DNA of 64,000 nucleotides from an uncultured Lachnospiraceae bacterium (GCA_946629175.1 CAMOXN010000001.1:2192-66191), one strand, 5' to 3'; shown: positions 1-64,000, counted from the stretch's first letter. A program made the numbers and translations. The notes: generated by a model not told the origin, from the letters alone.

Positions 1-3000
1 GCTTGCCGCTGTGATGGTCGTTACCTGCGTGATCCCGGGGATCGCTTTCGCCGCGGAGCCGGCCGAGGCAAATACGTCCGCCGAAGCATTCACTGCAGCG
101 GCAGAGGTCGAGCCCGTCAGGGAAACGGAAGAGGAAGAAGCGGCTGCGTCGGAAGAAGAGGTCACGGCGGAAGGCTCCGAAGCCAAAGCGGCAGAGGATG
201 CCGCTGAGGAGGAAACTCATGAAGCCGACGAGCTTTCCGGAGATCCGGAAGGTGAACAGGAAGCGGAGAAGGAAGGACCGGAAGGAGAGGCTCCGGAGGA
301 TAATGAAGGTGGGGAGACAATCGTCCCCGGAGAACGGAGCGGCGAGGAGAGCACAGAAGCTGCTCCGTCAGAGCCTGAAGAAGCGGAGGCTGATGCCGCG
401 GCAAGTGAGACAGCTTCTCCGGCAGAGCTGGAACAGCAGGCCGATACCGGCGGCGGGCGCAAGGCTGACATCGTCCCCTTCGTCGAAAGCCCTGCGTTCA
501 ACGCTGAGAAGAAAGCAGGCAAGTACGTAGTAAAGATCCACGCAGAGGAAGGAGTGCTTCCCAAGTCGACAAAGGTCTCTGTCACGGAGATGAAAGAAGC
601 GGAGGCGGAACCTTACGCTGAGAAAGCGGAGCAGATGGCGGACGCAGGCATTGCAGTCGCAGTCATCGACATTACTTTCACAGACTCTGAGGGCAGGGAG
701 ATCCAGCCGAACGGCATGGTCGAAGTGACATTCGCGAACGCGGTGGAAGAAAACTCCACCATGTCCGTCTACCATGCGCCCGAAGGTGATGCCTCAAAGA
801 TGGAAGAAGTCAGGTCCGAGGAAAAAGAAGACACGGTAACATTTAAGATGGACAGCTTTTCCCCGGTCGTGCTCCTGGCGGCGGCTGATGAACCGAACTG
901 GACAAAGGGCGGCGCCGGGACGCTCACCGATGTTACCGGTAAAGTCACATTCACACTGAAAGAACAGCAATTCTACAGGTACGACACAAGGGGACTTGGT
1001 GACTGGCTCACAATGACATACAACATGTATGTCGACAGCAAATATGTCGGACGATCCTTCTGCCTGGATCCCCGTCTGGACGGACGGGATTTTTCGCGAT
1101 CAGACAAGACGTACGAAGTCACGGCGCCTATGCTCCGCAAGGCGGCCTGGTACGGCCAGTACGGCCCCGGCAGCATCATCTCTTCCATTACGGGAACAGA
1201 TGATGAAGGAACCAACAATATCGTGACGCATGTCTCGATCTCCGAGATCTATGCCCGCCTGGGGTATACATCCAAATCAAGTGCAGGGGACGGGTTCCTT
1301 GAGACTTCCAACACGCTCAGGGATCATGTCAAGAGGTTCGTCAAGGCAATCGAGGACAAGGCGGACCCGCCGGGCGACTATTACCTGTATGTCGCCGTGA
1401 GCAGCGACAGCAGGAAACAGGACTTCGGCTTCGGCAGCTATGAACTCGTTGACCATGATGCCTCGTTCACGATCCGGAAGGCACCTGACGATGACAGCAG
1501 GACTGTCAGAGATATGATCACAGGCAACAGCAACTATGACCTGACCGGAGCGGTATACTGCGTCTACAGATCCGAAGAAGATGCCAGGGCAGACAGGAAC
1601 CGGGTCGCTGATACGGTGACGAAGAAGACCACTATAACCATTACCGGAATGGCAGATGTCGACGGTAAAGGCGTAAAGGGGATTTCAGATCCTTTCCATG
1701 TCGAACCGGGCAGCTACTACATTAAAGAAATAAAAGCGCCTGTGAAGGGCGGCTATCTGCTGAGCGAATCGATCACACCCGTCAGGCTCAGATCAGACGA
1801 AGACGCGGCCGTAAGTGTTTCCGATACTTACAAGTTCGTGTATCTGCGCATTAAGAAAGAGCCGAGGAACGTTCCGGAAGGTGTGACCCCTCCATCATTG
1901 GCCGGTGCCGTATTTAATATCTACAGTGATGCCAAATGTGAGAGCGGCTCCCTTGTGGGCACAGTCACAACGGATGAAAGGGGTTATACAGAGCAGCTGA
2001 AAGTGGACACGAAAGGCCATAAACTGCTCATCCAGAACTATTACGCCAAGGAGATCAAAGCTCCCGCGGGATACAGGAAAGTTGACAGCCGTTTGACGAT
2101 CGAGACGTCTTCCGCCCTTAAGGACCCGGTGCGGTACGCGCTGATCGACAGGACTGTATCGGAACCCCTGACACGTGCAGGCATCACGATCATCAAGGAA
2201 TCCGGCAGCACGGATATTACTGATGACAATTCCTGCTATCCTTCTCTGGCCGGCGCGAAATTCGGTATTTACAGAGATGCGACATGCCGGGATCTTGTTG
2301 AGACGATCGTGACTGATGAAGACGGCTTTGCGGAGTCGGGCAGCTCGCTGACCGTTGGAAATTACTGGATCAGGGAGCTGGAAGCGCCTTACGGATACAG
2401 GATCAATGAGGAGATCTTCCCTGTCACGAGTCAGGAGATCGCATCCGGCACACAGGAACTTATCGTCTCTGAAGAGCCGGCTCTTGACCCCGCGCAGATC
2501 ACGATCGAAAAGCGCGCAAAAGGAGACGTGAAGGGAAACAGCCTTGAGGGCGCTGAGTTCACGTTCAGCTACTACGACGGATATTATAAGTCTGAGAGTG
2601 AACTGCCGGAAAAGCCGGTGAGGAGCTGGACGGTCAGGACGAAAGAGACCGGCGGGCACTATGTCGCGAGACTCTATGACTGTAAGGAAAACGGAACATT
2701 TGTAAGCGGAGATGAGTTCTATACAGACATGAAAGGAAAGCCTGCCTTTCCTCTCGGAACTGTTACGATCAGCGAGACCAGGGCCCCTGAAGGCTACAAA
2801 AATGATCCGGACTTTGGCGGCGGATCAAAGATCCTGATCGGCAACGTGGTCCTGAACAGCGCCGGTGACGCTAAGTTCACCGTTGTTCTGGGAACGGAGC
2901 CTGCGGAAAACACGATAACGGTAGAAGAGACCCCGCATACGCCCTCGATCAGGACATCCGCGCTTGACGCGCAGTCGAGGAGCCACACTGCCTTCGCGGG

Positions 3001-5896
3001 AGAAGGCACGATCCGTATCATCGACACGGTCACCTATGAGGACCTCAATAAGAATACTTCCTATACGATGTACGGCACGCTCATGGACAAATCGACCGGG
3101 GAGCCTTTTAAGGACGAAGCCGGCAAAGAGATCAAAGCCTCCGCGCAGTTCAATACCGGCGGCAAAATGAACGGAACGGTCGACGTCGTGTTCGAGTTTT
3201 CCTGCAGCGAAGAACATATCAAGGGACATGTTCTGGTCGTAAAGGAGGAACTCAGGGCGGACGCCTCCAATGAGGACGCTGACAAAATACCGGGCGCGGT
3301 TCACTGGGACCCGGAGGACCGGGAGCAGACGATCCGGTTCCCTGAGATCGGTACATATCTGAAGGATAAAGCGACAGGAGAACAGGTCGTCCCTGCGGAT
3401 TCCGATGTGGAACTTATTGATACAGTCAGTTATAAAAGCCTCATGCCGGGAGAGGACTATGTGGTCATCGGTACACTGATGGATAAGGCGACCGGGAAAC
3501 CCGTACAGTATAAAGGAAGTGATGTGACGTCTGCTGCCTCTTTCACGGCAAAAGAGTCAGACGGCACAGTAGAAGTCACTTACCGCTTCCATACGGAGGG
3601 CTTATCAGGCAAGAGTATTGTTGCTTTTGAGAGGCTGGAAAGCGGGGGAAGGATCGTCGCAAAGCATGAGGATATAGACGACAGCGGACAGACTGTTACG
3701 ATCCCGGGCATCAGGACCGACGCATATGACGAGGAGACAGGTAAGAAGAATACACTGGCCGCCGGGAACAGGACCATCGTTGACGAAGTCGCATTTACAG
3801 GCCTGGTCCCCGGGAAGACGTATGAGATCAGCGGAGAGATCAAGGTCAAGCCGACAGACGCGGGCATCAGTTTTGACGATGCGCATACAGTCCCCGCTGA
3901 GATCGTTTCCGCAAAGGGGGACGGCAGTATTTCCTTCGATTCCGACAAGGTGACCTTCGTGCCCGCCGGCAATGAAGGGGAGACCGTCAGCGGTATCCTC
4001 TCCATAGGATTTAAGCTGGATGCTTCGGATCTTGCGGGCGAGGTGATCGTCGTGGGCGAGACTTTGCGGCAGAACGGCGTGGAGATCGCCGTACACCGCG
4101 ACATAAATGATGAAAGACAGTCGGACAAGATCCCGGACGGACAGACTGTCGCGATCGATACTTCGACAGGCATCAAGAACACACTTGCGTCTGACAACAG
4201 AGTCCTTAAGGATACATTCCGCTATGAGAACCTGATACCGGGAGAGACTTACCGGTTCACCGGAAAGGTCATGGCAGGCGCGCTGACAGAAGCTGATGGA
4301 GATGATCCCGGAAGCGGCGGATCCGGAGAAGAAAGAACAGATCTCTTAGAGGAGATCCACTCTGTGATGACAGATGAAAACGGAATTCCGGTCGAGAACG
4401 GATGCGTGGAGTTTGTGCCGGACAAAGAAGACGGGACCGTTGAGCTGTACTTCTCGATCGACGCCTCAGAGCTCGCGGGCAGGGACGTGACCGTATTTGA
4501 GAAGGTGACCCTTGGCGGCAAGTCTGTTATCGTTCATGAAGTCATGGACGGGACACAGACGGTTTATATACCGGAGGGAAAGACGACAGCTGTTGACTCA
4601 GAGACGAAGGAACAGATCTCCATGCCTGATGAAGAAGTACGCATTATCGACACGATGGTCTACAGGAATCTGATCCCCGGAAAAGAGTATACCGTCAAGG
4701 GACGCGTGATGAGGAAGAATACCGGCAGTGAGATCGCCTCCGTGCTTGCGGGAGCCGCATTTGCAGAGGGCTCCGCCGGAACCATATCCGTGGCGGACAA
4801 TGCTGCCTTGTTCACTCCCGAACAGGAAGAAGGCGCTCTTGCCCTCACCTTTGATCTTGATGCCTCCGGACTCGCCGGCGAGGACATCGTGATGTTTGAG
4901 CGCGTGTACCATAACGGCGCGGAAGTGATCGTGCATGAGAATATTGACGACACAGCGCAGACGATACATTTCCCGAACGGACATACATTTGCTTCTGACC
5001 CCGATACGGGAGTCCGCACGATGAAAGCGGGCCAAAAAGTCATTGTCATGGACGAATTTGTCTATGAGAACCTGCTTCCGGGAAAGGACTATGTGATCAC
5101 AGGCAAGGTCATGCTGAAACCGCTGAACGGCGAAGAGCCAAAAGAACTTCCCGCGAAGATGGTGAGCTCCGAAGGTGATCCGATCGGCGAACATGTTTTC
5201 TCACCCGGATCAAAGGACGGGAGTGAAAAGATCCGTTTTGAAGTTGACGCGACCGGCCTTGAAGGCAGAAGCATTGTCATGTTCGAAACATTGGAATACA
5301 TTGATCAGGAGTTTGGAATAAGGACAGCCATTGTCATTCACGAAGATATAAATGATGAAGATCAGACTCTGAACTTCCCGGAGGTCCGTACAACGGCAAC
5401 GGACAAAAAAGACGGCGACCATGAGATCGCCTGTAAGGGGAACGTAACGGTGTCAGACAACGTGGAATACCGGAATCTTACGCCGGGCGCAAAGTATCGC
5501 GTGAGCGGCATACTGATGAACAGATCGACCGGCGAAACTGCCAGGGCGGGCGGCAAAGAGATCACCGGCGAGGCAGTATTCACGGCGAAACAGAAGAACG
5601 GAACAGTTAAAGTCAACTTTACATTCGATTCCTCGAAACTCAAGGAAGGTGACTATGTCGTATTCGAGACGCTCTATGAGATCAACGCGCAGACAGGAGA
5701 CGGTAATATCGTAGGTTCCCACTGTGACCTCAAAGATGCATCGCAGACCGTCAGGCGCCCCTCGACCCCTAAACCGCAGGGAAATCCCGCGACCGGTGAC
5801 AACAGCGATCCGGCTGTGTGGCTGGCAGCTGCTATGGCTTCAGTGATCGGAATTGCGGCCGCAGTCTGTTTCGGAAGAAAACGGTTCAGAAAATGA
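1..5896 (+). CDS. Large sortase-anchored surface adhesin (5' end outside the window): signal peptide, acidic low-complexity stalk, putative thioester domain, 4 SpaA/CnaB-like domains, 7 Thr-Gln ester-bond (VaFE-repeat) domains, NPATG anchor
   Basis: ORF 11..5896; the frame stays open to the window edge (LAA precedes the GTG). Hydrophobic N-terminus ending AFA; Glu-rich region; FCLDP; four K...L(T/A/E)GAx(Y/F)...ExxAP..GY domains; seven HxDxxDxxQ-type motifs; NPATGD followed by a TM helix and RKRFRK. Confidence 0.9.
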   Translation, partial: LAAVMVVTCVIPGIAFAAEPAEANTSAEAFTAAAEVEPVRETEEEEAAASEEEVTAEGSEAKAAEDAAEEETHEADELSGDPEGEQEAEKEGPEGEAPEDNEGGETIVPGERSGEESTEAAPSEPEEAEADAAASETASPAELEQQADTGGGRKADIVPFVESPAFNAEKKAGKYVVKIHAEEGVLPKSTKVSVTEMKEAEAEPYAEKAEQMADAGIAVAVIDITFTDSEGREIQPNGMVEVTFANAVEENSTMSVYHAPEGDASKMEEVRSEEKEDTVTFKMDSFSPVVLLAAADEPNWTKGGAGTLTDVTGKVTFTLKEQQFYRYDTRGLGDWLTMTYNMYVDSKYVGRSFCLDPRLDGRDFSRSDKTYEVTAPMLRKAAWYGQYGPGSIISSITGTDDEGTNNIVTHVSISEIYARLGYTSKSSAGDGFLETSNTLRDHVKRFVKAIEDKADPPGDYYLYVAVSSDSRKQDFGFGSYELVDHDASFTIRKAPDDDSRTVRDMITGNSNYDLTGAVYCVYRSEEDARADRNRVADTVTKKTTITITGMADVDGKGVKGISDPFHVEPGSYYIKEIKAPVKGGYLLSESITPVRLRSDEDAAVSVSDTYKFVYLRIKKEPRNVPEGVTPPSLAGAVFNIYSDAKCESGSLVGTVTTDERGYTEQLKVDTKGHKLLIQNYYAKEIKAPAGYRKVDSRLTIETSSALKDPVRYALIDRTVSEPLTRAGITIIKESGSTDITDDNSCYPSLAGAKFGIYRDATCRDLVETIVTDEDGFAESGSSLTVGNYWIRELEAPYGYRINEEIFPVTSQEIASGTQELIVSEEPALDPAQITIEKRAKGDVKGNSLEGAEFTFSYYDGYYKSESELPEKPVRSWTVRTKETGGHYVARLYDCKENGTFVSGDEFYTDMKGKPAFPLGTVTISETRAPEGYKNDPDFGGGSKILIGNVVLNSAGDAKFTVVLGTEPAENTITVEETPHTPSIRTSALDAQSRSHTAFAGEGTIRIIDTVTYEDLNKNTSYTMYGTLMDKSTGEPFKDEAGKEIKASAQFNTGGKMNGTVDVVFEFSCSEEHIKGHVLVVKEELRADASNEDADKIPGAVHWDPEDREQTIRFPEIGTYLKDKATGEQVVPADSDVELIDTVSYKSLMPGEDYVVIGTLMDKATGKPVQYKGSDVTSAASFTAKESDGTVEVTYRFHTEGLSGKSIVAFERLESGGRIVAKHEDIDDSGQTVTIPGIRTDAYDEETGKKNTLAAGNRTIVDEVAFTGLVPGKTYEISGEIKVKPTDAGISFDDAHTVPAEIVSAKGDGSISFDSDKVTFVPAGNEGETVSGILSIGFKLDASDLAGEVIVVGETLRQNGVEIAVHRDINDERQSDKIPDGQTVAIDTSTGIKNTLASDNRVLKDTFRYENLIPGETYRFTGKVMAGALTEADGDDPGSGGSGEERTDLLEEIHSVMTDENGIPVENGCVEFVPDKEDGTVELYFSIDASELAGRDVTVFEKVTLGGKSVIVHEVMDGTQTVYIPEGKTTAVDSETKEQISMPDEEVRIIDTMVYRNLIPGKEYTVKGRVMRKNTGSEIASVLAGAAFAEGSAGTISVADNAALFTPEQEEGALALTFDLDASGLAGEDIVMFERVYHNGAEVIVHENIDDTAQTIHFPNGHTFASDPDTGVRTMKAGQKVIVMDEFVYENLLPGKDYVITGKVMLKPLNGEEPKELPAKMVSSEGDPIGEHVFSPGSKDGSEKIRFEVDATGLEGRSIVMFETLEYIDQEFGIRTAIVIHEDINDEDQTLNFPEVRTTATDKKDGDHEIACKGNVTVSDNVEYRNLTPGAKYRVSGILMNRSTGETARAGGKEITGEAVFTAKQKNGTVKVNFTFDSSKLKEGDYVVFETLYEINAQTGDGNIVGSHCDLKDASQTVRRPSTPKPQGNPATGDNSDPAVWLAAAMASVIGIAAAVCFGRKRFRK

Positions 5897-7248
5897 TGAC
5901 TAAGTTAAGGCTGGCCGCAGGGCTGTCTGCGGCCTTTATAACAACAGGTAAATTCATTGCCGCAGTTTCGGCAGCGGCTCTCTTTGCTTTCCCCGCTGTG
6001 CTCACGTCGGCCGCATCGGAAGACGGAGGATGGACGGAAGTCATGGAGACCATTCACCACGACGAAGAAGGCCACTATGAGAACCAAAAGACCGGTGAGG
6101 CCGAGGTCGTTGACAAAAAAGCCTGGGATGAGCAGATAAAGCACTACTATTACGAATGCGCGGTGTGCCTGTTCAGGGACGAGACCGAGGACGGTTCTTT
6201 GATCAACGACCATATCCTTCGTGAGCACCCGACCGGAAACGGGAACCATTACTATGACCCCGTAGATGGCGATGAGATCTATCCGAGCTACCGTGAAAAA
6301 TATGAAATCGAGATCATCCACCATGATGCGGTGACGCATATGGAGGATGTCTATGAGGACGTTTGGATCGTTGACCGGAAAGCATATGACGAAGAGGTCC
6401 CTACAGGTCTGTACGGATATGTCGTTGAAGGAGAATTCGTAAGGAACGCAGTGGTGATGATAGACGGCAGGATCTATCCCTTTGATGATGACGGAATCAT
6501 TAAGCCTGATCAATGGGTCACGGTCGACGATAACAGATACTATACTGATGAGTCAGGTGAAGCTGTTACCGGTTGGCACATGATCGACGGCAGGAAGTAT
6601 TACTTCAGGGATGAACGGTATAGATCTTTCAGGGAAGCCGACCGCGGAAAGATGATGACCGGCTGGGCGAACATAGGAAACCGGACTTATTATTTCGCGG
6701 ACAGCCGATACCCGGCATATTCGGATTCCAAGAAAGGAATCATGCTCACGGGCTGGAAGACGATCGACGGCAGGAAATATTACTTCATGGACAGCTTTTA
6801 TTCGGAGTATGACGAGTCACAAAAAGGTATTCTCTTAACGGGATTTCGGAAGATCAATGGCAAATCCTATTATCTGACGGACAAACGCGCTGCAGGATAT
6901 AAGGACTGGAAGAGAGGGATTCTCCTTTCAGGGCACGTTACGGTCGGCGGAAAACGCTATTTTCTGACGAAAACGGGAGTAGTGGTAAAAAAACAATTCG
7001 CAACGCTGAACGGAGAAAAGTATTACTTCTCGAATGACGGCACCATGCTCAGAAACAGCTGGATCACCGTGAACGGAAGAAAGTTTTATCTCGAAAAGAG
7101 CGGGAAGATGCACAAGGGGCTCCTTACACTGAATGGTAAAAAGTATTATTTTGGCTGGAACGGCGTGCTTGTGGTGAACAGATGGATCACTGCTGACGGC
7201 AAGCGGTATTACGCGGACGGCAGCGGCGAGCTTGAAAAACAATACTGA
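5893..7248 (+). CDS. Secreted protein with C-terminal cell-wall (choline-binding-like) repeats and an N-terminal His/Cys-containing domain
   Basis: ATG at 5893 overlaps the upstream TGA (ATGA). Signal-peptide-like N-terminus; repeated GWxxIDGRKYYF / WITVNGRKFYL units; CAVC...H...H. Confidence 0.85.
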   Translation: MMTKLRLAAGLSAAFITTGKFIAAVSAAALFAFPAVLTSAASEDGGWTEVMETIHHDEEGHYENQKTGEAEVVDKKAWDEQIKHYYYECAVCLFRDETEDGSLINDHILREHPTGNGNHYYDPVDGDEIYPSYREKYEIEIIHHDAVTHMEDVYEDVWIVDRKAYDEEVPTGLYGYVVEGEFVRNAVVMIDGRIYPFDDDGIIKPDQWVTVDDNRYYTDESGEAVTGWHMIDGRKYYFRDERYRSFREADRGKMMTGWANIGNRTYYFADSRYPAYSDSKKGIMLTGWKTIDGRKYYFMDSFYSEYDESQKGILLTGFRKINGKSYYLTDKRAAGYKDWKRGILLSGHVTVGGKRYFLTKTGVVVKKQFATLNGEKYYFSNDGTMLRNSWITVNGRKFYLEKSGKMHKGLLTLNGKKYYFGWNGVLVVNRWITADGKRYYADGSGELEKQY

Positions 7249-7301
7249 CGCCGTCTTTCGTACAAAACGCTGAAAAACAGCTGAAATCAGAATATTCCTT
7301 C

Positions 7302-7330
7302 TTGTAATACTCCACAAGAATCGCTATAAT
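7302..7330 (+). promoter_or_regulatory. Putative sigmaA promoter of the EF-G paralogue
   Basis: TTGTAA (7302-7307), 17 bp spacer, TATAAT (7325-7330). Confidence 0.6.
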
Positions 7331-7407
7331 ATACTGGACTGTTTGTTTAGCTCAGTTTACAGAGAGAACAAATGCTCTAAATATATTGGTATAGTGGAGG
7401 TCTGGAA

Positions 7408-9498
7408 ATGAAAGTTTATACTACCGATAAGATCAGGAATGTCGTTCTTCTGGGTCACGGCGGCGCCGGGAAGACAACTCTGGCAGAGGCTATGTGCAAT
7501 CTGACAGGTCTGACATCCAGAATGGGTAAGGTCGAAGACGGGAACACCGTCAGCGACTTCACGAAGGAAGAGCAGAAGAGAGGTTTCTCCATCAGCACTT
7601 CGATCATCCCCGTTGAGTGGAAGGACTGCAAGATCAACGTTCTGGATACTCCCGGATACTTCGACTTCGTGGGAGAAGTCGAGGAAGCGATCAGCGTTGC
7701 TGACGCGGCGATCATCGTTGTTTCCGGCAAGGCCGGTGTCGAGGTAGGTTCCGAGAGAGCATGGGAGCTCTGCGAGAAGTACAATATTCCGAGAATGTTC
7801 TATATCTCCGATATGGATGTCGAAAATGCCAACTACCACGACGTGGCTGAGAAGCTTTCCGACCTGTACGGCGTGAAGATCGTTCCTTTCAACTTCCCTT
7901 ACTACACGAACGGCAAGTTTGCGGGATCCGTCAACGTGATCACACAGAAAGCTTATGAGTTCTCCGGCAAGAACGTGAAGGAAGTCGATGTTCCGGCGGA
8001 CTGCCAGGACCACCTGGAGCACTACCACGACACTCTGATGGAGACTGTGGCGGAGACCAGTGAAGAGTTCATGGAGCGCTATTTTGAAGGCGACGAGTTC
8101 ACTGAAGAAGAGATCCTCGAAGCTGTCGGCGCAAGTGTCAAGGACGGATCCGTTGTTCCCGTAGAAATGGGTGCTAGCGCAGCCAATCTGGGCGTCAGTG
8201 TTCTGCTGGACGATGTCGTGAATTACCTTCCCGATGCAGGTTACCGCAAGATCAGCGGCACCAACCTGAAGACAGGCGAAGCTTTTGAGGCTGATTACGA
8301 TGCTTCCAAACCGAAGAGCGCGTTCATCTTCAAGACCATTGTGGATCCTTTCATCGGAAGATATTCCCTGATCAAGGTCAATTCCGGCGTCATGAAGACA
8401 GATGACACTGTGTATGACAACGGGCTCGACACAGAGCTCAGACTGGGCAAGCTGTATATTATGTGCGGCAACAAGACTTCCGAGATCGCGGAACTTCAGG
8501 CCGGCGATATCGGCGCTGTCGCGAAGCTGGGCGATGCCAAGACCGGAGATACTCTGTCTACGAAGGCGACCCCGATCCAGTACGAGGCAATGCAGATCTC
8601 CACACCTTACACCTACATCAGGTATAAGGCGAAGAACAAGAACGACGTCGACAAGATCGCTCAGGCGATGACCAAGATCTCCTCTGAGGATCCTACTTTC
8701 AAGATGGTCAACGACTCCGACAACAGGCAGACACTGATGTACGGTATCGGCGACATGCAGCTTGAAGTTGTCAAGAGCATGCTCAAGAACGAGTACAAGG
8801 TCGAGATCGAGACCATGGCTCCGAAGGTAGCTTACAGGGAGACCATCCGCAAGAATTCCAACGTCGAGTACAAGTATAAGAAACAGTCCGGCGGACACGG
8901 CCAGTACGGACACGTCAAGATGAAATACAGCCCTCTGGAAGACCAGAGCAAGGCTTATGAGTTCAGCGATGAGGTCGTAGGCGGAACCGTTCCGAAGAAC
9001 TACTTCCCCGCTGTCGAGAAGGGAATCATCGACTCCGTCCAGAAGGGACCGCTTGCGGGCTATCCTGTTGTCGGTGTCAACTGCGTCCTGTACGACGGAT
9101 CCTACCACCCGGTAGACTCCTCGGAAATGGCATTCAAGACCGCTTCCGTCCAGGCATTCAAGAAGGGCTTCATGGAAGCGGGCCCTGTCCTGCTCGAGCC
9201 CATCGTCAGCCTCAAGGTCACCATCCCGGATGCATATACCGGTGATGTTATGGGCGATCTTAACAAGAGGCGCGGCAGAGTCCTGGGCATGAACCCCATC
9301 GGCGGCGGCAAGCAGGTCGTTGAGGCGGAAGTTCCTCAGTCCGAGCTGTTCGACTACTGCACAGTCCTTCGTTCCATGACCGGCGGACGCGGCGATTACG
9401 CGTATGAGTTCGTGAGATATGAGCAGGCTCCTGCTGACATCCAGGCCAAGGAAGTCGAGGCGAGAGCAGCTATGCTCGCTGAAGGTGTTGAGGACTGA
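7408..9498 (+). CDS. fusA2: Elongation factor G paralogue (EF-G2 / EFG-II type)
   Basis: GHGGAGKT, RGFSI, DTPGY, KQSGGHGQYGH, HPVDSS, EPI...GDVMGDL; 696 aa; stands alone, not in an rpsL-rpsG-fusA-tuf operon; GGAGG RBS. Confidence 0.9.
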   Translation: MKVYTTDKIRNVVLLGHGGAGKTTLAEAMCNLTGLTSRMGKVEDGNTVSDFTKEEQKRGFSISTSIIPVEWKDCKINVLDTPGYFDFVGEVEEAISVADAAIIVVSGKAGVEVGSERAWELCEKYNIPRMFYISDMDVENANYHDVAEKLSDLYGVKIVPFNFPYYTNGKFAGSVNVITQKAYEFSGKNVKEVDVPADCQDHLEHYHDTLMETVAETSEEFMERYFEGDEFTEEEILEAVGASVKDGSVVPVEMGASAANLGVSVLLDDVVNYLPDAGYRKISGTNLKTGEAFEADYDASKPKSAFIFKTIVDPFIGRYSLIKVNSGVMKTDDTVYDNGLDTELRLGKLYIMCGNKTSEIAELQAGDIGAVAKLGDAKTGDTLSTKATPIQYEAMQISTPYTYIRYKAKNKNDVDKIAQAMTKISSEDPTFKMVNDSDNRQTLMYGIGDMQLEVVKSMLKNEYKVEIETMAPKVAYRETIRKNSNVEYKYKKQSGGHGQYGHVKMKYSPLEDQSKAYEFSDEVVGGTVPKNYFPAVEKGIIDSVQKGPLAGYPVVGVNCVLYDGSYHPVDSSEMAFKTASVQAFKKGFMEAGPVLLEPIVSLKVTIPDAYTGDVMGDLNKRRGRVLGMNPIGGGKQVVEAEVPQSELFDYCTVLRSMTGGRGDYAYEFVRYEQAPADIQAKEVEARAAMLAEGVED

Positions 9499-9582
9499 TT
9501 CCGGCACGGACTATTTTGACATTCATAATAAATATGCAGTCAAAAGAGTGAAGGCGGTTCACGAAAACGAATAGAGAACGGC

Positions 9583-9620
9583 AGACCGGGGCGTATCGCA
9601 GCGATATGTCCCGGTCTTTT
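9583..9620 (+). terminator. Intrinsic terminator after the EF-G paralogue
   Basis: AGACCGGGGCGTATCGC-A-GCGATATGTCCCGGTCT hairpin followed by a T-run. Confidence 0.7.
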
Positions 9621-9622
9621 AT

Positions 9623-9652
9623 TTGACAAAGCCGTATGGCGGGGATTAGAAT
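9623..9652 (+). promoter_or_regulatory. Putative sigmaA promoter of leuS
   Basis: TTGACA (9623-9628), 18 bp spacer, TAGAAT (9647-9652). Confidence 0.6.
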
Positions 9653-9708
9653 GTACAGGACGTTTGTCTTAGCCAAACGAACAGGAGAATGAAAGGAATC
9701 TGTATCTC

Positions 9709-12111
9709 ATGAAGTACGAGTATAAGAAGATTGAACCGAAGTGGCAGAAGAGATGGGAGGACGCCGGACTCTTTGAGGCGAAGGATCACAGCGACAAGCC
9801 TAAGTTCTACGGGCTTGTGGAATTTCCTTATCCCAGCGGCGCAGGCATGCATGTCGGCCATATCAAGGCTTACAGCAGCATGGAAGTCCTGTCCAGAAAG
9901 CGCAGGATGCAGGGATACAATGTCCTGTTCCCGATCGGCTATGACGCTTTCGGTCTTCCTACCGAGAACTATGCCATCAAGACCAATACACATCCCAGGG
10001 AGATCACGGATGTCAACATCGAGAAGTTCTCCGGACAGCTCAGGAGCGTCGGTTTCTCCTTCGACTGGTCCAGAACGATAGATACTTCCAAGGACGATTA
10101 TTACAGGTGGACGCAGTGGATCTTTTTGAAGCTTTTTGACCACGGCCTTGTCTTCAGGGACAAGACGCTCGTCAACTATTGCCCTCACTGCAAGGTCGTT
10201 CTCTCCAACGAGGACAGCCAGGGCGGTAAGTGCGATATCTGCCATACGGACGTGATCCAGCTCCCCAAGGACGTCTGGTACCTCAAGATCACGGATTACG
10301 CGGATAAGCTCCTGAGCGGGCTCGACGATGTCGACTACCCTGAGGCCATCAAGCAGCAGGAAGTCAACTGGATCGGCAAATCCACCGGCGCTTTCGTCGA
10401 TTTCACGATCGACGGCATCGATGAGAAGCTTGAGATCTATACGACCCGTCCCGATACACTGTTCGGCGTTACCTTCATGGTCATGGCGCCTGAGCATCCT
10501 ATGATCGACAAGTATGCGGACAGGATCTCCAATATGGACGCGATAGGTGCTTACAGGGATGAGTGCGCGAAAAAGACCGAGTTCGAGAGGACCCAGCTCG
10601 TAAAGGACAAGACCGGTCTCAAGATCGAAGGCCTTGAAGCGGTCAATCCCGTGAACGGCAAGAAGATCCCGATCTTCATCGCGGATTATGTCATGATGGG
10701 ATACGGCACCGGCGCGATCATGGCAGTCCCTGCACACGACCAGAGAGACTGGGATTTCGCGCACGAATTCGGCATCGACGTCATCGAGGTCATTAAGGGC
10801 GGTGATATCTCCAAAGAGGCGTATACGGGCGACGGCATGATGGTGAACTCCGATTATCTCAACGGATTTACCAACAAGAAGGATTCCATCGCCAGGATGA
10901 TCGAAGTCCTTGAGGAGAAGGGGATCGGCCATGCGGGCATCCAGTTCAAGATGAAGGACTGGGCCTTCAACCGCCAGAGATACTGGGGAGAGCCCATTCC
11001 GCTGATCCACTGCCCTAAGTGCGGCGTCGTGGGCGTTCCTTACGAAGAACTTCCTCTGAGACTCCCTGAAGTCAAGGATTTTGAGCCCGGCGAGGACGGC
11101 AAATCGCCTCTTGCGCGGATCGAGTCCTTTGTGAAATGCAAGTGCCCCAAGTGCGGAGGCGACGCGGAGAGAGAGACCGACACAATGCCCCAGTGGGCGG
11201 GAAGCTCCTGGTACTTCCTCCGTTACTGTGACCCTCACAATGACAAGGCTTTCGCGGACAGGGACAAGATCAACTACTGGATGCCTGTCGACTGGTATAA
11301 CGGCGGCATGGAGCACGTGACCAGGCACCTGATCTATTCCAGGTTCTGGCACCACTTCCTCTATGACATCGGAGAAGTGAATACTCCCGAGCCCTATTCC
11401 AAACGCTCTGCGCAGGGCATGATCCTGGGCGCGGACGGAGAGAAGATGAGTAAATCCAGAGGCAATGTTGTTGACCCGCTGGACATCGTCAATCAGTACG
11501 GCGCGGATACGCTCAGGGTCTATGTGCTGTTCATGGGCGACTACGGCAGCGCAGCTCCCTGGAACGACAGCTCCGTCAAGGGCTGCCGCAGGTTCCTTGA
11601 GCGCGTAGCCGGTCTCACGGATCTCGTCACTGACGAAAAGAAAGCGGTCGCATATGAGACGCTGCTCCACAAGACGATCAAGAAGGTCACGGACGACATA
11701 GAGTCCATGAAGTTCAACACGGCGATCGCGGCTCTCATGACGCTTCTCAATGAGATCTACAAAGAGGGCAGCATCTCCAGGGAAGACCTCGTGATCTTCT
11801 TAAAGCTCCTTTCTCCTTTTGCTCCTCACATCACGGAGGAGATCTACGAGTTCCTCGGCGGAGAAGGGTTCCTGACCGTTTCCGAGTGGCCGGAGTACGA
11901 CGAAGCCAAGACTGTTGACGCGACCGTTGAGGTCGGCGTGCAGGTCAACGGCAAAGTGCGCGCGGCGGTCTCTATCCCCGCGGACTGCGACAAGGATACA
12001 GCCATGGCTGCAGCCAAGGCCAATGAGAGAGTGGCCTCCTTCCTTGAAGGAAAGAAGATCGTCAAGGAGATCTTCGTGCCCGGAAAGATCATCAACATCG
12101 TAGTTAAATAA
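9709..12111 (+). CDS. leuS: Leucine--tRNA ligase
   Basis: FPYPSGAGMHVGH (HIGH motif), TTRPDTLFG and GTGAIMAVPAHDQRD (CP1 editing domain), KMSKS, C-terminal VQVNGKVR. Confidence 0.97.
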   Translation: MKYEYKKIEPKWQKRWEDAGLFEAKDHSDKPKFYGLVEFPYPSGAGMHVGHIKAYSSMEVLSRKRRMQGYNVLFPIGYDAFGLPTENYAIKTNTHPREITDVNIEKFSGQLRSVGFSFDWSRTIDTSKDDYYRWTQWIFLKLFDHGLVFRDKTLVNYCPHCKVVLSNEDSQGGKCDICHTDVIQLPKDVWYLKITDYADKLLSGLDDVDYPEAIKQQEVNWIGKSTGAFVDFTIDGIDEKLEIYTTRPDTLFGVTFMVMAPEHPMIDKYADRISNMDAIGAYRDECAKKTEFERTQLVKDKTGLKIEGLEAVNPVNGKKIPIFIADYVMMGYGTGAIMAVPAHDQRDWDFAHEFGIDVIEVIKGGDISKEAYTGDGMMVNSDYLNGFTNKKDSIARMIEVLEEKGIGHAGIQFKMKDWAFNRQRYWGEPIPLIHCPKCGVVGVPYEELPLRLPEVKDFEPGEDGKSPLARIESFVKCKCPKCGGDAERETDTMPQWAGSSWYFLRYCDPHNDKAFADRDKINYWMPVDWYNGGMEHVTRHLIYSRFWHHFLYDIGEVNTPEPYSKRSAQGMILGADGEKMSKSRGNVVDPLDIVNQYGADTLRVYVLFMGDYGSAAPWNDSSVKGCRRFLERVAGLTDLVTDEKKAVAYETLLHKTIKKVTDDIESMKFNTAIAALMTLLNEIYKEGSISREDLVIFLKLLSPFAPHITEEIYEFLGGEGFLTVSEWPEYDEAKTVDATVEVGVQVNGKVRAAVSIPADCDKDTAMAAAKANERVASFLEGKKIVKEIFVPGKIINIVVK

Positions 12112-12122
12112 TGCATGGTTTT

Positions 12123-12262
12123 AAGCCGGCTGTATGCCCGTCGGATGCTCACGTTCCTAATGCTATCCGCCGGGCATACAGCCGGCTTTCTCCATGCCTC
12201 TCAAGCTATCCGCCGGGCATACAGCCGGCTTTTTTCATGTCTCTAAGCTATCTGCCGGGTAT
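12123..12262. repeat. Palindromic REP-like element whose right arm is tandemly repeated; probably also the leuS terminator
   Basis: Stem AAGCCGGCTGTATGCCCG (12123-12140) / CGGGCATACAGCCGGCTT (12171-12188); 42-43 bp units start at 12162, 12205 and (partial) 12247; the 46 bp core recurs inverted at 16620-16665. Confidence 0.85.
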
Positions 12263-12277
12263 CGGAATAAGTAGCGA

Positions 12278-12308
12278 TTGACATTAATGTATTAAATGTA
12301 TACAATTA
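12278..12308 (+). promoter_or_regulatory. sigmaA promoter of gntR-icd with an overlapping TGTATACA palindrome (putative GntR/FadR operator)
   Basis: TTGACA (12278-12283), 17 bp spacer, TACAAT (12301-12306); ATGTATACAA overlaps the -10. Confidence 0.7.
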
Positions 12309-12411
12309 TGCATAGCGCACTGCCGGTTTGGACTTGTGTCCGGCATGCGCGGAAAAAACTTATATGATCGTATATGGAAATGCGGGTTGGGGTCCGCGGA
12401 TTGGAGAAGGA

Positions 12412-13110
12412 ATGAACAGCGAGTATGACTTTAACAGGGACGTCTCCGATAAGTATTCTTTGCGGGGAAGAGTGTTCAGTAAGATCCGCAGCGATATTTT
12501 GAACGGACGATACAAAGAACATGAGGAACTGAAGGAAATCCGGATCGGGAAAGAGCTTGGGGTCTCGAGAACACCGGTCAGGGAAGCGCTGAGGCAGCTG
12601 GAACTGGAAGGCCTGGTACAGATCATTCCCAACAGGGGAGCGTTCGTGACGGGAATACAGGAGAATGATGTTTGCGACATCTACGCGATCAGGGCTCTGC
12701 TGGAGGGACTGTGCGCCAGATGGGCGACAGAGAGGATCACTCCGGAGCAGCTCGAAGCGATGGAAGAAAACGTCTATCTGGCGGAATTTCATGCGGGAAA
12801 AGGCCATATGGAACAGATGGCGGAACTTGACAACCAGTTCCACCTGATCCTGTACGAGGCAAGCGGATCGAAGATGCTGGAACACCTTCTGGTGGACTAT
12901 CACTCATACGTGATGCGGGTCAGAAGGAAAACGCTGTCCAAGACGGAGAGAAGCACTGCTTCCAACAAGGAGCACAGGGCGATCATGGAGGCGATCCGCG
13001 CCGGCAAGGCTGACCTGGCTGAGCGGCTGGCCAATGAACATATGAAGAAAGCATATGAGAACATGGTCAGGAACGGCCTGCATGACATATATAAGAGCTC
13101 AGAGGAATGA
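12412..13110 (+). CDS. GntR/FadR-family transcriptional regulator (wHTH + FCD domain)
   Basis: ELGVSRTPVREALRQLELEGLV...PNRGAFV; FCD motifs FH...ASG and EHRAI; ATG at 12412 after a GGAGAAGG RBS. Confidence 0.9.
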   Translation: MNSEYDFNRDVSDKYSLRGRVFSKIRSDILNGRYKEHEELKEIRIGKELGVSRTPVREALRQLELEGLVQIIPNRGAFVTGIQENDVCDIYAIRALLEGLCARWATERITPEQLEAMEENVYLAEFHAGKGHMEQMAELDNQFHLILYEASGSKMLEHLLVDYHSYVMRVRRKTLSKTERSTASNKEHRAIMEAIRAGKADLAERLANEHMKKAYENMVRNGLHDIYKSSEE

Positions 13111-13154
13111 CCGGAGACCGGGACACAATTAACAGAAACGTTTGGAGGTTGTAA

Positions 13155-14366
13155 ATGCAGAAGATTCAGATGAAGACCCCGTTGGTTGAGATGGATGGAG
13201 ATGAGATGACAAGGATCATCTGGAAGATGATCAAGGACGATCTCCTTCTTCCCTTTATCGATCTCAGGACCGAGTACTACGATCTCGGGCTTGTGAAAAG
13301 AGACGAGACGGACGACCGGATCACGGTCGAAGCGGCGGAAGCGACCAAAAAATACGGCGTTGCCGTCAAATGCGCTACGATCACGCCGAATGCGGCCAGA
13401 ATGGAAGAGTACAAGCTCCACAGGATGTATAAGAGTCCCAACGCGACGATCCGGGCAGCGCTTGACGGCACGGTCTTCAGGGCGCCGATCCTGGTGAAAG
13501 GGATCGATCCCTATGTGCGCACCTGGAAAAAGCCCATCACGATGGCACGTCACGCTTACGGCGATGTCTATAAGAACGTGGAGATCAAGGTAGAAGGCGC
13601 AGGCACGGCGGAGCTCGTGTTCACGGCGGCCGACGGAACGGTGACAAGAAAGACCATTCAGGAATTCAAGGGTCCCGGCATCCTTCAGGGGACCCATAAC
13701 CTCGACAGTTCCATCGAGGGATTTGCCCGCAGCTGCTTCGAATACGCGCTGAGCGTGAAGCAGGATCTCTGGTTCTCGACGAAAGATACGATCTCCAAGA
13801 CCTATGACGGGAACTTCAAGGAGATCTTCCAGAGGATCTTTGATACGGAGTACAAGGAAAAATTCGATGCCATCGGCACGGAGTATTTTTATACCCTGAT
13901 CGACGACGCGGTCGCGCGTGTCATCCGCTCCGAAGGCGGCTTTGTCTGGGCGCTCAAGAACTACGACGGAGACGTGATGAGCGATATGACAGCTACCGCT
14001 TTCGGCTCTCTGGCGATGATGACTTCCATTCTTGTATCTCCCGCGGGATATTACGAGTACGAAGCCGCGCACGGGACCGTGCAGAGACACTATTACAAGC
14101 ACCTGAAAGGGGAGAAGACTTCCACGAACTCCGTCGCGACGATCTTTGCCTGGAGCGGCGCGCTCAGAAAGAGGGGAGAGCTGGACGGCCTTGATGACCT
14201 TGTCAGATTCGCGGATCTTCTGGACGAGGCGACGATCGAGACGATCGAATCCGGAAAGATGACGGGCGATCTCGCGCTGATCACTTCCCTTCCCAATGTT
14301 CAGAAGCTTGGGACAGAAGAGTTCATCCTTGCGATAAAGGATGTGCTGGAGCAGAAACTGAAATAA
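13155..14366 (+). CDS. icd: NADP-dependent isocitrate dehydrogenase (eukaryote-like subfamily)
   Basis: VEMDGDEMTRIIW, KCATITP, SPNATIR, KNYDGDV, EAAHGTVQRHY, TSTNS. Confidence 0.95.
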   Translation: MQKIQMKTPLVEMDGDEMTRIIWKMIKDDLLLPFIDLRTEYYDLGLVKRDETDDRITVEAAEATKKYGVAVKCATITPNAARMEEYKLHRMYKSPNATIRAALDGTVFRAPILVKGIDPYVRTWKKPITMARHAYGDVYKNVEIKVEGAGTAELVFTAADGTVTRKTIQEFKGPGILQGTHNLDSSIEGFARSCFEYALSVKQDLWFSTKDTISKTYDGNFKEIFQRIFDTEYKEKFDAIGTEYFYTLIDDAVARVIRSEGGFVWALKNYDGDVMSDMTATAFGSLAMMTSILVSPAGYYEYEAAHGTVQRHYYKHLKGEKTSTNSVATIFAWSGALRKRGELDGLDDLVRFADLLDEATIETIESGKMTGDLALITSLPNVQKLGTEEFILAIKDVLEQKLK

Positions 14367-14391
14367 TTGACCGCAGAGACAATTCGGCATG

Positions 14392-14418
14392 GAAAAAGGG
14401 GGCGTCAGCCCCCTTTTT
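14392..14418. terminator. Bidirectional intrinsic terminator between the convergent icd and ABC-F genes
   Basis: AAAAAGGGGGC-GTCA-GCCCCCTTTTT. Confidence 0.8.
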
Positions 14419-14430
14419 AATTGCCGTTAT

Positions 14431-16491
14431 TCAGACCTGTTCGCTCAGCGTTTCCCACTGCTCGTAGAGCCCTGCGAGTTCCTCCTCGATCTGCTCTTTC
14501 CGGTCGTGCAATCCGGCGAGCTTTCCCGCGTTCGAATAGTTCTCAGGGAGCGCCATCTGTTCTTCGATCGAAGCGATCTCTTCCTCAAAAGCGGCGATCT
14601 TATCTTCGCACTTGCGAAGGTCGTTGGCTGCTTTCCGAAGCCTTGCCTGCTCCTCTTTCTGCTGCGCCCAGCTCTGCTTTTCAGGGGAGCCCGACGCGCT
14701 TACTTCAGCGCCGGATGGAACTCTCTTTCCGGGCGCGGAAGCCGCGGCCTTCTCTGTTTTGCCGGAAGAGCTGTTCCCCGGTGTCAAAAGAGAGAGGTCC
14801 GCCGTTCCCTGTCCGTCCCGGTAAGCGTTCTCAAGGAGCGCTTCTTCGACCTGCGCCGACTTCTCAAGATAGAAGTCGTAATTCCCGATAAAGCGTTCCG
14901 GCGCCTTCTCCGCGTTGTTCCCGGGATAATTCAGGAGGACTTTCTGCGTGAGGGAAAGGATCCGGCTCGCCGTGCGGTTGATGAAGTACCGGTCGTGGGA
15001 GACATAGAGGACGGTCCCCTCATAGCTGTTGAGCGCGTTCTCAAGCACCTCCTTGGATACCAGGTCCAAGTGGTTGGTCGGCTCGTCGAGGATCAGGAAA
15101 TTGGCCTTGGAGAGCATCAGTTTGGCGAGGGAAACGCGGCCCTTCTCGCCGCCACTCAGATCGCCGACCCTTTTAAAGACTTCTTCCCCGGTAAAAAGGA
15201 AAGACGCGAGAAGGCTGCGGATCTGCGTGTTGTTCATGGCGGGATACTCGTCGGAGATCTCCTCGAACACCGTCTTGTCATTGTGGAGCACGTGGTGCTC
15301 CTGGTCGTAGTATCCGATGTGGACGTTCGTGCCAAGACGGATAATGCCCCTGTCGGGCGCGACCACTTCGTTGAGGATCCCGAGGATCGTTGATTTGCCG
15401 GTGCCGTTGTCACCGATCAGAGCGACATGCTCTCCGCGGCGGATCTTGAAGGAGATGCCGGAAAAGAGCTGTTTCTCCCCGTAGGATTTGGCGAGGTCTT
15501 CTACACTGAGGACCTCCCGTCCGCTCTTGATACAGGGGGTGAAGACAAGGTGCATATCGTCTCTGATGTCGACGGGCTTTTCCAGGACTTCTGTCTTTTG
15601 CAGGAGCTTCTCGCGGCTCTCCGCCCGCCTGATCGACTTTTCACGATTGAAACGCCTCAGCTTCTCAATGACCTCTTCCTGGTGGCGGATCTGCGCCTGG
15701 TTGTTGAGGTAGGCGTGATACTGCTGCTCCCGGAGCGCTTTTTTCCTCTCCGCGTAGACAGAGTAATTCCCGTTAAAGAGCATACATCTGCCGTTCTCAA
15801 GTTCGACGATCTTAGAAACTGTCTTATCGAGGAAATACCGGTCGTGAGAGACGATGAGGACTGTCCCCTTATAATTCGACAGGTAGGTCTCGAGCCAGCG
15901 GATACTGTTCATGTCAAGATGGTTCGTGGGCTCGTCGAGCATGATGAGGTCGGGCTTTCCGATAAGAAGCTTGGAGAGCGCGACACGGGTCCGCTGTCCG
16001 CCGGAGAGGGTGGCCACGGGCTGGTCATATTCCGCCTGGGTGAATCCGAGACCCTTGAGGACGCCGGTCACTTCTCCCCTGTAGGCATAACCGTTCTCCC
16101 GCTCAAAGGCATGGAGGAGATCCGTGTAAGCGGCGATCGTTTCGGTCAGCGCTTCCCCTTTGAGAACATCCATCTGCCTTTCATACATGCCCAGACGGGC
16201 CTCCATATCGATCAGGTACTGTTTGACAGACAGGACTTCTTCATATACAGTGCGGTCGGAAGAAAGATCCTGGTTCTGAGCAAGGTAACCGATGCTGCAG
16301 TCCCTCTCAAAAGAGACAGTTCCTTCGTCCGCGGTCTCTTCGCCCATGATGATCCTCAGCAGGGTGGTCTTTCCCGCGCCATTGATGCCGATCACGGCCG
16401 CTTTGTCGCCTTTTTCCAGATGAAATGTTATGTCGCGGAGAACAATGTTCTCCGGGTATTCTTTACTTATATGATGACATGCAAGGATCAT
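14431..16491 (-). CDS. ABC-F family ribosome-associated ATPase (YdiF/YheS-like) with a C-terminal coiled coil
   Basis: Two ATPase domains (GINGAGKT, LSGGQ, LDEPTNHLD; GDNGTGKS, LSGGE, LDEPTNHLD); no TM segments. Confidence 0.9.
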   Translation of the reverse strand: MILACHHISKEYPENIVLRDITFHLEKGDKAAVIGINGAGKTTLLRIIMGEETADEGTVSFERDCSIGYLAQNQDLSSDRTVYEEVLSVKQYLIDMEARLGMYERQMDVLKGEALTETIAAYTDLLHAFERENGYAYRGEVTGVLKGLGFTQAEYDQPVATLSGGQRTRVALSKLLIGKPDLIMLDEPTNHLDMNSIRWLETYLSNYKGTVLIVSHDRYFLDKTVSKIVELENGRCMLFNGNYSVYAERKKALREQQYHAYLNNQAQIRHQEEVIEKLRRFNREKSIRRAESREKLLQKTEVLEKPVDIRDDMHLVFTPCIKSGREVLSVEDLAKSYGEKQLFSGISFKIRRGEHVALIGDNGTGKSTILGILNEVVAPDRGIIRLGTNVHIGYYDQEHHVLHNDKTVFEEISDEYPAMNNTQIRSLLASFLFTGEEVFKRVGDLSGGEKGRVSLAKLMLSKANFLILDEPTNHLDLVSKEVLENALNSYEGTVLYVSHDRYFINRTASRILSLTQKVLLNYPGNNAEKAPERFIGNYDFYLEKSAQVEEALLENAYRDGQGTADLSLLTPGNSSSGKTEKAAASAPGKRVPSGAEVSASGSPEKQSWAQQKEEQARLRKAANDLRKCEDKIAAFEEEIASIEEQMALPENYSNAGKLAGLHDRKEQIEEELAGLYEQWETLSEQV

Positions 16492-16583
16492 GGATCGATA
16501 CTCTCATTCTTATTCGTAATACTTTTGCCTGCGGATAATATGATAAAGAAAATTATATATAAAGTCAAACCGGCGTGACGTAT

Positions 16584-16701
16584 CCTTTCCGGTACACCGG
16601 CATAGCGGGAGGGAGGATATATGCCCGACGGATAGCATTAGGAACGTGAGCATCCGGCGGGCATATATCCGACCGACACTATGCCCTTGGCACCGGAAGG
16701 G
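16584..16701. repeat. Long imperfect palindrome carrying the second (inverted) copy of the 46 bp REP-like core
   Basis: Inner stem GGATATATGCCCG (16615) / CGGGCATATATCC (16670); outer arms GGCATAG/CTATGCC and CCTTTCCGGT/ACCGGAAGGG. Confidence 0.8.
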
Positions 16702-16732
16702 ACAGGCCCGCCGGTGCGCCTCGCATTTTCAA

Positions 16733-16761
16733 TTGACGTGTTTTTGCGGAATCGATATAAT
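16733..16761 (+). promoter_or_regulatory. sigmaA promoter of rex
   Basis: TTGACG, 17 bp spacer, TATAAT. Confidence 0.7.
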
Positions 16762-16855
16762 TAAATTGATAGATTATACTGCATGATGAAGGATGTCTAT
16801 TGCCCGCGGGCACATATGGGACATTGTATTGTCTCAGAAAGGATGTACAAAACGA

Positions 16856-17494
16856 GTGGAAGAACGGGGGATCTCACAAGCAGTAATAAGTCGGCTGCCC
16901 CGCTATTACAGATATCTTGGCGATCTGAAAAGTGAAGGCGTGGAGAGAATATCTTCACAGGAACTGAGCAGGATCATGCATATCACTGCTTCACAGATCA
17001 GACAGGATTTTAACAATTTCGGAGGATTCGGACAACAGGGTTACGGATATAACACGAACTATCTCTATGATGAGATCGGAAAGATCCTGGGACTTGACAA
17101 GCAGCACGATATGATCCTGATCGGCGCAGGGAAACTCGGCCAGGCGCTTATGAACCATATGAATCTCAAGAACAGAGGGTTCTCTTTCAGAGGCGCGTTC
17201 GATATCGATCCGTCCCTCAATGACAGAGAGATCGCCGGTGTCAGGATCTATCCGATGGAACAGATGCGGGATTTCATCAGCGAGAACAACATTGACATCG
17301 CAGTGCTCACAGTGCCGAAGGCCGCGGCGATCGAGATCACACAGGTACTTTCCGAGACGCCGATCCGGGCGATCTGGAATTTTGCTCACGTGGATCTCAC
17401 GGTACCGGACAGGATCCAGGTAGAGAGCGTGCATCTGCAGGACAGCCTGATGAAGCTGTCTTACAGCATTCGCTGCAACGAGGAGAAGAACTGA
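16856..17494 (+). CDS. rex: Redox-sensing transcriptional repressor Rex
   Basis: RLPRYYRYL, ISSQELS, SQIRQD, FGGFGQQGYGY, GAGKLGQAL, IWNFA; GTG start at 16856 after AGAAAGGA. Confidence 0.95.
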   Translation: MEERGISQAVISRLPRYYRYLGDLKSEGVERISSQELSRIMHITASQIRQDFNNFGGFGQQGYGYNTNYLYDEIGKILGLDKQHDMILIGAGKLGQALMNHMNLKNRGFSFRGAFDIDPSLNDREIAGVRIYPMEQMRDFISENNIDIAVLTVPKAAAIEITQVLSETPIRAIWNFAHVDLTVPDRIQVESVHLQDSLMKLSYSIRCNEEKN

Positions 17495-17524
17495 CGAAAA
17501 GGGTATGTACGGCTGAACTAAGCA

Positions 17525-17560
17525 GCGCCTTTTCCGGATAAGTCCGGGAAAGGCGCTTTT
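17525..17560 (+). terminator. Hairpin/terminator after rex
   Basis: AGCGCCTTTTCCGGA-TAAG-TCCGGGAAAGGCGCT followed by TTT. Confidence 0.6.
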
Positions 17561-17604
17561 GGGTAAGAGCGCCACAGACATTTTTAAAAGAAAGGTGAAC
17601 GATC

Positions 17605-19458
17605 ATGAAATATCTTCTTACCGGTAATGAAATGGCCGGCGCGGACAGGCGCACCTGGGAGATCATCGGGATCCCGGCCATTGTACTGATGGAGAGGGCA
17701 GCCCTTTCTGTCGCGCAGGAGGTTGCAGGCCGCTTTCCCGGCCGCACAAAGGTAACGATCCTTGCCGGTCCGGGAAACAACGGCGCGGACGGCCTTGCTG
17801 TCGGGAGACTTCTCATCGACAGGGGATATAGCGTTCAGTTCCTGCTGCTGACCGGGGAAGAACCTCCGCAGGATTCCTCCGCGATGATCCAGAGAAAGAT
17901 CCTTGAGGCATACGGCGAGGAACCGGAGGTCTTTACTAAAGAAGCGCTGTATTCGTTCTCACCGGAGATCATAGTCGACGCGCTGTTCGGGACCGGTCTG
18001 GGAAGGCCGCTCAGCGGTGATGCCGCCCTGATCACTGAGACCGTTAACGCATACCGCGAAGAGACAGGATGCAAAGTGGCAGCAGTCGACCTGCCGTCGG
18101 GAATCTCTTCTGAGGACGGAAGTGTGATGGGGTGCGCGGTCCGATGCGACCTGACAGTCACTTTCGCATACTACAAGAGAGGGCATTTCCTGTATCCGGG
18201 CTGCAGTTACTGCGGGGATACGGTGCTCAGGCAGATCGGGATCCACGACAGGAGCTTTACCTGCGACGGAGGCGGTCTTCCGGAAATGTATATGCTTGAG
18301 CGGGAAGATGCGGAGCGCCTGCTCACAGACCGGGATCCGGGTGGCAACAAGGGGACATTCGGCAAAATACTGATCGTCGCAGGCGGACATTCAATGTGCG
18401 GCGCAGCTCTTCTGTGCGCGGAAGCCTGCATGAGGAGCGGCGCGGGAATGGTGAAGATCTTTACGAGGGAAGAGAACCGCGTGATCATTCAGGAGCGGCT
18501 CCCCGAAGCGATGCTTACAGTTTATGAAGCAGTGCCTGACAGTATTGCGTTAAAGTCGTATTCGGTACGCAGGATCCGGGAGAGCCTGATGAAAGATCTC
18601 GCCTGGGCGGATGCGGTCGCTGTCGGACCTGGAATCGGAAGGGGGCCCGAAGCAAAGGTCATTCTTAAGACGATCCTCGCGGCAGTGTCGGAAGGAACGC
18701 CTGCAGATGTGTCCGGTCCACATGGACAAGCCCATGGAACGGACGGAACCGGACTCCGCGGGCTGATCCTTGACGCGGACGCGATCAGGCTTATTGCCGC
18801 TGACGAAAAAATGGATATGATGCTTCAGAAAAGGAATAGAGAAGTCGTCTGCATCATGACGCCGCATCTGGCTGAATTCGCGGATCTTGTCCATGTGCCT
18901 GTGAAAGAAGCCGCGGGAGACAGGATCGCGCTCATGAGAAAGGCAGCGGAAAGGTACGGATGCACTGTTCTGGGTAAGGACGCGAGGACGCTGATCGTCT
19001 CTTGCGGCATCAGGCAGATCTGCATGATCACGAACGGGAACAGCGGAATGGCGACTGCAGGAAGCGGAGATGTCCTTACCGGCATCACCGCTGCGATGCT
19101 GTTCGCGGCAGCAGATAACGGCTGTGGAGGAAATAAAGGGACGGGCACGGCTCCCGGCATGTCCGGCACAGTTGATACGGACTGCCGCGGCCATAACGCG
19201 GCGCAGCTTGCAGCATATATCCATGCGGCAGCCGGAGACATCTGCAGGGAAGAAAAAGGCGAGCAGGCAATGCTGGCGGGAGATATGGTCAGCGCGCTCG
19301 GCGGGATCTTCAACACGATCAGGAATAAGAAAAGTCCTGAGACAGCGCCAATGGACGACGATGCGGCGCCGAAGGACGGACCAACGGCCGTGTGGACGCA
19401 GACCGGCGGCTGCGTGATCGTACCGGAAGACGGGACAGGTGACGAGCCTGCGGAATGA
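17605..19458 (+). CDS. nnr: Bifunctional NAD(P)H-hydrate epimerase/dehydratase (YjeF)
   Basis: LMERAA, GPGNNGADG, DALFGTG, DLPSG, NKGTFG, GPGIG, DADA, TPH, MATAGSGDVLTG. Confidence 0.93.
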   Translation: MKYLLTGNEMAGADRRTWEIIGIPAIVLMERAALSVAQEVAGRFPGRTKVTILAGPGNNGADGLAVGRLLIDRGYSVQFLLLTGEEPPQDSSAMIQRKILEAYGEEPEVFTKEALYSFSPEIIVDALFGTGLGRPLSGDAALITETVNAYREETGCKVAAVDLPSGISSEDGSVMGCAVRCDLTVTFAYYKRGHFLYPGCSYCGDTVLRQIGIHDRSFTCDGGGLPEMYMLEREDAERLLTDRDPGGNKGTFGKILIVAGGHSMCGAALLCAEACMRSGAGMVKIFTREENRVIIQERLPEAMLTVYEAVPDSIALKSYSVRRIRESLMKDLAWADAVAVGPGIGRGPEAKVILKTILAAVSEGTPADVSGPHGQAHGTDGTGLRGLILDADAIRLIAADEKMDMMLQKRNREVVCIMTPHLAEFADLVHVPVKEAAGDRIALMRKAAERYGCTVLGKDARTLIVSCGIRQICMITNGNSGMATAGSGDVLTGITAAMLFAAADNGCGGNKGTGTAPGMSGTVDTDCRGHNAAQLAAYIHAAAGDICREEKGEQAMLAGDMVSALGGIFNTIRNKKSPETAPMDDDAAPKDGPTAVWTQTGGCVIVPEDGTGDEPAE

Positions 19459-20663
19459 GATCGGAGACAGAAATGGAAAACGAGATGAACAGAGCGTCGT
19501 CCTGCAGAACAGCGGATTCGACCGGACACGACAGGATCTGGGCGCAGATCGATATGGACGCCCTGATCTTCAATATGGAGAGCATGCGCGCCAATATAAG
19601 AGAAGAGACGAAGATGGTCGCCGTCCTCAAGACGAACGGATACGGACACGGCGCGGTCCCGATCATGAAGGAACTGGAAAAGCTTCCCTATGTCTGGGGA
19701 TATGCGGCAGCGACCTTTGAGGAGGCGAAGGAACTGAGGGAGAACGGCGCGAAGAAACCGGTCATTCTTTTGGGATACGTTTTTCCTTATTGTTACAGGG
19801 AACTGGTGAGACTGGAGATCAGGCCCGCCTGTTTCAGGGAGGACATGCTCGAACAGCTCTCTGCGGCAGCGGCGGCGGAGGAAAAGCCGGTCCTCATCCA
19901 GATCGCGGTCGATACCGGTATGGGAAGGATCGGAATAAGGCCTGACGATGAGGGCCTGAGATTCGTGCGTAAAGCGCTCGCGACGCCGGGAGTGACTGTC
20001 GAGGGAATGTTCACGCATTTCGCGAAGGCGGATGAAGCGGAACACGGACCGACATACACGCAGATCGATCTTTTTACCGGATTTGCGGACAGGATCCGGT
20101 CGGAACTGGGCTACAGGGTACCTCTGTGCCACTGCTCGAACAGCGCGGGGATCATTGAGTTCAAAGAGGCGAACATGGACCTCGTGCGCGCCGGGATAAC
20201 ACTGTACGGGCTCTGGCCTTCCGATGAAGTCAGCCGGTCGATCGTTCCCTTAAGGCCTGTCATGACGCTGTATTCACGGATCGTATATATCAAGGAAGCA
20301 GGACCCGGTGTAAGCGTAAGCTACGGAGGGACATATACTACGACAGCTGAGAAGACAAGGATCGCGACGGTGCCTGCCGGATATGGGGACGGCTATCCGA
20401 GAAGCCTTTCCGGAAAGGGATATGTCCTTGTCTGCGGCCGGAGAGCGCCGATCCTGGGCAGGGTGTGCATGGACCAGATGATGATCGATGTGACACATAT
20501 ACCTGAAGCGCGCGAAGGAAGCCTGTGCACGCTGATCGGAAGGGACGGAGAAGAGACGATCACGATGGAAGAGCTCGGAGACCTTTCCGGAAGGTTCAAC
20601 TATGAGCTCGCCTGCGATATCAACGCGAGAGTGCCGAGGATCATCTGCGGAGCCGGCTGCTAG
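19455..20663 (+). CDS. alr: Alanine racemase
   Basis: AVLKTNGYGHG (PLP lysine), DTGMGRIG, THFA, GYGDG, GRVCMDQ, NYE; an alternative start at 19473 is possible. Confidence 0.95.
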   Translation: MRSETEMENEMNRASSCRTADSTGHDRIWAQIDMDALIFNMESMRANIREETKMVAVLKTNGYGHGAVPIMKELEKLPYVWGYAAATFEEAKELRENGAKKPVILLGYVFPYCYRELVRLEIRPACFREDMLEQLSAAAAAEEKPVLIQIAVDTGMGRIGIRPDDEGLRFVRKALATPGVTVEGMFTHFAKADEAEHGPTYTQIDLFTGFADRIRSELGYRVPLCHCSNSAGIIEFKEANMDLVRAGITLYGLWPSDEVSRSIVPLRPVMTLYSRIVYIKEAGPGVSVSYGGTYTTTAEKTRIATVPAGYGDGYPRSLSGKGYVLVCGRRAPILGRVCMDQMMIDVTHIPEAREGSLCTLIGRDGEETITMEELGDLSGRFNYELACDINARVPRIICGAGC

Positions 20664-20777
20664 AGGAGAGGAACACCGGATATCAGGAGACGGTCTTTTC
20701 GTCTGTCGGCGCCGGCATCGCTGACTCGATCGTGAACAGGACAGTAAAAGGGCGGCCTTCACGGGTCGCTCTCTCAG

Positions 20778-20806
20778 TTGACGGTTCTGCGGGATAATGG
20801 TATATT
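20778..20806 (+). promoter_or_regulatory. sigmaA promoter (extended -10) of yebC
   Basis: TTGACG, 17 bp spacer, TG-n-TATATT. Confidence 0.65.
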
Positions 20807-20885
20807 GTAATCTGTATTTCTATGTACCGGGCTGAAATGCAGCGCGGACAATACTTATCGGAAATACGTAATCAGGAGGTATAAA

Positions 20886-21617
20886 ATGTCAGGACATTCC
20901 AAATTTGCGAACATTAAGCACAAGAAAGAGAAGAACGATGCGGCTAAGGGCAAGATCTTCACGATCATCGGACGCGAGATCGCCGTCGCCGTCAAGGAAG
21001 GCGGCGCGGACCCCGCTAATAATTTCAAGCTCTCCAAGGTCATCGCGAAGGCCAAGGCCAACAACATGCCCAATGAGACGATCGAGAGAGGGATCAAGAA
21101 GGCCGCAGGCGATATCGGAAACGTCAATTACCAGTACCTTACGTACGAAGGCTACGGGCCCGGCGGCATTGCGATCATTGTGGACACCCTGACAGACAAT
21201 CAGAACAGGACAGCCGCGAACGTCAGATCGGCGTTCACGAAAGGAAACGGGAGCATCGGCACACCGGGCTGCGTATCTTTCATGTTCGACAAGAAGGGCC
21301 AGATCATCATTGACAAGGAAGAGTGCGACCTTACGGCTGACGATCTGATGATGATCGTTCTCGATGCCGGAGCTGACGACATCCAGGAAGAAGAGGACAG
21401 CTTCGAGATCCTGACGGCTGAGGAGGATTTTGACGCTGTTGAGAAGGCGCTCAAGGACGAGGGCATCGCCTATGCTTCCGCGGAAGTGACGATGATCCCC
21501 CAGAACTATGTAAAAGTGACGGATGAGACCACTATGAAGCAGATCCGGAGGATCCTGGACATCCTCGATGATGATGACGACGTGCAGGCTGTCTATCACA
21601 ACTGGGACGAGGACTGA
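20886..21617 (+). CDS. yebC: YebC/PmpR family protein
   Basis: MSGHSKFANIKHKK, YEGYGPGG, TDNQNRT, DDVQAVYHN. Confidence 0.95.
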   Translation: MSGHSKFANIKHKKEKNDAAKGKIFTIIGREIAVAVKEGGADPANNFKLSKVIAKAKANNMPNETIERGIKKAAGDIGNVNYQYLTYEGYGPGGIAIIVDTLTDNQNRTAANVRSAFTKGNGSIGTPGCVSFMFDKKGQIIIDKEECDLTADDLMMIVLDAGADDIQEEEDSFEILTAEEDFDAVEKALKDEGIAYASAEVTMIPQNYVKVTDETTMKQIRRILDILDDDDDVQAVYHNWDED

Positions 21618-21724
21618 GCGCTATTGCCGGATACGATTGTTAGAAAAGGGCAGCTTTATGTGAAGGCATAGAGCTGCCTCGTTGACATAAGGTCTGCGCG
21701 CGGCGCGGCGGAACGGAGTGCAAA

Positions 21725-21904
21725 ATGATAGGTTACGATCCGGAGGACAGGCCTGACGATGAGACGCGTCCGTTCATTCCCTTGAATAATCCGCTGCCCG
21801 TACCGGAGAAAAGGCCGCACTTACGCATGGAATTCGACATTGAGGTTCCGGAAGACGATGAGTTCGATCTTGAGACCGGCAGCGGGGACGATTTTGACAT
21901 CTGA
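21725..21904 (+). CDS. Small acidic hypothetical protein (59 aa, missed by the ORF track)
   Basis: ATG after a GGAG RBS; MIGYDPEDRPDDETRPFIPLNNPLPVPEKRPHLRMEFDIEVPEDDEFDLETGSGDDFDI*; fills the gap between yebC and ftsK. Confidence 0.65.
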   Translation: MIGYDPEDRPDDETRPFIPLNNPLPVPEKRPHLRMEFDIEVPEDDEFDLETGSGDDFDI

Positions 21905-21963
21905 ATAACAGGAACTGAGAACATTCAGGCGCTTTAACAATTAAGGAAGGTCAACAGACAAAA

Positions 21964-24900
21964 ATGGCTTCATCCAAGGGGAAGAAGGGTACAGCCACCG
22001 CTAAGAGAAGGGCGGGTACCGGCAGTACGGCAGGGAACAGAACAGGAAAAAGAACAAGCGCATCCGGGCGGGCGAAGAGTGACCGCTTGAGGATCTCGCA
22101 GGAAGAACTGAGGGCCATGGAAGTGAGGCGGGACATCCGCCTGCTCCTTTTCTTCGGCGTGATGGCCTTTGTGATGATCGCGGAACTGGGATACGGGGGA
22201 GCCGCCGGCAAAGCAGTCTCTGCTTTTATGTTCGGCGTTTTCGGCACGCCTGCGTATATCGTTCCGGTCTTTATGTTCGCCATGGTGCTCTTTATCATAT
22301 CAAATCTCGGCAGAAGGACGCTGGCCGCAAGGACAGTGTCCCTTATTATGCTGCTTGTCGACGCGTGCGCCGCTTTCGAGTTCTGGGGCGGAGAGGTCGT
22401 AAAGGCCGCGGAGTATAATGCGTCAGATATCTATCAGCGGTGCGCCGCTTCCAAAGAAGGCGGCGGACTGATCGGAGGGACGGCCGTTTACTGGCTGTAC
22501 CGTGTCTTTAAGAGCGTTGGCTCTGTCTTTATGATGGTAATGGTCGCGCTGGTCTGTATTTTGGTCTTCACACAGTTCTCTCCTGTGGCGAGATACAGGA
22601 AGGCACAGGCTGAAAGGATCCGCAGGGGCGATCCCTCCTTTATGGAGAGGAGAAGGCTCAGGGCGGAGGAGTCGCGGGCCAGGTCCGAGGAGCGGCGTGA
22701 AGCGGCGGAGCAGGAAAAGAGAGAGAGGGAGGAACTCCTGCTGCAGGAGCAGCTCAACAGAGAGGAGCGCAGGCGGAAAGCTGTGGAGAAGGCAGACGCG
22801 AAGCCTGAGGATCCTAAGGGCGCGGCCGACTTATTCAACACGGTGATCAGGCCGGCCGAGGAAGAGGAAGAAGAGGATTTCGGTCTCGATGAGGGCTCCT
22901 ATCTGTTCAGGAAGAACGATAGAAAGGCTAAGAGGGAGAAAAGACAGACTGCCGCGGCGAGCGTTCCGGAGATCAGTCCGATCGTGGAGGAGACCGGGAA
23001 CGACTCCGCGCACGGGATCCGTGTCATTGACCGGGGAAGAAGCAGTGCCGGAGAAGCGGAAGAGATCCGCGTGAGAGCGGTACCGCAGTCCCGTCCGGAC
23101 AGGCAGCGCCGGCGGCAGACTGAGGAGGAACTGCGGCAGGCTGCGGGGGAACCCGTGCCTAAGCAGCAGTTTTCCATGGAACAGATCCCGAAGGACCCGG
23201 GACCGGCGACTGTGACTGTCTTCACAAGGAGCAGGGAAGCGGGCAGAACAGACAAGGAACTTCGCTTTCCGTTCGAAGAGGAGCAGAGCACGAGGAGAAT
23301 GCGCAGAGTCTACGCGGGCGGGGATATTCCGGGAACGGATCCGGAACCGGCCGCGACAGATCCCGCGGACGCGGGCGGATTGTCTGCTTTCAACGCGATG
23401 AACGCGCAGCGGGTCAGAGAGGAAGAAAGGCCTGCCGCAAAAGAGGAGCCTTCCGTACCGGAAGAGCAGCTCAGGGACATCGAAGTCCACAGGGACCGCG
23501 GCGATGAGAAGGGCAGGACAGCCGGCAGGACCGCGGCAAGCGGGCAGAGCAGGAGCAAAGAGAACAGGAAGTACAGTTTCCCTCCCTATAACCTGATGGA
23601 GAAAGGCGCGAGGGTCAACTCGGCCGAGACGGACAGGGAACTCAAAGAGACGGCTTTCCGGCTCCAGGAGACGCTGCGGACATTCGGCGTCAATGTGAAG
23701 ATATCGGATATAAGCCAGGGACCTTCCGTCACAAGATATGAGCTCGTGCCCGAACAGGGCGTGAAGGTGAGCAAGATCGTCAGCCTTGCCAATGACATCA
23801 AACTCAGCCTTGCGGCCGTCGACATCAGGATCGAGGCGCCGATCCCGGGCAAGCCCGCGATCGGTATCGAAGTGCCCAACACGCATCCGACGGTCGTCGC
23901 CCTAAGGGATATCCTTGAGACGCAGGAGTTCAGGGGAGCCAGGAGCAAACTGGCATTTGCGGTCGGCAAGGATCTGGGCGGCCAGACGGTCGTGACAGAC
24001 ATCTCCAGGATGCCGCACCTGCTCATCGCCGGCGCGACCGGTTCGGGCAAATCGGTCTGTATCAATACGATCATCATGAGCATACTGTATAAGGCGTCAC
24101 CTGACGAAGTGCAGCTGATCATGATCGATCCCAAGGTCGTCGAGCTGAATGTTTACAACGGGATCCCGCATCTGATGATCCCCGTTGTCACGGACGTCAG
24201 GAAGGCGTCCGCGGCGCTGAACTGGGCGGTAGCGGAGATGGAACGCCGCTACAAGCTGTTCGCGACGGCAGGCATGAGAGACCTGAACGGCTACAACTCC
24301 CTGGTGCGCTCCAAGGGCAGAGACGCCGGAGAGAACGAAAAGGTCCTGCCCAGGATCGTCGTGATCGTCGACGAGCTGGCTGACCTCATGATGGTGGCGA
24401 AGGCTGACGTGGAATCCGCGATCTGCCGTCTGGCCCAGCTTGCCAGGGCGGCCGGGATCCACCTGATCATCGCCACGCAGAGGCCTTCGGTCGATGTCAT
24501 CACCGGGCTCATCAAGGCCAATATGCCCAGCAGGATCGCGTTCGCGGTCACGAGCCAGGTGGATTCCAGGACGATCCTCGATATGGCGGGCGCCGAGAAG
24601 CTGATCGGTAAAGGAGACATGCTCTTTTACCCGCAGAATTATCAGAAGCCTGCAAGGATACAGGGCGCTTTCATCTCTGACGAAGACGTGATGAAGGTCG
24701 TAAGCTACATCAAACAGAACAATGCCTCTTATAAAGACAGCGCAGAGGATATCGACAGCGTGATCGACAATATAGCAGCGAACGGAGGAAGCGATCCGGA
24801 TACGGAGATCAAGGGCGGCTCCGGTTTCGACGAGTATTTCGCGGATGCGGGAAGGTTCATCATCGAGAAGAACAAGGCTTCGATCGGCATGCTGCAGAGA

Positions 24901-25044
24901 GTCTTCAAGATCGGCTTTAACAGGGCGGCAAGGATCATGGACCAGCTCGCGGAAGCCGGCGTTGTCAGCGAGGAGAACGGGACAAAAGCCAGGCAGGTGC
25001 TGATGGATATGCCTGCTTTCGAACAGTACCTGGAAGAAATGTAG
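21964..25044 (+). CDS. ftsK: DNA translocase FtsK/SpoIIIE
   Basis: N-terminal TM region, long charged linker, [34 protein letters not shown], gamma domain [11 protein letters not shown]. Confidence 0.95.
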
Positions 25045-25083
25045 AGGCAGCAGAACAGCATACTTGAGATCAGGGAGAACAAA

Positions 25084-25938
25084 ATGGCGATTATCATAGA
25101 CGGAAAGAAAATATCCGCACAGATCAAAGATGAGGTCAGGGAAGGGACAGCCGCGCTCGCGGCTCAGGGGATCACACTGACGCTGGCCGTCGTACAGGTC
25201 GGGGAAGATCCCGCCAGTACGGTATATGTGCGCAATAAGCAGAAGGCCTGTGAGTACACCGGCATTGTATCGGTCAAAATAGCGATGCCCGAGGAAACGA
25301 CACAGGAAGAGCTTCTGTCCAGGATCAAGGAACTGAACGCGGACCCCGGCGTCAACGGAATCCTGGTTCAGCTTCCGCTGCCGAAGGGGCTCAACGCGGA
25401 CGAAGTGATCCGCGCGATCTCTCCCCTTAAGGACGTGGACGGCTTCCATCCCCAGAGCGTAGGCGCGCTCAGCATAGGACTGCCCGGCTTTAAGTCCTGT
25501 ACGCCCGCGGGGATCATTGAGCTCATCAGGAGGACCGGTATCGAGACAGAGGGCAAAGAGTGCGTGATCGTAGGAAGGAGCAATATAGTGGGCAAACCTA
25601 TGGCCATGATGATGATCAGGGAGAATGCAACGGTAACTGTTGCCCATTCCAGGACCGCAGATCTTCCCGGAGTCTGCAGAAGGGCGGATATCCTGATCAC
25701 GGCCGTCGGCAAGGCCAAGATGTTCGGCAGGGACTATGTAAAGCCCGGAGCCGCAGTCATTGACTGCGGGATGAACAGGGACGAGAACGGAAAGCTCTGC
25801 GGCGACGTCGACTATGAGGATGTGTTCCCGGTAGCGTCAGCGATCACCCCGGTACCGGGCGGTGTAGGTCCCATGACGGTGGCTATGCTGATGAAGAACT
25901 GCCTTGAGAGCGCCCGCATCCAGGGCCTCGTAAGATGA
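25084..25938 (+). CDS. folD: Methylenetetrahydrofolate dehydrogenase/cyclohydrolase
   Basis: YVRNKQK, GILVQLPLP, KDVDG, CTPAG, GRSNIVGKP, TPVPGGVGPMTVAML. Confidence 0.96.
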   Translation: MAIIIDGKKISAQIKDEVREGTAALAAQGITLTLAVVQVGEDPASTVYVRNKQKACEYTGIVSVKIAMPEETTQEELLSRIKELNADPGVNGILVQLPLPKGLNADEVIRAISPLKDVDGFHPQSVGALSIGLPGFKSCTPAGIIELIRRTGIETEGKECVIVGRSNIVGKPMAMMMIRENATVTVAHSRTADLPGVCRRADILITAVGKAKMFGRDYVKPGAAVIDCGMNRDENGKLCGDVDYEDVFPVASAITPVPGGVGPMTVAMLMKNCLESARIQGLVR

Positions 25939-26627
25939 GCAGGCGGATGCGCAGAGCTGTGCTCCTGATGGGGGTCGCGGCCGCCCTGGTCGTGGGATTC
26001 TGTTTTTATCAGTACAGAATGACAAATACAAGGCAGGCGCTGGTGGCCAGGTCCGTTGAACTGGCTGCGGAAGGCTCCTACGCTGACGCTGCGCGCACGA
26101 TCGACAAAGCGCTCAAGGCGCCGCAGGACGGGAAGTTCAGCGACTATGCCCTGTTACTGAGAAAAGCAGGATTTCTGCAGAAATCAGGGGATACGGAACA
26201 GGCGATGAGCATCGCGATGCGCGTGATCAAGGACACAGAGGAAGGACAGCAGGAGTTCGACGACGGCTGGGCGAGGATCGTCTCCATCTGTTCCGAGGAA
26301 GAGGAGTATGACAAGCTCGCGTCCATCCTGGAGGGAAGCGGGATCGAATCCGTCAAGAGCAGGTATTACAATTACCTGGTCTACGACCCGGTCTTCAGGG
26401 ATCTTCCCGGCTCTTACGAGCGCCAGCTCATTCTGGTCATCGAGAGCCAGGGCGTGGGCAGCGTATTCTATACGCTCGACGGATCGGATCCCACGGAAAA
26501 GAGCAATCTCTATACAGGCGGGATCCTGCTGAGGCCCGGCATCTATACCGTGAAAGCGATGTTCGTGAACCGCTACGGCCTAAGGAGCAATATCGTGACG
26601 GGTACGTACCAGATCCTGGAAGAATAA
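25935..26627 (+). CDS. Membrane-anchored protein with TPR-like helices and a C-terminal Fn3-associated/chitobiase-type beta domain
   Basis: N-terminal TM helix; FYTLDGSDPT...Y...TVKAM motif; ATGA overlap with folD. Confidence 0.75.
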   Translation: MSRRMRRAVLLMGVAAALVVGFCFYQYRMTNTRQALVARSVELAAEGSYADAARTIDKALKAPQDGKFSDYALLLRKAGFLQKSGDTEQAMSIAMRVIKDTEEGQQEFDDGWARIVSICSEEEEYDKLASILEGSGIESVKSRYYNYLVYDPVFRDLPGSYERQLILVIESQGVGSVFYTLDGSDPTEKSNLYTGGILLRPGIYTVKAMFVNRYGLRSNIVTGTYQILEE

Positions 26628-26792
26628 GCGGCTGCTATGCAAGGTATGCATGATACTAAATGATATTTGGGACTTTTTTATCCCAAAAATGCAATTGTCA
26701 TTGCATAGATATGAGTGCTAGTATATAAAAGACCTGAATCAGTAAAACTGAACAAGTAATACAGTCTGTTAAAGACACAAATGGAGGTAGCT

Positions 26793-27668
26793 ATGTTCAA
26801 GATCTTTAAAAAGGAGAATCTGGCCCCCAACATCTATCTGATGGATGTGGAAGCTCCCAGAATTGCCAGGTATGCGCTTCCCGGACAGTTCCTGATCGTC
26901 CGCGTAGACGAGGAAGGAGAGAGGATCCCTCTTACGATCTGCGATTACGACAGCGAAGAAGGAATCGTGCAGATCGTATTCCAGGTCATCGGAGGAGAGA
27001 CTTTCAGAATGGCATCCCTGGAAGTTGGGGACAGTTTTGCCGACATGGTCGGACCTCTCGGCAGGCCGTCTGATCTGACAGAGCTTTCGATCGAAGAACT
27101 GAAGAACAAAAAGATCTGCTTCATCGCGGGCGGCGTCGGAACAGCTCCCGTTTACTGCCAGCTCAAGTGGCTCAAGAAGCAGGGCGTCGAAGTGGACTGC
27201 ATCCAGGGCGCCAGAACAAAGGATATCATTATCCTTGAAAAAGAGATGAGCGAAGTCTCGAATCTCCATATCTGCACGGATGACGGCACTTACGGCATTC
27301 ACGGCAATGTCTGCGTGGCACTCCAGAAGCTCTGGGACGAAGGAAAGCGCTTTGACAGAGTGATCGCGATCGGCCCCATGATCATGATGAAATTCGTATG
27401 TCAGCTCACCAAAGAGCTCGGCGTTGAGACCATTATTTCGATGAACCCCATTATGGTGGACGGCACCGGAATGTGCGGCGCATGCCGTCTTATGGTCGGC
27501 GGAAAAGTTAAATTTGCCTGTGTCGACGGACCCGAGTTCGACGGACACGAAGTTGATTTCGCGCAGGCGATGCAGAGGATGAAACTGTACGCGTCGGAAG
27601 AGGGACGCCTGTACCTCAAAGCCAAGGAAGGCGACACGCACCACGGCGGATGCGGGAACTGCAACTGA
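26793..27668 (+). CDS. nfnA: Electron-bifurcating transhydrogenase small subunit (NfnA/SudB-like)
   Basis: PGQFLIVR, GERIPLT, GGVGTAP, MVDGTGMCGACR, CVDGPEFD; ATG at 26793 after GGAGG. Confidence 0.88.
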   Translation: MFKIFKKENLAPNIYLMDVEAPRIARYALPGQFLIVRVDEEGERIPLTICDYDSEEGIVQIVFQVIGGETFRMASLEVGDSFADMVGPLGRPSDLTELSIEELKNKKICFIAGGVGTAPVYCQLKWLKKQGVEVDCIQGARTKDIIILEKEMSEVSNLHICTDDGTYGIHGNVCVALQKLWDEGKRFDRVIAIGPMIMMKFVCQLTKELGVETIISMNPIMVDGTGMCGACRLMVGGKVKFACVDGPEFDGHEVDFAQAMQRMKLYASEEGRLYLKAKEGDTHHGGCGNCN

Positions 27669-27773
27669 CGGATCCCGGCGCAGGGACAGAAGATCCTGCG
27701 CGGGCGGGTGACCACCTGCCTGTCCGATCGCCTGACGAGTACATAGACGAGTGCATAGAAAGGACATACGATA

Positions 27774-29159
27774 ATGGATATGATGAAGAAAGTCCCGGTA
27801 AGGGAACAGGATCCGCTGGTCAGGGCCACGAACTTCAAAGAGGTGTGCCTTGGATATAATAAACAAGAGGCGGAAGCGGAAGCGCAGCGCTGCCTGAACT
27901 GCAAGAATCCCAAATGTGTACAGGGATGTCCGGTCAACATCGATATTCCCGGATTTATCACGAAGGTGAAAGAGGGAGACGTGAAGGGCGCGTACGACGT
28001 GATCGGTCTCTCCTCCTCTCTTCCCGCGATCTGCGGCCGTGTCTGCCCGCAGGAGACACAGTGCGAGGGCAGATGTGTCAGGGGCATCAAGGGAGAACCG
28101 GTCTCCATCGGCAAGCTCGAGAGATACGTGGCGGATACAGCGCGTGAAATGGGCATCAAGCCCCAGAGCGCGGAAAAGAAGAACGGCCATAAGGTCGCAG
28201 TGATCGGCTCCGGCCCCGCAGGCCTTACCTGCGCCGGCGATCTTGCCAAGATGGGCTACGACGTGACGATCTTCGAGGCGCTCCACAAGGCGGGCGGCGT
28301 GCTTGTATACGGTATCCCCGAATTCCGTCTTCCCAAGGACGCTGTCGTAGAGAAGGAGATCGAGAACGTCAGATCCCTCGGCGTCAAAATAGAGACAGAC
28401 TGCGTGGTCGGCAAATCCGCAGCGATCGATGACCTCATGAAGAACGAGGGCTATGAAGCTGTATTTATCGGCACCGGCGCGGGCCTTCCCAAGTTCATGG
28501 GAATCCCCGGCGAGCAGGCCATGGGTGTTTTCTCCGCCAACGAGTACCTGACGCGCAGCAACCTCATGAAGGCGTTCAGCGATGATTCCAGGACACCGAT
28601 CATGAAAGCGAAGAAAGCAGTCATCGTCGGAGGCGGCAATGTCGCGATGGATGCCGCGAGAACAGCGCTGCGTCTTGGCGCTGAAACGCATATCGTTTAC
28701 AGAAGGAGCGAGGAAGAACTGCCCGCAAGGCGCGAGGAAGTCCTTCACGCCAAGGAAGAGGGCATCGTCTTCAATCTTTTGACCAACCCCGTTGAGATCC
28801 ACGCGGATGAGAACGGCTGGGTCAAGGGCATCACCTGCCTGAGAATGGAACTCGGAGAACCGGACGCGTCCGGAAGGCGCAGACCTGTGGAAGTCCCCGG
28901 CTCCGAATTCTACATCGAGTGCGACGCCGTGATCATGTCGCTGGGAACTTCCCCCAACCCGCTGATTTCTTCGACGACGGAAGGGCTTGACGCGGACCGC
29001 AGGGGCTGCATCGTCGCGGACGAGGAGAAGGGACAGACTTCCAAGGAAGGCGTGTTCGCGGGCGGAGATGCCGTGACAGGCGCCGCGACCGTGATCCTTG
29101 CCATGGGAGCCGGCAAAGCAGGCGCAAAGGGTATTGACGAATACATCCAAGGCAAGTAA
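27774..29159 (+). CDS. nfnB: Electron-bifurcating transhydrogenase large subunit (NfnB; GltD-like)
   Basis: RCLNCKNPKCVQGCP, CGRVCPQETQCE, GSGPAG, YGIPEFRL, GGGNVAMD, GGDAVTG; follows nfnA and there is no gltB large subunit in the window. Confidence 0.88.
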   Translation: MDMMKKVPVREQDPLVRATNFKEVCLGYNKQEAEAEAQRCLNCKNPKCVQGCPVNIDIPGFITKVKEGDVKGAYDVIGLSSSLPAICGRVCPQETQCEGRCVRGIKGEPVSIGKLERYVADTAREMGIKPQSAEKKNGHKVAVIGSGPAGLTCAGDLAKMGYDVTIFEALHKAGGVLVYGIPEFRLPKDAVVEKEIENVRSLGVKIETDCVVGKSAAIDDLMKNEGYEAVFIGTGAGLPKFMGIPGEQAMGVFSANEYLTRSNLMKAFSDDSRTPIMKAKKAVIVGGGNVAMDAARTALRLGAETHIVYRRSEEELPARREEVLHAKEEGIVFNLLTNPVEIHADENGWVKGITCLRMELGEPDASGRRRPVEVPGSEFYIECDAVIMSLGTSPNPLISSTTEGLDADRRGCIVADEEKGQTSKEGVFAGGDAVTGAATVILAMGAGKAGAKGIDEYIQGK

Positions 29160-29191
29160 ATTGTATTTGTGAATCAGTTTCGGTAATTCTG

Positions 29192-29230
29192 AGAGCGTGC
29201 ACCGCGCTGAGACGCGGGGCGCGCTCTTTT
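29192..29230 (+). terminator. Intrinsic terminator after nfnB
   Basis: GAGAGCGTGC...GCGCGCTCTTTT hairpin with T-run. Confidence 0.6.
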
Positions 29231-29237
29231 GTGACAG

Positions 29238-29304
29238 ATGTGACAGGGGGCAGTTTCCCTGTCATATCGCGAAAATCGTGACAGAGGAACAGTTCCCCGG
29301 TCAC
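29238..29304. repeat. Pair of short REP-like palindromes
   Basis: ATGTGACAGGGG-GCAGTT-TCCCTGTCATAT (29238-29267) and GTGACAGAGGAACAGTTCCCCGGTCAC (29278-29304). Confidence 0.65.
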
Positions 29305-29317
29305 ATAAGAGGAACAT

Positions 29318-30304
29318 ATGACAGAAATTCTGAATTTTGACGCAGATGTGCAGAGAGATATCTTCGGAAGCAAGGACCACCACGTCAGGAAGATCGAAAA
29401 GGACCTGAACGTGAGCGTGATCGCCAGGGACGGCGTGATCAAAGTGACCGGCGAAGACCTGGCAGTCAGGAAAGCGGTAGGCATTCTGGAGAATCTGGCG
29501 GCCCTTTCGAGGACCGGCGGGGAGATCGAGGACCAGAGCGTGGACTACGCCATCGAGATGAAGGACGAGGCGAAGCCCGGGATGCTGGCGGATTTTGACA
29601 AAGATATCATCTGCCATACTGTGGGCGGGAAGCCCGTAAAACCCAAGACATTGGGGCAGAAGAAATATATCGACGCGATCCGCGGCAACCTCATCGTCTT
29701 CGCCAACGGACCTGCCGGGACCGGCAAGACATTCCTCGCGATGGCCATGGCGATCACCGCATTCCAGAACAAGGAAGTGGAGCGGATCATCATGACGAGG
29801 CCGGCCATAGAGGCGGGCGAGAAACTCGGCTTCCTGCCGGGCGACCTGCAGAGCAAAGTCGACCCTTACCTGAGGCCGCTGTACGACGCTCTCTACCAGA
29901 TCATGGGCGCGGAGAACTTCAAGCGAAATATGGAGAACGGCCTCATCGAGGTGGCGCCGCTCGCCTATATGCGCGGACGGACGCTGGACAACGCCTATAT
30001 CATTCTGGACGAGGCGCAGAACACGACGCCGGAGCAGATGAAGATGTTCCTGACGAGATTCGGCTTCGGCTCCCACGCCATTATTACGGGCGACGCGTCC
30101 CAGAAAGACCTGGCGCCGAACACTAGATCGGGTCTGGACGTCGCTATGAAGGTCCTGAAGAACGTGGACGGCATCAGTTTCATTAACCTTACCGCAAGGG
30201 ATGTCGTAAGGCACCCGCTGGTACAGAAGATCGTCAAAGCTTACGAGGATTACGAGAACCATGGTCGTTTTGAACACAGATATCCAAACAAAAGAAAGAT
30301 TTGA
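29318..30304 (+). CDS. phoH: PhoH-family ATPase (YbeZ-like, with N-terminal KH-like domain)
   Basis: GPAGTGKT, RPAIEAGEKLGFLPG, AYMRGRT, DEAQN, VVRHPLV. Confidence 0.95.
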   Translation: MTEILNFDADVQRDIFGSKDHHVRKIEKDLNVSVIARDGVIKVTGEDLAVRKAVGILENLAALSRTGGEIEDQSVDYAIEMKDEAKPGMLADFDKDIICHTVGGKPVKPKTLGQKKYIDAIRGNLIVFANGPAGTGKTFLAMAMAITAFQNKEVERIIMTRPAIEAGEKLGFLPGDLQSKVDPYLRPLYDALYQIMGAENFKRNMENGLIEVAPLAYMRGRTLDNAYIILDEAQNTTPEQMKMFLTRFGFGSHAIITGDASQKDLAPNTRSGLDVAMKVLKNVDGISFINLTARDVVRHPLVQKIVKAYEDYENHGRFEHRYPNKRKI

Positions 30305-30791
30305 CTTCGCTGAATCCGATCTGTCTGGAGCTGAAGCCCTGATCGAGGCGGCAGCGCTCAGAGTCTGCGAGGAGGTCCTGAGGCAGGAGTGGTTCGAGGA
30401 CGACGCTGAGATCTCCCTTCTGATCACGGACGAGGAGGAAGTGCACAGGCTGAATCTCGAGTACAGGGGGATCGACAGGACAACGGATGTCCTCTCTTTT
30501 CCTGCCCTGGAGTTTGAGGTGCCGGCGGATTTCGACGGCGCGGTCGACGACAGCTGCATCGACCCGGACAACGGATGCGTGATGCTCGGCGATATCGTGA
30601 TCAACGCGCGGAAGGTGAAGGAACAGGCGGAGGAATACGGACACAGCGAACTTCGTGAATTCTCCTTCCTCGTGGCGCACAGTATGCTCCATCTGTGCGG
30701 CTATGACCATGAGACGCCTGAAGAGGCGGAAGAGATGGAGGACAGGCAGGAGAGAGCGCTGCAGTCGCTCGGCATAACGAGAGAGAAGTGA
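30261..30791 (+). CDS. ybeY: rRNA maturation factor YbeY
   Basis: TDVLSFP, LGDIVI, HSMLHLCGYDH; overlaps the phoH end. Confidence 0.93.
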   Translation: MVVLNTDIQTKERFDFAESDLSGAEALIEAAALRVCEEVLRQEWFEDDAEISLLITDEEEVHRLNLEYRGIDRTTDVLSFPALEFEVPADFDGAVDDSCIDPDNGCVMLGDIVINARKVKEQAEEYGHSELREFSFLVAHSMLHLCGYDHETPEEAEEMEDRQERALQSLGITREK

Positions 30792-32233
30792 CACGTATGA
30801 GAATGAACTCGGCCGGACCGGCGGAAGCGCCGGGGAGAAATGCCGCTGCCGCGGTCAGAACAGCGACGACCGGGGCTGGAATACCGGACGTGGCAGTGAT
30901 CGGAGCGGGTGCTTCGGGATGCATGGCTGCGGTCAGCGCGGCGATGGAAGGCGCGGAAGTGCTCCTGATCGATGCCAATGACAGGATCTGCAGGAAGATC
31001 TACGCGACCGGCAACGGCCGGTGCAACCTGACCAACCTGCGGCTGTCACAGGATCCCGTACTCGGGGATCTTTACCATGTGGGCGGGGGAGAGGACCTCA
31101 CCGCCTTTTTTTCGCGCTTTTCCGCTGCGGACCATATCGCGTTCTGGGAGTCGAACGGGATCCGCCTGCACGACCGGCAGGGATATGTCTACCCAAGGAC
31201 CGACCAGGCTTCTACGATCGCTGAGGCCTATGAGAAGATCCTGCGCAGGCTGAAAGTCAGGATCGTCCTGAATGAAAGAGTCACCGGTCTTGAGCGGGCG
31301 CGCGGGCGGAAGGACCGCATCGGGCATGCCAGTGATCTTTTCAAAATAGAGACCCATACCGGTGCTGCGTATTACGCAAGAAAAGTCATTCTGGCAGGCG
31401 GGGGCATGGCAGGCCCGCAATACGGCTGCAGCGGCGATATGTATGCTCTTGTCGCGCCGCGGTTCGGCCATACCGTGAGAAAGCCGCTTCCTGCACTGGT
31501 ACAGCTCCTCTCTGACGATAAATCTCTCAAGGCCTCTTCCGGTGTGCGGTGCAGCGCGATGATCACGCTCTATATCGGCGGAGAGCCGGTGTGTTCTGAC
31601 AGCGGAGAGCTGCAGATGACGGAGAAAGGGATCTCAGGGATCCCGGTGTTCCAGCTCAGCGCTTTAGCGGCAAGAGCTTTGGAAGACGGAGAAGGTGTTC
31701 TTGCTGAGCTCGATTTCCTGCCGGAACTTAGTGATAAAGACTGGGAGCAGGAGATGGTACGAAGGCTCAGGGAAGACAGGAACTGCATGCTCAGTGTCTT
31801 TTTCCTCGGCCTTGTGAACAGGAAGATCCTCGATCTGATCTTCAGAAGGCGCGGTCTGCAGGCGGAGAAGAAGGCCTCGGGACTGACCGGTGAAGATCTG
31901 ACCGCTATTATGAGGGACATGCGCGCGTTTCGGGTGAAGATCAACGGAACGGGCACTTTCGCGCAGGCGCAGGTCACTTCGGGAGGGATCCCGCTCTCCG
32001 AGACGGATGCCGATCTGCAGTCGAAGACGGCAGCGGGCCTCTATCTGGCCGGAGAGCTCCTCGACGTGGACGGCCTGTGCGGAGGATACAACCTGCAGTG
32101 GGCCGCGACGAGCGGCCGGATCGCGGGAGAAGGGGCGGCGAAAGCGTGTAAATCGCCAAATAGCGGGGCATACGGAGAAGCGAGAGAAAAAGGAAGCGGG
32201 CAGGATCAGATCAGAAAGAAGAGGCGGAAATGA
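30788..32233 (+). CDS. HI0933/YhiN (BaiN-like) flavoprotein
   Basis: GAGASG, KIYATGNGRCNLTN, AQVTSGG, GELLDVDGLCGGYNLQWA; the exact start is uncertain. Confidence 0.9.
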   Translation: MTRMRMNSAGPAEAPGRNAAAAVRTATTGAGIPDVAVIGAGASGCMAAVSAAMEGAEVLLIDANDRICRKIYATGNGRCNLTNLRLSQDPVLGDLYHVGGGEDLTAFFSRFSAADHIAFWESNGIRLHDRQGYVYPRTDQASTIAEAYEKILRRLKVRIVLNERVTGLERARGRKDRIGHASDLFKIETHTGAAYYARKVILAGGGMAGPQYGCSGDMYALVAPRFGHTVRKPLPALVQLLSDDKSLKASSGVRCSAMITLYIGGEPVCSDSGELQMTEKGISGIPVFQLSALAARALEDGEGVLAELDFLPELSDKDWEQEMVRRLREDRNCMLSVFFLGLVNRKILDLIFRRRGLQAEKKASGLTGEDLTAIMRDMRAFRVKINGTGTFAQAQVTSGGIPLSETDADLQSKTAAGLYLAGELLDVDGLCGGYNLQWAATSGRIAGEGAAKACKSPNSGAYGEAREKGSGQDQIRKKRRK

Positions 32234-34551
32234 TCAGGATAGCGCAGCTAAAGCTCCCCTGCGGCCACAGCAGGGCAGATCTTGAAAAAAGAATACGCAA
32301 GGTGCTAAGGCTGAGAGAGGATCAGCCTCTTACCTATGAGATCAAAAGGCACTCCGTTGATGCCAGAAAGAAGCCTCAGCTGTTCGACATCTACACGATC
32401 GACGCGGACTTGCAGACGGGACAGAAAGCGGAAAAGAAACTGGCCGCAAAGCTCCGCAGCAAAGATATCTCCGCAGTTGTCCCCGAAAGATACTGTTTCC
32501 CGGAAGCAGGAAAGGAGCCTCTGACAAAGCGGCCTGTCGTGATCGGCGCGGGTCCTGCCGGCCTTTTCTGCGCCCTTATGCTGGCGGAGCACGGCTATAT
32601 GCCGATCCTGCTTGAGCGTGGCAAATGCGTGGAAGAGAGGGCGGAGGACATCGAACGCTACTGGGAGACCGGCAAGCTCGATCCAACGTCCAATGTCCAG
32701 TTCGGAGAGGGCGGTGCCGGGACTTTCTCCGACGGCAAACTCAACACGCAGATCAACGACAAGACAGGCAGGAGCGGGGAGGTGCTCCGTATTTTTACAG
32801 AGGCCGGAGCGCCTTTAGACATCCTTTACGAGAGCAGGCCACACATAGGGACAGACAGGCTCAAGGTAGTAATTCCCGCGATCAGGGCGAGGATCCTTGC
32901 CGCGGGGGGAGAAGTCCGCTTTCAAACGACCGTTACAGACCTGGAGATCGCTCAGGGGGAAGTAAAGGCGGTACTCCTTGATGGCGGCGGCAAAATAGAG
33001 ACGGACACCGTCATCCTTGCGCCCGGACACAGTGCGAGGGATACGATGACGGCCCTTTATGAGAAGGGAATTCCCGTTGAACAGAAAGCTTTCGCGATCG
33101 GCCTCCGCGTCTCCCATCCCCAGAGGCTGATCGACCGTGCGCAGTACGGTGTGTGGGAAAAAGAGGAGATGGAAAAGCTGGGCCTGACTGCGGCGAATTA
33201 TAAGCTGACGGCCAGGGCCGCTTCCGGAAGAGGCGTCTATTCCTTCTGCATGTGTCCCGGTGGCTACATCGTGGACGCTTCCTCAGAGCCCGGCAGGATC
33301 GCCGTGAACGGCATGAGCGAGCACGCGAGGAACAGCGGCAGGGCGAACAGCGCTATCGTCTGCACGATCGCGCCGGAGGAATTCGGCGGGGACCATCCCC
33401 TGCAGGGAATGTTCCTGCAGAGGGAGCTGGAAGAAGAAGCGTACAGACTGGGTGCAGGTTCCGTGCCTGTGCAGACATATATCGGTTTGAGAGAGCAGTT
33501 CGAGAGGCGGACAGGGTGTGCTGCGGATAATCAGAACGGGAAGACGTCGGCGGCTGACGCGTATGCTGCTGCTGTGCAGACAGAGCACGAACGGGAAGCG
33601 GATCCAGGAAATTTAGATGCGCGCGCAGGTAACGCAGCTGCTCCGTGCATGAAGGACCTGACCGGTGACCTGTGCATCCGCGGGCGATGGAGAGAGGCGG
33701 ACCTGAGCGGCCTGCTGCCGGAAGCGGTCACAACAGACTTTATAGACGGAATGGAGCAGTTCGAGCGCAAGATCCCCGGCTTTGCGGGCCCTGAAGCGTT
33801 CGTAGCGGGTCTGGAGTCACGCACGTCCTCTCCGGTGCGCATTCCGCGCGGCGATGATCTGCAATCTGCGGTCAGGGGACTGTATCCCTGCGGGGAAGGA
33901 GCCGGCTATGCCGGCGGCATCATGTCTGCCGCGATGGACGGGATCAGGGTGGCGGAGGCAGTCCGAAAGCGTTTTGCCGAACCCGAACTGAAGCAGGTGA
34001 AGAAGTGGCTTCGAAAGGAAGCCGCTGCAATACGCGACAGCATTCCCGAACAGGAACGCGCAGCGCAGAGTGAGAAGATCTTCAGGAGAGTTACAGAGCT
34101 CGAAGAGTATCATAATTCAGATGCGATCCTCTGTTACTACAGCATCGGAAGCGAGGCGGATACACATCCGTTCCTGGACAGTGCGGTGCGTGACGGAAAG
34201 CGTGTCTACATTCCCAGAGTCCTCTCCAAGGAAGAAATGCGCTTCTACCTCTATGAACCGGAGAAACTGGCTGTGAGCAGGTTCGGGATCCCTGAACCCA
34301 CGGAAGATCCGGAGAAAGAATTCGTCTTCGAGAAGGAGATCCCGGAAAAGTGCCTTGTCGTGATGCCTGGTCTGTCTTTTGACAAAGCCGGGGGACGGCT
34401 CGGTTACGGCGGCGGCTATTACGACAGGTTCCTGGCCGAAAGACCGGGCATGCATACCTGCGCAGTGGCTTTTGGTGCCCAGATCCGGGGGCATGTCCCG
34501 ATGGATCCTCTTGATGTGAAGCCGCAGAGAGTGATCACGGCTGATCAATAA
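32230..34551 (+). CDS. Fusion: COG2509-type FAD-dependent oxidoreductase + 5-formyltetrahydrofolate cyclo-ligase
   Basis: N-terminal about 585 aa: GAGPAG, FGEGGAGTFSDGKL, PHIGTD, SFCMCPGG, GEGAGYAGGIMSAAMDG. C-terminal about 185 aa: KKWLRK, FGIPEP, VMPGLSFD..GGRLGYGGGYYDRFL. Confidence 0.88.
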   Translation: MIRIAQLKLPCGHSRADLEKRIRKVLRLREDQPLTYEIKRHSVDARKKPQLFDIYTIDADLQTGQKAEKKLAAKLRSKDISAVVPERYCFPEAGKEPLTKRPVVIGAGPAGLFCALMLAEHGYMPILLERGKCVEERAEDIERYWETGKLDPTSNVQFGEGGAGTFSDGKLNTQINDKTGRSGEVLRIFTEAGAPLDILYESRPHIGTDRLKVVIPAIRARILAAGGEVRFQTTVTDLEIAQGEVKAVLLDGGGKIETDTVILAPGHSARDTMTALYEKGIPVEQKAFAIGLRVSHPQRLIDRAQYGVWEKEEMEKLGLTAANYKLTARAASGRGVYSFCMCPGGYIVDASSEPGRIAVNGMSEHARNSGRANSAIVCTIAPEEFGGDHPLQGMFLQRELEEEAYRLGAGSVPVQTYIGLREQFERRTGCAADNQNGKTSAADAYAAAVQTEHEREADPGNLDARAGNAAAPCMKDLTGDLCIRGRWREADLSGLLPEAVTTDFIDGMEQFERKIPGFAGPEAFVAGLESRTSSPVRIPRGDDLQSAVRGLYPCGEGAGYAGGIMSAAMDGIRVAEAVRKRFAEPELKQVKKWLRKEAAAIRDSIPEQERAAQSEKIFRRVTELEEYHNSDAILCYYSIGSEADTHPFLDSAVRDGKRVYIPRVLSKEEMRFYLYEPEKLAVSRFGIPEPTEDPEKEFVFEKEIPEKCLVVMPGLSFDKAGGRLGYGGGYYDRFLAERPGMHTCAVAFGAQIRGHVPMDPLDVKPQRVITADQ

Positions 34552-34711
34552 GCGATTGCGATTCACGGCCAAATAGGGTATTGTAGAGATAATTTACCGG
34601 TACTTACCATAGGCAGAAGTATTTGTGCCTAAGTAAACGCAGAGCAACGCATGTAATGCGCCTGTAAGCAGGCGGAAATGTCACTATATAAAAAGGAATG
34701 AGGTACCAAAC

Positions 34712-35959
34712 GTGAGTATTGTGGAGAAACTTTGCAGGACTGCGGACGAGATCAGGTTCGACGTGCAGAAACTGAGCACGGAGAAAAAGAATGAGGCGCT
34801 TCTTACAGCGGCGAAAAAGCTGGTCGAGAGACAGGAAGAGATCCTTGCAGCCAACCGCGAAGATATTGCGGCGGGCAGAGCTTCCGGCATGTCTGAAGCG
34901 CTGATCGACAGACTGACGCTGACCGGGAGCAGGATCGAACAGATCGCGGAAGGGCTGCGCCAGGTCGCTGAGCTGCCCGATCCGGTCGGGGAAGTGATGG
35001 ACGAATTCGTACGCCCCAACGGCATGAAGATCCGCAAGGTGCGTGTGCCTATGGGCGTCATCGGTGTGATCTACGAGTCCAGGCCCAATGTCACTGCAGA
35101 TGCTTTCGCACTTTGCTTTAAAGCGGGAAGTGCGGTGATCTTAAAGGGCGGCAGCGACGCGATCCATTCCAATATCGCGATCACGGACGCACTCAGGGAT
35201 TCCCTCGCGGACTGCGGCATCAATCCCGACGCAGTACAGCTCGTTGCGACGACGGACAGGGCGGCGACCAGGGAACTCATGATGATGCGCCAGTATGTGG
35301 ATCTTCTGATCCCCAGAGGAGGCGCCGGCCTCATCCGTGCGGTGGTCGAGAACAGCAGGATTCCGGTCATTGAGACCGGGACCGGTAACTGCCATATCTA
35401 CGTCGACAAGGACGCGGACCTCGAGATGGCTATGAAGATCCTGATCAATGCCAAGACGCAGAGGATCGGTGTCTGCAACGCTGCGGAATCTCTCGTTGTA
35501 CACAAGGATGTTATGGACAAGTTCCTTCCTATGCTTTCTGCGAAGATGCAGGAATACAAGGTACTTCTGAGAGCAGACGAGTCTTCAAGGAAATTCCTTC
35601 CGCTTTCCGAGGCGGCTACAGAAGATGATTTCGGCAGGGAATATCTGGATCTTATCCTCTCTGTCAAGACAGTCGGTTCCGTGGAAGAAGCGATCGAACA
35701 CATCAACCGTTATCACACCGGCCATTCCGACTGCATTGTCACTGAGAACAAAGAGGCGGCGGAGAAGTTCCTGAAAGAGATTGATTCCGCGTGCGTCTAT
35801 GTGAACGTGTCAACGAGGTTCACGGACGGATTCGAGTTCGGCTTCGGTGCCGAGATCGGCATCAGTACGCAGAAGCTCCAGGCCAGAGGGCCGATGGGAC
35901 TTAGGGAGATCACATCCTATAAATATCTTGTCACGGGAGACGGACAGGTCAGAGGGTGA
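34712..35959 (+). CDS. proA: Glutamate-5-semialdehyde dehydrogenase
   Basis: [49 protein letters not shown]; GTG start. Confidence 0.95.
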
Positions 35960-35987
35960 TGCAGGATCTGAGATAATGAGAAGATTG

Positions 35988-36026
35988 AGCTGTGAGCCGG
36001 GGAAATCCCGGATCACAGCTTTTTTA
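35988..36026 (+). terminator. Intrinsic terminator after proA
   Basis: AGCTGTGAGCCGGG-GAAAT-CCCGGATCACAGCT followed by TTTTT. Confidence 0.7.
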
Positions 36027-36117
36027 GTTGATACCGGTGGGTAAATGGTTGGGATTTGAGGCTGGTTCGGCTGCTGTAATAATAACAAAGCGCACCCCTT
36101 CAGGGAGCGCGCTGTTC

Positions 36118-36393
36118 TCATTCATCCCACCCGTCGAAGAGCCTTACGGTGACACCGATCGTGCGGATATGCTCATTGGCCTTGAGCACTATGTCGTCAA
36201 AGCCGGAGACCGGAGGCAGTTCCAGTGTCTCTTCCAGCTCTGTCTGGATCCAGGCGCGGCACTCCGCGATCGCGTCGTTTATGCACTCGTCGATCGTGTC
36301 GCCCTTTGCGAAGCACATTTCCAGATCCGGGAAGTAGGCAGTGAATTTGCCGTCATCTGTCTTTTGAAAAACAGCGGGATATTGAAAAGTCAT
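36118..36393 (-). CDS. HicB-like antitoxin domain protein (no adjacent hicA)
   Basis: YPAVF...FPDLEMCFAKGDTIDEC...LPPVS; ATG at 36393 after a GAGGTG RBS. Confidence 0.8.
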   Translation of the reverse strand: MTFQYPAVFQKTDDGKFTAYFPDLEMCFAKGDTIDECINDAIAECRAWIQTELEETLELPPVSGFDDIVLKANEHIRTIGVTVRLFDGWDE

Positions 36394-36502
36394 AGATGGC
36401 ACCTCTCTTGAAATAATTCTTATACTACTTTACTTCATTTCAGCCCGGTTTACAAATGCGGAATTCGAAAAAGGAACAGATGGACCCGCAGATACAGGCA
36501 GG

Positions 36503-37501
36503 CTAATCGTCAAAACCCAGTGCTTCTTCCATAAGACTGTAGCAGGTACCCTTCATTTCCCGGCAGGTCTCCTCGTAAGAGGCAATCAGATCGGACCAGG
36601 ATCTGTAGGAGGGATCCTCCCGGTGGTCGGGCAGGTTGAAGTTCTCCGCAAGGAAGTCTCCGATATACCGGGTCATTTTTTTGGAGCCCGTCAGGTTCAG
36701 ATGATCACCGAAGTCATTCGTGTCCTGTTCCCAGTCGATCGAAATCAGATCGCGGTCATAATTGGCGTCGATATAATAAATGCCGAGTTCTTCAGCTAAG
36801 TCAGAAGTCTTGTTGTGTATCGTCATTCTGTGATTGACCGGGGAAGGCGCGCTGTAGAGGACCAGTGCGATCCCCTTTCTGCGGCAGAGCGCGGCGATGC
36901 GCCGCAGCATCAGCTCGTGCAGCCAGTAAATATAGGCCCTGCCTTCGTTGTTCCAATCGTAGTATTCGCCGCCGGTATAGGCATCGTGATCGTCGTTGAC
37001 GAGAAACCCCTTGTAGTAAGTGCGGATGCTGCGCTTCTTCCAATAGTTCCGCCACAGATAATGGAATCTCAGGAACGGGAATCCGGTCTTCAGGGGTTCG
37101 GACACGAGTTCGGAGATATAATTATAATCCTTGAGACGATAGAAGAAGGTATGGTTCTCAAGGAGGACGACCCGGACCGGCTGCTTTTTCAGGGCGGTCA
37201 GTATGGCAAAATATCCCTCGACCGGCGTCTGCATATCCTGCCCGAGATTGTAGGACGTGATACCGTAATCCCTATACAGATCAACGGGGGAAAGGGCGCT
37301 GGTGCTGAGGCTGTCGCCGATGTTAATGACATCGATCTGTCCTTCAGGCTCAAGATCCAGCGCGGCAATTCTCGCGTTGCGGTCATAGATCAGTTTTTTC
37401 CGGAACCAGTATCCGCCGTCAAATACAATGCTGAACACCTGAAGCAGGATCACAAGGATGACTAGGAAACCGGCTGTTCTTAACAGGGTTTTTCGATTCA
37501 T
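36503..37501 (-). CDS. Membrane-anchored SGNH-hydrolase-like (DltD/AlgJ-like) protein
   Basis: N-terminal TM helix; IGDS and D.GDHLN..G motifs. Confidence 0.75.
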   Translation of the reverse strand: MNRKTLLRTAGFLVILVILLQVFSIVFDGGYWFRKKLIYDRNARIAALDLEPEGQIDVINIGDSLSTSALSPVDLYRDYGITSYNLGQDMQTPVEGYFAILTALKKQPVRVVLLENHTFFYRLKDYNYISELVSEPLKTGFPFLRFHYLWRNYWKKRSIRTYYKGFLVNDDHDAYTGGEYYDWNNEGRAYIYWLHELMLRRIAALCRRKGIALVLYSAPSPVNHRMTIHNKTSDLAEELGIYYIDANYDRDLISIDWEQDTNDFGDHLNLTGSKKMTRYIGDFLAENFNLPDHREDPSYRSWSDLIASYEETCREMKGTCYSLMEEALGFDD

Positions 37502-37759
37502 ATCACAACTATCTGTCGTAGATCAGGCACTTATAAGTGCCCTTAGAAACATTGGCCGGCAGCAATGACCGGAGATGTTCGTGCTGATGATTACAAGTAA
37601 CTTTATCACATTCTTATCCGTTCATCAATGCGCCGGCAGCTATCAGGGAGTGATCAGACTCTGTCATGCGCTAATTTGTTTTCCCAATTTTCCAACAAGG
37701 GTTATGAATCGTGGCCGAATATGTTACTATTCTTATAGACATACGGAAAGGAGGACGAT

Positions 37760-38218
37760 ATGGGCGAGATCGCAGCACAGATCATCGGAAACAGGATCAT
37801 ACAGACGGGCGCTGTGGCCTGGGTCACTTCGCAGGTGATAAAGACGATCCTTCACCTGATCGTCAACAAGAAGATCGTATGGGAGCGCCTTGTCGGAGAC
37901 GGAGGCATGCCCAGCAGCCATTCCGCAACAGTCACATCCGTTGCGATCGCGACGGGATTCACGGCCGGATGGGATTCTGCGGTCTTCGCGGTCGCGGTGT
38001 TCCTCGCCATTATCGTTATGCACGATGCGAGGGGAGTGCGCAGGGAGACCGGCAAACAGGCCGTCGTCATCAATGACATGCTCGCCTTTTTTGAACAGAT
38101 GGGAGCAGGCACGCTCACACCGGAACAGACGCTCAAGGAATTTGTAGGGCACACGCCGCTGCAGGTCGCGGCCGGGGCGATCCTCGGGTTCATCATCGCG
38201 GTCGTCATGAATCTCTGA
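37760..38218 (+). CDS. Divergent PAP2-family membrane protein (DUF212/YuiD)
   Basis: GGMPSSHSA, DARGVRRETGKQA, KEFVGHTPLQV. Confidence 0.9.
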   Translation: MGEIAAQIIGNRIIQTGAVAWVTSQVIKTILHLIVNKKIVWERLVGDGGMPSSHSATVTSVAIATGFTAGWDSAVFAVAVFLAIIVMHDARGVRRETGKQAVVINDMLAFFEQMGAGTLTPEQTLKEFVGHTPLQVAAGAILGFIIAVVMNL

Positions 38219-38359
38219 GCGGCCCGGCTGTTCTTGGGGGAGGGTTCTGCCGGGACGCACCGGCTGAAGACTTCGGAACAGGCAAAATACAGAATGAAAG
38301 GAAGCGCGGTATCATGCCGCTGGTCTCAAATATACGTAACAGGAAGGACGAAACGAAAG

Positions 38360-39241
38360 ATGATACAGGATATTGCTCCCCGCAAGATGTACAACCAGTT
38401 CAGGCCGGGCATGGTCCCGGACGCTGACAGCCCTGTCTTTTTGTTTGCGGATGACAAGATGAAGTTTTTTATGGCGCATGTGTCAGAGGGACGCATGCGC
38501 TATCCAGTGTTCGGGGAACTGCCGGATGGGATCAGCTACACGTATCTCTTCTCCATCGACGACGACAAGTATTTTATGGGTACCCCGGACGACCCGGAGA
38601 CGTTTCAGTATCCGGAGGGGCTCACGAAGCTTGGGATCAGGGAGCTCAGGTCCGAATATTACCGCGGCGAAGAGAACAGGCACCTGATCTTTGCCGCTTA
38701 TACAGCCGGCCAGCTCGCGGGATGGTACAGGGACAACCGCTACTGCGGGACCTGCGCGCACATGACTGTCCCCTCACAAACGGAGAGGGCGCTCGTCTGC
38801 CCGAACTGCGGCAGGATCATCTACCCGAGGATCCTGCCTGCGGTCATCATCGCAGTGACGGACAAAGACCGCATGATCATGACCAAATATGCCGGAAGGT
38901 CGCTGCCTTTTTATGCCTTGGTCGCGGGTTTCAATGAGATCGGAGAGAGCCTGGAGGAGACCGTAAAGCGTGAAGTCATGGAGGAAGTAGGGCTTAAGGT
39001 CAAGAACATCCGCTACTATAAATCCCAACCGTGGGGGATCGTCGACGATATCCTTACCGGTTATTACTGCGATGTGGACGGCAGCACCGAGATCAAAATG
39101 GACAGGACCGAGCTCAAGGAAGCGGTATGGATGGAGAGAAAGGAGATCATGGGACAGCCCCATGACCTCAGCCTTACCAACGAGATGATGATCACTTTCC
39201 GCGACGGGAAGGAACCGCTTGGATACAGATACGCGGAGTAA
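38360..39241 (+). CDS. nudC: NAD(+) diphosphatase (Nudix)
   Basis: Zinc finger CGTC...CPNC, YPRI, Nudix box AGFNEIGESLEETVKREVMEEVG, SQPW motif; ATG at 38360. Confidence 0.9.
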   Translation: MIQDIAPRKMYNQFRPGMVPDADSPVFLFADDKMKFFMAHVSEGRMRYPVFGELPDGISYTYLFSIDDDKYFMGTPDDPETFQYPEGLTKLGIRELRSEYYRGEENRHLIFAAYTAGQLAGWYRDNRYCGTCAHMTVPSQTERALVCPNCGRIIYPRILPAVIIAVTDKDRMIMTKYAGRSLPFYALVAGFNEIGESLEETVKREVMEEVGLKVKNIRYYKSQPWGIVDDILTGYYCDVDGSTEIKMDRTELKEAVWMERKEIMGQPHDLSLTNEMMITFRDGKEPLGYRYAE

Positions 39242-39247
39242 CGCGCT

Positions 39248-40747
39248 ATGAAAGCTATGAACCTGTACCTCGTCTCGAGAGCTGCGGGCAGCTCTGATTT
39301 CTCGCTTCTTGTCAGAGAACTGACGGGGGAAATACATTACAAGGAATACAGCAGGCACGAAGCGGAGTCTCTCCGCGCGCTGACGGACGGGCTGACCCCG
39401 CATCTGATGGACAGATGCAGGGATGGCGGCAGCTGGGCCTCATTTCTGGACGGATTCTATTTCTCCTATACCATCGCGCACATAAGCAAGGAATTCGACC
39501 TGCTCAAGATCACCGGCGACGGTGACTGCGTCCTGAACATTGAGCTCAAGAGTGAATCCATAGAAGAAGAGAGGATCAGTAAACAGCTGGCGCAGAACCG
39601 GTACTATCTCTCCCATATCTCCAAGACGATCTATTCGTACACTTATGTGATGGAGACCGGCACGCTCTATGTCCTGAATGACAAGGGCCATATGAGGGTC
39701 TCTTCCATGGCGGAACTGGCGGAGGTACTGTGCAAGCCGGTATTTGCCGAGTATGTCGAAAAAGATCTCGATCTCTATTTCAGGGCGGCCGATTACCTGA
39801 TCTCCCCTGCGGCGGAGCCTGAAAAATTCCTGCAGGGAGGCTATTTTCTGACCAACCAGCAGGAGGAGTTCAAGAGAAAGATCCTGGAGACGCTCAAAGA
39901 AGATACGCCCGACAGCCCGGCTCCTTTCATCGTTGTCATAGGCGCCGCGGGAACGGGCAAGACCCTTCTTCTCTTTGATCTTGCCATGGCGCTCTCGAAA
40001 AGAAAGAGGGTGCTCCTTCTTCACGGGGGCAGGCTCCAGAGCGGGCACAGGATCATTGACGAGCGGCTGCGCAATGTTGACCTGAGAGAGGCGGACTGTT
40101 TTGACGATACGGCAGATTACACCTGCCTTCTCGCGGACGAGGCCAACAGGATCCCTGCGGATATCATGGACCGCGTCGTTTCCTATGTGCGGGGCCACAA
40201 TGTTCCGTGCATCATGACCTATGACCCGCACCTTCTGGCAGGGCGGGAGACGACAATGATGCAGGCGGAAGAGAGGATCACGGACCTGAGCACACAGACG
40301 CTGGAGTTCACGGGAAATATCAGGATCAACCGGCCGGTCTTCTCATTTTTGAAAGCGCTTTTTCATCAGAAGAACCTTCCGTCCGCGGTGGATTACAGCT
40401 GCATCGACGTGCTTTACGGCAGGATGCGTGAAGAAGTGCAGGCGATCCTGTTGTATTACATGAACAAAGGATACCGGAAGATCACGCTTCCCGGAGGCGG
40501 AGGCGAGATCGGCGAAGGGCTGGGCGCGGACGAGATCGTCGGGCTTGAGTTCGACTGCGTCCTGGTTATCGTTGACGACAGATTCTATTATGACGAAGAT
40601 ATGCATCTGAGGGCTGACGGACCGGCTTCCGGGGAGGCATTAAACCTTCTCTACGAAGGCATTTCCAGGACGAGGGAGAAGCTTTGCGTTCTTGTGTATC
40701 ACAATGAGAAGCTGTTCTCGGATATACTAAGACTTCGTGAGCGGTAA
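39248..40747 (+). CDS. Putative PD-(D/E)xK nuclease + SF1-like P-loop helicase (DUF2075/Schlafen-group-like)
   Basis: EFDLL...IELKS; GAAGTGKT; LADEANR; GLEFDCV; GISRTREKL. Confidence 0.75.
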   Translation: MKAMNLYLVSRAAGSSDFSLLVRELTGEIHYKEYSRHEAESLRALTDGLTPHLMDRCRDGGSWASFLDGFYFSYTIAHISKEFDLLKITGDGDCVLNIELKSESIEEERISKQLAQNRYYLSHISKTIYSYTYVMETGTLYVLNDKGHMRVSSMAELAEVLCKPVFAEYVEKDLDLYFRAADYLISPAAEPEKFLQGGYFLTNQQEEFKRKILETLKEDTPDSPAPFIVVIGAAGTGKTLLLFDLAMALSKRKRVLLLHGGRLQSGHRIIDERLRNVDLREADCFDDTADYTCLLADEANRIPADIMDRVVSYVRGHNVPCIMTYDPHLLAGRETTMMQAEERITDLSTQTLEFTGNIRINRPVFSFLKALFHQKNLPSAVDYSCIDVLYGRMREEVQAILLYYMNKGYRKITLPGGGGEIGEGLGADEIVGLEFDCVLVIVDDRFYYDEDMHLRADGPASGEALNLLYEGISRTREKLCVLVYHNEKLFSDILRLRER

Positions 40748-40822
40748 GCAGAATAGCCTGAGACAGGTCACAGGACTCCGTCCGCGGAGACTCACGGTTT
40801 ATTCAGGCATAAAGGGATTTTT

Positions 40823-42739
40823 ATGGATCGATCTGACACAAAAATGCGGAGATTTGACAGCCCCGCTTTCCTGATCATTTACTTTCTCCGGGGAAGCGCA
40901 GGGCTTTTTCTGCTCAGCATGGTCTTTGCCTCGGCAGTCTCTTTTCTGGACATGGTCCTGCCGAGGATCATCAGTTTTACAGTAGACAGTGTGATCGCTG
41001 ACAAGGCGCCGGATCTTCCGGCGTCAGTTTTGGCGTGCCTTGAAAGGATCGGAGGTGTTCCGCGCCTGCGCGAGGCGCCGGTGCTGATCGCCGTGATCGT
41101 GATCGCCGTGGCGCTGGCAGCGGCAGTCTGCCGTTTCCTGTTCCGGTGCCTCAACGAAATGGCGGCCCAGCGCTTCGTTAAGCGCATGCGTGACAATCTC
41201 TACGGCAAAATACAGCGTCTCCCCTACGCCTGGCACGGAGCGAACAGCACAGGAGACATCATCCAGAGATGCACCTCGGACGTAGAGACGATCAAGGTGT
41301 TCGTATCGGAACAGCTTACATCCCTGGTCAGGGTCATCGTGCTGATCGCTCTTGCAGTGCGCTTTATGGCGGGGATCGACGGAACGATGACGGCGGCAGC
41401 TTCGCTTTTCATACCTGTCGTCATAGGTTATTCCCTGTTCTTCTACGCGAAGATCGGAGACGCTTTTGAGAAGGCGGATTCGGAAGAGGGGCGGCTCTCC
41501 GCCATCGCGCAGGAGAACCTGACAGGCGTCCGGGTCGTGCGCGCTTTCGGCAGAGAGCAGTATGAGAGGAAGAGATTTGAGAAGCAGAACGAATATTACA
41601 CCGGTTTCTGGATCCGGCTGATGCGGATCCTGTCCCTCAACTGGGTCACAGGCGACGTGATGACAGGCCTCCAGTACCTGCTGGTGAATGTCATGGGAGC
41701 AGTATTTTGCGTGAACGGCAGGATCACGGCGGGGCAGTTCATCGCTTTCGTTTCCTATAACAGCCTGCTGATCTGGCCGGTCCGAATGCTGGGACGCGTC
41801 ATCTCGGAGATGAGTAAGGCGGGGATCTCGCTCGACAGGCTCCGCTATATCATGAACGCGGAGGAGGAGAGAGAGCCGGAAGGCGCGCTGACGCCGCCCA
41901 TGGACAGGGACATCCGGTTCGAACATGTTTCCTTCAGCTATGACGCTGCGCAGGGAGGACCTAACGACGACGCGAATGACCGCGCTTCAGGCAGAGCAGA
42001 GGATGCCGCATTTCGGAATACGGACGGAGGCGCGCTCAATGACGTCTCCTTCACGATACCGGCGGGCTCGACAGTTGGTATTCTGGGCGGGACCGGCTCG
42101 GGCAAGTCGACGCTCATGTACCTACTGGAGAAACTGTATCCGCTCGGCGAGGGGCAGGGCCGGATCCTGATCGGGGATACGGACCTGTCGAAGATCAGCA
42201 ATTCCTACGTGCGTTCGCAGATCGGAATGGTCCTTCAGGAGCCCTATCTGTTCTCGCGCACAATTGAGGAGAATATCGCGATCTCTTCAAAGAGTTTCAG
42301 CAGGGAGGAAGTCCGAAGGGCTTCAGGGACGGCGGATCTCATCGACACGATCGACAGATTCCCGTCGGGGTTCGAGACATTTGTGGGGGAACGAGGCGTC
42401 ACGCTCTCCGGCGGGCAGAAACAGAGGACGGCCATCGCGCAGACACTGATCCGCAGGTGTCCCGTTATGATCTTCGACGACTCCCTGTCCGCTGTGGACG
42501 CGGAAACTGACGCAAGGATCAGGGCGTCGCTGAGGAAGGACACGGAAGGCGCTACGGTCATCCTGATCGCGCACCGGATCACGACGCTCATGCACGCGGA
42601 TCAGATCATCGTCATGGAGAAGGGAAGAGTGCGGGAGAAGGGGACGCACGAAGAGCTCCTCGCTGCCGGAGGGATCTACCGGAGGATCTATGACCTGCAG
42701 ATGGCGGGATGTGACACAGACGAAAGGCAACAGTTATGA
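40823..42739 (+). CDS. ABC exporter, permease/ATPase subunit 1
   Basis: TMD + NBD: GGTGSGKS, LSGGQKQR, FDDSLSAVD (degenerate site). Confidence 0.92.
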   Translation: MDRSDTKMRRFDSPAFLIIYFLRGSAGLFLLSMVFASAVSFLDMVLPRIISFTVDSVIADKAPDLPASVLACLERIGGVPRLREAPVLIAVIVIAVALAAAVCRFLFRCLNEMAAQRFVKRMRDNLYGKIQRLPYAWHGANSTGDIIQRCTSDVETIKVFVSEQLTSLVRVIVLIALAVRFMAGIDGTMTAAASLFIPVVIGYSLFFYAKIGDAFEKADSEEGRLSAIAQENLTGVRVVRAFGREQYERKRFEKQNEYYTGFWIRLMRILSLNWVTGDVMTGLQYLLVNVMGAVFCVNGRITAGQFIAFVSYNSLLIWPVRMLGRVISEMSKAGISLDRLRYIMNAEEEREPEGALTPPMDRDIRFEHVSFSYDAAQGGPNDDANDRASGRAEDAAFRNTDGGALNDVSFTIPAGSTVGILGGTGSGKSTLMYLLEKLYPLGEGQGRILIGDTDLSKISNSYVRSQIGMVLQEPYLFSRTIEENIAISSKSFSREEVRRASGTADLIDTIDRFPSGFETFVGERGVTLSGGQKQRTAIAQTLIRRCPVMIFDDSLSAVDAETDARIRASLRKDTEGATVILIAHRITTLMHADQIIVMEKGRVREKGTHEELLAAGGIYRRIYDLQMAGCDTDERQQL

Positions 42740-44538
42740 ATAGCAATACGGAATCGGTATCCCTGCCCCTGTTCGGCATTCCGAGACTGATCCCATATCT
42801 GAGACCATACAGAAAAAGAATGACGCGGATGATCCTTCTGGCGCTCGTCTGCAGCGTTGTGGATGTCTCATATCCGCTTTTCGGCCGCTACGTGCTGGAC
42901 CACTACATTGCGGAAGGGACCCTGCAGGGCCTGCCTGGGTTCATCGCGCTGTATCTGGCTGTGCTGGCTTTCCAATCCGTCATCAACGACCGGACGATGG
43001 TCGACTCGGGAACGGTGGAGATGAGCGTCGACAGGGATCTGCGCAACAGGGCCTTCGGCCACCTGCAGACGCTGTCTTTTTCCTATTTCAACCAGAACAG
43101 CGTGGGCTATATCCACGCGAGGGTGATGAGCGACACGGGAAAGATCGGAGAGGCTGTCTCCTGGAGAATGATGGACTGTATCTGGAACGGCTCTTACATC
43201 CTCTTCGCGATCGTCGTGATGTTCATGACGGATGTGCGGCTGGCACTGTGGATGATCGCTCTTCTCATGGCTGCCGGGCTCCTGATCTCTGTCTTCCAGA
43301 GAAAGCTCGTCGCCGTGAACCGGCTGATCCGCGAGATGAACTCGAAGATCACCGGGGATTTCAACGAGGGGATCACCGGCGCGCAGTCGATCAAGCTCCT
43401 GGGCATTGAGCAGAAGATGCTTGAGGAGTTCGAGGAAGACACGGAGTCCTACCGCCGCGAATCCGTACACGCAGTGCGGTATTCCGCAATGCTGCTGTCC
43501 ACGGTGACCCTGATGTCATCTGCCGCGCTGGCTGTCGTTCTGTGGCAGGGAGGGAGCCTTACGCGGGAAGGCATCATGAAGATCGGAACGCTCTCGGTCT
43601 TTGTCTCCTATGCGGTAGGCATGGTGGAACCGCTCCAGTTCATCATCCAGAACATCTCGTCCTTTATCAGCATCCAGGTCAACATCGAACGGCTGACCGG
43701 CCTTCTCGCGGAGCCGCCGGATGTATCGGACACGTCGGAAGTGACCGCCCGCTACGGGGACAGCTTCCATCCCAGACGTGAGAACTGGGAGGAACTTCGC
43801 GGCGACATCGAGTTCAGGGATGTGACCTTCCGCTACCCGGACGGAGAGGAGAACGTCCTGGAGCATTTCAGCCTCAAAGTCCCGCAGGGCCAAAATATTG
43901 CCATCGTCGGCGAGACCGGCGCCGGCAAGTCCACACTGGTCAACCTGCTGTGCCGCTTCTATGAGCCAACGGAAGGGCAGCTCCTCATCGACGGACGGGA
44001 CGCGAGGGAGAGATCCCAGCTGTGGCTGCACAGCCATATCGGATATGTGCTGCAGACGCCGCACCTGTTCTCCGGCTCCGTGAGGGAGAACCTGCGATAC
44101 GGGAGACCCGACGCGACGGATGAGGAGATCATGGAAGCGCTGGAGATGGTCTCCGCGCGCGGGATCGTTGAAAAAATGGGAGGGCTTGACAGCGAAGTGG
44201 GAGAAGGGGGCAGCCATCTGTCGACAGGAGAGAAACAGCTTCTGTCTTTTGCCAGGGCATTGCTGGCAGACCCCAGGCTCCTGGTCCTGGACGAGGCGAC
44301 CTCTTCGATCGATTCGCTCACGGAAAAGGAGATCCAGGATGCCATTTCGGTCGTAACGAAAGGCAGGACCTCCTTCGTGATCGCGCACCGGCTCTCGACG
44401 ATCGCCGGCGCGGATATGATCCTTGCAGTGCAGGATGGAAAGATCATAGAGATGGGAAAGCACCCGGAACTGATGAGGAAGAGAGGATATTATTATTCCC
44501 TGTACACAAGACAGTTCGAGGAGAGCATATTGGAGTGA
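42736..44538 (+). CDS. ABC exporter, permease/ATPase subunit 2
   Basis: TMD + NBD: GETGAGKS, LSTGEKQ, LDEATSSID; ATGA overlap with subunit 1 suggests a heterodimer. Confidence 0.92.
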   Translation: MNSNTESVSLPLFGIPRLIPYLRPYRKRMTRMILLALVCSVVDVSYPLFGRYVLDHYIAEGTLQGLPGFIALYLAVLAFQSVINDRTMVDSGTVEMSVDRDLRNRAFGHLQTLSFSYFNQNSVGYIHARVMSDTGKIGEAVSWRMMDCIWNGSYILFAIVVMFMTDVRLALWMIALLMAAGLLISVFQRKLVAVNRLIREMNSKITGDFNEGITGAQSIKLLGIEQKMLEEFEEDTESYRRESVHAVRYSAMLLSTVTLMSSAALAVVLWQGGSLTREGIMKIGTLSVFVSYAVGMVEPLQFIIQNISSFISIQVNIERLTGLLAEPPDVSDTSEVTARYGDSFHPRRENWEELRGDIEFRDVTFRYPDGEENVLEHFSLKVPQGQNIAIVGETGAGKSTLVNLLCRFYEPTEGQLLIDGRDARERSQLWLHSHIGYVLQTPHLFSGSVRENLRYGRPDATDEEIMEALEMVSARGIVEKMGGLDSEVGEGGSHLSTGEKQLLSFARALLADPRLLVLDEATSSIDSLTEKEIQDAISVVTKGRTSFVIAHRLSTIAGADMILAVQDGKIIEMGKHPELMRKRGYYYSLYTRQFEESILE

Positions 44539-44583
44539 ACCCGGGAAGACGGCCCTTCAGGACCCGGGAGCGGACCCGCCGGT

Positions 44584-45090
44584 TCACTCCCCCATATGCA
44601 TGGGGAAGATGCCCTTGAAAGGGAGAAGGGCTGACAGCAGGATCTGCCCGAGCACCAGGCAGGAGAGCACTTCCCCTATACCGACAGTAGCCATAAAATA
44701 GGGGATGCCGCCGGGAATATGATACGCATAGGTCAGTATGAAAGGAATGATCAGCATGTTGGAGACAATGGGAGGAAGGGAGACCAGGAACCGGTTCCTG
44801 CGCAGATGATAGGATCCGAACGCGCCGATCAAGGTCGCCAGGGATCCGAAAATGATGTCCGGCAGCGCGCATCCGGTCACAAGATTGCTGATCAGGCATC
44901 CCAAAGTGAGGCCCGGGACTGCCGCGGGAGTAAAGAAGGGAAGGATCGTGAGCGCTTCGGAAAAGCGCACCTGGATCGCGCCACTCGCAAGATCGAACCC
45001 GGCAGCGATCATCGTAAGCACGGTGTAGATCGCCGCAATGACACCGGCCTGCGCGATAAAGAACGTTTTCTGTACGTATTTGGAATTCAT
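44584..45090 (-). CDS. queT: QueT-family (queuosine precursor) membrane transporter component
   Basis: AGVIAAIYTVLT...QVRFSEALTILP...GLTLGCLISN...DIIFGSLATL; ATG at 45090 after AGAAAGG. Confidence 0.85.
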   Translation of the reverse strand: MNSKYVQKTFFIAQAGVIAAIYTVLTMIAAGFDLASGAIQVRFSEALTILPFFTPAAVPGLTLGCLISNLVTGCALPDIIFGSLATLIGAFGSYHLRRNRFLVSLPPIVSNMLIIPFILTYAYHIPGGIPYFMATVGIGEVLSCLVLGQILLSALLPFKGIFPMHMGE

Positions 45091-45167
45091 GTGCATTGCC
45101 TTTCTGCAGTAAATACGCCGATGCGGCCGGGTATATATCCTGCCTTTCAGATGTCGTGAATTTCTGC

Positions 45168-46733
45168 TCACATGTTCCCGCTGCCGTATTCGCCCAGCAG
45201 CAGCCATGCGTCGTCATCTTTTTCCTGCTCACTGAGAGCAAGTTCCTCATAGGGAAGAAGAAGATTGTGCCTGCGGAGCGGGTTGTCCCGCACTTCGCTG
45301 TACCGCCAGTTATAGATGGTGTGAAAGCGCATCCAGCGCATATGTTCAATGGCGCGGTAAAGGTCATGTTTTTTCGCCGCGGTCTCCTTATATACTTCGA
45401 AGGCCCTGCGGCTGTCCTCCTGCGTCAGTCTCCCGCGGATGGCCCGGCCAAGGAGGATCGACGCTTTGACCGACAGATGGTCCGCGGACGCGATGCTTGA
45501 CTGGCGGTGGAACTCGGAGAGCTCCTCCCATTTTTTACCGCCGTATCTGGAGCGGTAAAGCTCATTGACCCTGATGCCCAGGGAGACGAGTGTGTTGCTC
45601 ATGACCGTTTCCGGTTCGTAGAGCTCTTCGTCGCTGCCGAAGACGATCATTCCCGGCTCCTCCACCATCCGGGAGAGGCGGACGAAGACTTTCCCGCGGA
45701 GGGGATAATAGGTCCTGAGAGCCCAGTATAATTCCAGGTCTTCGTCGTCTGAATCAGTGCAGAGAATAATGCGGTCAGCCCCTTCGAGCAGGTCCGGGCA
45801 GTTCTCCCACGGCTCCTGATGGAACCGCAGCGAATCTCCGGCGGCCCCTTCGCCGTCGACACTCATGATCTCTTTCAGGCGGCTGTGGAGGCCCTTGAAA
45901 TGCGCAAAGTCACCGAACACGTGATAGGAGATGCTCTGGTCCGGCGAGAAAACATTGTTGAGGAGCCCTTTCTCCAGGAGCGGCTCCCCGTAACGCTTTC
46001 CGCCGATGATGACCAACTCTTTTTCCTGCGGCTCCAGCGGGTGGTCCAGCCAGAACATCCTGCCGGCGGCATCGCTGTCTGAGAAGAGCGTGACACCTTC
46101 CGGCCGCTCGTCCGGGCGGGCGCCGCTCCTTGCATAGACTTTACAGCCTGAAGCCGCGGCGCTCTTCGCGCTCAGATAATTGTCCCAGCCGTCCTCACCA
46201 AGAAGGAAAAGGCAGATCCCGTCTCTGTGACCGGGCCTCTCTGAAAGGCATTCTTTATAATCCATAGGGACATACAGGATCTGATGCTTTCCTTTTTGAC
46301 TGAACTGCTGATCTATGGAGGCATCGGATCCGCACAGGATGATTACTGCGTCGGAATCCTCTTCGGACAGTCTGTCCGCCAAAAGACTGCTGCGGGGACC
46401 GTCATCCGAGAAGAGATACCATCGTTTCCTGCGGAGGATACGAAGGCGGAGGCCCGGCAGGAAATTCCCGTTGATAAAAGACACTGCAAGGCCGATGATC
46501 CAGGACAAAAGACCGACGCTCCCGATCAGGAAGAACGCGCCGATCAGCCTGCCGGGCAGCGACTGGGGCACAAGGTCTCCGTACCCGACCGTGGTCAGTG
46601 TGACGACCAGATACCAGAGCGCTTCCTGAGGGGAACTGATCCCTTCTTCGACATTCTGGAGGATGAATGCGGATATCATGAGAACTGCCAGAAAGGCAAG
46701 AACTATGATCAGTCTCTTTTTTTCTCTCTTCAT
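45168..46733 (-). CDS. Potassium-channel pore domain fused to RCK-like domains and a C-terminal RyR-repeat-like domain
   Basis: TM-pore-TM with TLTTVGYGD (TTVGYGD at 46575-46595); Rossmann-like VIIGGKRYG...ILCTDSDDEDL; C-terminal WEELSEFHRQSS..ADH..VK...EHMRW...WRY...RD...HNLLLPYEEL..EQEKD. Confidence 0.8.
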   Translation of the reverse strand: MKREKKRLIIVLAFLAVLMISAFILQNVEEGISSPQEALWYLVVTLTTVGYGDLVPQSLPGRLIGAFFLIGSVGLLSWIIGLAVSFINGNFLPGLRLRILRRKRWYLFSDDGPRSSLLADRLSEEDSDAVIILCGSDASIDQQFSQKGKHQILYVPMDYKECLSERPGHRDGICLFLLGEDGWDNYLSAKSAAASGCKVYARSGARPDERPEGVTLFSDSDAAGRMFWLDHPLEPQEKELVIIGGKRYGEPLLEKGLLNNVFSPDQSISYHVFGDFAHFKGLHSRLKEIMSVDGEGAAGDSLRFHQEPWENCPDLLEGADRIILCTDSDDEDLELYWALRTYYPLRGKVFVRLSRMVEEPGMIVFGSDEELYEPETVMSNTLVSLGIRVNELYRSRYGGKKWEELSEFHRQSSIASADHLSVKASILLGRAIRGRLTQEDSRRAFEVYKETAAKKHDLYRAIEHMRWMRFHTIYNWRYSEVRDNPLRRHNLLLPYEELALSEQEKDDDAWLLLGEYGSGNM

Positions 46734-46749
46734 AATAGGTCCATCGCTT

Positions 46750-47688
46750 TCAAGATCTGTTTTTATGAGCCGGTTCCGAATACGCCTGTTCTAAATTCGC
46801 CTGTTCAATATGCGCCTGCTTTAAATGAGTCAGTTTAATATGAGCCTCCCTGATCGGCGGCAGGACACTGTCCGGCACATACAGGTGCCCGTAACCGGTC
46901 CCCAGATCGAGGTTCTTCTTGCGGGCCCCGTGGTAGTCGCTCCCCCCGCTCACAAGAAGGCCGTACTCATCCGCGATGCGGCAGAGGTATGCAGTATCGG
47001 CAGGCTTGTAGCCGGAGTAATAGACTTCGATCCCCAGAAGGCCTTCCGCTTCCAGGGAGGAGACCAGTTCCCGCAGCCCGGCATCGGTCAGCTTGTACTG
47101 CAAAGGGTGCGCCAGGATCGGGACGCCGCCGTACTGCAGCACGAGGCGCACCGCGTCGGCCGGTGTCAGATTCTCCCTCGGTACGAAGTAAGGGCAGTCG
47201 TCGCCGATCAGTTTCGAAAAGACCTCTTCGACGGAGGAGACCATCCCGTGCTCACAGAGATACTGCGCGAAATGCGCCCTTGTGATCACCGTATCCGGAA
47301 AAGCGGCCTCAAGGGCCTCGTATGTCACTTCGTATCCTGCCTCCGTAAGGAGCCGGCACATCTTCCTGTTCCGGAAGATCCTCGCGTCAGCGAATTCCTG
47401 CAGTTTATCCGCAAAAGCCGGGTCTTTCCAGTCGATATAAAGGCCGATGATGTGAATGTCTTTTCCCATGTATTCGGTTGAGAGCTCGACGCCCGGAATG
47501 ACTTCGGGGGCGTTTTCTTCATTCATTTCCCGGGCGGCGGCCATGGCTTCCGCGATCCCGACAACGGTGTCATGGTCCGTCAGCGCGACAGCCGCAAGGC
47601 CCTTGCGGAAAGCATAGCGGACCAGTTCCTTCGGTGTGCAGGTCCCGTCTGAGCCGGCAGAGTGGGTGTGCAGATCAACAGGGCGCAT
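46750..47688 (-). CDS. PHP-domain phosphoesterase (TrpH/YciV-like)
   Basis: DLHTHS..SDG, LTDHDT, GVELS, AHP, GGSDYHG. Confidence 0.9.
   Translation of the reverse strand: MRPVDLHTHSAGSDGTCTPKELVRYAFRKGLAAVALTDHDTVVGIAEAMAAAREMNEENAPEVIPGVELSTEYMGKDIHIIGLYIDWKDPAFADKLQEFADARIFRNRKMCRLLTEAGYEVTYEALEAAFPDTVITRAHFAQYLCEHGMVSSVEEVFSKLIGDDCPYFVPRENLTPADAVRLVLQYGGVPILAHPLQYKLTDAGLRELVSSLEAEGLLGIEVYYSGYKPADTAYLCRIADEYGLLVSGGSDYHGARKKNLDLGTGYGHLYVPDSVLPPIREAHIKLTHLKQAHIEQANLEQAYSEPAHKNRS
46765..46846. repeat. Degenerate 15 bp tandem repeat (5.5 units) forming the PHP C-terminal tail
   Basis: atgagccggttccga / atacgcctgttctaa / attcgcctgttcaat / atgcgcctgctttaa / atgagtcagtttaat / atgagcc. Confidence 0.75.
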
Positions 47689-47806
47689 AGCGGACTCCTA
47701 TCCATCAGTGATCCAAGTCAGTGATTTCCGGGTTGTTTTCATATGTATAAGGACAGCCGGCCGCTTTCATAAAACGGCCGGCTGGAACTGAGCGTAAGGC
47801 GGGAGA

Positions 47807-49444
47807 TCAGTTGCTGTCCTCCTCGCGCGCCGCCTCGTAGATCGTTCTCTTTCTCGCTTCCGCATTGTTGGCGAGATAATCGTCATACGTGGTGACTTTA
47901 TCGATGATGCTGCCGTCGGGCAGGATCTCGATGATGCGGTTCGCTGTAGTCTGTACGACCTGGTGGTCGCGGCAGGCGATCAGCTCGACGCCGGGGAACT
48001 TGATCATTCCGTCGTTGAGCGCGGAAATGGACTCCATATCCAGATGGTTCGTGGGCTCGTCGAAGATCAGGCAGTTGGCGCCGCTGATCATCATTCTGGA
48101 GAGCTGGCAGCGCACGCGCTCGCCTCCTGAAAGGACATTCAGTTTCTTAATGCCGTCGTCTCCGGCAAAGAGCATTCTTCCCAGGAAACCGCGGACATAG
48201 GTGACATCCTTGACGGGTGAGTAGCCTGTGAGCCATTCGGTGATCGTGTACTCGCTCTTGAACTCCTTGGTGTTATCCTTCTCGAAATAAGCCTGGGAAG
48301 TCGTAACGCCCCATTTGTAGGTGCCCTCGTCCGGCTCCATCCTGCCCATAAGGATCTCGAACAGGGTCGTCTTGGCGAGCTCCTGGCTGCCGACGAAAGC
48401 GATCTTGTCGTCATGTCCCATTACGAAGGAGACGTTGTCGAGCACCTTGACGCCGTTGATGGTCTTGGAGATGCCGCTGACGGTGAGCACTTCGTTCCCG
48501 ATCTCCCTGTCGGGCCTGAAGTCGATGTAGGGATACTTGCGGCTGGAGGGCTTGATCTCCTCGAGCTGTATTTTCTCAAGAGCACGCTTTCTGCTCGTCG
48601 CCTGTTTGGACTTGGAGGCATTGGCGGAGAAGCGGGAGATGAACTCCTTGAGCTCCTTGATCTTTTCTTCCTTCTTCTTATTGGCTTCCTTCATCTGGCG
48701 GATCAGGAGGCGGGAGGATTCATACCAGAAATCGTAGTTCCCGGCGAAAAGAGTGATCTTGCCGTAGTCGATGTCGGCGATATAGGTGCAGACCTTGTTG
48801 AGGAAGTAGCGGTCGTGGGATACCACGATCACTGTGTTCTCGAAGTTGATGAGGAACTCCTCGAGCCAGGCGATGGCGTCCAGATCCAGATGGTTCGTGG
48901 GCTCGTCGAGCAGCAGGATGTCGGGATTTCCGAAAAGCGCTCTGGCCAGCAGTACCTTGACCTTCTGCGCGCCGGTAAGTTCCCGCATCAGGTAGCTGTG
49001 GAGCTCGGTCTCGATCCCGAGTCCGTTCAGAAGGGATTCCGCATCGGCTTCGGCCTCCCAGCCGTTCAGTTCAGCGAACTCCGTCTCCAGTTCGCTGGCC
49101 TTGATGCCGTCCTCGTCGGAAAAATCTTCCTTGGCATAGAGCGCGTCCTTCTCCTTCATGATCTCGAAAAGACGCGGGTTTCCCTGGATGACAGTGTCCA
49201 GGACGACCTGGTTGTCGTACTTGTTCTGGTTCTGCTCGAGGAAAGAGAGTCTCTGTCCCTGGGAGATCGAGACATATCCGCTCGTTGTCTCAAGCTGTCC
49301 GCTGAGGATCCGCAGAAAGGTGGACTTGCCGGCGCCGTTCGCGCCGATAATGCCGTAACAGTTCCCTTCGGTGAATTTAATATTGACATCTTCGAAAAGA
49401 GCTTTCTTTCCGAGCCTTAAAGTTACATTATTTGCAGCGATCAT
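47807..49444 (-). CDS. ABC-F family ATPase (YbiT/YkpA-like)
   Basis: GANGAGKS, LDEPTNHLD, FISRFSANASKSKQATSR linker; the second Walker A is degenerate (GSQELAKT). Confidence 0.92.
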   Translation of the reverse strand: MIAANNVTLRLGKKALFEDVNIKFTEGNCYGIIGANGAGKSTFLRILSGQLETTSGYVSISQGQRLSFLEQNQNKYDNQVVLDTVIQGNPRLFEIMKEKDALYAKEDFSDEDGIKASELETEFAELNGWEAEADAESLLNGLGIETELHSYLMRELTGAQKVKVLLARALFGNPDILLLDEPTNHLDLDAIAWLEEFLINFENTVIVVSHDRYFLNKVCTYIADIDYGKITLFAGNYDFWYESSRLLIRQMKEANKKKEEKIKELKEFISRFSANASKSKQATSRKRALEKIQLEEIKPSSRKYPYIDFRPDREIGNEVLTVSGISKTINGVKVLDNVSFVMGHDDKIAFVGSQELAKTTLFEILMGRMEPDEGTYKWGVTTSQAYFEKDNTKEFKSEYTITEWLTGYSPVKDVTYVRGFLGRMLFAGDDGIKKLNVLSGGERVRCQLSRMMISGANCLIFDEPTNHLDMESISALNDGMIKFPGVELIACRDHQVVQTTANRIIEILPDGSIIDKVTTYDDYLANNAEARKRTIYEAAREEDSN

Positions 49445-49687
49445 TGAGCCTCCTTATTTATAAGCACTATTGATATGCACTATTTGTAAGCACTTGAAAT
49501 ACACTTTAATAATAATAACCAAGGAATTGCGTACAGGCAACCGTGTAAGATGAAAAAACAGGACGAAAAAGACCGGTGCCGGCGGATGTTTTCATAAAAA
49601 AACTATAAAACCGATAAATATCATAGAGGTTTATGTGAAAGAGTGATAAAATATTATCAGTTTATATCATGCAGCAGAGGATAACGG

Positions 49688-50539
49688 ATGAATAGAAAAG
49701 CTGGCAGGATACTGGCGGCCCCGGCGGTACTTTCGGGCCTCTATCTTTTGGCGCTGATGCCGAGGATCACGGGCAGGCCTGATCCGGCTCCGTTCAGGAC
49801 CAGACTGTTCGCGCACCGCGGACTGCACGACAACCTTAAAGGTGTGCCGGAGAACTCGATGGCGGCGTTTAAGAAAGCCGTGGAAGCGGGATATGGAATA
49901 GAACTGGATGTTCAGCTTACGAAGGACAGGGTCCCGGTGATCTTTCATGATTTTTCACTGGAAAGGGCATGTAACGCTCCGGGGCTCGTGAAGGACTATA
50001 CTTTCGCGGAACTTCAAAAGTTCCGGCTCTTCGGGAGCGGCGAGAGGATCCCTTCACTGAAGGATTTTCTCAAGATGGTCGACGGAAGAGTCCCCCTGAT
50101 CGTGGAATACAAGTCAGAGGATACGGACATGAGCGTCTGCAGGAGAATTGCCCCCATGCTCAAAGCGTACAAGGGGATCTACTGCATAGAATCCTTCAAT
50201 CCGCTGGTGCTGTACTGGTATAGAAAGAACCATCCCGAAGTGATGAGGGGACAGCTGTCCGACGGTTTTATCCACGACAAAAAGTACCAGACATTACTGA
50301 AGCTGCCGACGGTGTTCCCGCTTCAGTTTCTGCTCGCAAACTTCTTGTCAAAACCCGATTTCATCGCTTACAATTGTATATATGAAGGCAATCTTTCGAG
50401 GCGGATCTGCAGGGACCTTTTTAAGACGAAATCCGCTGCCTGGACGATCAGGAGCAGAGAAGAACTGGACCGGGCCGCCCCGTATTTTGATGTCTTCATA
50501 TTTGACAGCTTCCTGCCGGATCTTAAGCAAATGAAGTGA
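49688..50539 (+). CDS. Glycerophosphodiester phosphodiesterase family protein
   Basis: AHRGLH, PENSMAAF, IELDVQLTKD, IFHD, ESFNP, WTIR. Confidence 0.9.
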   Translation: MNRKAGRILAAPAVLSGLYLLALMPRITGRPDPAPFRTRLFAHRGLHDNLKGVPENSMAAFKKAVEAGYGIELDVQLTKDRVPVIFHDFSLERACNAPGLVKDYTFAELQKFRLFGSGERIPSLKDFLKMVDGRVPLIVEYKSEDTDMSVCRRIAPMLKAYKGIYCIESFNPLVLYWYRKNHPEVMRGQLSDGFIHDKKYQTLLKLPTVFPLQFLLANFLSKPDFIAYNCIYEGNLSRRICRDLFKTKSAAWTIRSREELDRAAPYFDVFIFDSFLPDLKQMK

Positions 50540-50616
50540 CGGCAAAGGGGCGTTTCGTACTGTTTCATTCTATGGTAACGGCTCTGAAAAGAGTTAATAA
50601 TTAAGGAGGTATATGA

Positions 50617-53247
<2,631 letters not shown>

Positions 53248-53292
53248 GGCTTTTGGAGTGTTCTCACAGAGCATATTGTAGAATAAGTGATT

Positions 53293-53340
53293 AAGGGGCT
53301 GCCGCTCTAAGAAATGATTCTTAGGGCGGCGCCCTTTTTT
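53293..53340 (+). terminator. Intrinsic terminator after ppdK
   Basis: AAGGGGCTGCCGCTCTAAGAA...TTCTTAGGGCGGCGCCC followed by TTTTTT. Confidence 0.75.
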
Positions 53341-53560
53341 GGAAAGGGATGGATGGGCCCGGTGAGAAGGTATTGAATTCGCGGAGTTTCTCCATGAAAT
53401 CTCCGTGAGATCTCAAAAAACGGTTCTTAGCGGAGTCTTAAGAGGAGCTCTCACTGGAAAAGAGGCGAACGAGATAACCCGATCGCCCCTTAAGCATGAA
53501 AAGTCATGAAATTGTTCTGCTCATTATAAATAAAAGATCATTTATCAATCATACTGATGT

Positions 53561-53824
53561 TCAGGCAAGTCCCTTCCAGGTGATCCCGTAGATCTGTTCC
53601 ATCACCTTGCGGATCTCGTCCATCATGTGCTGGCAGGCCTCGTTCTCCGTGGCGAACTGCATAAGGCCGATCTTGTTCTTTTTCTCACTGAAATATACTT
53701 CCCACATATTCTCTTTAGACTTTCCGAGGCAGATCCGGTTCGAACGGGAACCGCCTTTAAGGTTATAGAGATGAGAAGGGACCAGGTGCTCTTTGAAGAA
53801 TACTTTCAGTTCTTTTACTGTCAT
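53561..53824 (-). CDS. Small hypothetical protein resembling polymorphic-toxin immunity proteins
   Basis: GGAGG RBS; 87 aa with YNLKGG...ICL...WEVYFSEK..K....F.TENEAC. Confidence 0.7.
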   Translation of the reverse strand: MTVKELKVFFKEHLVPSHLYNLKGGSRSNRICLGKSKENMWEVYFSEKKNKIGLMQFATENEACQHMMDEIRKVMEQIYGITWKGLA

Positions 53825-54060
53825 AACATGCCTCCGTAATTTAAAAAAACTCCATAAGTAGTTTTTAAAACTACATATACTATAACACTGAACCCTGTTA
53901 TGCGCAAGGGTTGATCATACGCGTACAGATCTCATACGGCATTAAAGTATAAAAAAATTATTAAACGTGAAAAAAGCACCCCAGATGAGTAATTTAAAGA
54001 TATAGTGAGAAATAATAAGATATTGAGAGAAATAGCGAGTAATTGTGACACTTTAGACGG

Positions 54061-54089
54061 TTGCATTCAAAGTAGGATGAAACTATTAT
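54061..54089 (+). promoter_or_regulatory. sigmaA promoter of groESL
   Basis: TTGCAT, 17 bp spacer, TATTAT, directly upstream of CIRCE. Confidence 0.65.
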
Positions 54090-54100
54090 ACCAACTAGAG

Positions 54101-54127
54101 TTAGCACTCAATATAAAAGAGTGCTAA
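54101..54127 (+). promoter_or_regulatory. CIRCE element (HrcA operator)
   Basis: Perfect TTAGCACTC-N9-GAGTGCTAA. Confidence 0.97.
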
Positions 54128-54193
54128 CAACCCAAACAAATCATGTACACCAATGAAATGATTTGATCATTCACGCATAAGGAGGCGTAAAAC

Positions 54194-54478
54194 ATGAAGT
54201 TAGTACCTTTAGCAGACAGAGTCGTTCTCAAACAGCTTGAAGCGGAGCAGACTACGAAGTCCGGCATCGTCCTTCCCGGCCAGGAGAAGGAAAAGCCCCA
54301 GCAGGCGGAAGTGATCGCGGTAGGTCCCGGCGGCGTCGTAGACGGCAAGGAGATCAAGATGGAAGTCAAGACCGGAGACAAGGTCATTTATTCCAAATAC
54401 GCAGGCACGGAAGTCAAGCTCGACGACGAGAAGTTCATCATCGTTAAGCAGAGCGATATCCTTGCGGTGATCGAGTGA
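54194..54478 (+). CDS. groES: Co-chaperonin GroES
   Basis: PLADRVV, TKSGIVLP, YSKYAGTEV, DILAV. Confidence 0.97.
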   Translation: MKLVPLADRVVLKQLEAEQTTKSGIVLPGQEKEKPQQAEVIAVGPGGVVDGKEIKMEVKTGDKVIYSKYAGTEVKLDDEKFIIVKQSDILAVIE

Positions 54479-54540
54479 CCGAAGGACGTCTGGTCTTATA
54501 ACACTAAGCATACAGCAAAATTAACCCGGAAAAGAGGTAA

Positions 54541-56163
<1,623 letters not shown>

Positions 56164-56189
56164 TATAAATACAGAACACCGGAAAATAA

Positions 56190-56238
56190 ACAGGACCTGC
56201 CCGGAGAGCTTAGCTCACCGGGCAGGCCCTGTTTTTTT
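56190..56238 (+). terminator. Intrinsic terminator after groEL
   Basis: ACAGGACCTGCCCGG...CCGGGCAGGCCCTGT followed by a T-run. Confidence 0.75.
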
Positions 56239-56353
56239 GCGGTTCGGACAAGTCGCGGCAAACCTTTTTTATGCCATAAACTTGACAAATATTCTAATTA
56301 TTCTAATAATAAAGATACTTTATAGAAAGTTTATAAATAACTGAAAGGACCAG

Positions 56354-58672
56354 ATGGCGATTATGACCGGCACCAGTGCAGATAAAGCCTTACAGGAATT
56401 CGACAGGGGCACTATAGAGGATATCGGTGAATATATAAGTCCGGAAGAGCTGTATTCGGATCTGATTGAGCGTGTCCGCAGGTACCATCCTTCCGACGAC
56501 ATTTCCCTGATCGAGAAGGCTTACGCGGTGGCCAGCAAGGCGCACGAGGGGCAGAAGCGGAAATCGGGCGAGCCTTATATCATACATCCTCTCTATGTGG
56601 GACTGATCCTTGCGGACCTCGAACTGGACAAAGAGACCATTACTGCGGGACTCCTTCACGACGTGGTAGAAGATACGATCATGACCAAGGAGGAGATCAC
56701 CGAGCAGTTCGGGTCGGATGTGGCGCTCCTTGTCGACGGCGTCACGAAACTGGAAAAACTCAAACTTTCCGGGGATTACAGGGAAAAATCACTGGCACAG
56801 CAGGATATGCAGGCCAGAAATCTCAGGAAGATGTTCCTGGCTATGGCCAAGGACATACGCGTCATCCTGATCAAACTTGCGGACCGCCTTCACAATATGC
56901 GTACTCTGGGACATATGCCTCCGGAGAAACAGGACCGGATCGCGCAGGAGACTCTCGATATCTATTCTCCCATCGCTTCCAGGCTTGGCATTTCCATGAT
57001 CAAAGTCGAACTGGATGACCTTTCCCTCAAATATCTCAAACCCGATGTCTATTATGACCTGGTAGAAAAGGTCGCGCAACGCAAATCCGAGAGGGAGAAA
57101 TATGTTCGCGAGATCGCCCGGGACGTCGCGCAGAATATTGCGGAAGCCGGCATCGAGGGCAAGGTGACCGGACGCGTTAAGCACTTTTTCAGCATTTACA
57201 AGAAGATGGTGAACCAGGGAAAGTCCCTGGACCAGATATATGATCTCTTTGCGGTCCGCATTATCGTGAACAGCGTCAAGGACTGCTATGCATGTCTGGG
57301 CGTGATCCACGAGATGTACAAGCCGATCCCCGGCAGGTTCAAGGATTATATCGCCATGCCCAAGCCCAATATGTACCAGTCGCTCCACACGACGTTGATC
57401 GGGCCGACGGGACAGCCCTTTGAGATCCAGATCCGTACTTTTGAGATGCACAGGGCGGCTGAATACGGTATCGCCGCGCACTGGAAATACAAGGAACAGT
57501 CGGACGGCAAGAATCCTGAGGACAGGGAAGAGGAGAAACTGTCCTGGCTCAGGCAGATCCTGGAATGGCAGCGGGATATGTCGGACAACCGGGAGTTCAT
57601 GGACTTTTTAAAGAGCGACCTGGATCTTTTCTCCGACAGTGTTTATTGCTTTACGCCGAGAGGAGAAGTCAAGAACCTGCCGGCCGGTTCTACTCCGATC
57701 GATTTCGCGTATTCGATCCACTCCGCTGTGGGTAACCGCATGGTCGGCGCCCGGGTAAACGGGAAGATCGTCCCTATTGAGTACAGGATAAGGAACGGTG
57801 ACCGGATCGAGATCCTGACATCGCAGAGCTCCAAGGGCCCCAGCCCGGACTGGCTCAGTATTGTCAAGAGCCCGTCCGCCCGCAATAAGATCAACCAGTG
57901 GTTCCGAAGGGAGATGAAAGAGGAGAACATCGCCAACGGCAGGGAACTGATGGCATCCTGCAGCAAGTCGAAAGGGTATCAGCTCTCCTCTCTCTTAAAA
58001 CCCGAGTATAAGGAATATATTTTAAGAAAATACGGCTTCCGGGAATGGGACGCGGTCGTCGCTGCGATCGGCCACGGCGGACTTAAGGAAGGACAGATCG
58101 TTAATAAGCTCATTGAGCTCTACGAAGAAGAACACAAGAAACAGCTCAGCGACGAAGAAGTCCTCCGCGAGATCTCGGAGCACAGGCCCCATATTCACAG
58201 CAAGAACAATAACGCGATCGTCGTAAAGGGGATCCAGGACCTGGCTGTGCGCTTCTCCAAGTGCTGTAATCCGGTGCCCGGAGACCAGATCGTCGGATTT
58301 GTGACGAGGGGCAGAGGCGTTTCGATCCACAGGGCGGACTGCGTCAACGTGGTCAACGTAGACGAGGAGAACAAGGACCGCATCATCGAAGCCTCCTGGT
58401 CGGCTGCCGCGAAGGACAACGGAGATGCGGGAGGATTTGTCGCGGAGATCAATATCTACGCGAATGACCGCGCGGGGCTCCTCAACGACGTGACGAGGAA
58501 TTTCTCCGAGAGGGAGATCAATATCCTCAAGGTCAATACCACGACGAGCAAGCACGGGATCGCGACGCTTACGATCAGCTTTGAAGTGAAGAGCATCGAG
58601 GAGCTGCAGGAGATCTGCGGAAAGCTCCAGAACATACGCGGCGTGCAGGCTGTCAAGAGGACGAGCGGCTGA
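56354..58672 (+). CDS. rel: Bifunctional (p)ppGpp synthetase/hydrolase (long RSH)
   Basis: RKSGEPY..HP, HDVVED, KLADRLHNMRT, RFKDY, YQSLHTT, EIQIRT, TGS and ACT domains. Confidence 0.96.
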   Translation: MAIMTGTSADKALQEFDRGTIEDIGEYISPEELYSDLIERVRRYHPSDDISLIEKAYAVASKAHEGQKRKSGEPYIIHPLYVGLILADLELDKETITAGLLHDVVEDTIMTKEEITEQFGSDVALLVDGVTKLEKLKLSGDYREKSLAQQDMQARNLRKMFLAMAKDIRVILIKLADRLHNMRTLGHMPPEKQDRIAQETLDIYSPIASRLGISMIKVELDDLSLKYLKPDVYYDLVEKVAQRKSEREKYVREIARDVAQNIAEAGIEGKVTGRVKHFFSIYKKMVNQGKSLDQIYDLFAVRIIVNSVKDCYACLGVIHEMYKPIPGRFKDYIAMPKPNMYQSLHTTLIGPTGQPFEIQIRTFEMHRAAEYGIAAHWKYKEQSDGKNPEDREEEKLSWLRQILEWQRDMSDNREFMDFLKSDLDLFSDSVYCFTPRGEVKNLPAGSTPIDFAYSIHSAVGNRMVGARVNGKIVPIEYRIRNGDRIEILTSQSSKGPSPDWLSIVKSPSARNKINQWFRREMKEENIANGRELMASCSKSKGYQLSSLLKPEYKEYILRKYGFREWDAVVAAIGHGGLKEGQIVNKLIELYEEEHKKQLSDEEVLREISEHRPHIHSKNNNAIVVKGIQDLAVRFSKCCNPVPGDQIVGFVTRGRGVSIHRADCVNVVNVDEENKDRIIEASWSAAAKDNGDAGGFVAEINIYANDRAGLLNDVTRNFSEREINILKVNTTTSKHGIATLTISFEVKSIEELQEICGKLQNIRGVQAVKRTSG

Positions 58673-58732
58673 GGGCATCCGGAACGGAACGGAAGCGCCT
58701 TTTGCGGCATGGAATCAGTAAGGAGAGAGTAT

Positions 58733-59383
58733 ATGGGCAAAATACTGATCGGATGTTATGTGGTGGGAATGGTTCAGACCAATTTCTATTATCTTCACAG
58801 GGAAGGAAGCAGCGCAACGATCGTTGTGGATCCCGCGGATTACGGCAGGGAGATCTACGACGAGCTGACAAGGCAGGGGCTTGAGATCAAGGCGATCTTT
58901 CTGACCCACGGACATTTTGACCATATACTTGGCGTGGAAGCGCTCAAAAAGGCGTGCGGAGCGCCCGTGTATGCCTGCGCCATGGAAAAGGAACTTCTTT
59001 TGGACCCGGATCTAAACAGTTCCAGGGATATCGGAAGGTCCTGCAGGATCACGGCGGATCATTATCTCATCGACGGAGAAATGGTCACCGAGGCCGGCAT
59101 CACAATGAAGACGCTGTTCACGCCCGGACATACGGAAGGGGGATGCTGCTACTACATCACTGCTGAAGAGAGCGGCGGAGATCCGATCCTTCTTAGCGGC
59201 GATACGCTGTTCGAGGAGTCCATTGGAAGAACGGACCTTCCGACAGGCAGCATGCATACGCTCGCGGAGTCGATCCGCAATAAACTCTATGTCCTGCCTG
59301 ACAACACGCAGGTCTATTCGGGGCACGGCGGAACTACGACGATCGAACACGAGAAGAAGTATAATTATTTTGTGCGCCCGTAA
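58733..59383 (+). CDS. MBL-fold metallo-hydrolase (glyoxalase II-like)
   Basis: THGHFDH, TPGHTEG, GDTLF, GRTDLP; ATG at 58733. Confidence 0.9.
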   Translation: MGKILIGCYVVGMVQTNFYYLHREGSSATIVVDPADYGREIYDELTRQGLEIKAIFLTHGHFDHILGVEALKKACGAPVYACAMEKELLLDPDLNSSRDIGRSCRITADHYLIDGEMVTEAGITMKTLFTPGHTEGGCCYYITAEESGGDPILLSGDTLFEESIGRTDLPTGSMHTLAESIRNKLYVLPDNTQVYSGHGGTTTIEHEKKYNYFVRP

Positions 59384-59482
59384 AAGGCGCGTGGATCCTC
59401 GCGCCGAAATGAACTGCGCGCGGGACTGCGCGGCATATAAATATGCCGTGCATGTGAGACGGAGCTCTGAACTAAGAAATTA

Positions 59483-60955
59483 ATGATGATAGCAGTTGAA
59501 AATATTGAACTATACAGATATGAGATCCACTCTCTCCTGAAAGCGTTCTATCCGCAGGAGACAGTGAAAGTGTTCGTAGGGGAGCCGGATGTCAGGAAGT
59601 ATCCTGGACCGGCTTTTTTGCGTGTTGAATTTGAGCCTGACCGCATTGAGATGACGGTCTTTCCGGAGGAAGCGGCAGAAATGCCGTTCACGAGGACGGT
59701 GAGAGCGCCCGAGGGGGCAGCTTTTGACCAGAAGAGCACCGCCTGCAAGACTGCCGCCAAGCACCTCTTATACGAAATGCTCTGCGACTATACGAAGACG
59801 TCCCTGCCATGGGGAGAACTGATCGGGATCCGCCCGACGAAGATCGCGATGGCAAGGCTCAGGGAGGGAGACTCCGTCGAAGAGGCGGCCCGATATATGG
59901 AAACCGAGCATCTGGTAAGCCCGGAGAAAGCAGCGCTTGCCGCCCAGATCGCGGAGAGGGAGAGAAAGATCCTCTCGGGGATCCATTACGAGAACGGCTT
60001 CAGCCTGTATGTGGGGATACCTTTCTGTCCGACCACATGCCTCTACTGCTCGTTTACTTCTTATCCGCTGGCTTCGTGGAAGCCTCGTGTCGGTGAGTAT
60101 CTTGACGCGCTTGAGAGGGAGATGGAGGCGAGTGCGCCCATGTTCGAGGGGCGGATCCTCGATACGCTCTATATCGGCGGCGGGACGCCGACAACGTTGG
60201 AACCTTCCGAGTCAGAGAGACTGATCGGTATGATCAGGCAGTATTTTGACACGGGCGCTCTGCAGGAGTTCACGGTCGAGGCGGGGAGACCCGACAGCAT
60301 AACGGCAGAAAAGCTGGCGGTCCTGAGGGAATGCGGCGTCTCAAGGATCAGCGTCAATCCGCAGACCATGCGGGACAGGACGCTGAAACTGATCGGAAGG
60401 CAGCATACCGCCGCGCAGACGGAGGAAGCGTTCCGCCTCGCGAGAGACTCGGGGTTCGACAACATCAATATGGATATCATCCTGGGGCTTCCGGGAGAGA
60501 CGCCCGAGGACGTGAGATATACGATGGAGAAGATCAGGGAACTCGGTCCGGACGACCTGACTGTGCATTCACTGGCCGTCAAGAGGGCCTCGGGTCTCTT
60601 GAAGTGGATCGAGAAGAACGGTTTTTCGTCGATCAGCAACACGGACGAGTGCATGGAAATAGCGGCGCGGGGAGCCGCTGAGATGGGCATGTCCCCCTAT
60701 TACCTGTACAGGCAGAAGAATATGTCCGGGAACTTCGAGAACGTCGGATATGCCAGGGAAGGCAGGGCCGGGATCTATAACATCCTGATCATGGAAGAAA
60801 AGCAGTCCATCCTCGCGCTCGGCGCCGGGAGCATCTCAAAGGGGGTTTTCCCCGGCGGCCGCATCGAGCGTCGTGACAATGCCAAGGAAGTGGCGGTCTA
60901 TATAGATCACATAGATGAGATGATCGAAAGGAAGAAGAAGCTGTTCGGCCGTTAA
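59483..60955 (+). CDS. hemZ: HemZ-type radical SAM protein (HemN-like)
   Basis: LPWGELIGIRPTK, CPTTCLYC, GGGTP, EAGRPDS, PYYLYRQK. Confidence 0.9.
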   Translation: MMIAVENIELYRYEIHSLLKAFYPQETVKVFVGEPDVRKYPGPAFLRVEFEPDRIEMTVFPEEAAEMPFTRTVRAPEGAAFDQKSTACKTAAKHLLYEMLCDYTKTSLPWGELIGIRPTKIAMARLREGDSVEEAARYMETEHLVSPEKAALAAQIAERERKILSGIHYENGFSLYVGIPFCPTTCLYCSFTSYPLASWKPRVGEYLDALEREMEASAPMFEGRILDTLYIGGGTPTTLEPSESERLIGMIRQYFDTGALQEFTVEAGRPDSITAEKLAVLRECGVSRISVNPQTMRDRTLKLIGRQHTAAQTEEAFRLARDSGFDNINMDIILGLPGETPEDVRYTMEKIRELGPDDLTVHSLAVKRASGLLKWIEKNGFSSISNTDECMEIAARGAAEMGMSPYYLYRQKNMSGNFENVGYAREGRAGIYNILIMEEKQSILALGAGSISKGVFPGGRIERRDNAKEVAVYIDHIDEMIERKKKLFGR

Positions 60956-60962
60956 AATTATC

Positions 60963-60992
60963 TTGCAATATGTATAGAAGGTATGTTATATT
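60963..60992 (+). promoter_or_regulatory. Putative sigmaA promoter (extended -10) of topA
   Basis: TTGCAA, 18 bp spacer, TG-n-TATATT. Confidence 0.5.
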
Positions 60993-61112
60993 ACCCGAGG
61001 TTTGGCCATATTTGGCTGATCAATTTGCAAATTTACGTATTTGCGCACAGTTGTGAGACTACTCACGTCCGGGCGTCCGGATATATGCGCAGATATTTGT
61101 CAAGAGGTGAAA

Positions 61113-63224
61113 ATGGCAGCAGCACGAAAACGTAAACAGAATCTGGTCATCGTCGAGTCGCCCGCCAAGGTGAAGACGATCAAGAAGTTCCTGGGGAACA
61201 ATTATGATGTGGCGGCAAGTTACGGGCACGTCAGGGACCTTCCCAAGAGCAGGATGGGGATCGACGTGGACAATGACTATGAACCCAAATACATCACGAT
61301 CCGCGGAAAAGGGGAACTGCTGGCGGACCTGAGGAAAAAAGTGAAGAAGGCTGACTGCATCTATCTCGCGACGGACCCTGACCGGGAAGGAGAGGCGATC
61401 TCCTGGCACCTGATCGCGGCACTCAAGCTCGATGAGATGAAGGACAAGAAGATATCCCGCATCACTTTTAACGAGATCACAAAGAGAGCGGTCACGGAGT
61501 CTTTAAAGAACGCCAGGGATATCGATACCAATCTTGTGGATGCCCAGCAGACACGCAGGATCCTCGACAGGGTCGTGGGCTACAGGATCTCCCCGCTCCT
61601 GTGGGCCAAGGTAAAGCGCGGATTGTCCGCGGGAAGAGTACAGTCAGTCGCCCTCAGGATGATCGGCGACAGGGAAGACGAGATCAGCGCTTTTATCCCG
61701 CAGGAATACTGGACGCTCGACGCGGTCCTAACCGCAAAGGGGCAGTCTAAGCCTTTTACGGTGCATTACTGCGGAAGGATCGGAGAAGACGGCAAGCCGG
61801 TCAAGGAGGAACTTGAGAATAAAGAGCATGTAACAGGGATCATCGAGGCGATCGACGGCGCGCGCTTTTATGTGTACGATGTCAGAAAATCGGAGAGGAC
61901 GAGGAAATCACCGCTTCCGTTCACGACATCCACACTGCAGCAGGAAGCCAGCAAAGCCCTGGGCTTTTCCACGCAGAAGACAATGCGGATCGCCCAGCAG
62001 CTCTATGAAGGCGTCGAGATCAAGGGGAGCGGCACGGTCGCGCTGATCACTTACCTCAGGACGGACAGCACCCGCATCTCCGCGGAAGCGCAGGCGGCGG
62101 CATCGGACTATATTCTTAAGAATTACGGAAGCGAATATCTTCTGACACAGGAGAAGAACGGCAAAAGCGAAGGAAAGATCCAGGATGCCCACGAAGCGAT
62201 CCGCCCCACGGACCTGACGAATGAACCGGCATCGATCAAAGACTCGCTCTCCCGCGACCAGTACAGGCTGTACCGGCTGATCTGGAACCGCTTCATCGCG
62301 AGCCGCATGAGCGCGGCGAGATATGAGGTGCTTCAGGTGAAAGTCGCCGCGGACAAATACCTTTTCAATGCTTCCCAGTCAAGGCAGCTCTTCGACGGCT
62401 TCCAATGTGTCTACACCCAGTGCGAGAACGAAGAAAAGGGAGAAAAGCTCTCTGTAAAACTTGACAGGGACAGCGTGCTCAATTTTGTGGAATTCGATCC
62501 CAAACAGCACTTTACGCAGCCGCCGCCGCACTATACGGAGGCTTCGCTCGTGAAGGCGCTCGAGGAACAGGGGATCGGAAGACCGAGCACTTACGCGCCG
62601 ACGATCACGACGATCCTGGCAAGGCACTATATCGTCAAGGAGGACAAGAACCTCTATATGACGGAAATGGGGGAAGTGGTCAATTCGATGATGATGCGGG
62701 CGTTCCCCTCCATCGTGGACCCCGCGTTCACTGCGCAGATGGAAGGACTTCTGGACGGCGTAGCCGAGGGAACGGTCAAGTGGAAGACGGTCATCGAGAA
62801 TTTCTATCCCGACCTGGATGAAGCGGTGAAGCAGGCTGAGATAGATCTTGAAAAGGTGAAGATCGCCGACGAAGAGACGGATGAGGTCTGTGAGAACTGC
62901 GGAAGAAAAATGGTCATCAAGTACGGGCCCCACGGCAAATTCCTTGCGTGTCCCGGTTTTCCGGATTGCCACAACACCAAACCCTATTATGAGAAGATAG
63001 GTGTCCTGTGTCCCAAATGCGGCAAGGAGATCGTCGTCAAGAAGACCAAAAAAGGCCGTAAATACTACGGATGCCTCGGAAATCCCGAGTGCGATTTTAT
63101 GAGCTGGCAGAAACCGTCCGCCAGGAAATGCCCGGAATGCGGCGGGATGATGCTGGAAAAGGGGAACAGGCTGGTCTGTGAGAACAGGGACTGCGGACAT
63201 GTAGAGAACAAGCCGGAAGAGTGA
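61113..63224 (+). CDS. topA: DNA topoisomerase I
   Basis: IVESPAK, ATDPDREGEAI, SAGRVQS, ITYLRTDS, GIGRPSTY, three C-terminal Zn ribbons; ATG at 61113 after GAGGTG. Confidence 0.96.
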   Translation: MAAARKRKQNLVIVESPAKVKTIKKFLGNNYDVAASYGHVRDLPKSRMGIDVDNDYEPKYITIRGKGELLADLRKKVKKADCIYLATDPDREGEAISWHLIAALKLDEMKDKKISRITFNEITKRAVTESLKNARDIDTNLVDAQQTRRILDRVVGYRISPLLWAKVKRGLSAGRVQSVALRMIGDREDEISAFIPQEYWTLDAVLTAKGQSKPFTVHYCGRIGEDGKPVKEELENKEHVTGIIEAIDGARFYVYDVRKSERTRKSPLPFTTSTLQQEASKALGFSTQKTMRIAQQLYEGVEIKGSGTVALITYLRTDSTRISAEAQAAASDYILKNYGSEYLLTQEKNGKSEGKIQDAHEAIRPTDLTNEPASIKDSLSRDQYRLYRLIWNRFIASRMSAARYEVLQVKVAADKYLFNASQSRQLFDGFQCVYTQCENEEKGEKLSVKLDRDSVLNFVEFDPKQHFTQPPPHYTEASLVKALEEQGIGRPSTYAPTITTILARHYIVKEDKNLYMTEMGEVVNSMMMRAFPSIVDPAFTAQMEGLLDGVAEGTVKWKTVIENFYPDLDEAVKQAEIDLEKVKIADEETDEVCENCGRKMVIKYGPHGKFLACPGFPDCHNTKPYYEKIGVLCPKCGKEIVVKKTKKGRKYYGCLGNPECDFMSWQKPSARKCPECGGMMLEKGNRLVCENRDCGHVENKPEE

Positions 63225-63304
63225 GCCTGCGAAGCTGATCCGGCTTTCTGAGATCACCGGATCATCAGGGTTTATTAGTTTGCTTAGAAAGGGAAGGTGG
63301 CAAA

Positions 63305-64000
63305 TTGAACAGATCCCATACGATCGGAAATGTTAAGCTGCTGGACAATACAAGGAAAATAGAGAAACTGCTCCACAACAATGATACGGGGAAAGTCGTC
63401 TTCAACGATATCTGCAGGGTAATGAGCGACGTGCTCGAATCCAATATCCTCGTGATCAGTAAGAAGGGCAAGGTGCTGGGCTTCGGGGAATACGACAGCA
63501 TTCCGATCCTCAGCGACCTGATCACGGACCAGGTCGGAACTTTTATCGATCCCGCCCTCAACGAGAGGTTCCTGAGCGTCCTCTCCACCAATGAGAACGT
63601 AAGCCTCGGGACACTCGGATTTCTGAGTGAGGAGGACTGCGGGAACACGGGGATCATCGCCCCGATCGAGATCGCCGGCGAGAGGCTCGGGACAGTATTT
63701 ATTTACAGGGACAAACCGGTCTATGAGATCGACGACATCATTCTGTGCGAATACGGCACGACGGTAGTTGGGCTTGAGATGCTCCGCGCCGTGAGCGAGG
63801 AGACTGCGGAGGAGAGCCGCAAGATCAACGTGGTCAAATCGGCGATCAATACGCTCAGCTATACCGAGATGCACGCGATCATCCACATATTCGAGGAGCT
63901 GGGAGGCGTCGAAGGCATTCTGGTGGCCAGCAAGATCGCCGATAAGGCGGGGATCACGAGGAGCGTCGTCGTCAATGCCCTCAGGAAGTTCGAGTCCGCG
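63305..64000 (+). CDS. codY: Pleiotropic repressor CodY (cut by the window end; absent from the ORF track)
   Basis: TTG start after GGAAGGTGG; KLLDNTRKIEKLLHNN...VVFNDIC...GERLGT...EYGTTVVGLE...ASKIADKAGITRSVVVNALRKFESA. Confidence 0.92.
   Translation, partial: MNRSHTIGNVKLLDNTRKIEKLLHNNDTGKVVFNDICRVMSDVLESNILVISKKGKVLGFGEYDSIPILSDLITDQVGTFIDPALNERFLSVLSTNENVSLGTLGFLSEEDCGNTGIIAPIEIAGERLGTVFIYRDKPVYEIDDIILCEYGTTVVGLEMLRAVSEETAEESRKINVVKSAINTLSYTEMHAIIHIFEELGGVEGILVASKIADKAGITRSVVVNALRKFESA

Follow-up and report, generated by a model that had tools for sequence, protein, structure and literature searches.

A predicted Lachnospiraceae K+ channel with tandem RCK-like lobes and a ryanodine receptor Repeat12 module as its likely ligand sensor

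The window analyzed here, a stretch of 64,000 nt from an uncultured Lachnospiraceae bacterium, carries a gene whose product is likely a K+ channel that combines RCK-like lobes with a tail of ryanodine receptor (RyR) repeats as its ligand sensor (Table 1). The gene is flanked by a PHP phosphoesterase gene and by queT on the same strand. The distances given in the initial annotation, 16 bp to the PHP stop codon and 77 bp to queT, were reproduced, the latter for an ATG at position 45090 that is located behind a GAAAGG site and is a more plausible start of queT than the listed ORF start at 45207. Long ORFs at 44444-45367 (-), 46284-46838 (+) and further places are shadows of the real genes, which they overlap in a different frame or strand.

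Table 1 Features of the channel gene and its upstream neighbor, with positions counted from the first nucleotide of the window.
Feature	Position	Strand	Basis
Whole gene, K+ channel/tandem-RCK/R12 fusion, 521 aa	45168..46733	(-)	ORF call
2-TM pore domain, residues 1-100	46434..46733	(-)	Ion_trans_2, PDB, VIA
Selectivity filter TTVGYGD, residues 47-53	46575..46595	(-)	Read from sequence
RCK-like Rossmann lobe 1, residues 103-232	46038..46427	(-)	Model, alignment to CASTOR/GsuK/TrkA rings
RCK-like Rossmann lobe 2, residues 238-370	45624..46022	(-)	Model, fold matches, conservation
R12 half 1, degenerate RyR repeat, residues 374-430	45444..45614	(-)	VIA, conservation
R12 half 2, canonical RyR repeat, residues 433-521	45171..45437	(-)	PF02026 partial, VIA, 35tm_A alignment
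Putative pocket residue H464	45342-45344	(-)	Aligned to RyDEP H75
Putative pocket residue W467	45333-45335	(-)	Aligned to RyDEP W78
Putative pocket residue H489	45267-45269	(-)	Aligned to RyDEP H100
Putative pocket residue D506	45216-45218	(-)	Aligned to RyDEP D117
PHP phosphoesterase	46750..47688	(-)	ORF call, 16-bp gap to channel

It had been proposed that PHP, channel and queT constitute a functional module in which the PHP enzyme might turn over the ligand of the channel. Consistent with this, all three genes are located on one strand, and we found no terminator-like site between ABCF, PHP, channel and queT. Between positions 44500 and 47800 of the window, queT, the channel and PHP are represented with at least 99% identity by ruminant-gut metatranscriptome contigs from three studies, although DNA carry-over is possible in such RNA libraries; one of these contigs, 696 nt long, spans positions 46241-46936 and hence the PHP/channel junction, but need not reflect a single transcript. 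Together, the bridging contig and the lack of a terminator-like site make read-through transcription likely, and the channel gene is probably read through from ABCF-PHP, but this reflects insertion into a housekeeping operon and not a system. In three genomes of the same genus (G005, G015 and G023), the ABC transporter gene, which in the window ends at 44538, directly abuts PHP, followed by ABCF as in the window, and neither queT nor the channel gene is present between the ABC transporter gene and PHP. In the DNA alignment with these loci, homology runs to the stop codon of the ABC transporter gene, with divergence beyond it. In all three genomes queT resides on another contig, as does the channel homolog of G005 and G015, which is only 39% identical. 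Throughout the genus, ABCF and PHP keep their synteny. Furthermore, PHP and queT occur at none of 29 other loci of the channel family, all of them apart from the closest homologs P0002-P0010 (45-90% identity). The PHP protein itself is a TrpH/YciV-type housekeeping enzyme, with the 3',5'-nucleoside bisphosphate phosphatase and RNase RNM models as best NCBIfam matches, both under the cut-off. No riboswitch was detected by Rfam near queT or the channel gene, nor were there convincing flanking repeats marking an inserted queT-channel segment. The sequence comparison thus indicates that queT and the channel gene were inserted into a conserved ABCF-PHP housekeeping synteny, in the source genome only among those compared. 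We conclude that the adjacency of the channel to PHP and queT is coincidental and without functional meaning, and a module in which PHP processes the ligand is hardly credible.

The 2-TM pore with an intact filter that the initial annotation had described is clearly present. The filter reads T47-T48-V49-G50-Y51-G52-D53, and the pore domain matched the Pfam model Ion_trans_2 with 48.7 bits (cut-off 22.5, E 7e-13). Sequence matches of the pore in the PDB were the pores of NaK, Kv and MlotiK channels, and by fold (VIA) NaK/4h33 was found with Z 9.1-9.6. Among 254 family members, the filter is kept at G50 in 249, at Y51 in 246, at G52 in 240 and at D53 in 237 proteins. The full-length AF2 model, a monomer that was built on a 30-sequence family alignment, reached a pLDDT of 89.1 and a pTM of 0.81.

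RCK-gated K+ channels are well known. In the model, the pore is followed by two alpha/beta Rossmann lobes, corresponding to the two degenerate Rossmann/RCK-like segments that had been noticed in the sequence. In the Foldseek comparison with the PDB, GsuK ranked at the top (4gx0, 4gx1-ADP and 4gx2-NAD, E 1.5e-8), followed by Slo2.2, Slo1 and TrkA, and VIA returned the gating ring of CASTOR (Z 15.8, 303 aligned), DMI1 (Z 15.0), GsuK (Z 14.1, 357 aligned over model residues 3-400), Slo1 (Z 13.9) and TrkA (Z 13.6). These matches to GsuK, CASTOR, Slo and TrkA point to a pore and tandem-RCK architecture that is seen by fold and not by sequence profile. No Pfam match to TrkA_N, TrkA_C or cNMP-binding domains was obtained at E<=1 in the 521-aa protein, in agreement with the earlier statement that no RCK_C/TrkA_C or cNMP-binding domain is recognizable, and the TrkA_N/TrkA_C signature is also absent from the precomputed domains of 120 homologs. 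In the family consensus, lobe 1 lacks a Gly-rich dinucleotide motif. Lobe 2 possesses an invariant G244 (254 of 254 members) within a partial GxG motif as well as a conserved YHVFGD strand. The arrangement resembles that of GsuK, CASTOR/DMI1, Slo1/Slo2.2 and TrkA, which likewise have two RCK-type lobes per subunit after a K+ channel pore; for GsuK, a multi-ligand K+ channel of Geobacter sulfurreducens (PDB 4GX0/4GX1/4GX2/4GX5) that binds ADP and NAD+ in its own RCK domains, the fold match extends from the pore into the second lobe. However, the new channel is merely 11-17% identical to these proteins, it lacks the TrkA_N/TrkA_C Pfam signal and the Gly-rich motif of lobe 1, and it carries a C-terminal R12 module as an extra that none of them has.

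For this C-terminal region, the initial annotation had suggested an RyR-repeat pattern. It is weak by Pfam, where the RyR model PF02026 scored 19.2 bits, under the cut-off of 27.4, and covered only residues 463-507 and profile positions 28-72, but it is clear by PDB sequence search and by fold; most homologs carry a precomputed PF02026 match. Compared with the PDB by sequence, the last 151 aa matched RyR domains only, namely 6uhi (E 4.3e-9), 5c30 (5.5e-5), 3nrt from B. thetaiotaomicron (9e-4) and 35tm_A (1.1e-3). A separate model of residues 371-521 had a pLDDT of 93.2, and every top Foldseek match to it was an RyR Repeat12 (R12) structure. VIA returned 28 RyR rows with Z 9.9-4.4, compared with Z<=3.1 for unrelated rows. 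Among them were 6uhi, a Bt-hRyR chimera (Z 9.9, 134 aligned), the whole tandem R12 of RyR3 in its AMP-PCP structure (residues 862-1048 against model positions 5-150, Z 8.4, 135 aligned) and the single repeat of B. thetaiotaomicron (model positions 63-151, Z 6.8); over the tandem domain, human RyR3 R12 with AMP-PCP and dantrolene gave Z 8.0-8.4. The sequence and fold matches indicate that the tail is an entire R12 module with both repeats, degenerate in its first half, which is marked by W402, A417-D418-H419 and K423, and canonical in its second. The R12 of animal RyRs (human RyR3 848-1055; PDB 6UHH, 9L90 and 9LS7), for which structures with ATP, ADP, AMP-PCP and dantrolene exist in the case of human RyR3, is the same two-repeat pseudo-symmetric helical module. 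It agrees with the new tail over about 130 residues at Z 8.0-8.4 and shares with it the HxxW/H/D ligand residues, whereas identity is only about 13% and the first repeat of the new tail is degenerate in sequence. Moreover, R12 is part of a giant Ca2+-release channel in animals but here is attached to a K+ channel with a predicted RCK ring.

A possible function of this module is suggested by the phage RyR-domain protein RyDEP, which was described in a 2026 preprint to bind and cleave 2'/3'cADPR via H75, W78, H100 and D117, with the H/D dyad contacting the terminal ribose; the equivalent positions bind adenine ligands in the R12 of RyR3, and most RyDEP homologs bind only, without hydrolysis (PMC13232231). 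We mapped these positions by a phmmer alignment of the tail to 35tm_A, a 'RyR domain-containing protein' of 139 aa that is probably RyDEP and agrees with it in numbering apart from an offset of one. All four residues have a counterpart in the second repeat (Table 1). Among the 254 family members, H464 is kept in 252, W467 in 251 and H489 in 250, and comparison with the counts for the filter suggests that these three residues are under selection no weaker than that on the filter itself. D506, kept in 229 members, is less conserved than the filter residues. R466 is present in all 254 members, and H419 and K423 in 253 each. RyDEP and the B. thetaiotaomicron protein 3NRT consist of the same PF02026-type repeat as the new tail, and the RyDEP ligand residues align. 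However, RyDEP is a small soluble homodimer acting as a glycosidase or sponge, whereas the new protein has two repeats in one chain, placed at the tail of a membrane channel. With the RyDEP ligand residues conserved across the family, the notion that the RyR tail is the ligand sensor of the channel gained support and appears likely. The retained H/D dyad would also make hydrolysis of a cyclic ADPR-type ligand possible, yet most RyDEP homologs bind only.

The family-wide conservation of the RyDEP ligand residues makes an adenine-nucleotide-gated K+ channel the best reading of the gene. Building by analogy on the observed domain anatomy, fold matches, pocket conservation and gene contexts, we infer the assembly into a tetramer and ring, the binding and identity of the ligand and the gating direction as follows. 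Four subunits would form a K+-selective 2-TM pore, as in GsuK, Slo and CASTOR, and their eight RCK lobes would build a GsuK/Slo/CASTOR-like gating ring beneath it, on which the R12 modules would sit. An adenine-containing nucleotide, either ADPR or another NAD-derived molecule or ATP/ADP, would occupy the R12 pocket. Its binding would shift the RCK ring and then the inner-helix gate, altering K+ flux and membrane potential. We consider such a tetrameric channel with an RCK ring, gated by an adenine nucleotide in the R12 pocket, moderately probable.

Alternatively, the RyR module might be merely a structural or protein-interaction appendage, with the RCK lobes alone gating the channel in the service of ordinary K+ homeostasis, for example in response to ligands such as those of GsuK and CASTOR (Ca2+ or NAD/ADP). 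RCK rings are the strongest fold matches of the protein, G244 and the YHVFGD strand of lobe 2 are conserved, and the gene resides in a housekeeping context, where it probably shares a transcript with ABCF-PHP. In RyR1, interaction sites have been assigned to RyR domains (PMC4820453), and since animal R12 domains are also interaction surfaces, a conserved pocket alone is no proof of gating. Against the appendage, conservation within the whole protein is highest at the RyDEP/R12 ligand residues and not at surface positions. Furthermore, the family is rare and patchy, found in 5 of 24 genomes of the same genus, in 13 of 400 genera of the bacterial family and in 5 of 399 genomes of the class, which is unusual for a core homeostasis channel. 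We therefore regard gating by the RCK lobes alone as rather improbable and favor the adenine nucleotide as the gating ligand.

The fusion itself is conserved in the family, which includes more than 200 homologs that match over the full length and have about 500-530 aa. An exhaustive search with the cytosolic part yielded 826 matches, 167 of them at E<=1e-30; among the best 150 of these 826 relatives, nearly all have the length of the channel (~500-530 aa). No match to the cytosolic part was found by tblastn in plasmids and phages. Sequencing runs from sheep and bovine gut contain the channel sequence, and a metagenome scan recovered the same strain only (L117). In other families of the class, three proteins of ~460-480 aa (L119, L120 and L121, in genomes G370, G155 and G374) align to the channel profile over residues ~170-518 only (E 1e-31 to 1e-40); they have an RCK-like and RyR-like body, with the N-terminus different or missing. 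In a quick tree, the window protein belongs to a well-supported clade with P0003, P0005, P0006, P0009 and P0010.

At 11 of the 29 other loci, the channel gene is directly adjacent to a gene for an RyR-domain membrane paralog of 600-655 aa, which consists of an N-terminal membrane domain without the K+ filter, Rossmann-like segments and an RyR-like tail in which EHxRW, H and D are retained. Five of these 11 loci also carry a gene for a TIR-domain protein, the architectures of which are diverse, with beta-propeller, LRR/DUF285 or Sel1 as partner domains. Given ~0.75 TIR_2 matches per 3-Mb genome in the bacterial family, chance would produce well under one channel-linked TIR locus, with fewer than 0.2 loci of this type expected. 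The other 18 loci are solo. In L009 and L011, a supposed 'paralog type 2' was rejected, its ORFs being antisense shadows of the same paralog. In G015 and G005, an alpha/beta-hydrolase gene (Hydrolase_4/Peptidase_S9) at L106 9409-10329 and L107 9406-10326, respectively, overlaps the start of the paralog-channel pair, resulting in a three-gene run of hydrolase, paralog and channel without a TIR gene.

Next to the window copy there is no paralog and no TIR gene, and a custom TIR HMM found no TIR gene within the 64-kb window; the channel gene is an orphan among conserved housekeeping genes. Elsewhere in the source genome (G000), contig C61 (L151) encodes at 6842-8704 (-) a 620-aa RyR-domain membrane paralog that is unlinked to the channel. 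This protein is 60% identical to the paralog of G015, which adjoins a channel homolog there, as does the paralog of G005. Its neighbors are DUF218, EEP-family, epimerase and LeuA/AraC genes, and the protein itself produced no Pfam match and no PDB sequence match. The only TIR_2 match of the source genome, a 68%-complete assembly, is located on contig C133 (L110) at 1-2118 (-), where a protein of >706 aa with TIR, Sel1 and TPR parts runs off the 2.9-kb contig. Compared with the TIR-Sel1 protein that is linked to the channel in L011, it shows no specific resemblance.

These observations allow a different assignment of the signal, in which the channel, possibly together with the C61 paralog, is an effector gated in trans by an NAD-derived molecule that a TIR enzyme from another locus produces, acting as a Thoeris-like membrane effector or as a signaling output; H464/D506 might also hydrolyze the signal in a RyDEP-like manner. 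The TIR genes beside channel-paralog pairs at five of the 29 loci speak for such a link, and so do the pocket, which retains the RyDEP dyad contacting the terminal ribose, and the presence of both an RyR paralog and a TIR-Sel1/TPR gene in the source genome. A known system with a comparable arrangement is Thoeris type X, composed of the TIR protein ThsB and the 'ion channel' effector ThsK, the signal of which is not known (bioRxiv 10.64898/2025.12.03.692087). As at the five TIR-bearing loci, the TIR gene adjoins the ion-channel gene there, a likeness that refers to the description of ThsK only. However, its hosts are Bacillus and Vibrio, which are absent among the full-length relatives of the new channel, and RyR is not mentioned in the Thoeris survey (10.64898/2025.12.03.692087). 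Moreover, Thoeris type X has a TIR neighbor, which the window channel lacks.

Several further findings argue against a TIR-made signal for the window copy. There is no TIR gene in the window, most family loci are solo, and the TIR protein of the source genome does not specifically resemble the channel-linked TIR-Sel1 protein. TIR genes are common in the bacterial family, with TIR_2 found in 42% of its genomes (167/400) and in 7 of 13 channel-bearing genomes, which is no clear enrichment and uninformative at the genome level. In the quick tree, the TIR-linked members are located on other, long and deep branches; all eight members of a Dorea/Lachnospiraceae clade are solo. PADLOC yielded no model match for the channel or PHP. 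A defense-island context may be considered from an AbiO/Nhi gene that PADLOC assigned at a distance of 4.4 kb from the channel, but conserved ABC transporter genes lie in between. The AbiO/Nhi-like protein has 499 aa and matches the PADLOC anti-phage nuclease-helicase models with E 1.4e-109 and 1.6e-104; 6 bp upstream of its gene lies a NudC-type NUDIX gene (NUDIX plus NADH-pyrophosphatase zinc ribbon; both genes within 38234-40747 (+)), so that in the window an NAD-hydrolyzing NudC-type enzyme stands directly before a defense gene. The function as a defense effector that the initial annotation had considered is plausible at the five of 29 loci with an adjacent TIR gene, whereas nothing shows it for the window copy. 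On this evidence, gating of the window channel by a TIR signal in trans is possible but unlikely. It is likewise doubtful that the channel would be the receptor of a TIR-made NAD-derived nucleotide, such as a cADPR isomer or relative, that its R12 module would sense and may hydrolyze via H464/D506, and that it may co-assemble with the C61 paralog. If true, however, such a TIR-nucleotide receptor would be a minimal prokaryotic counterpart of the disputed link from cADPR to the ryanodine receptor.

The proteins described here constitute a real variant of RCK-gated K+ channels with a predicted R12 nucleotide sensor. In public databases, the homologs are annotated as 'ion transporter' or 'ion channel', and our literature search found no paper describing a family of K+ channel/RyR fusions. 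Recognition of R12 as a nucleotide pocket dates only from 2025-2026, reportedly with dantrolene and ATP in the case of RyR3. In phage RyDEP, the ligands are cADPR isomers (PMC13232231). The main value of the window copy is that it represents a clean solo member of the family and proves the irrelevance of the PHP/queT neighborhood. A small bacterial channel combining RCK lobes and R12 could be a tractable system for studying the coupling between the R12 pocket and the pore, and could show whether ADPR-type signals gate channels.
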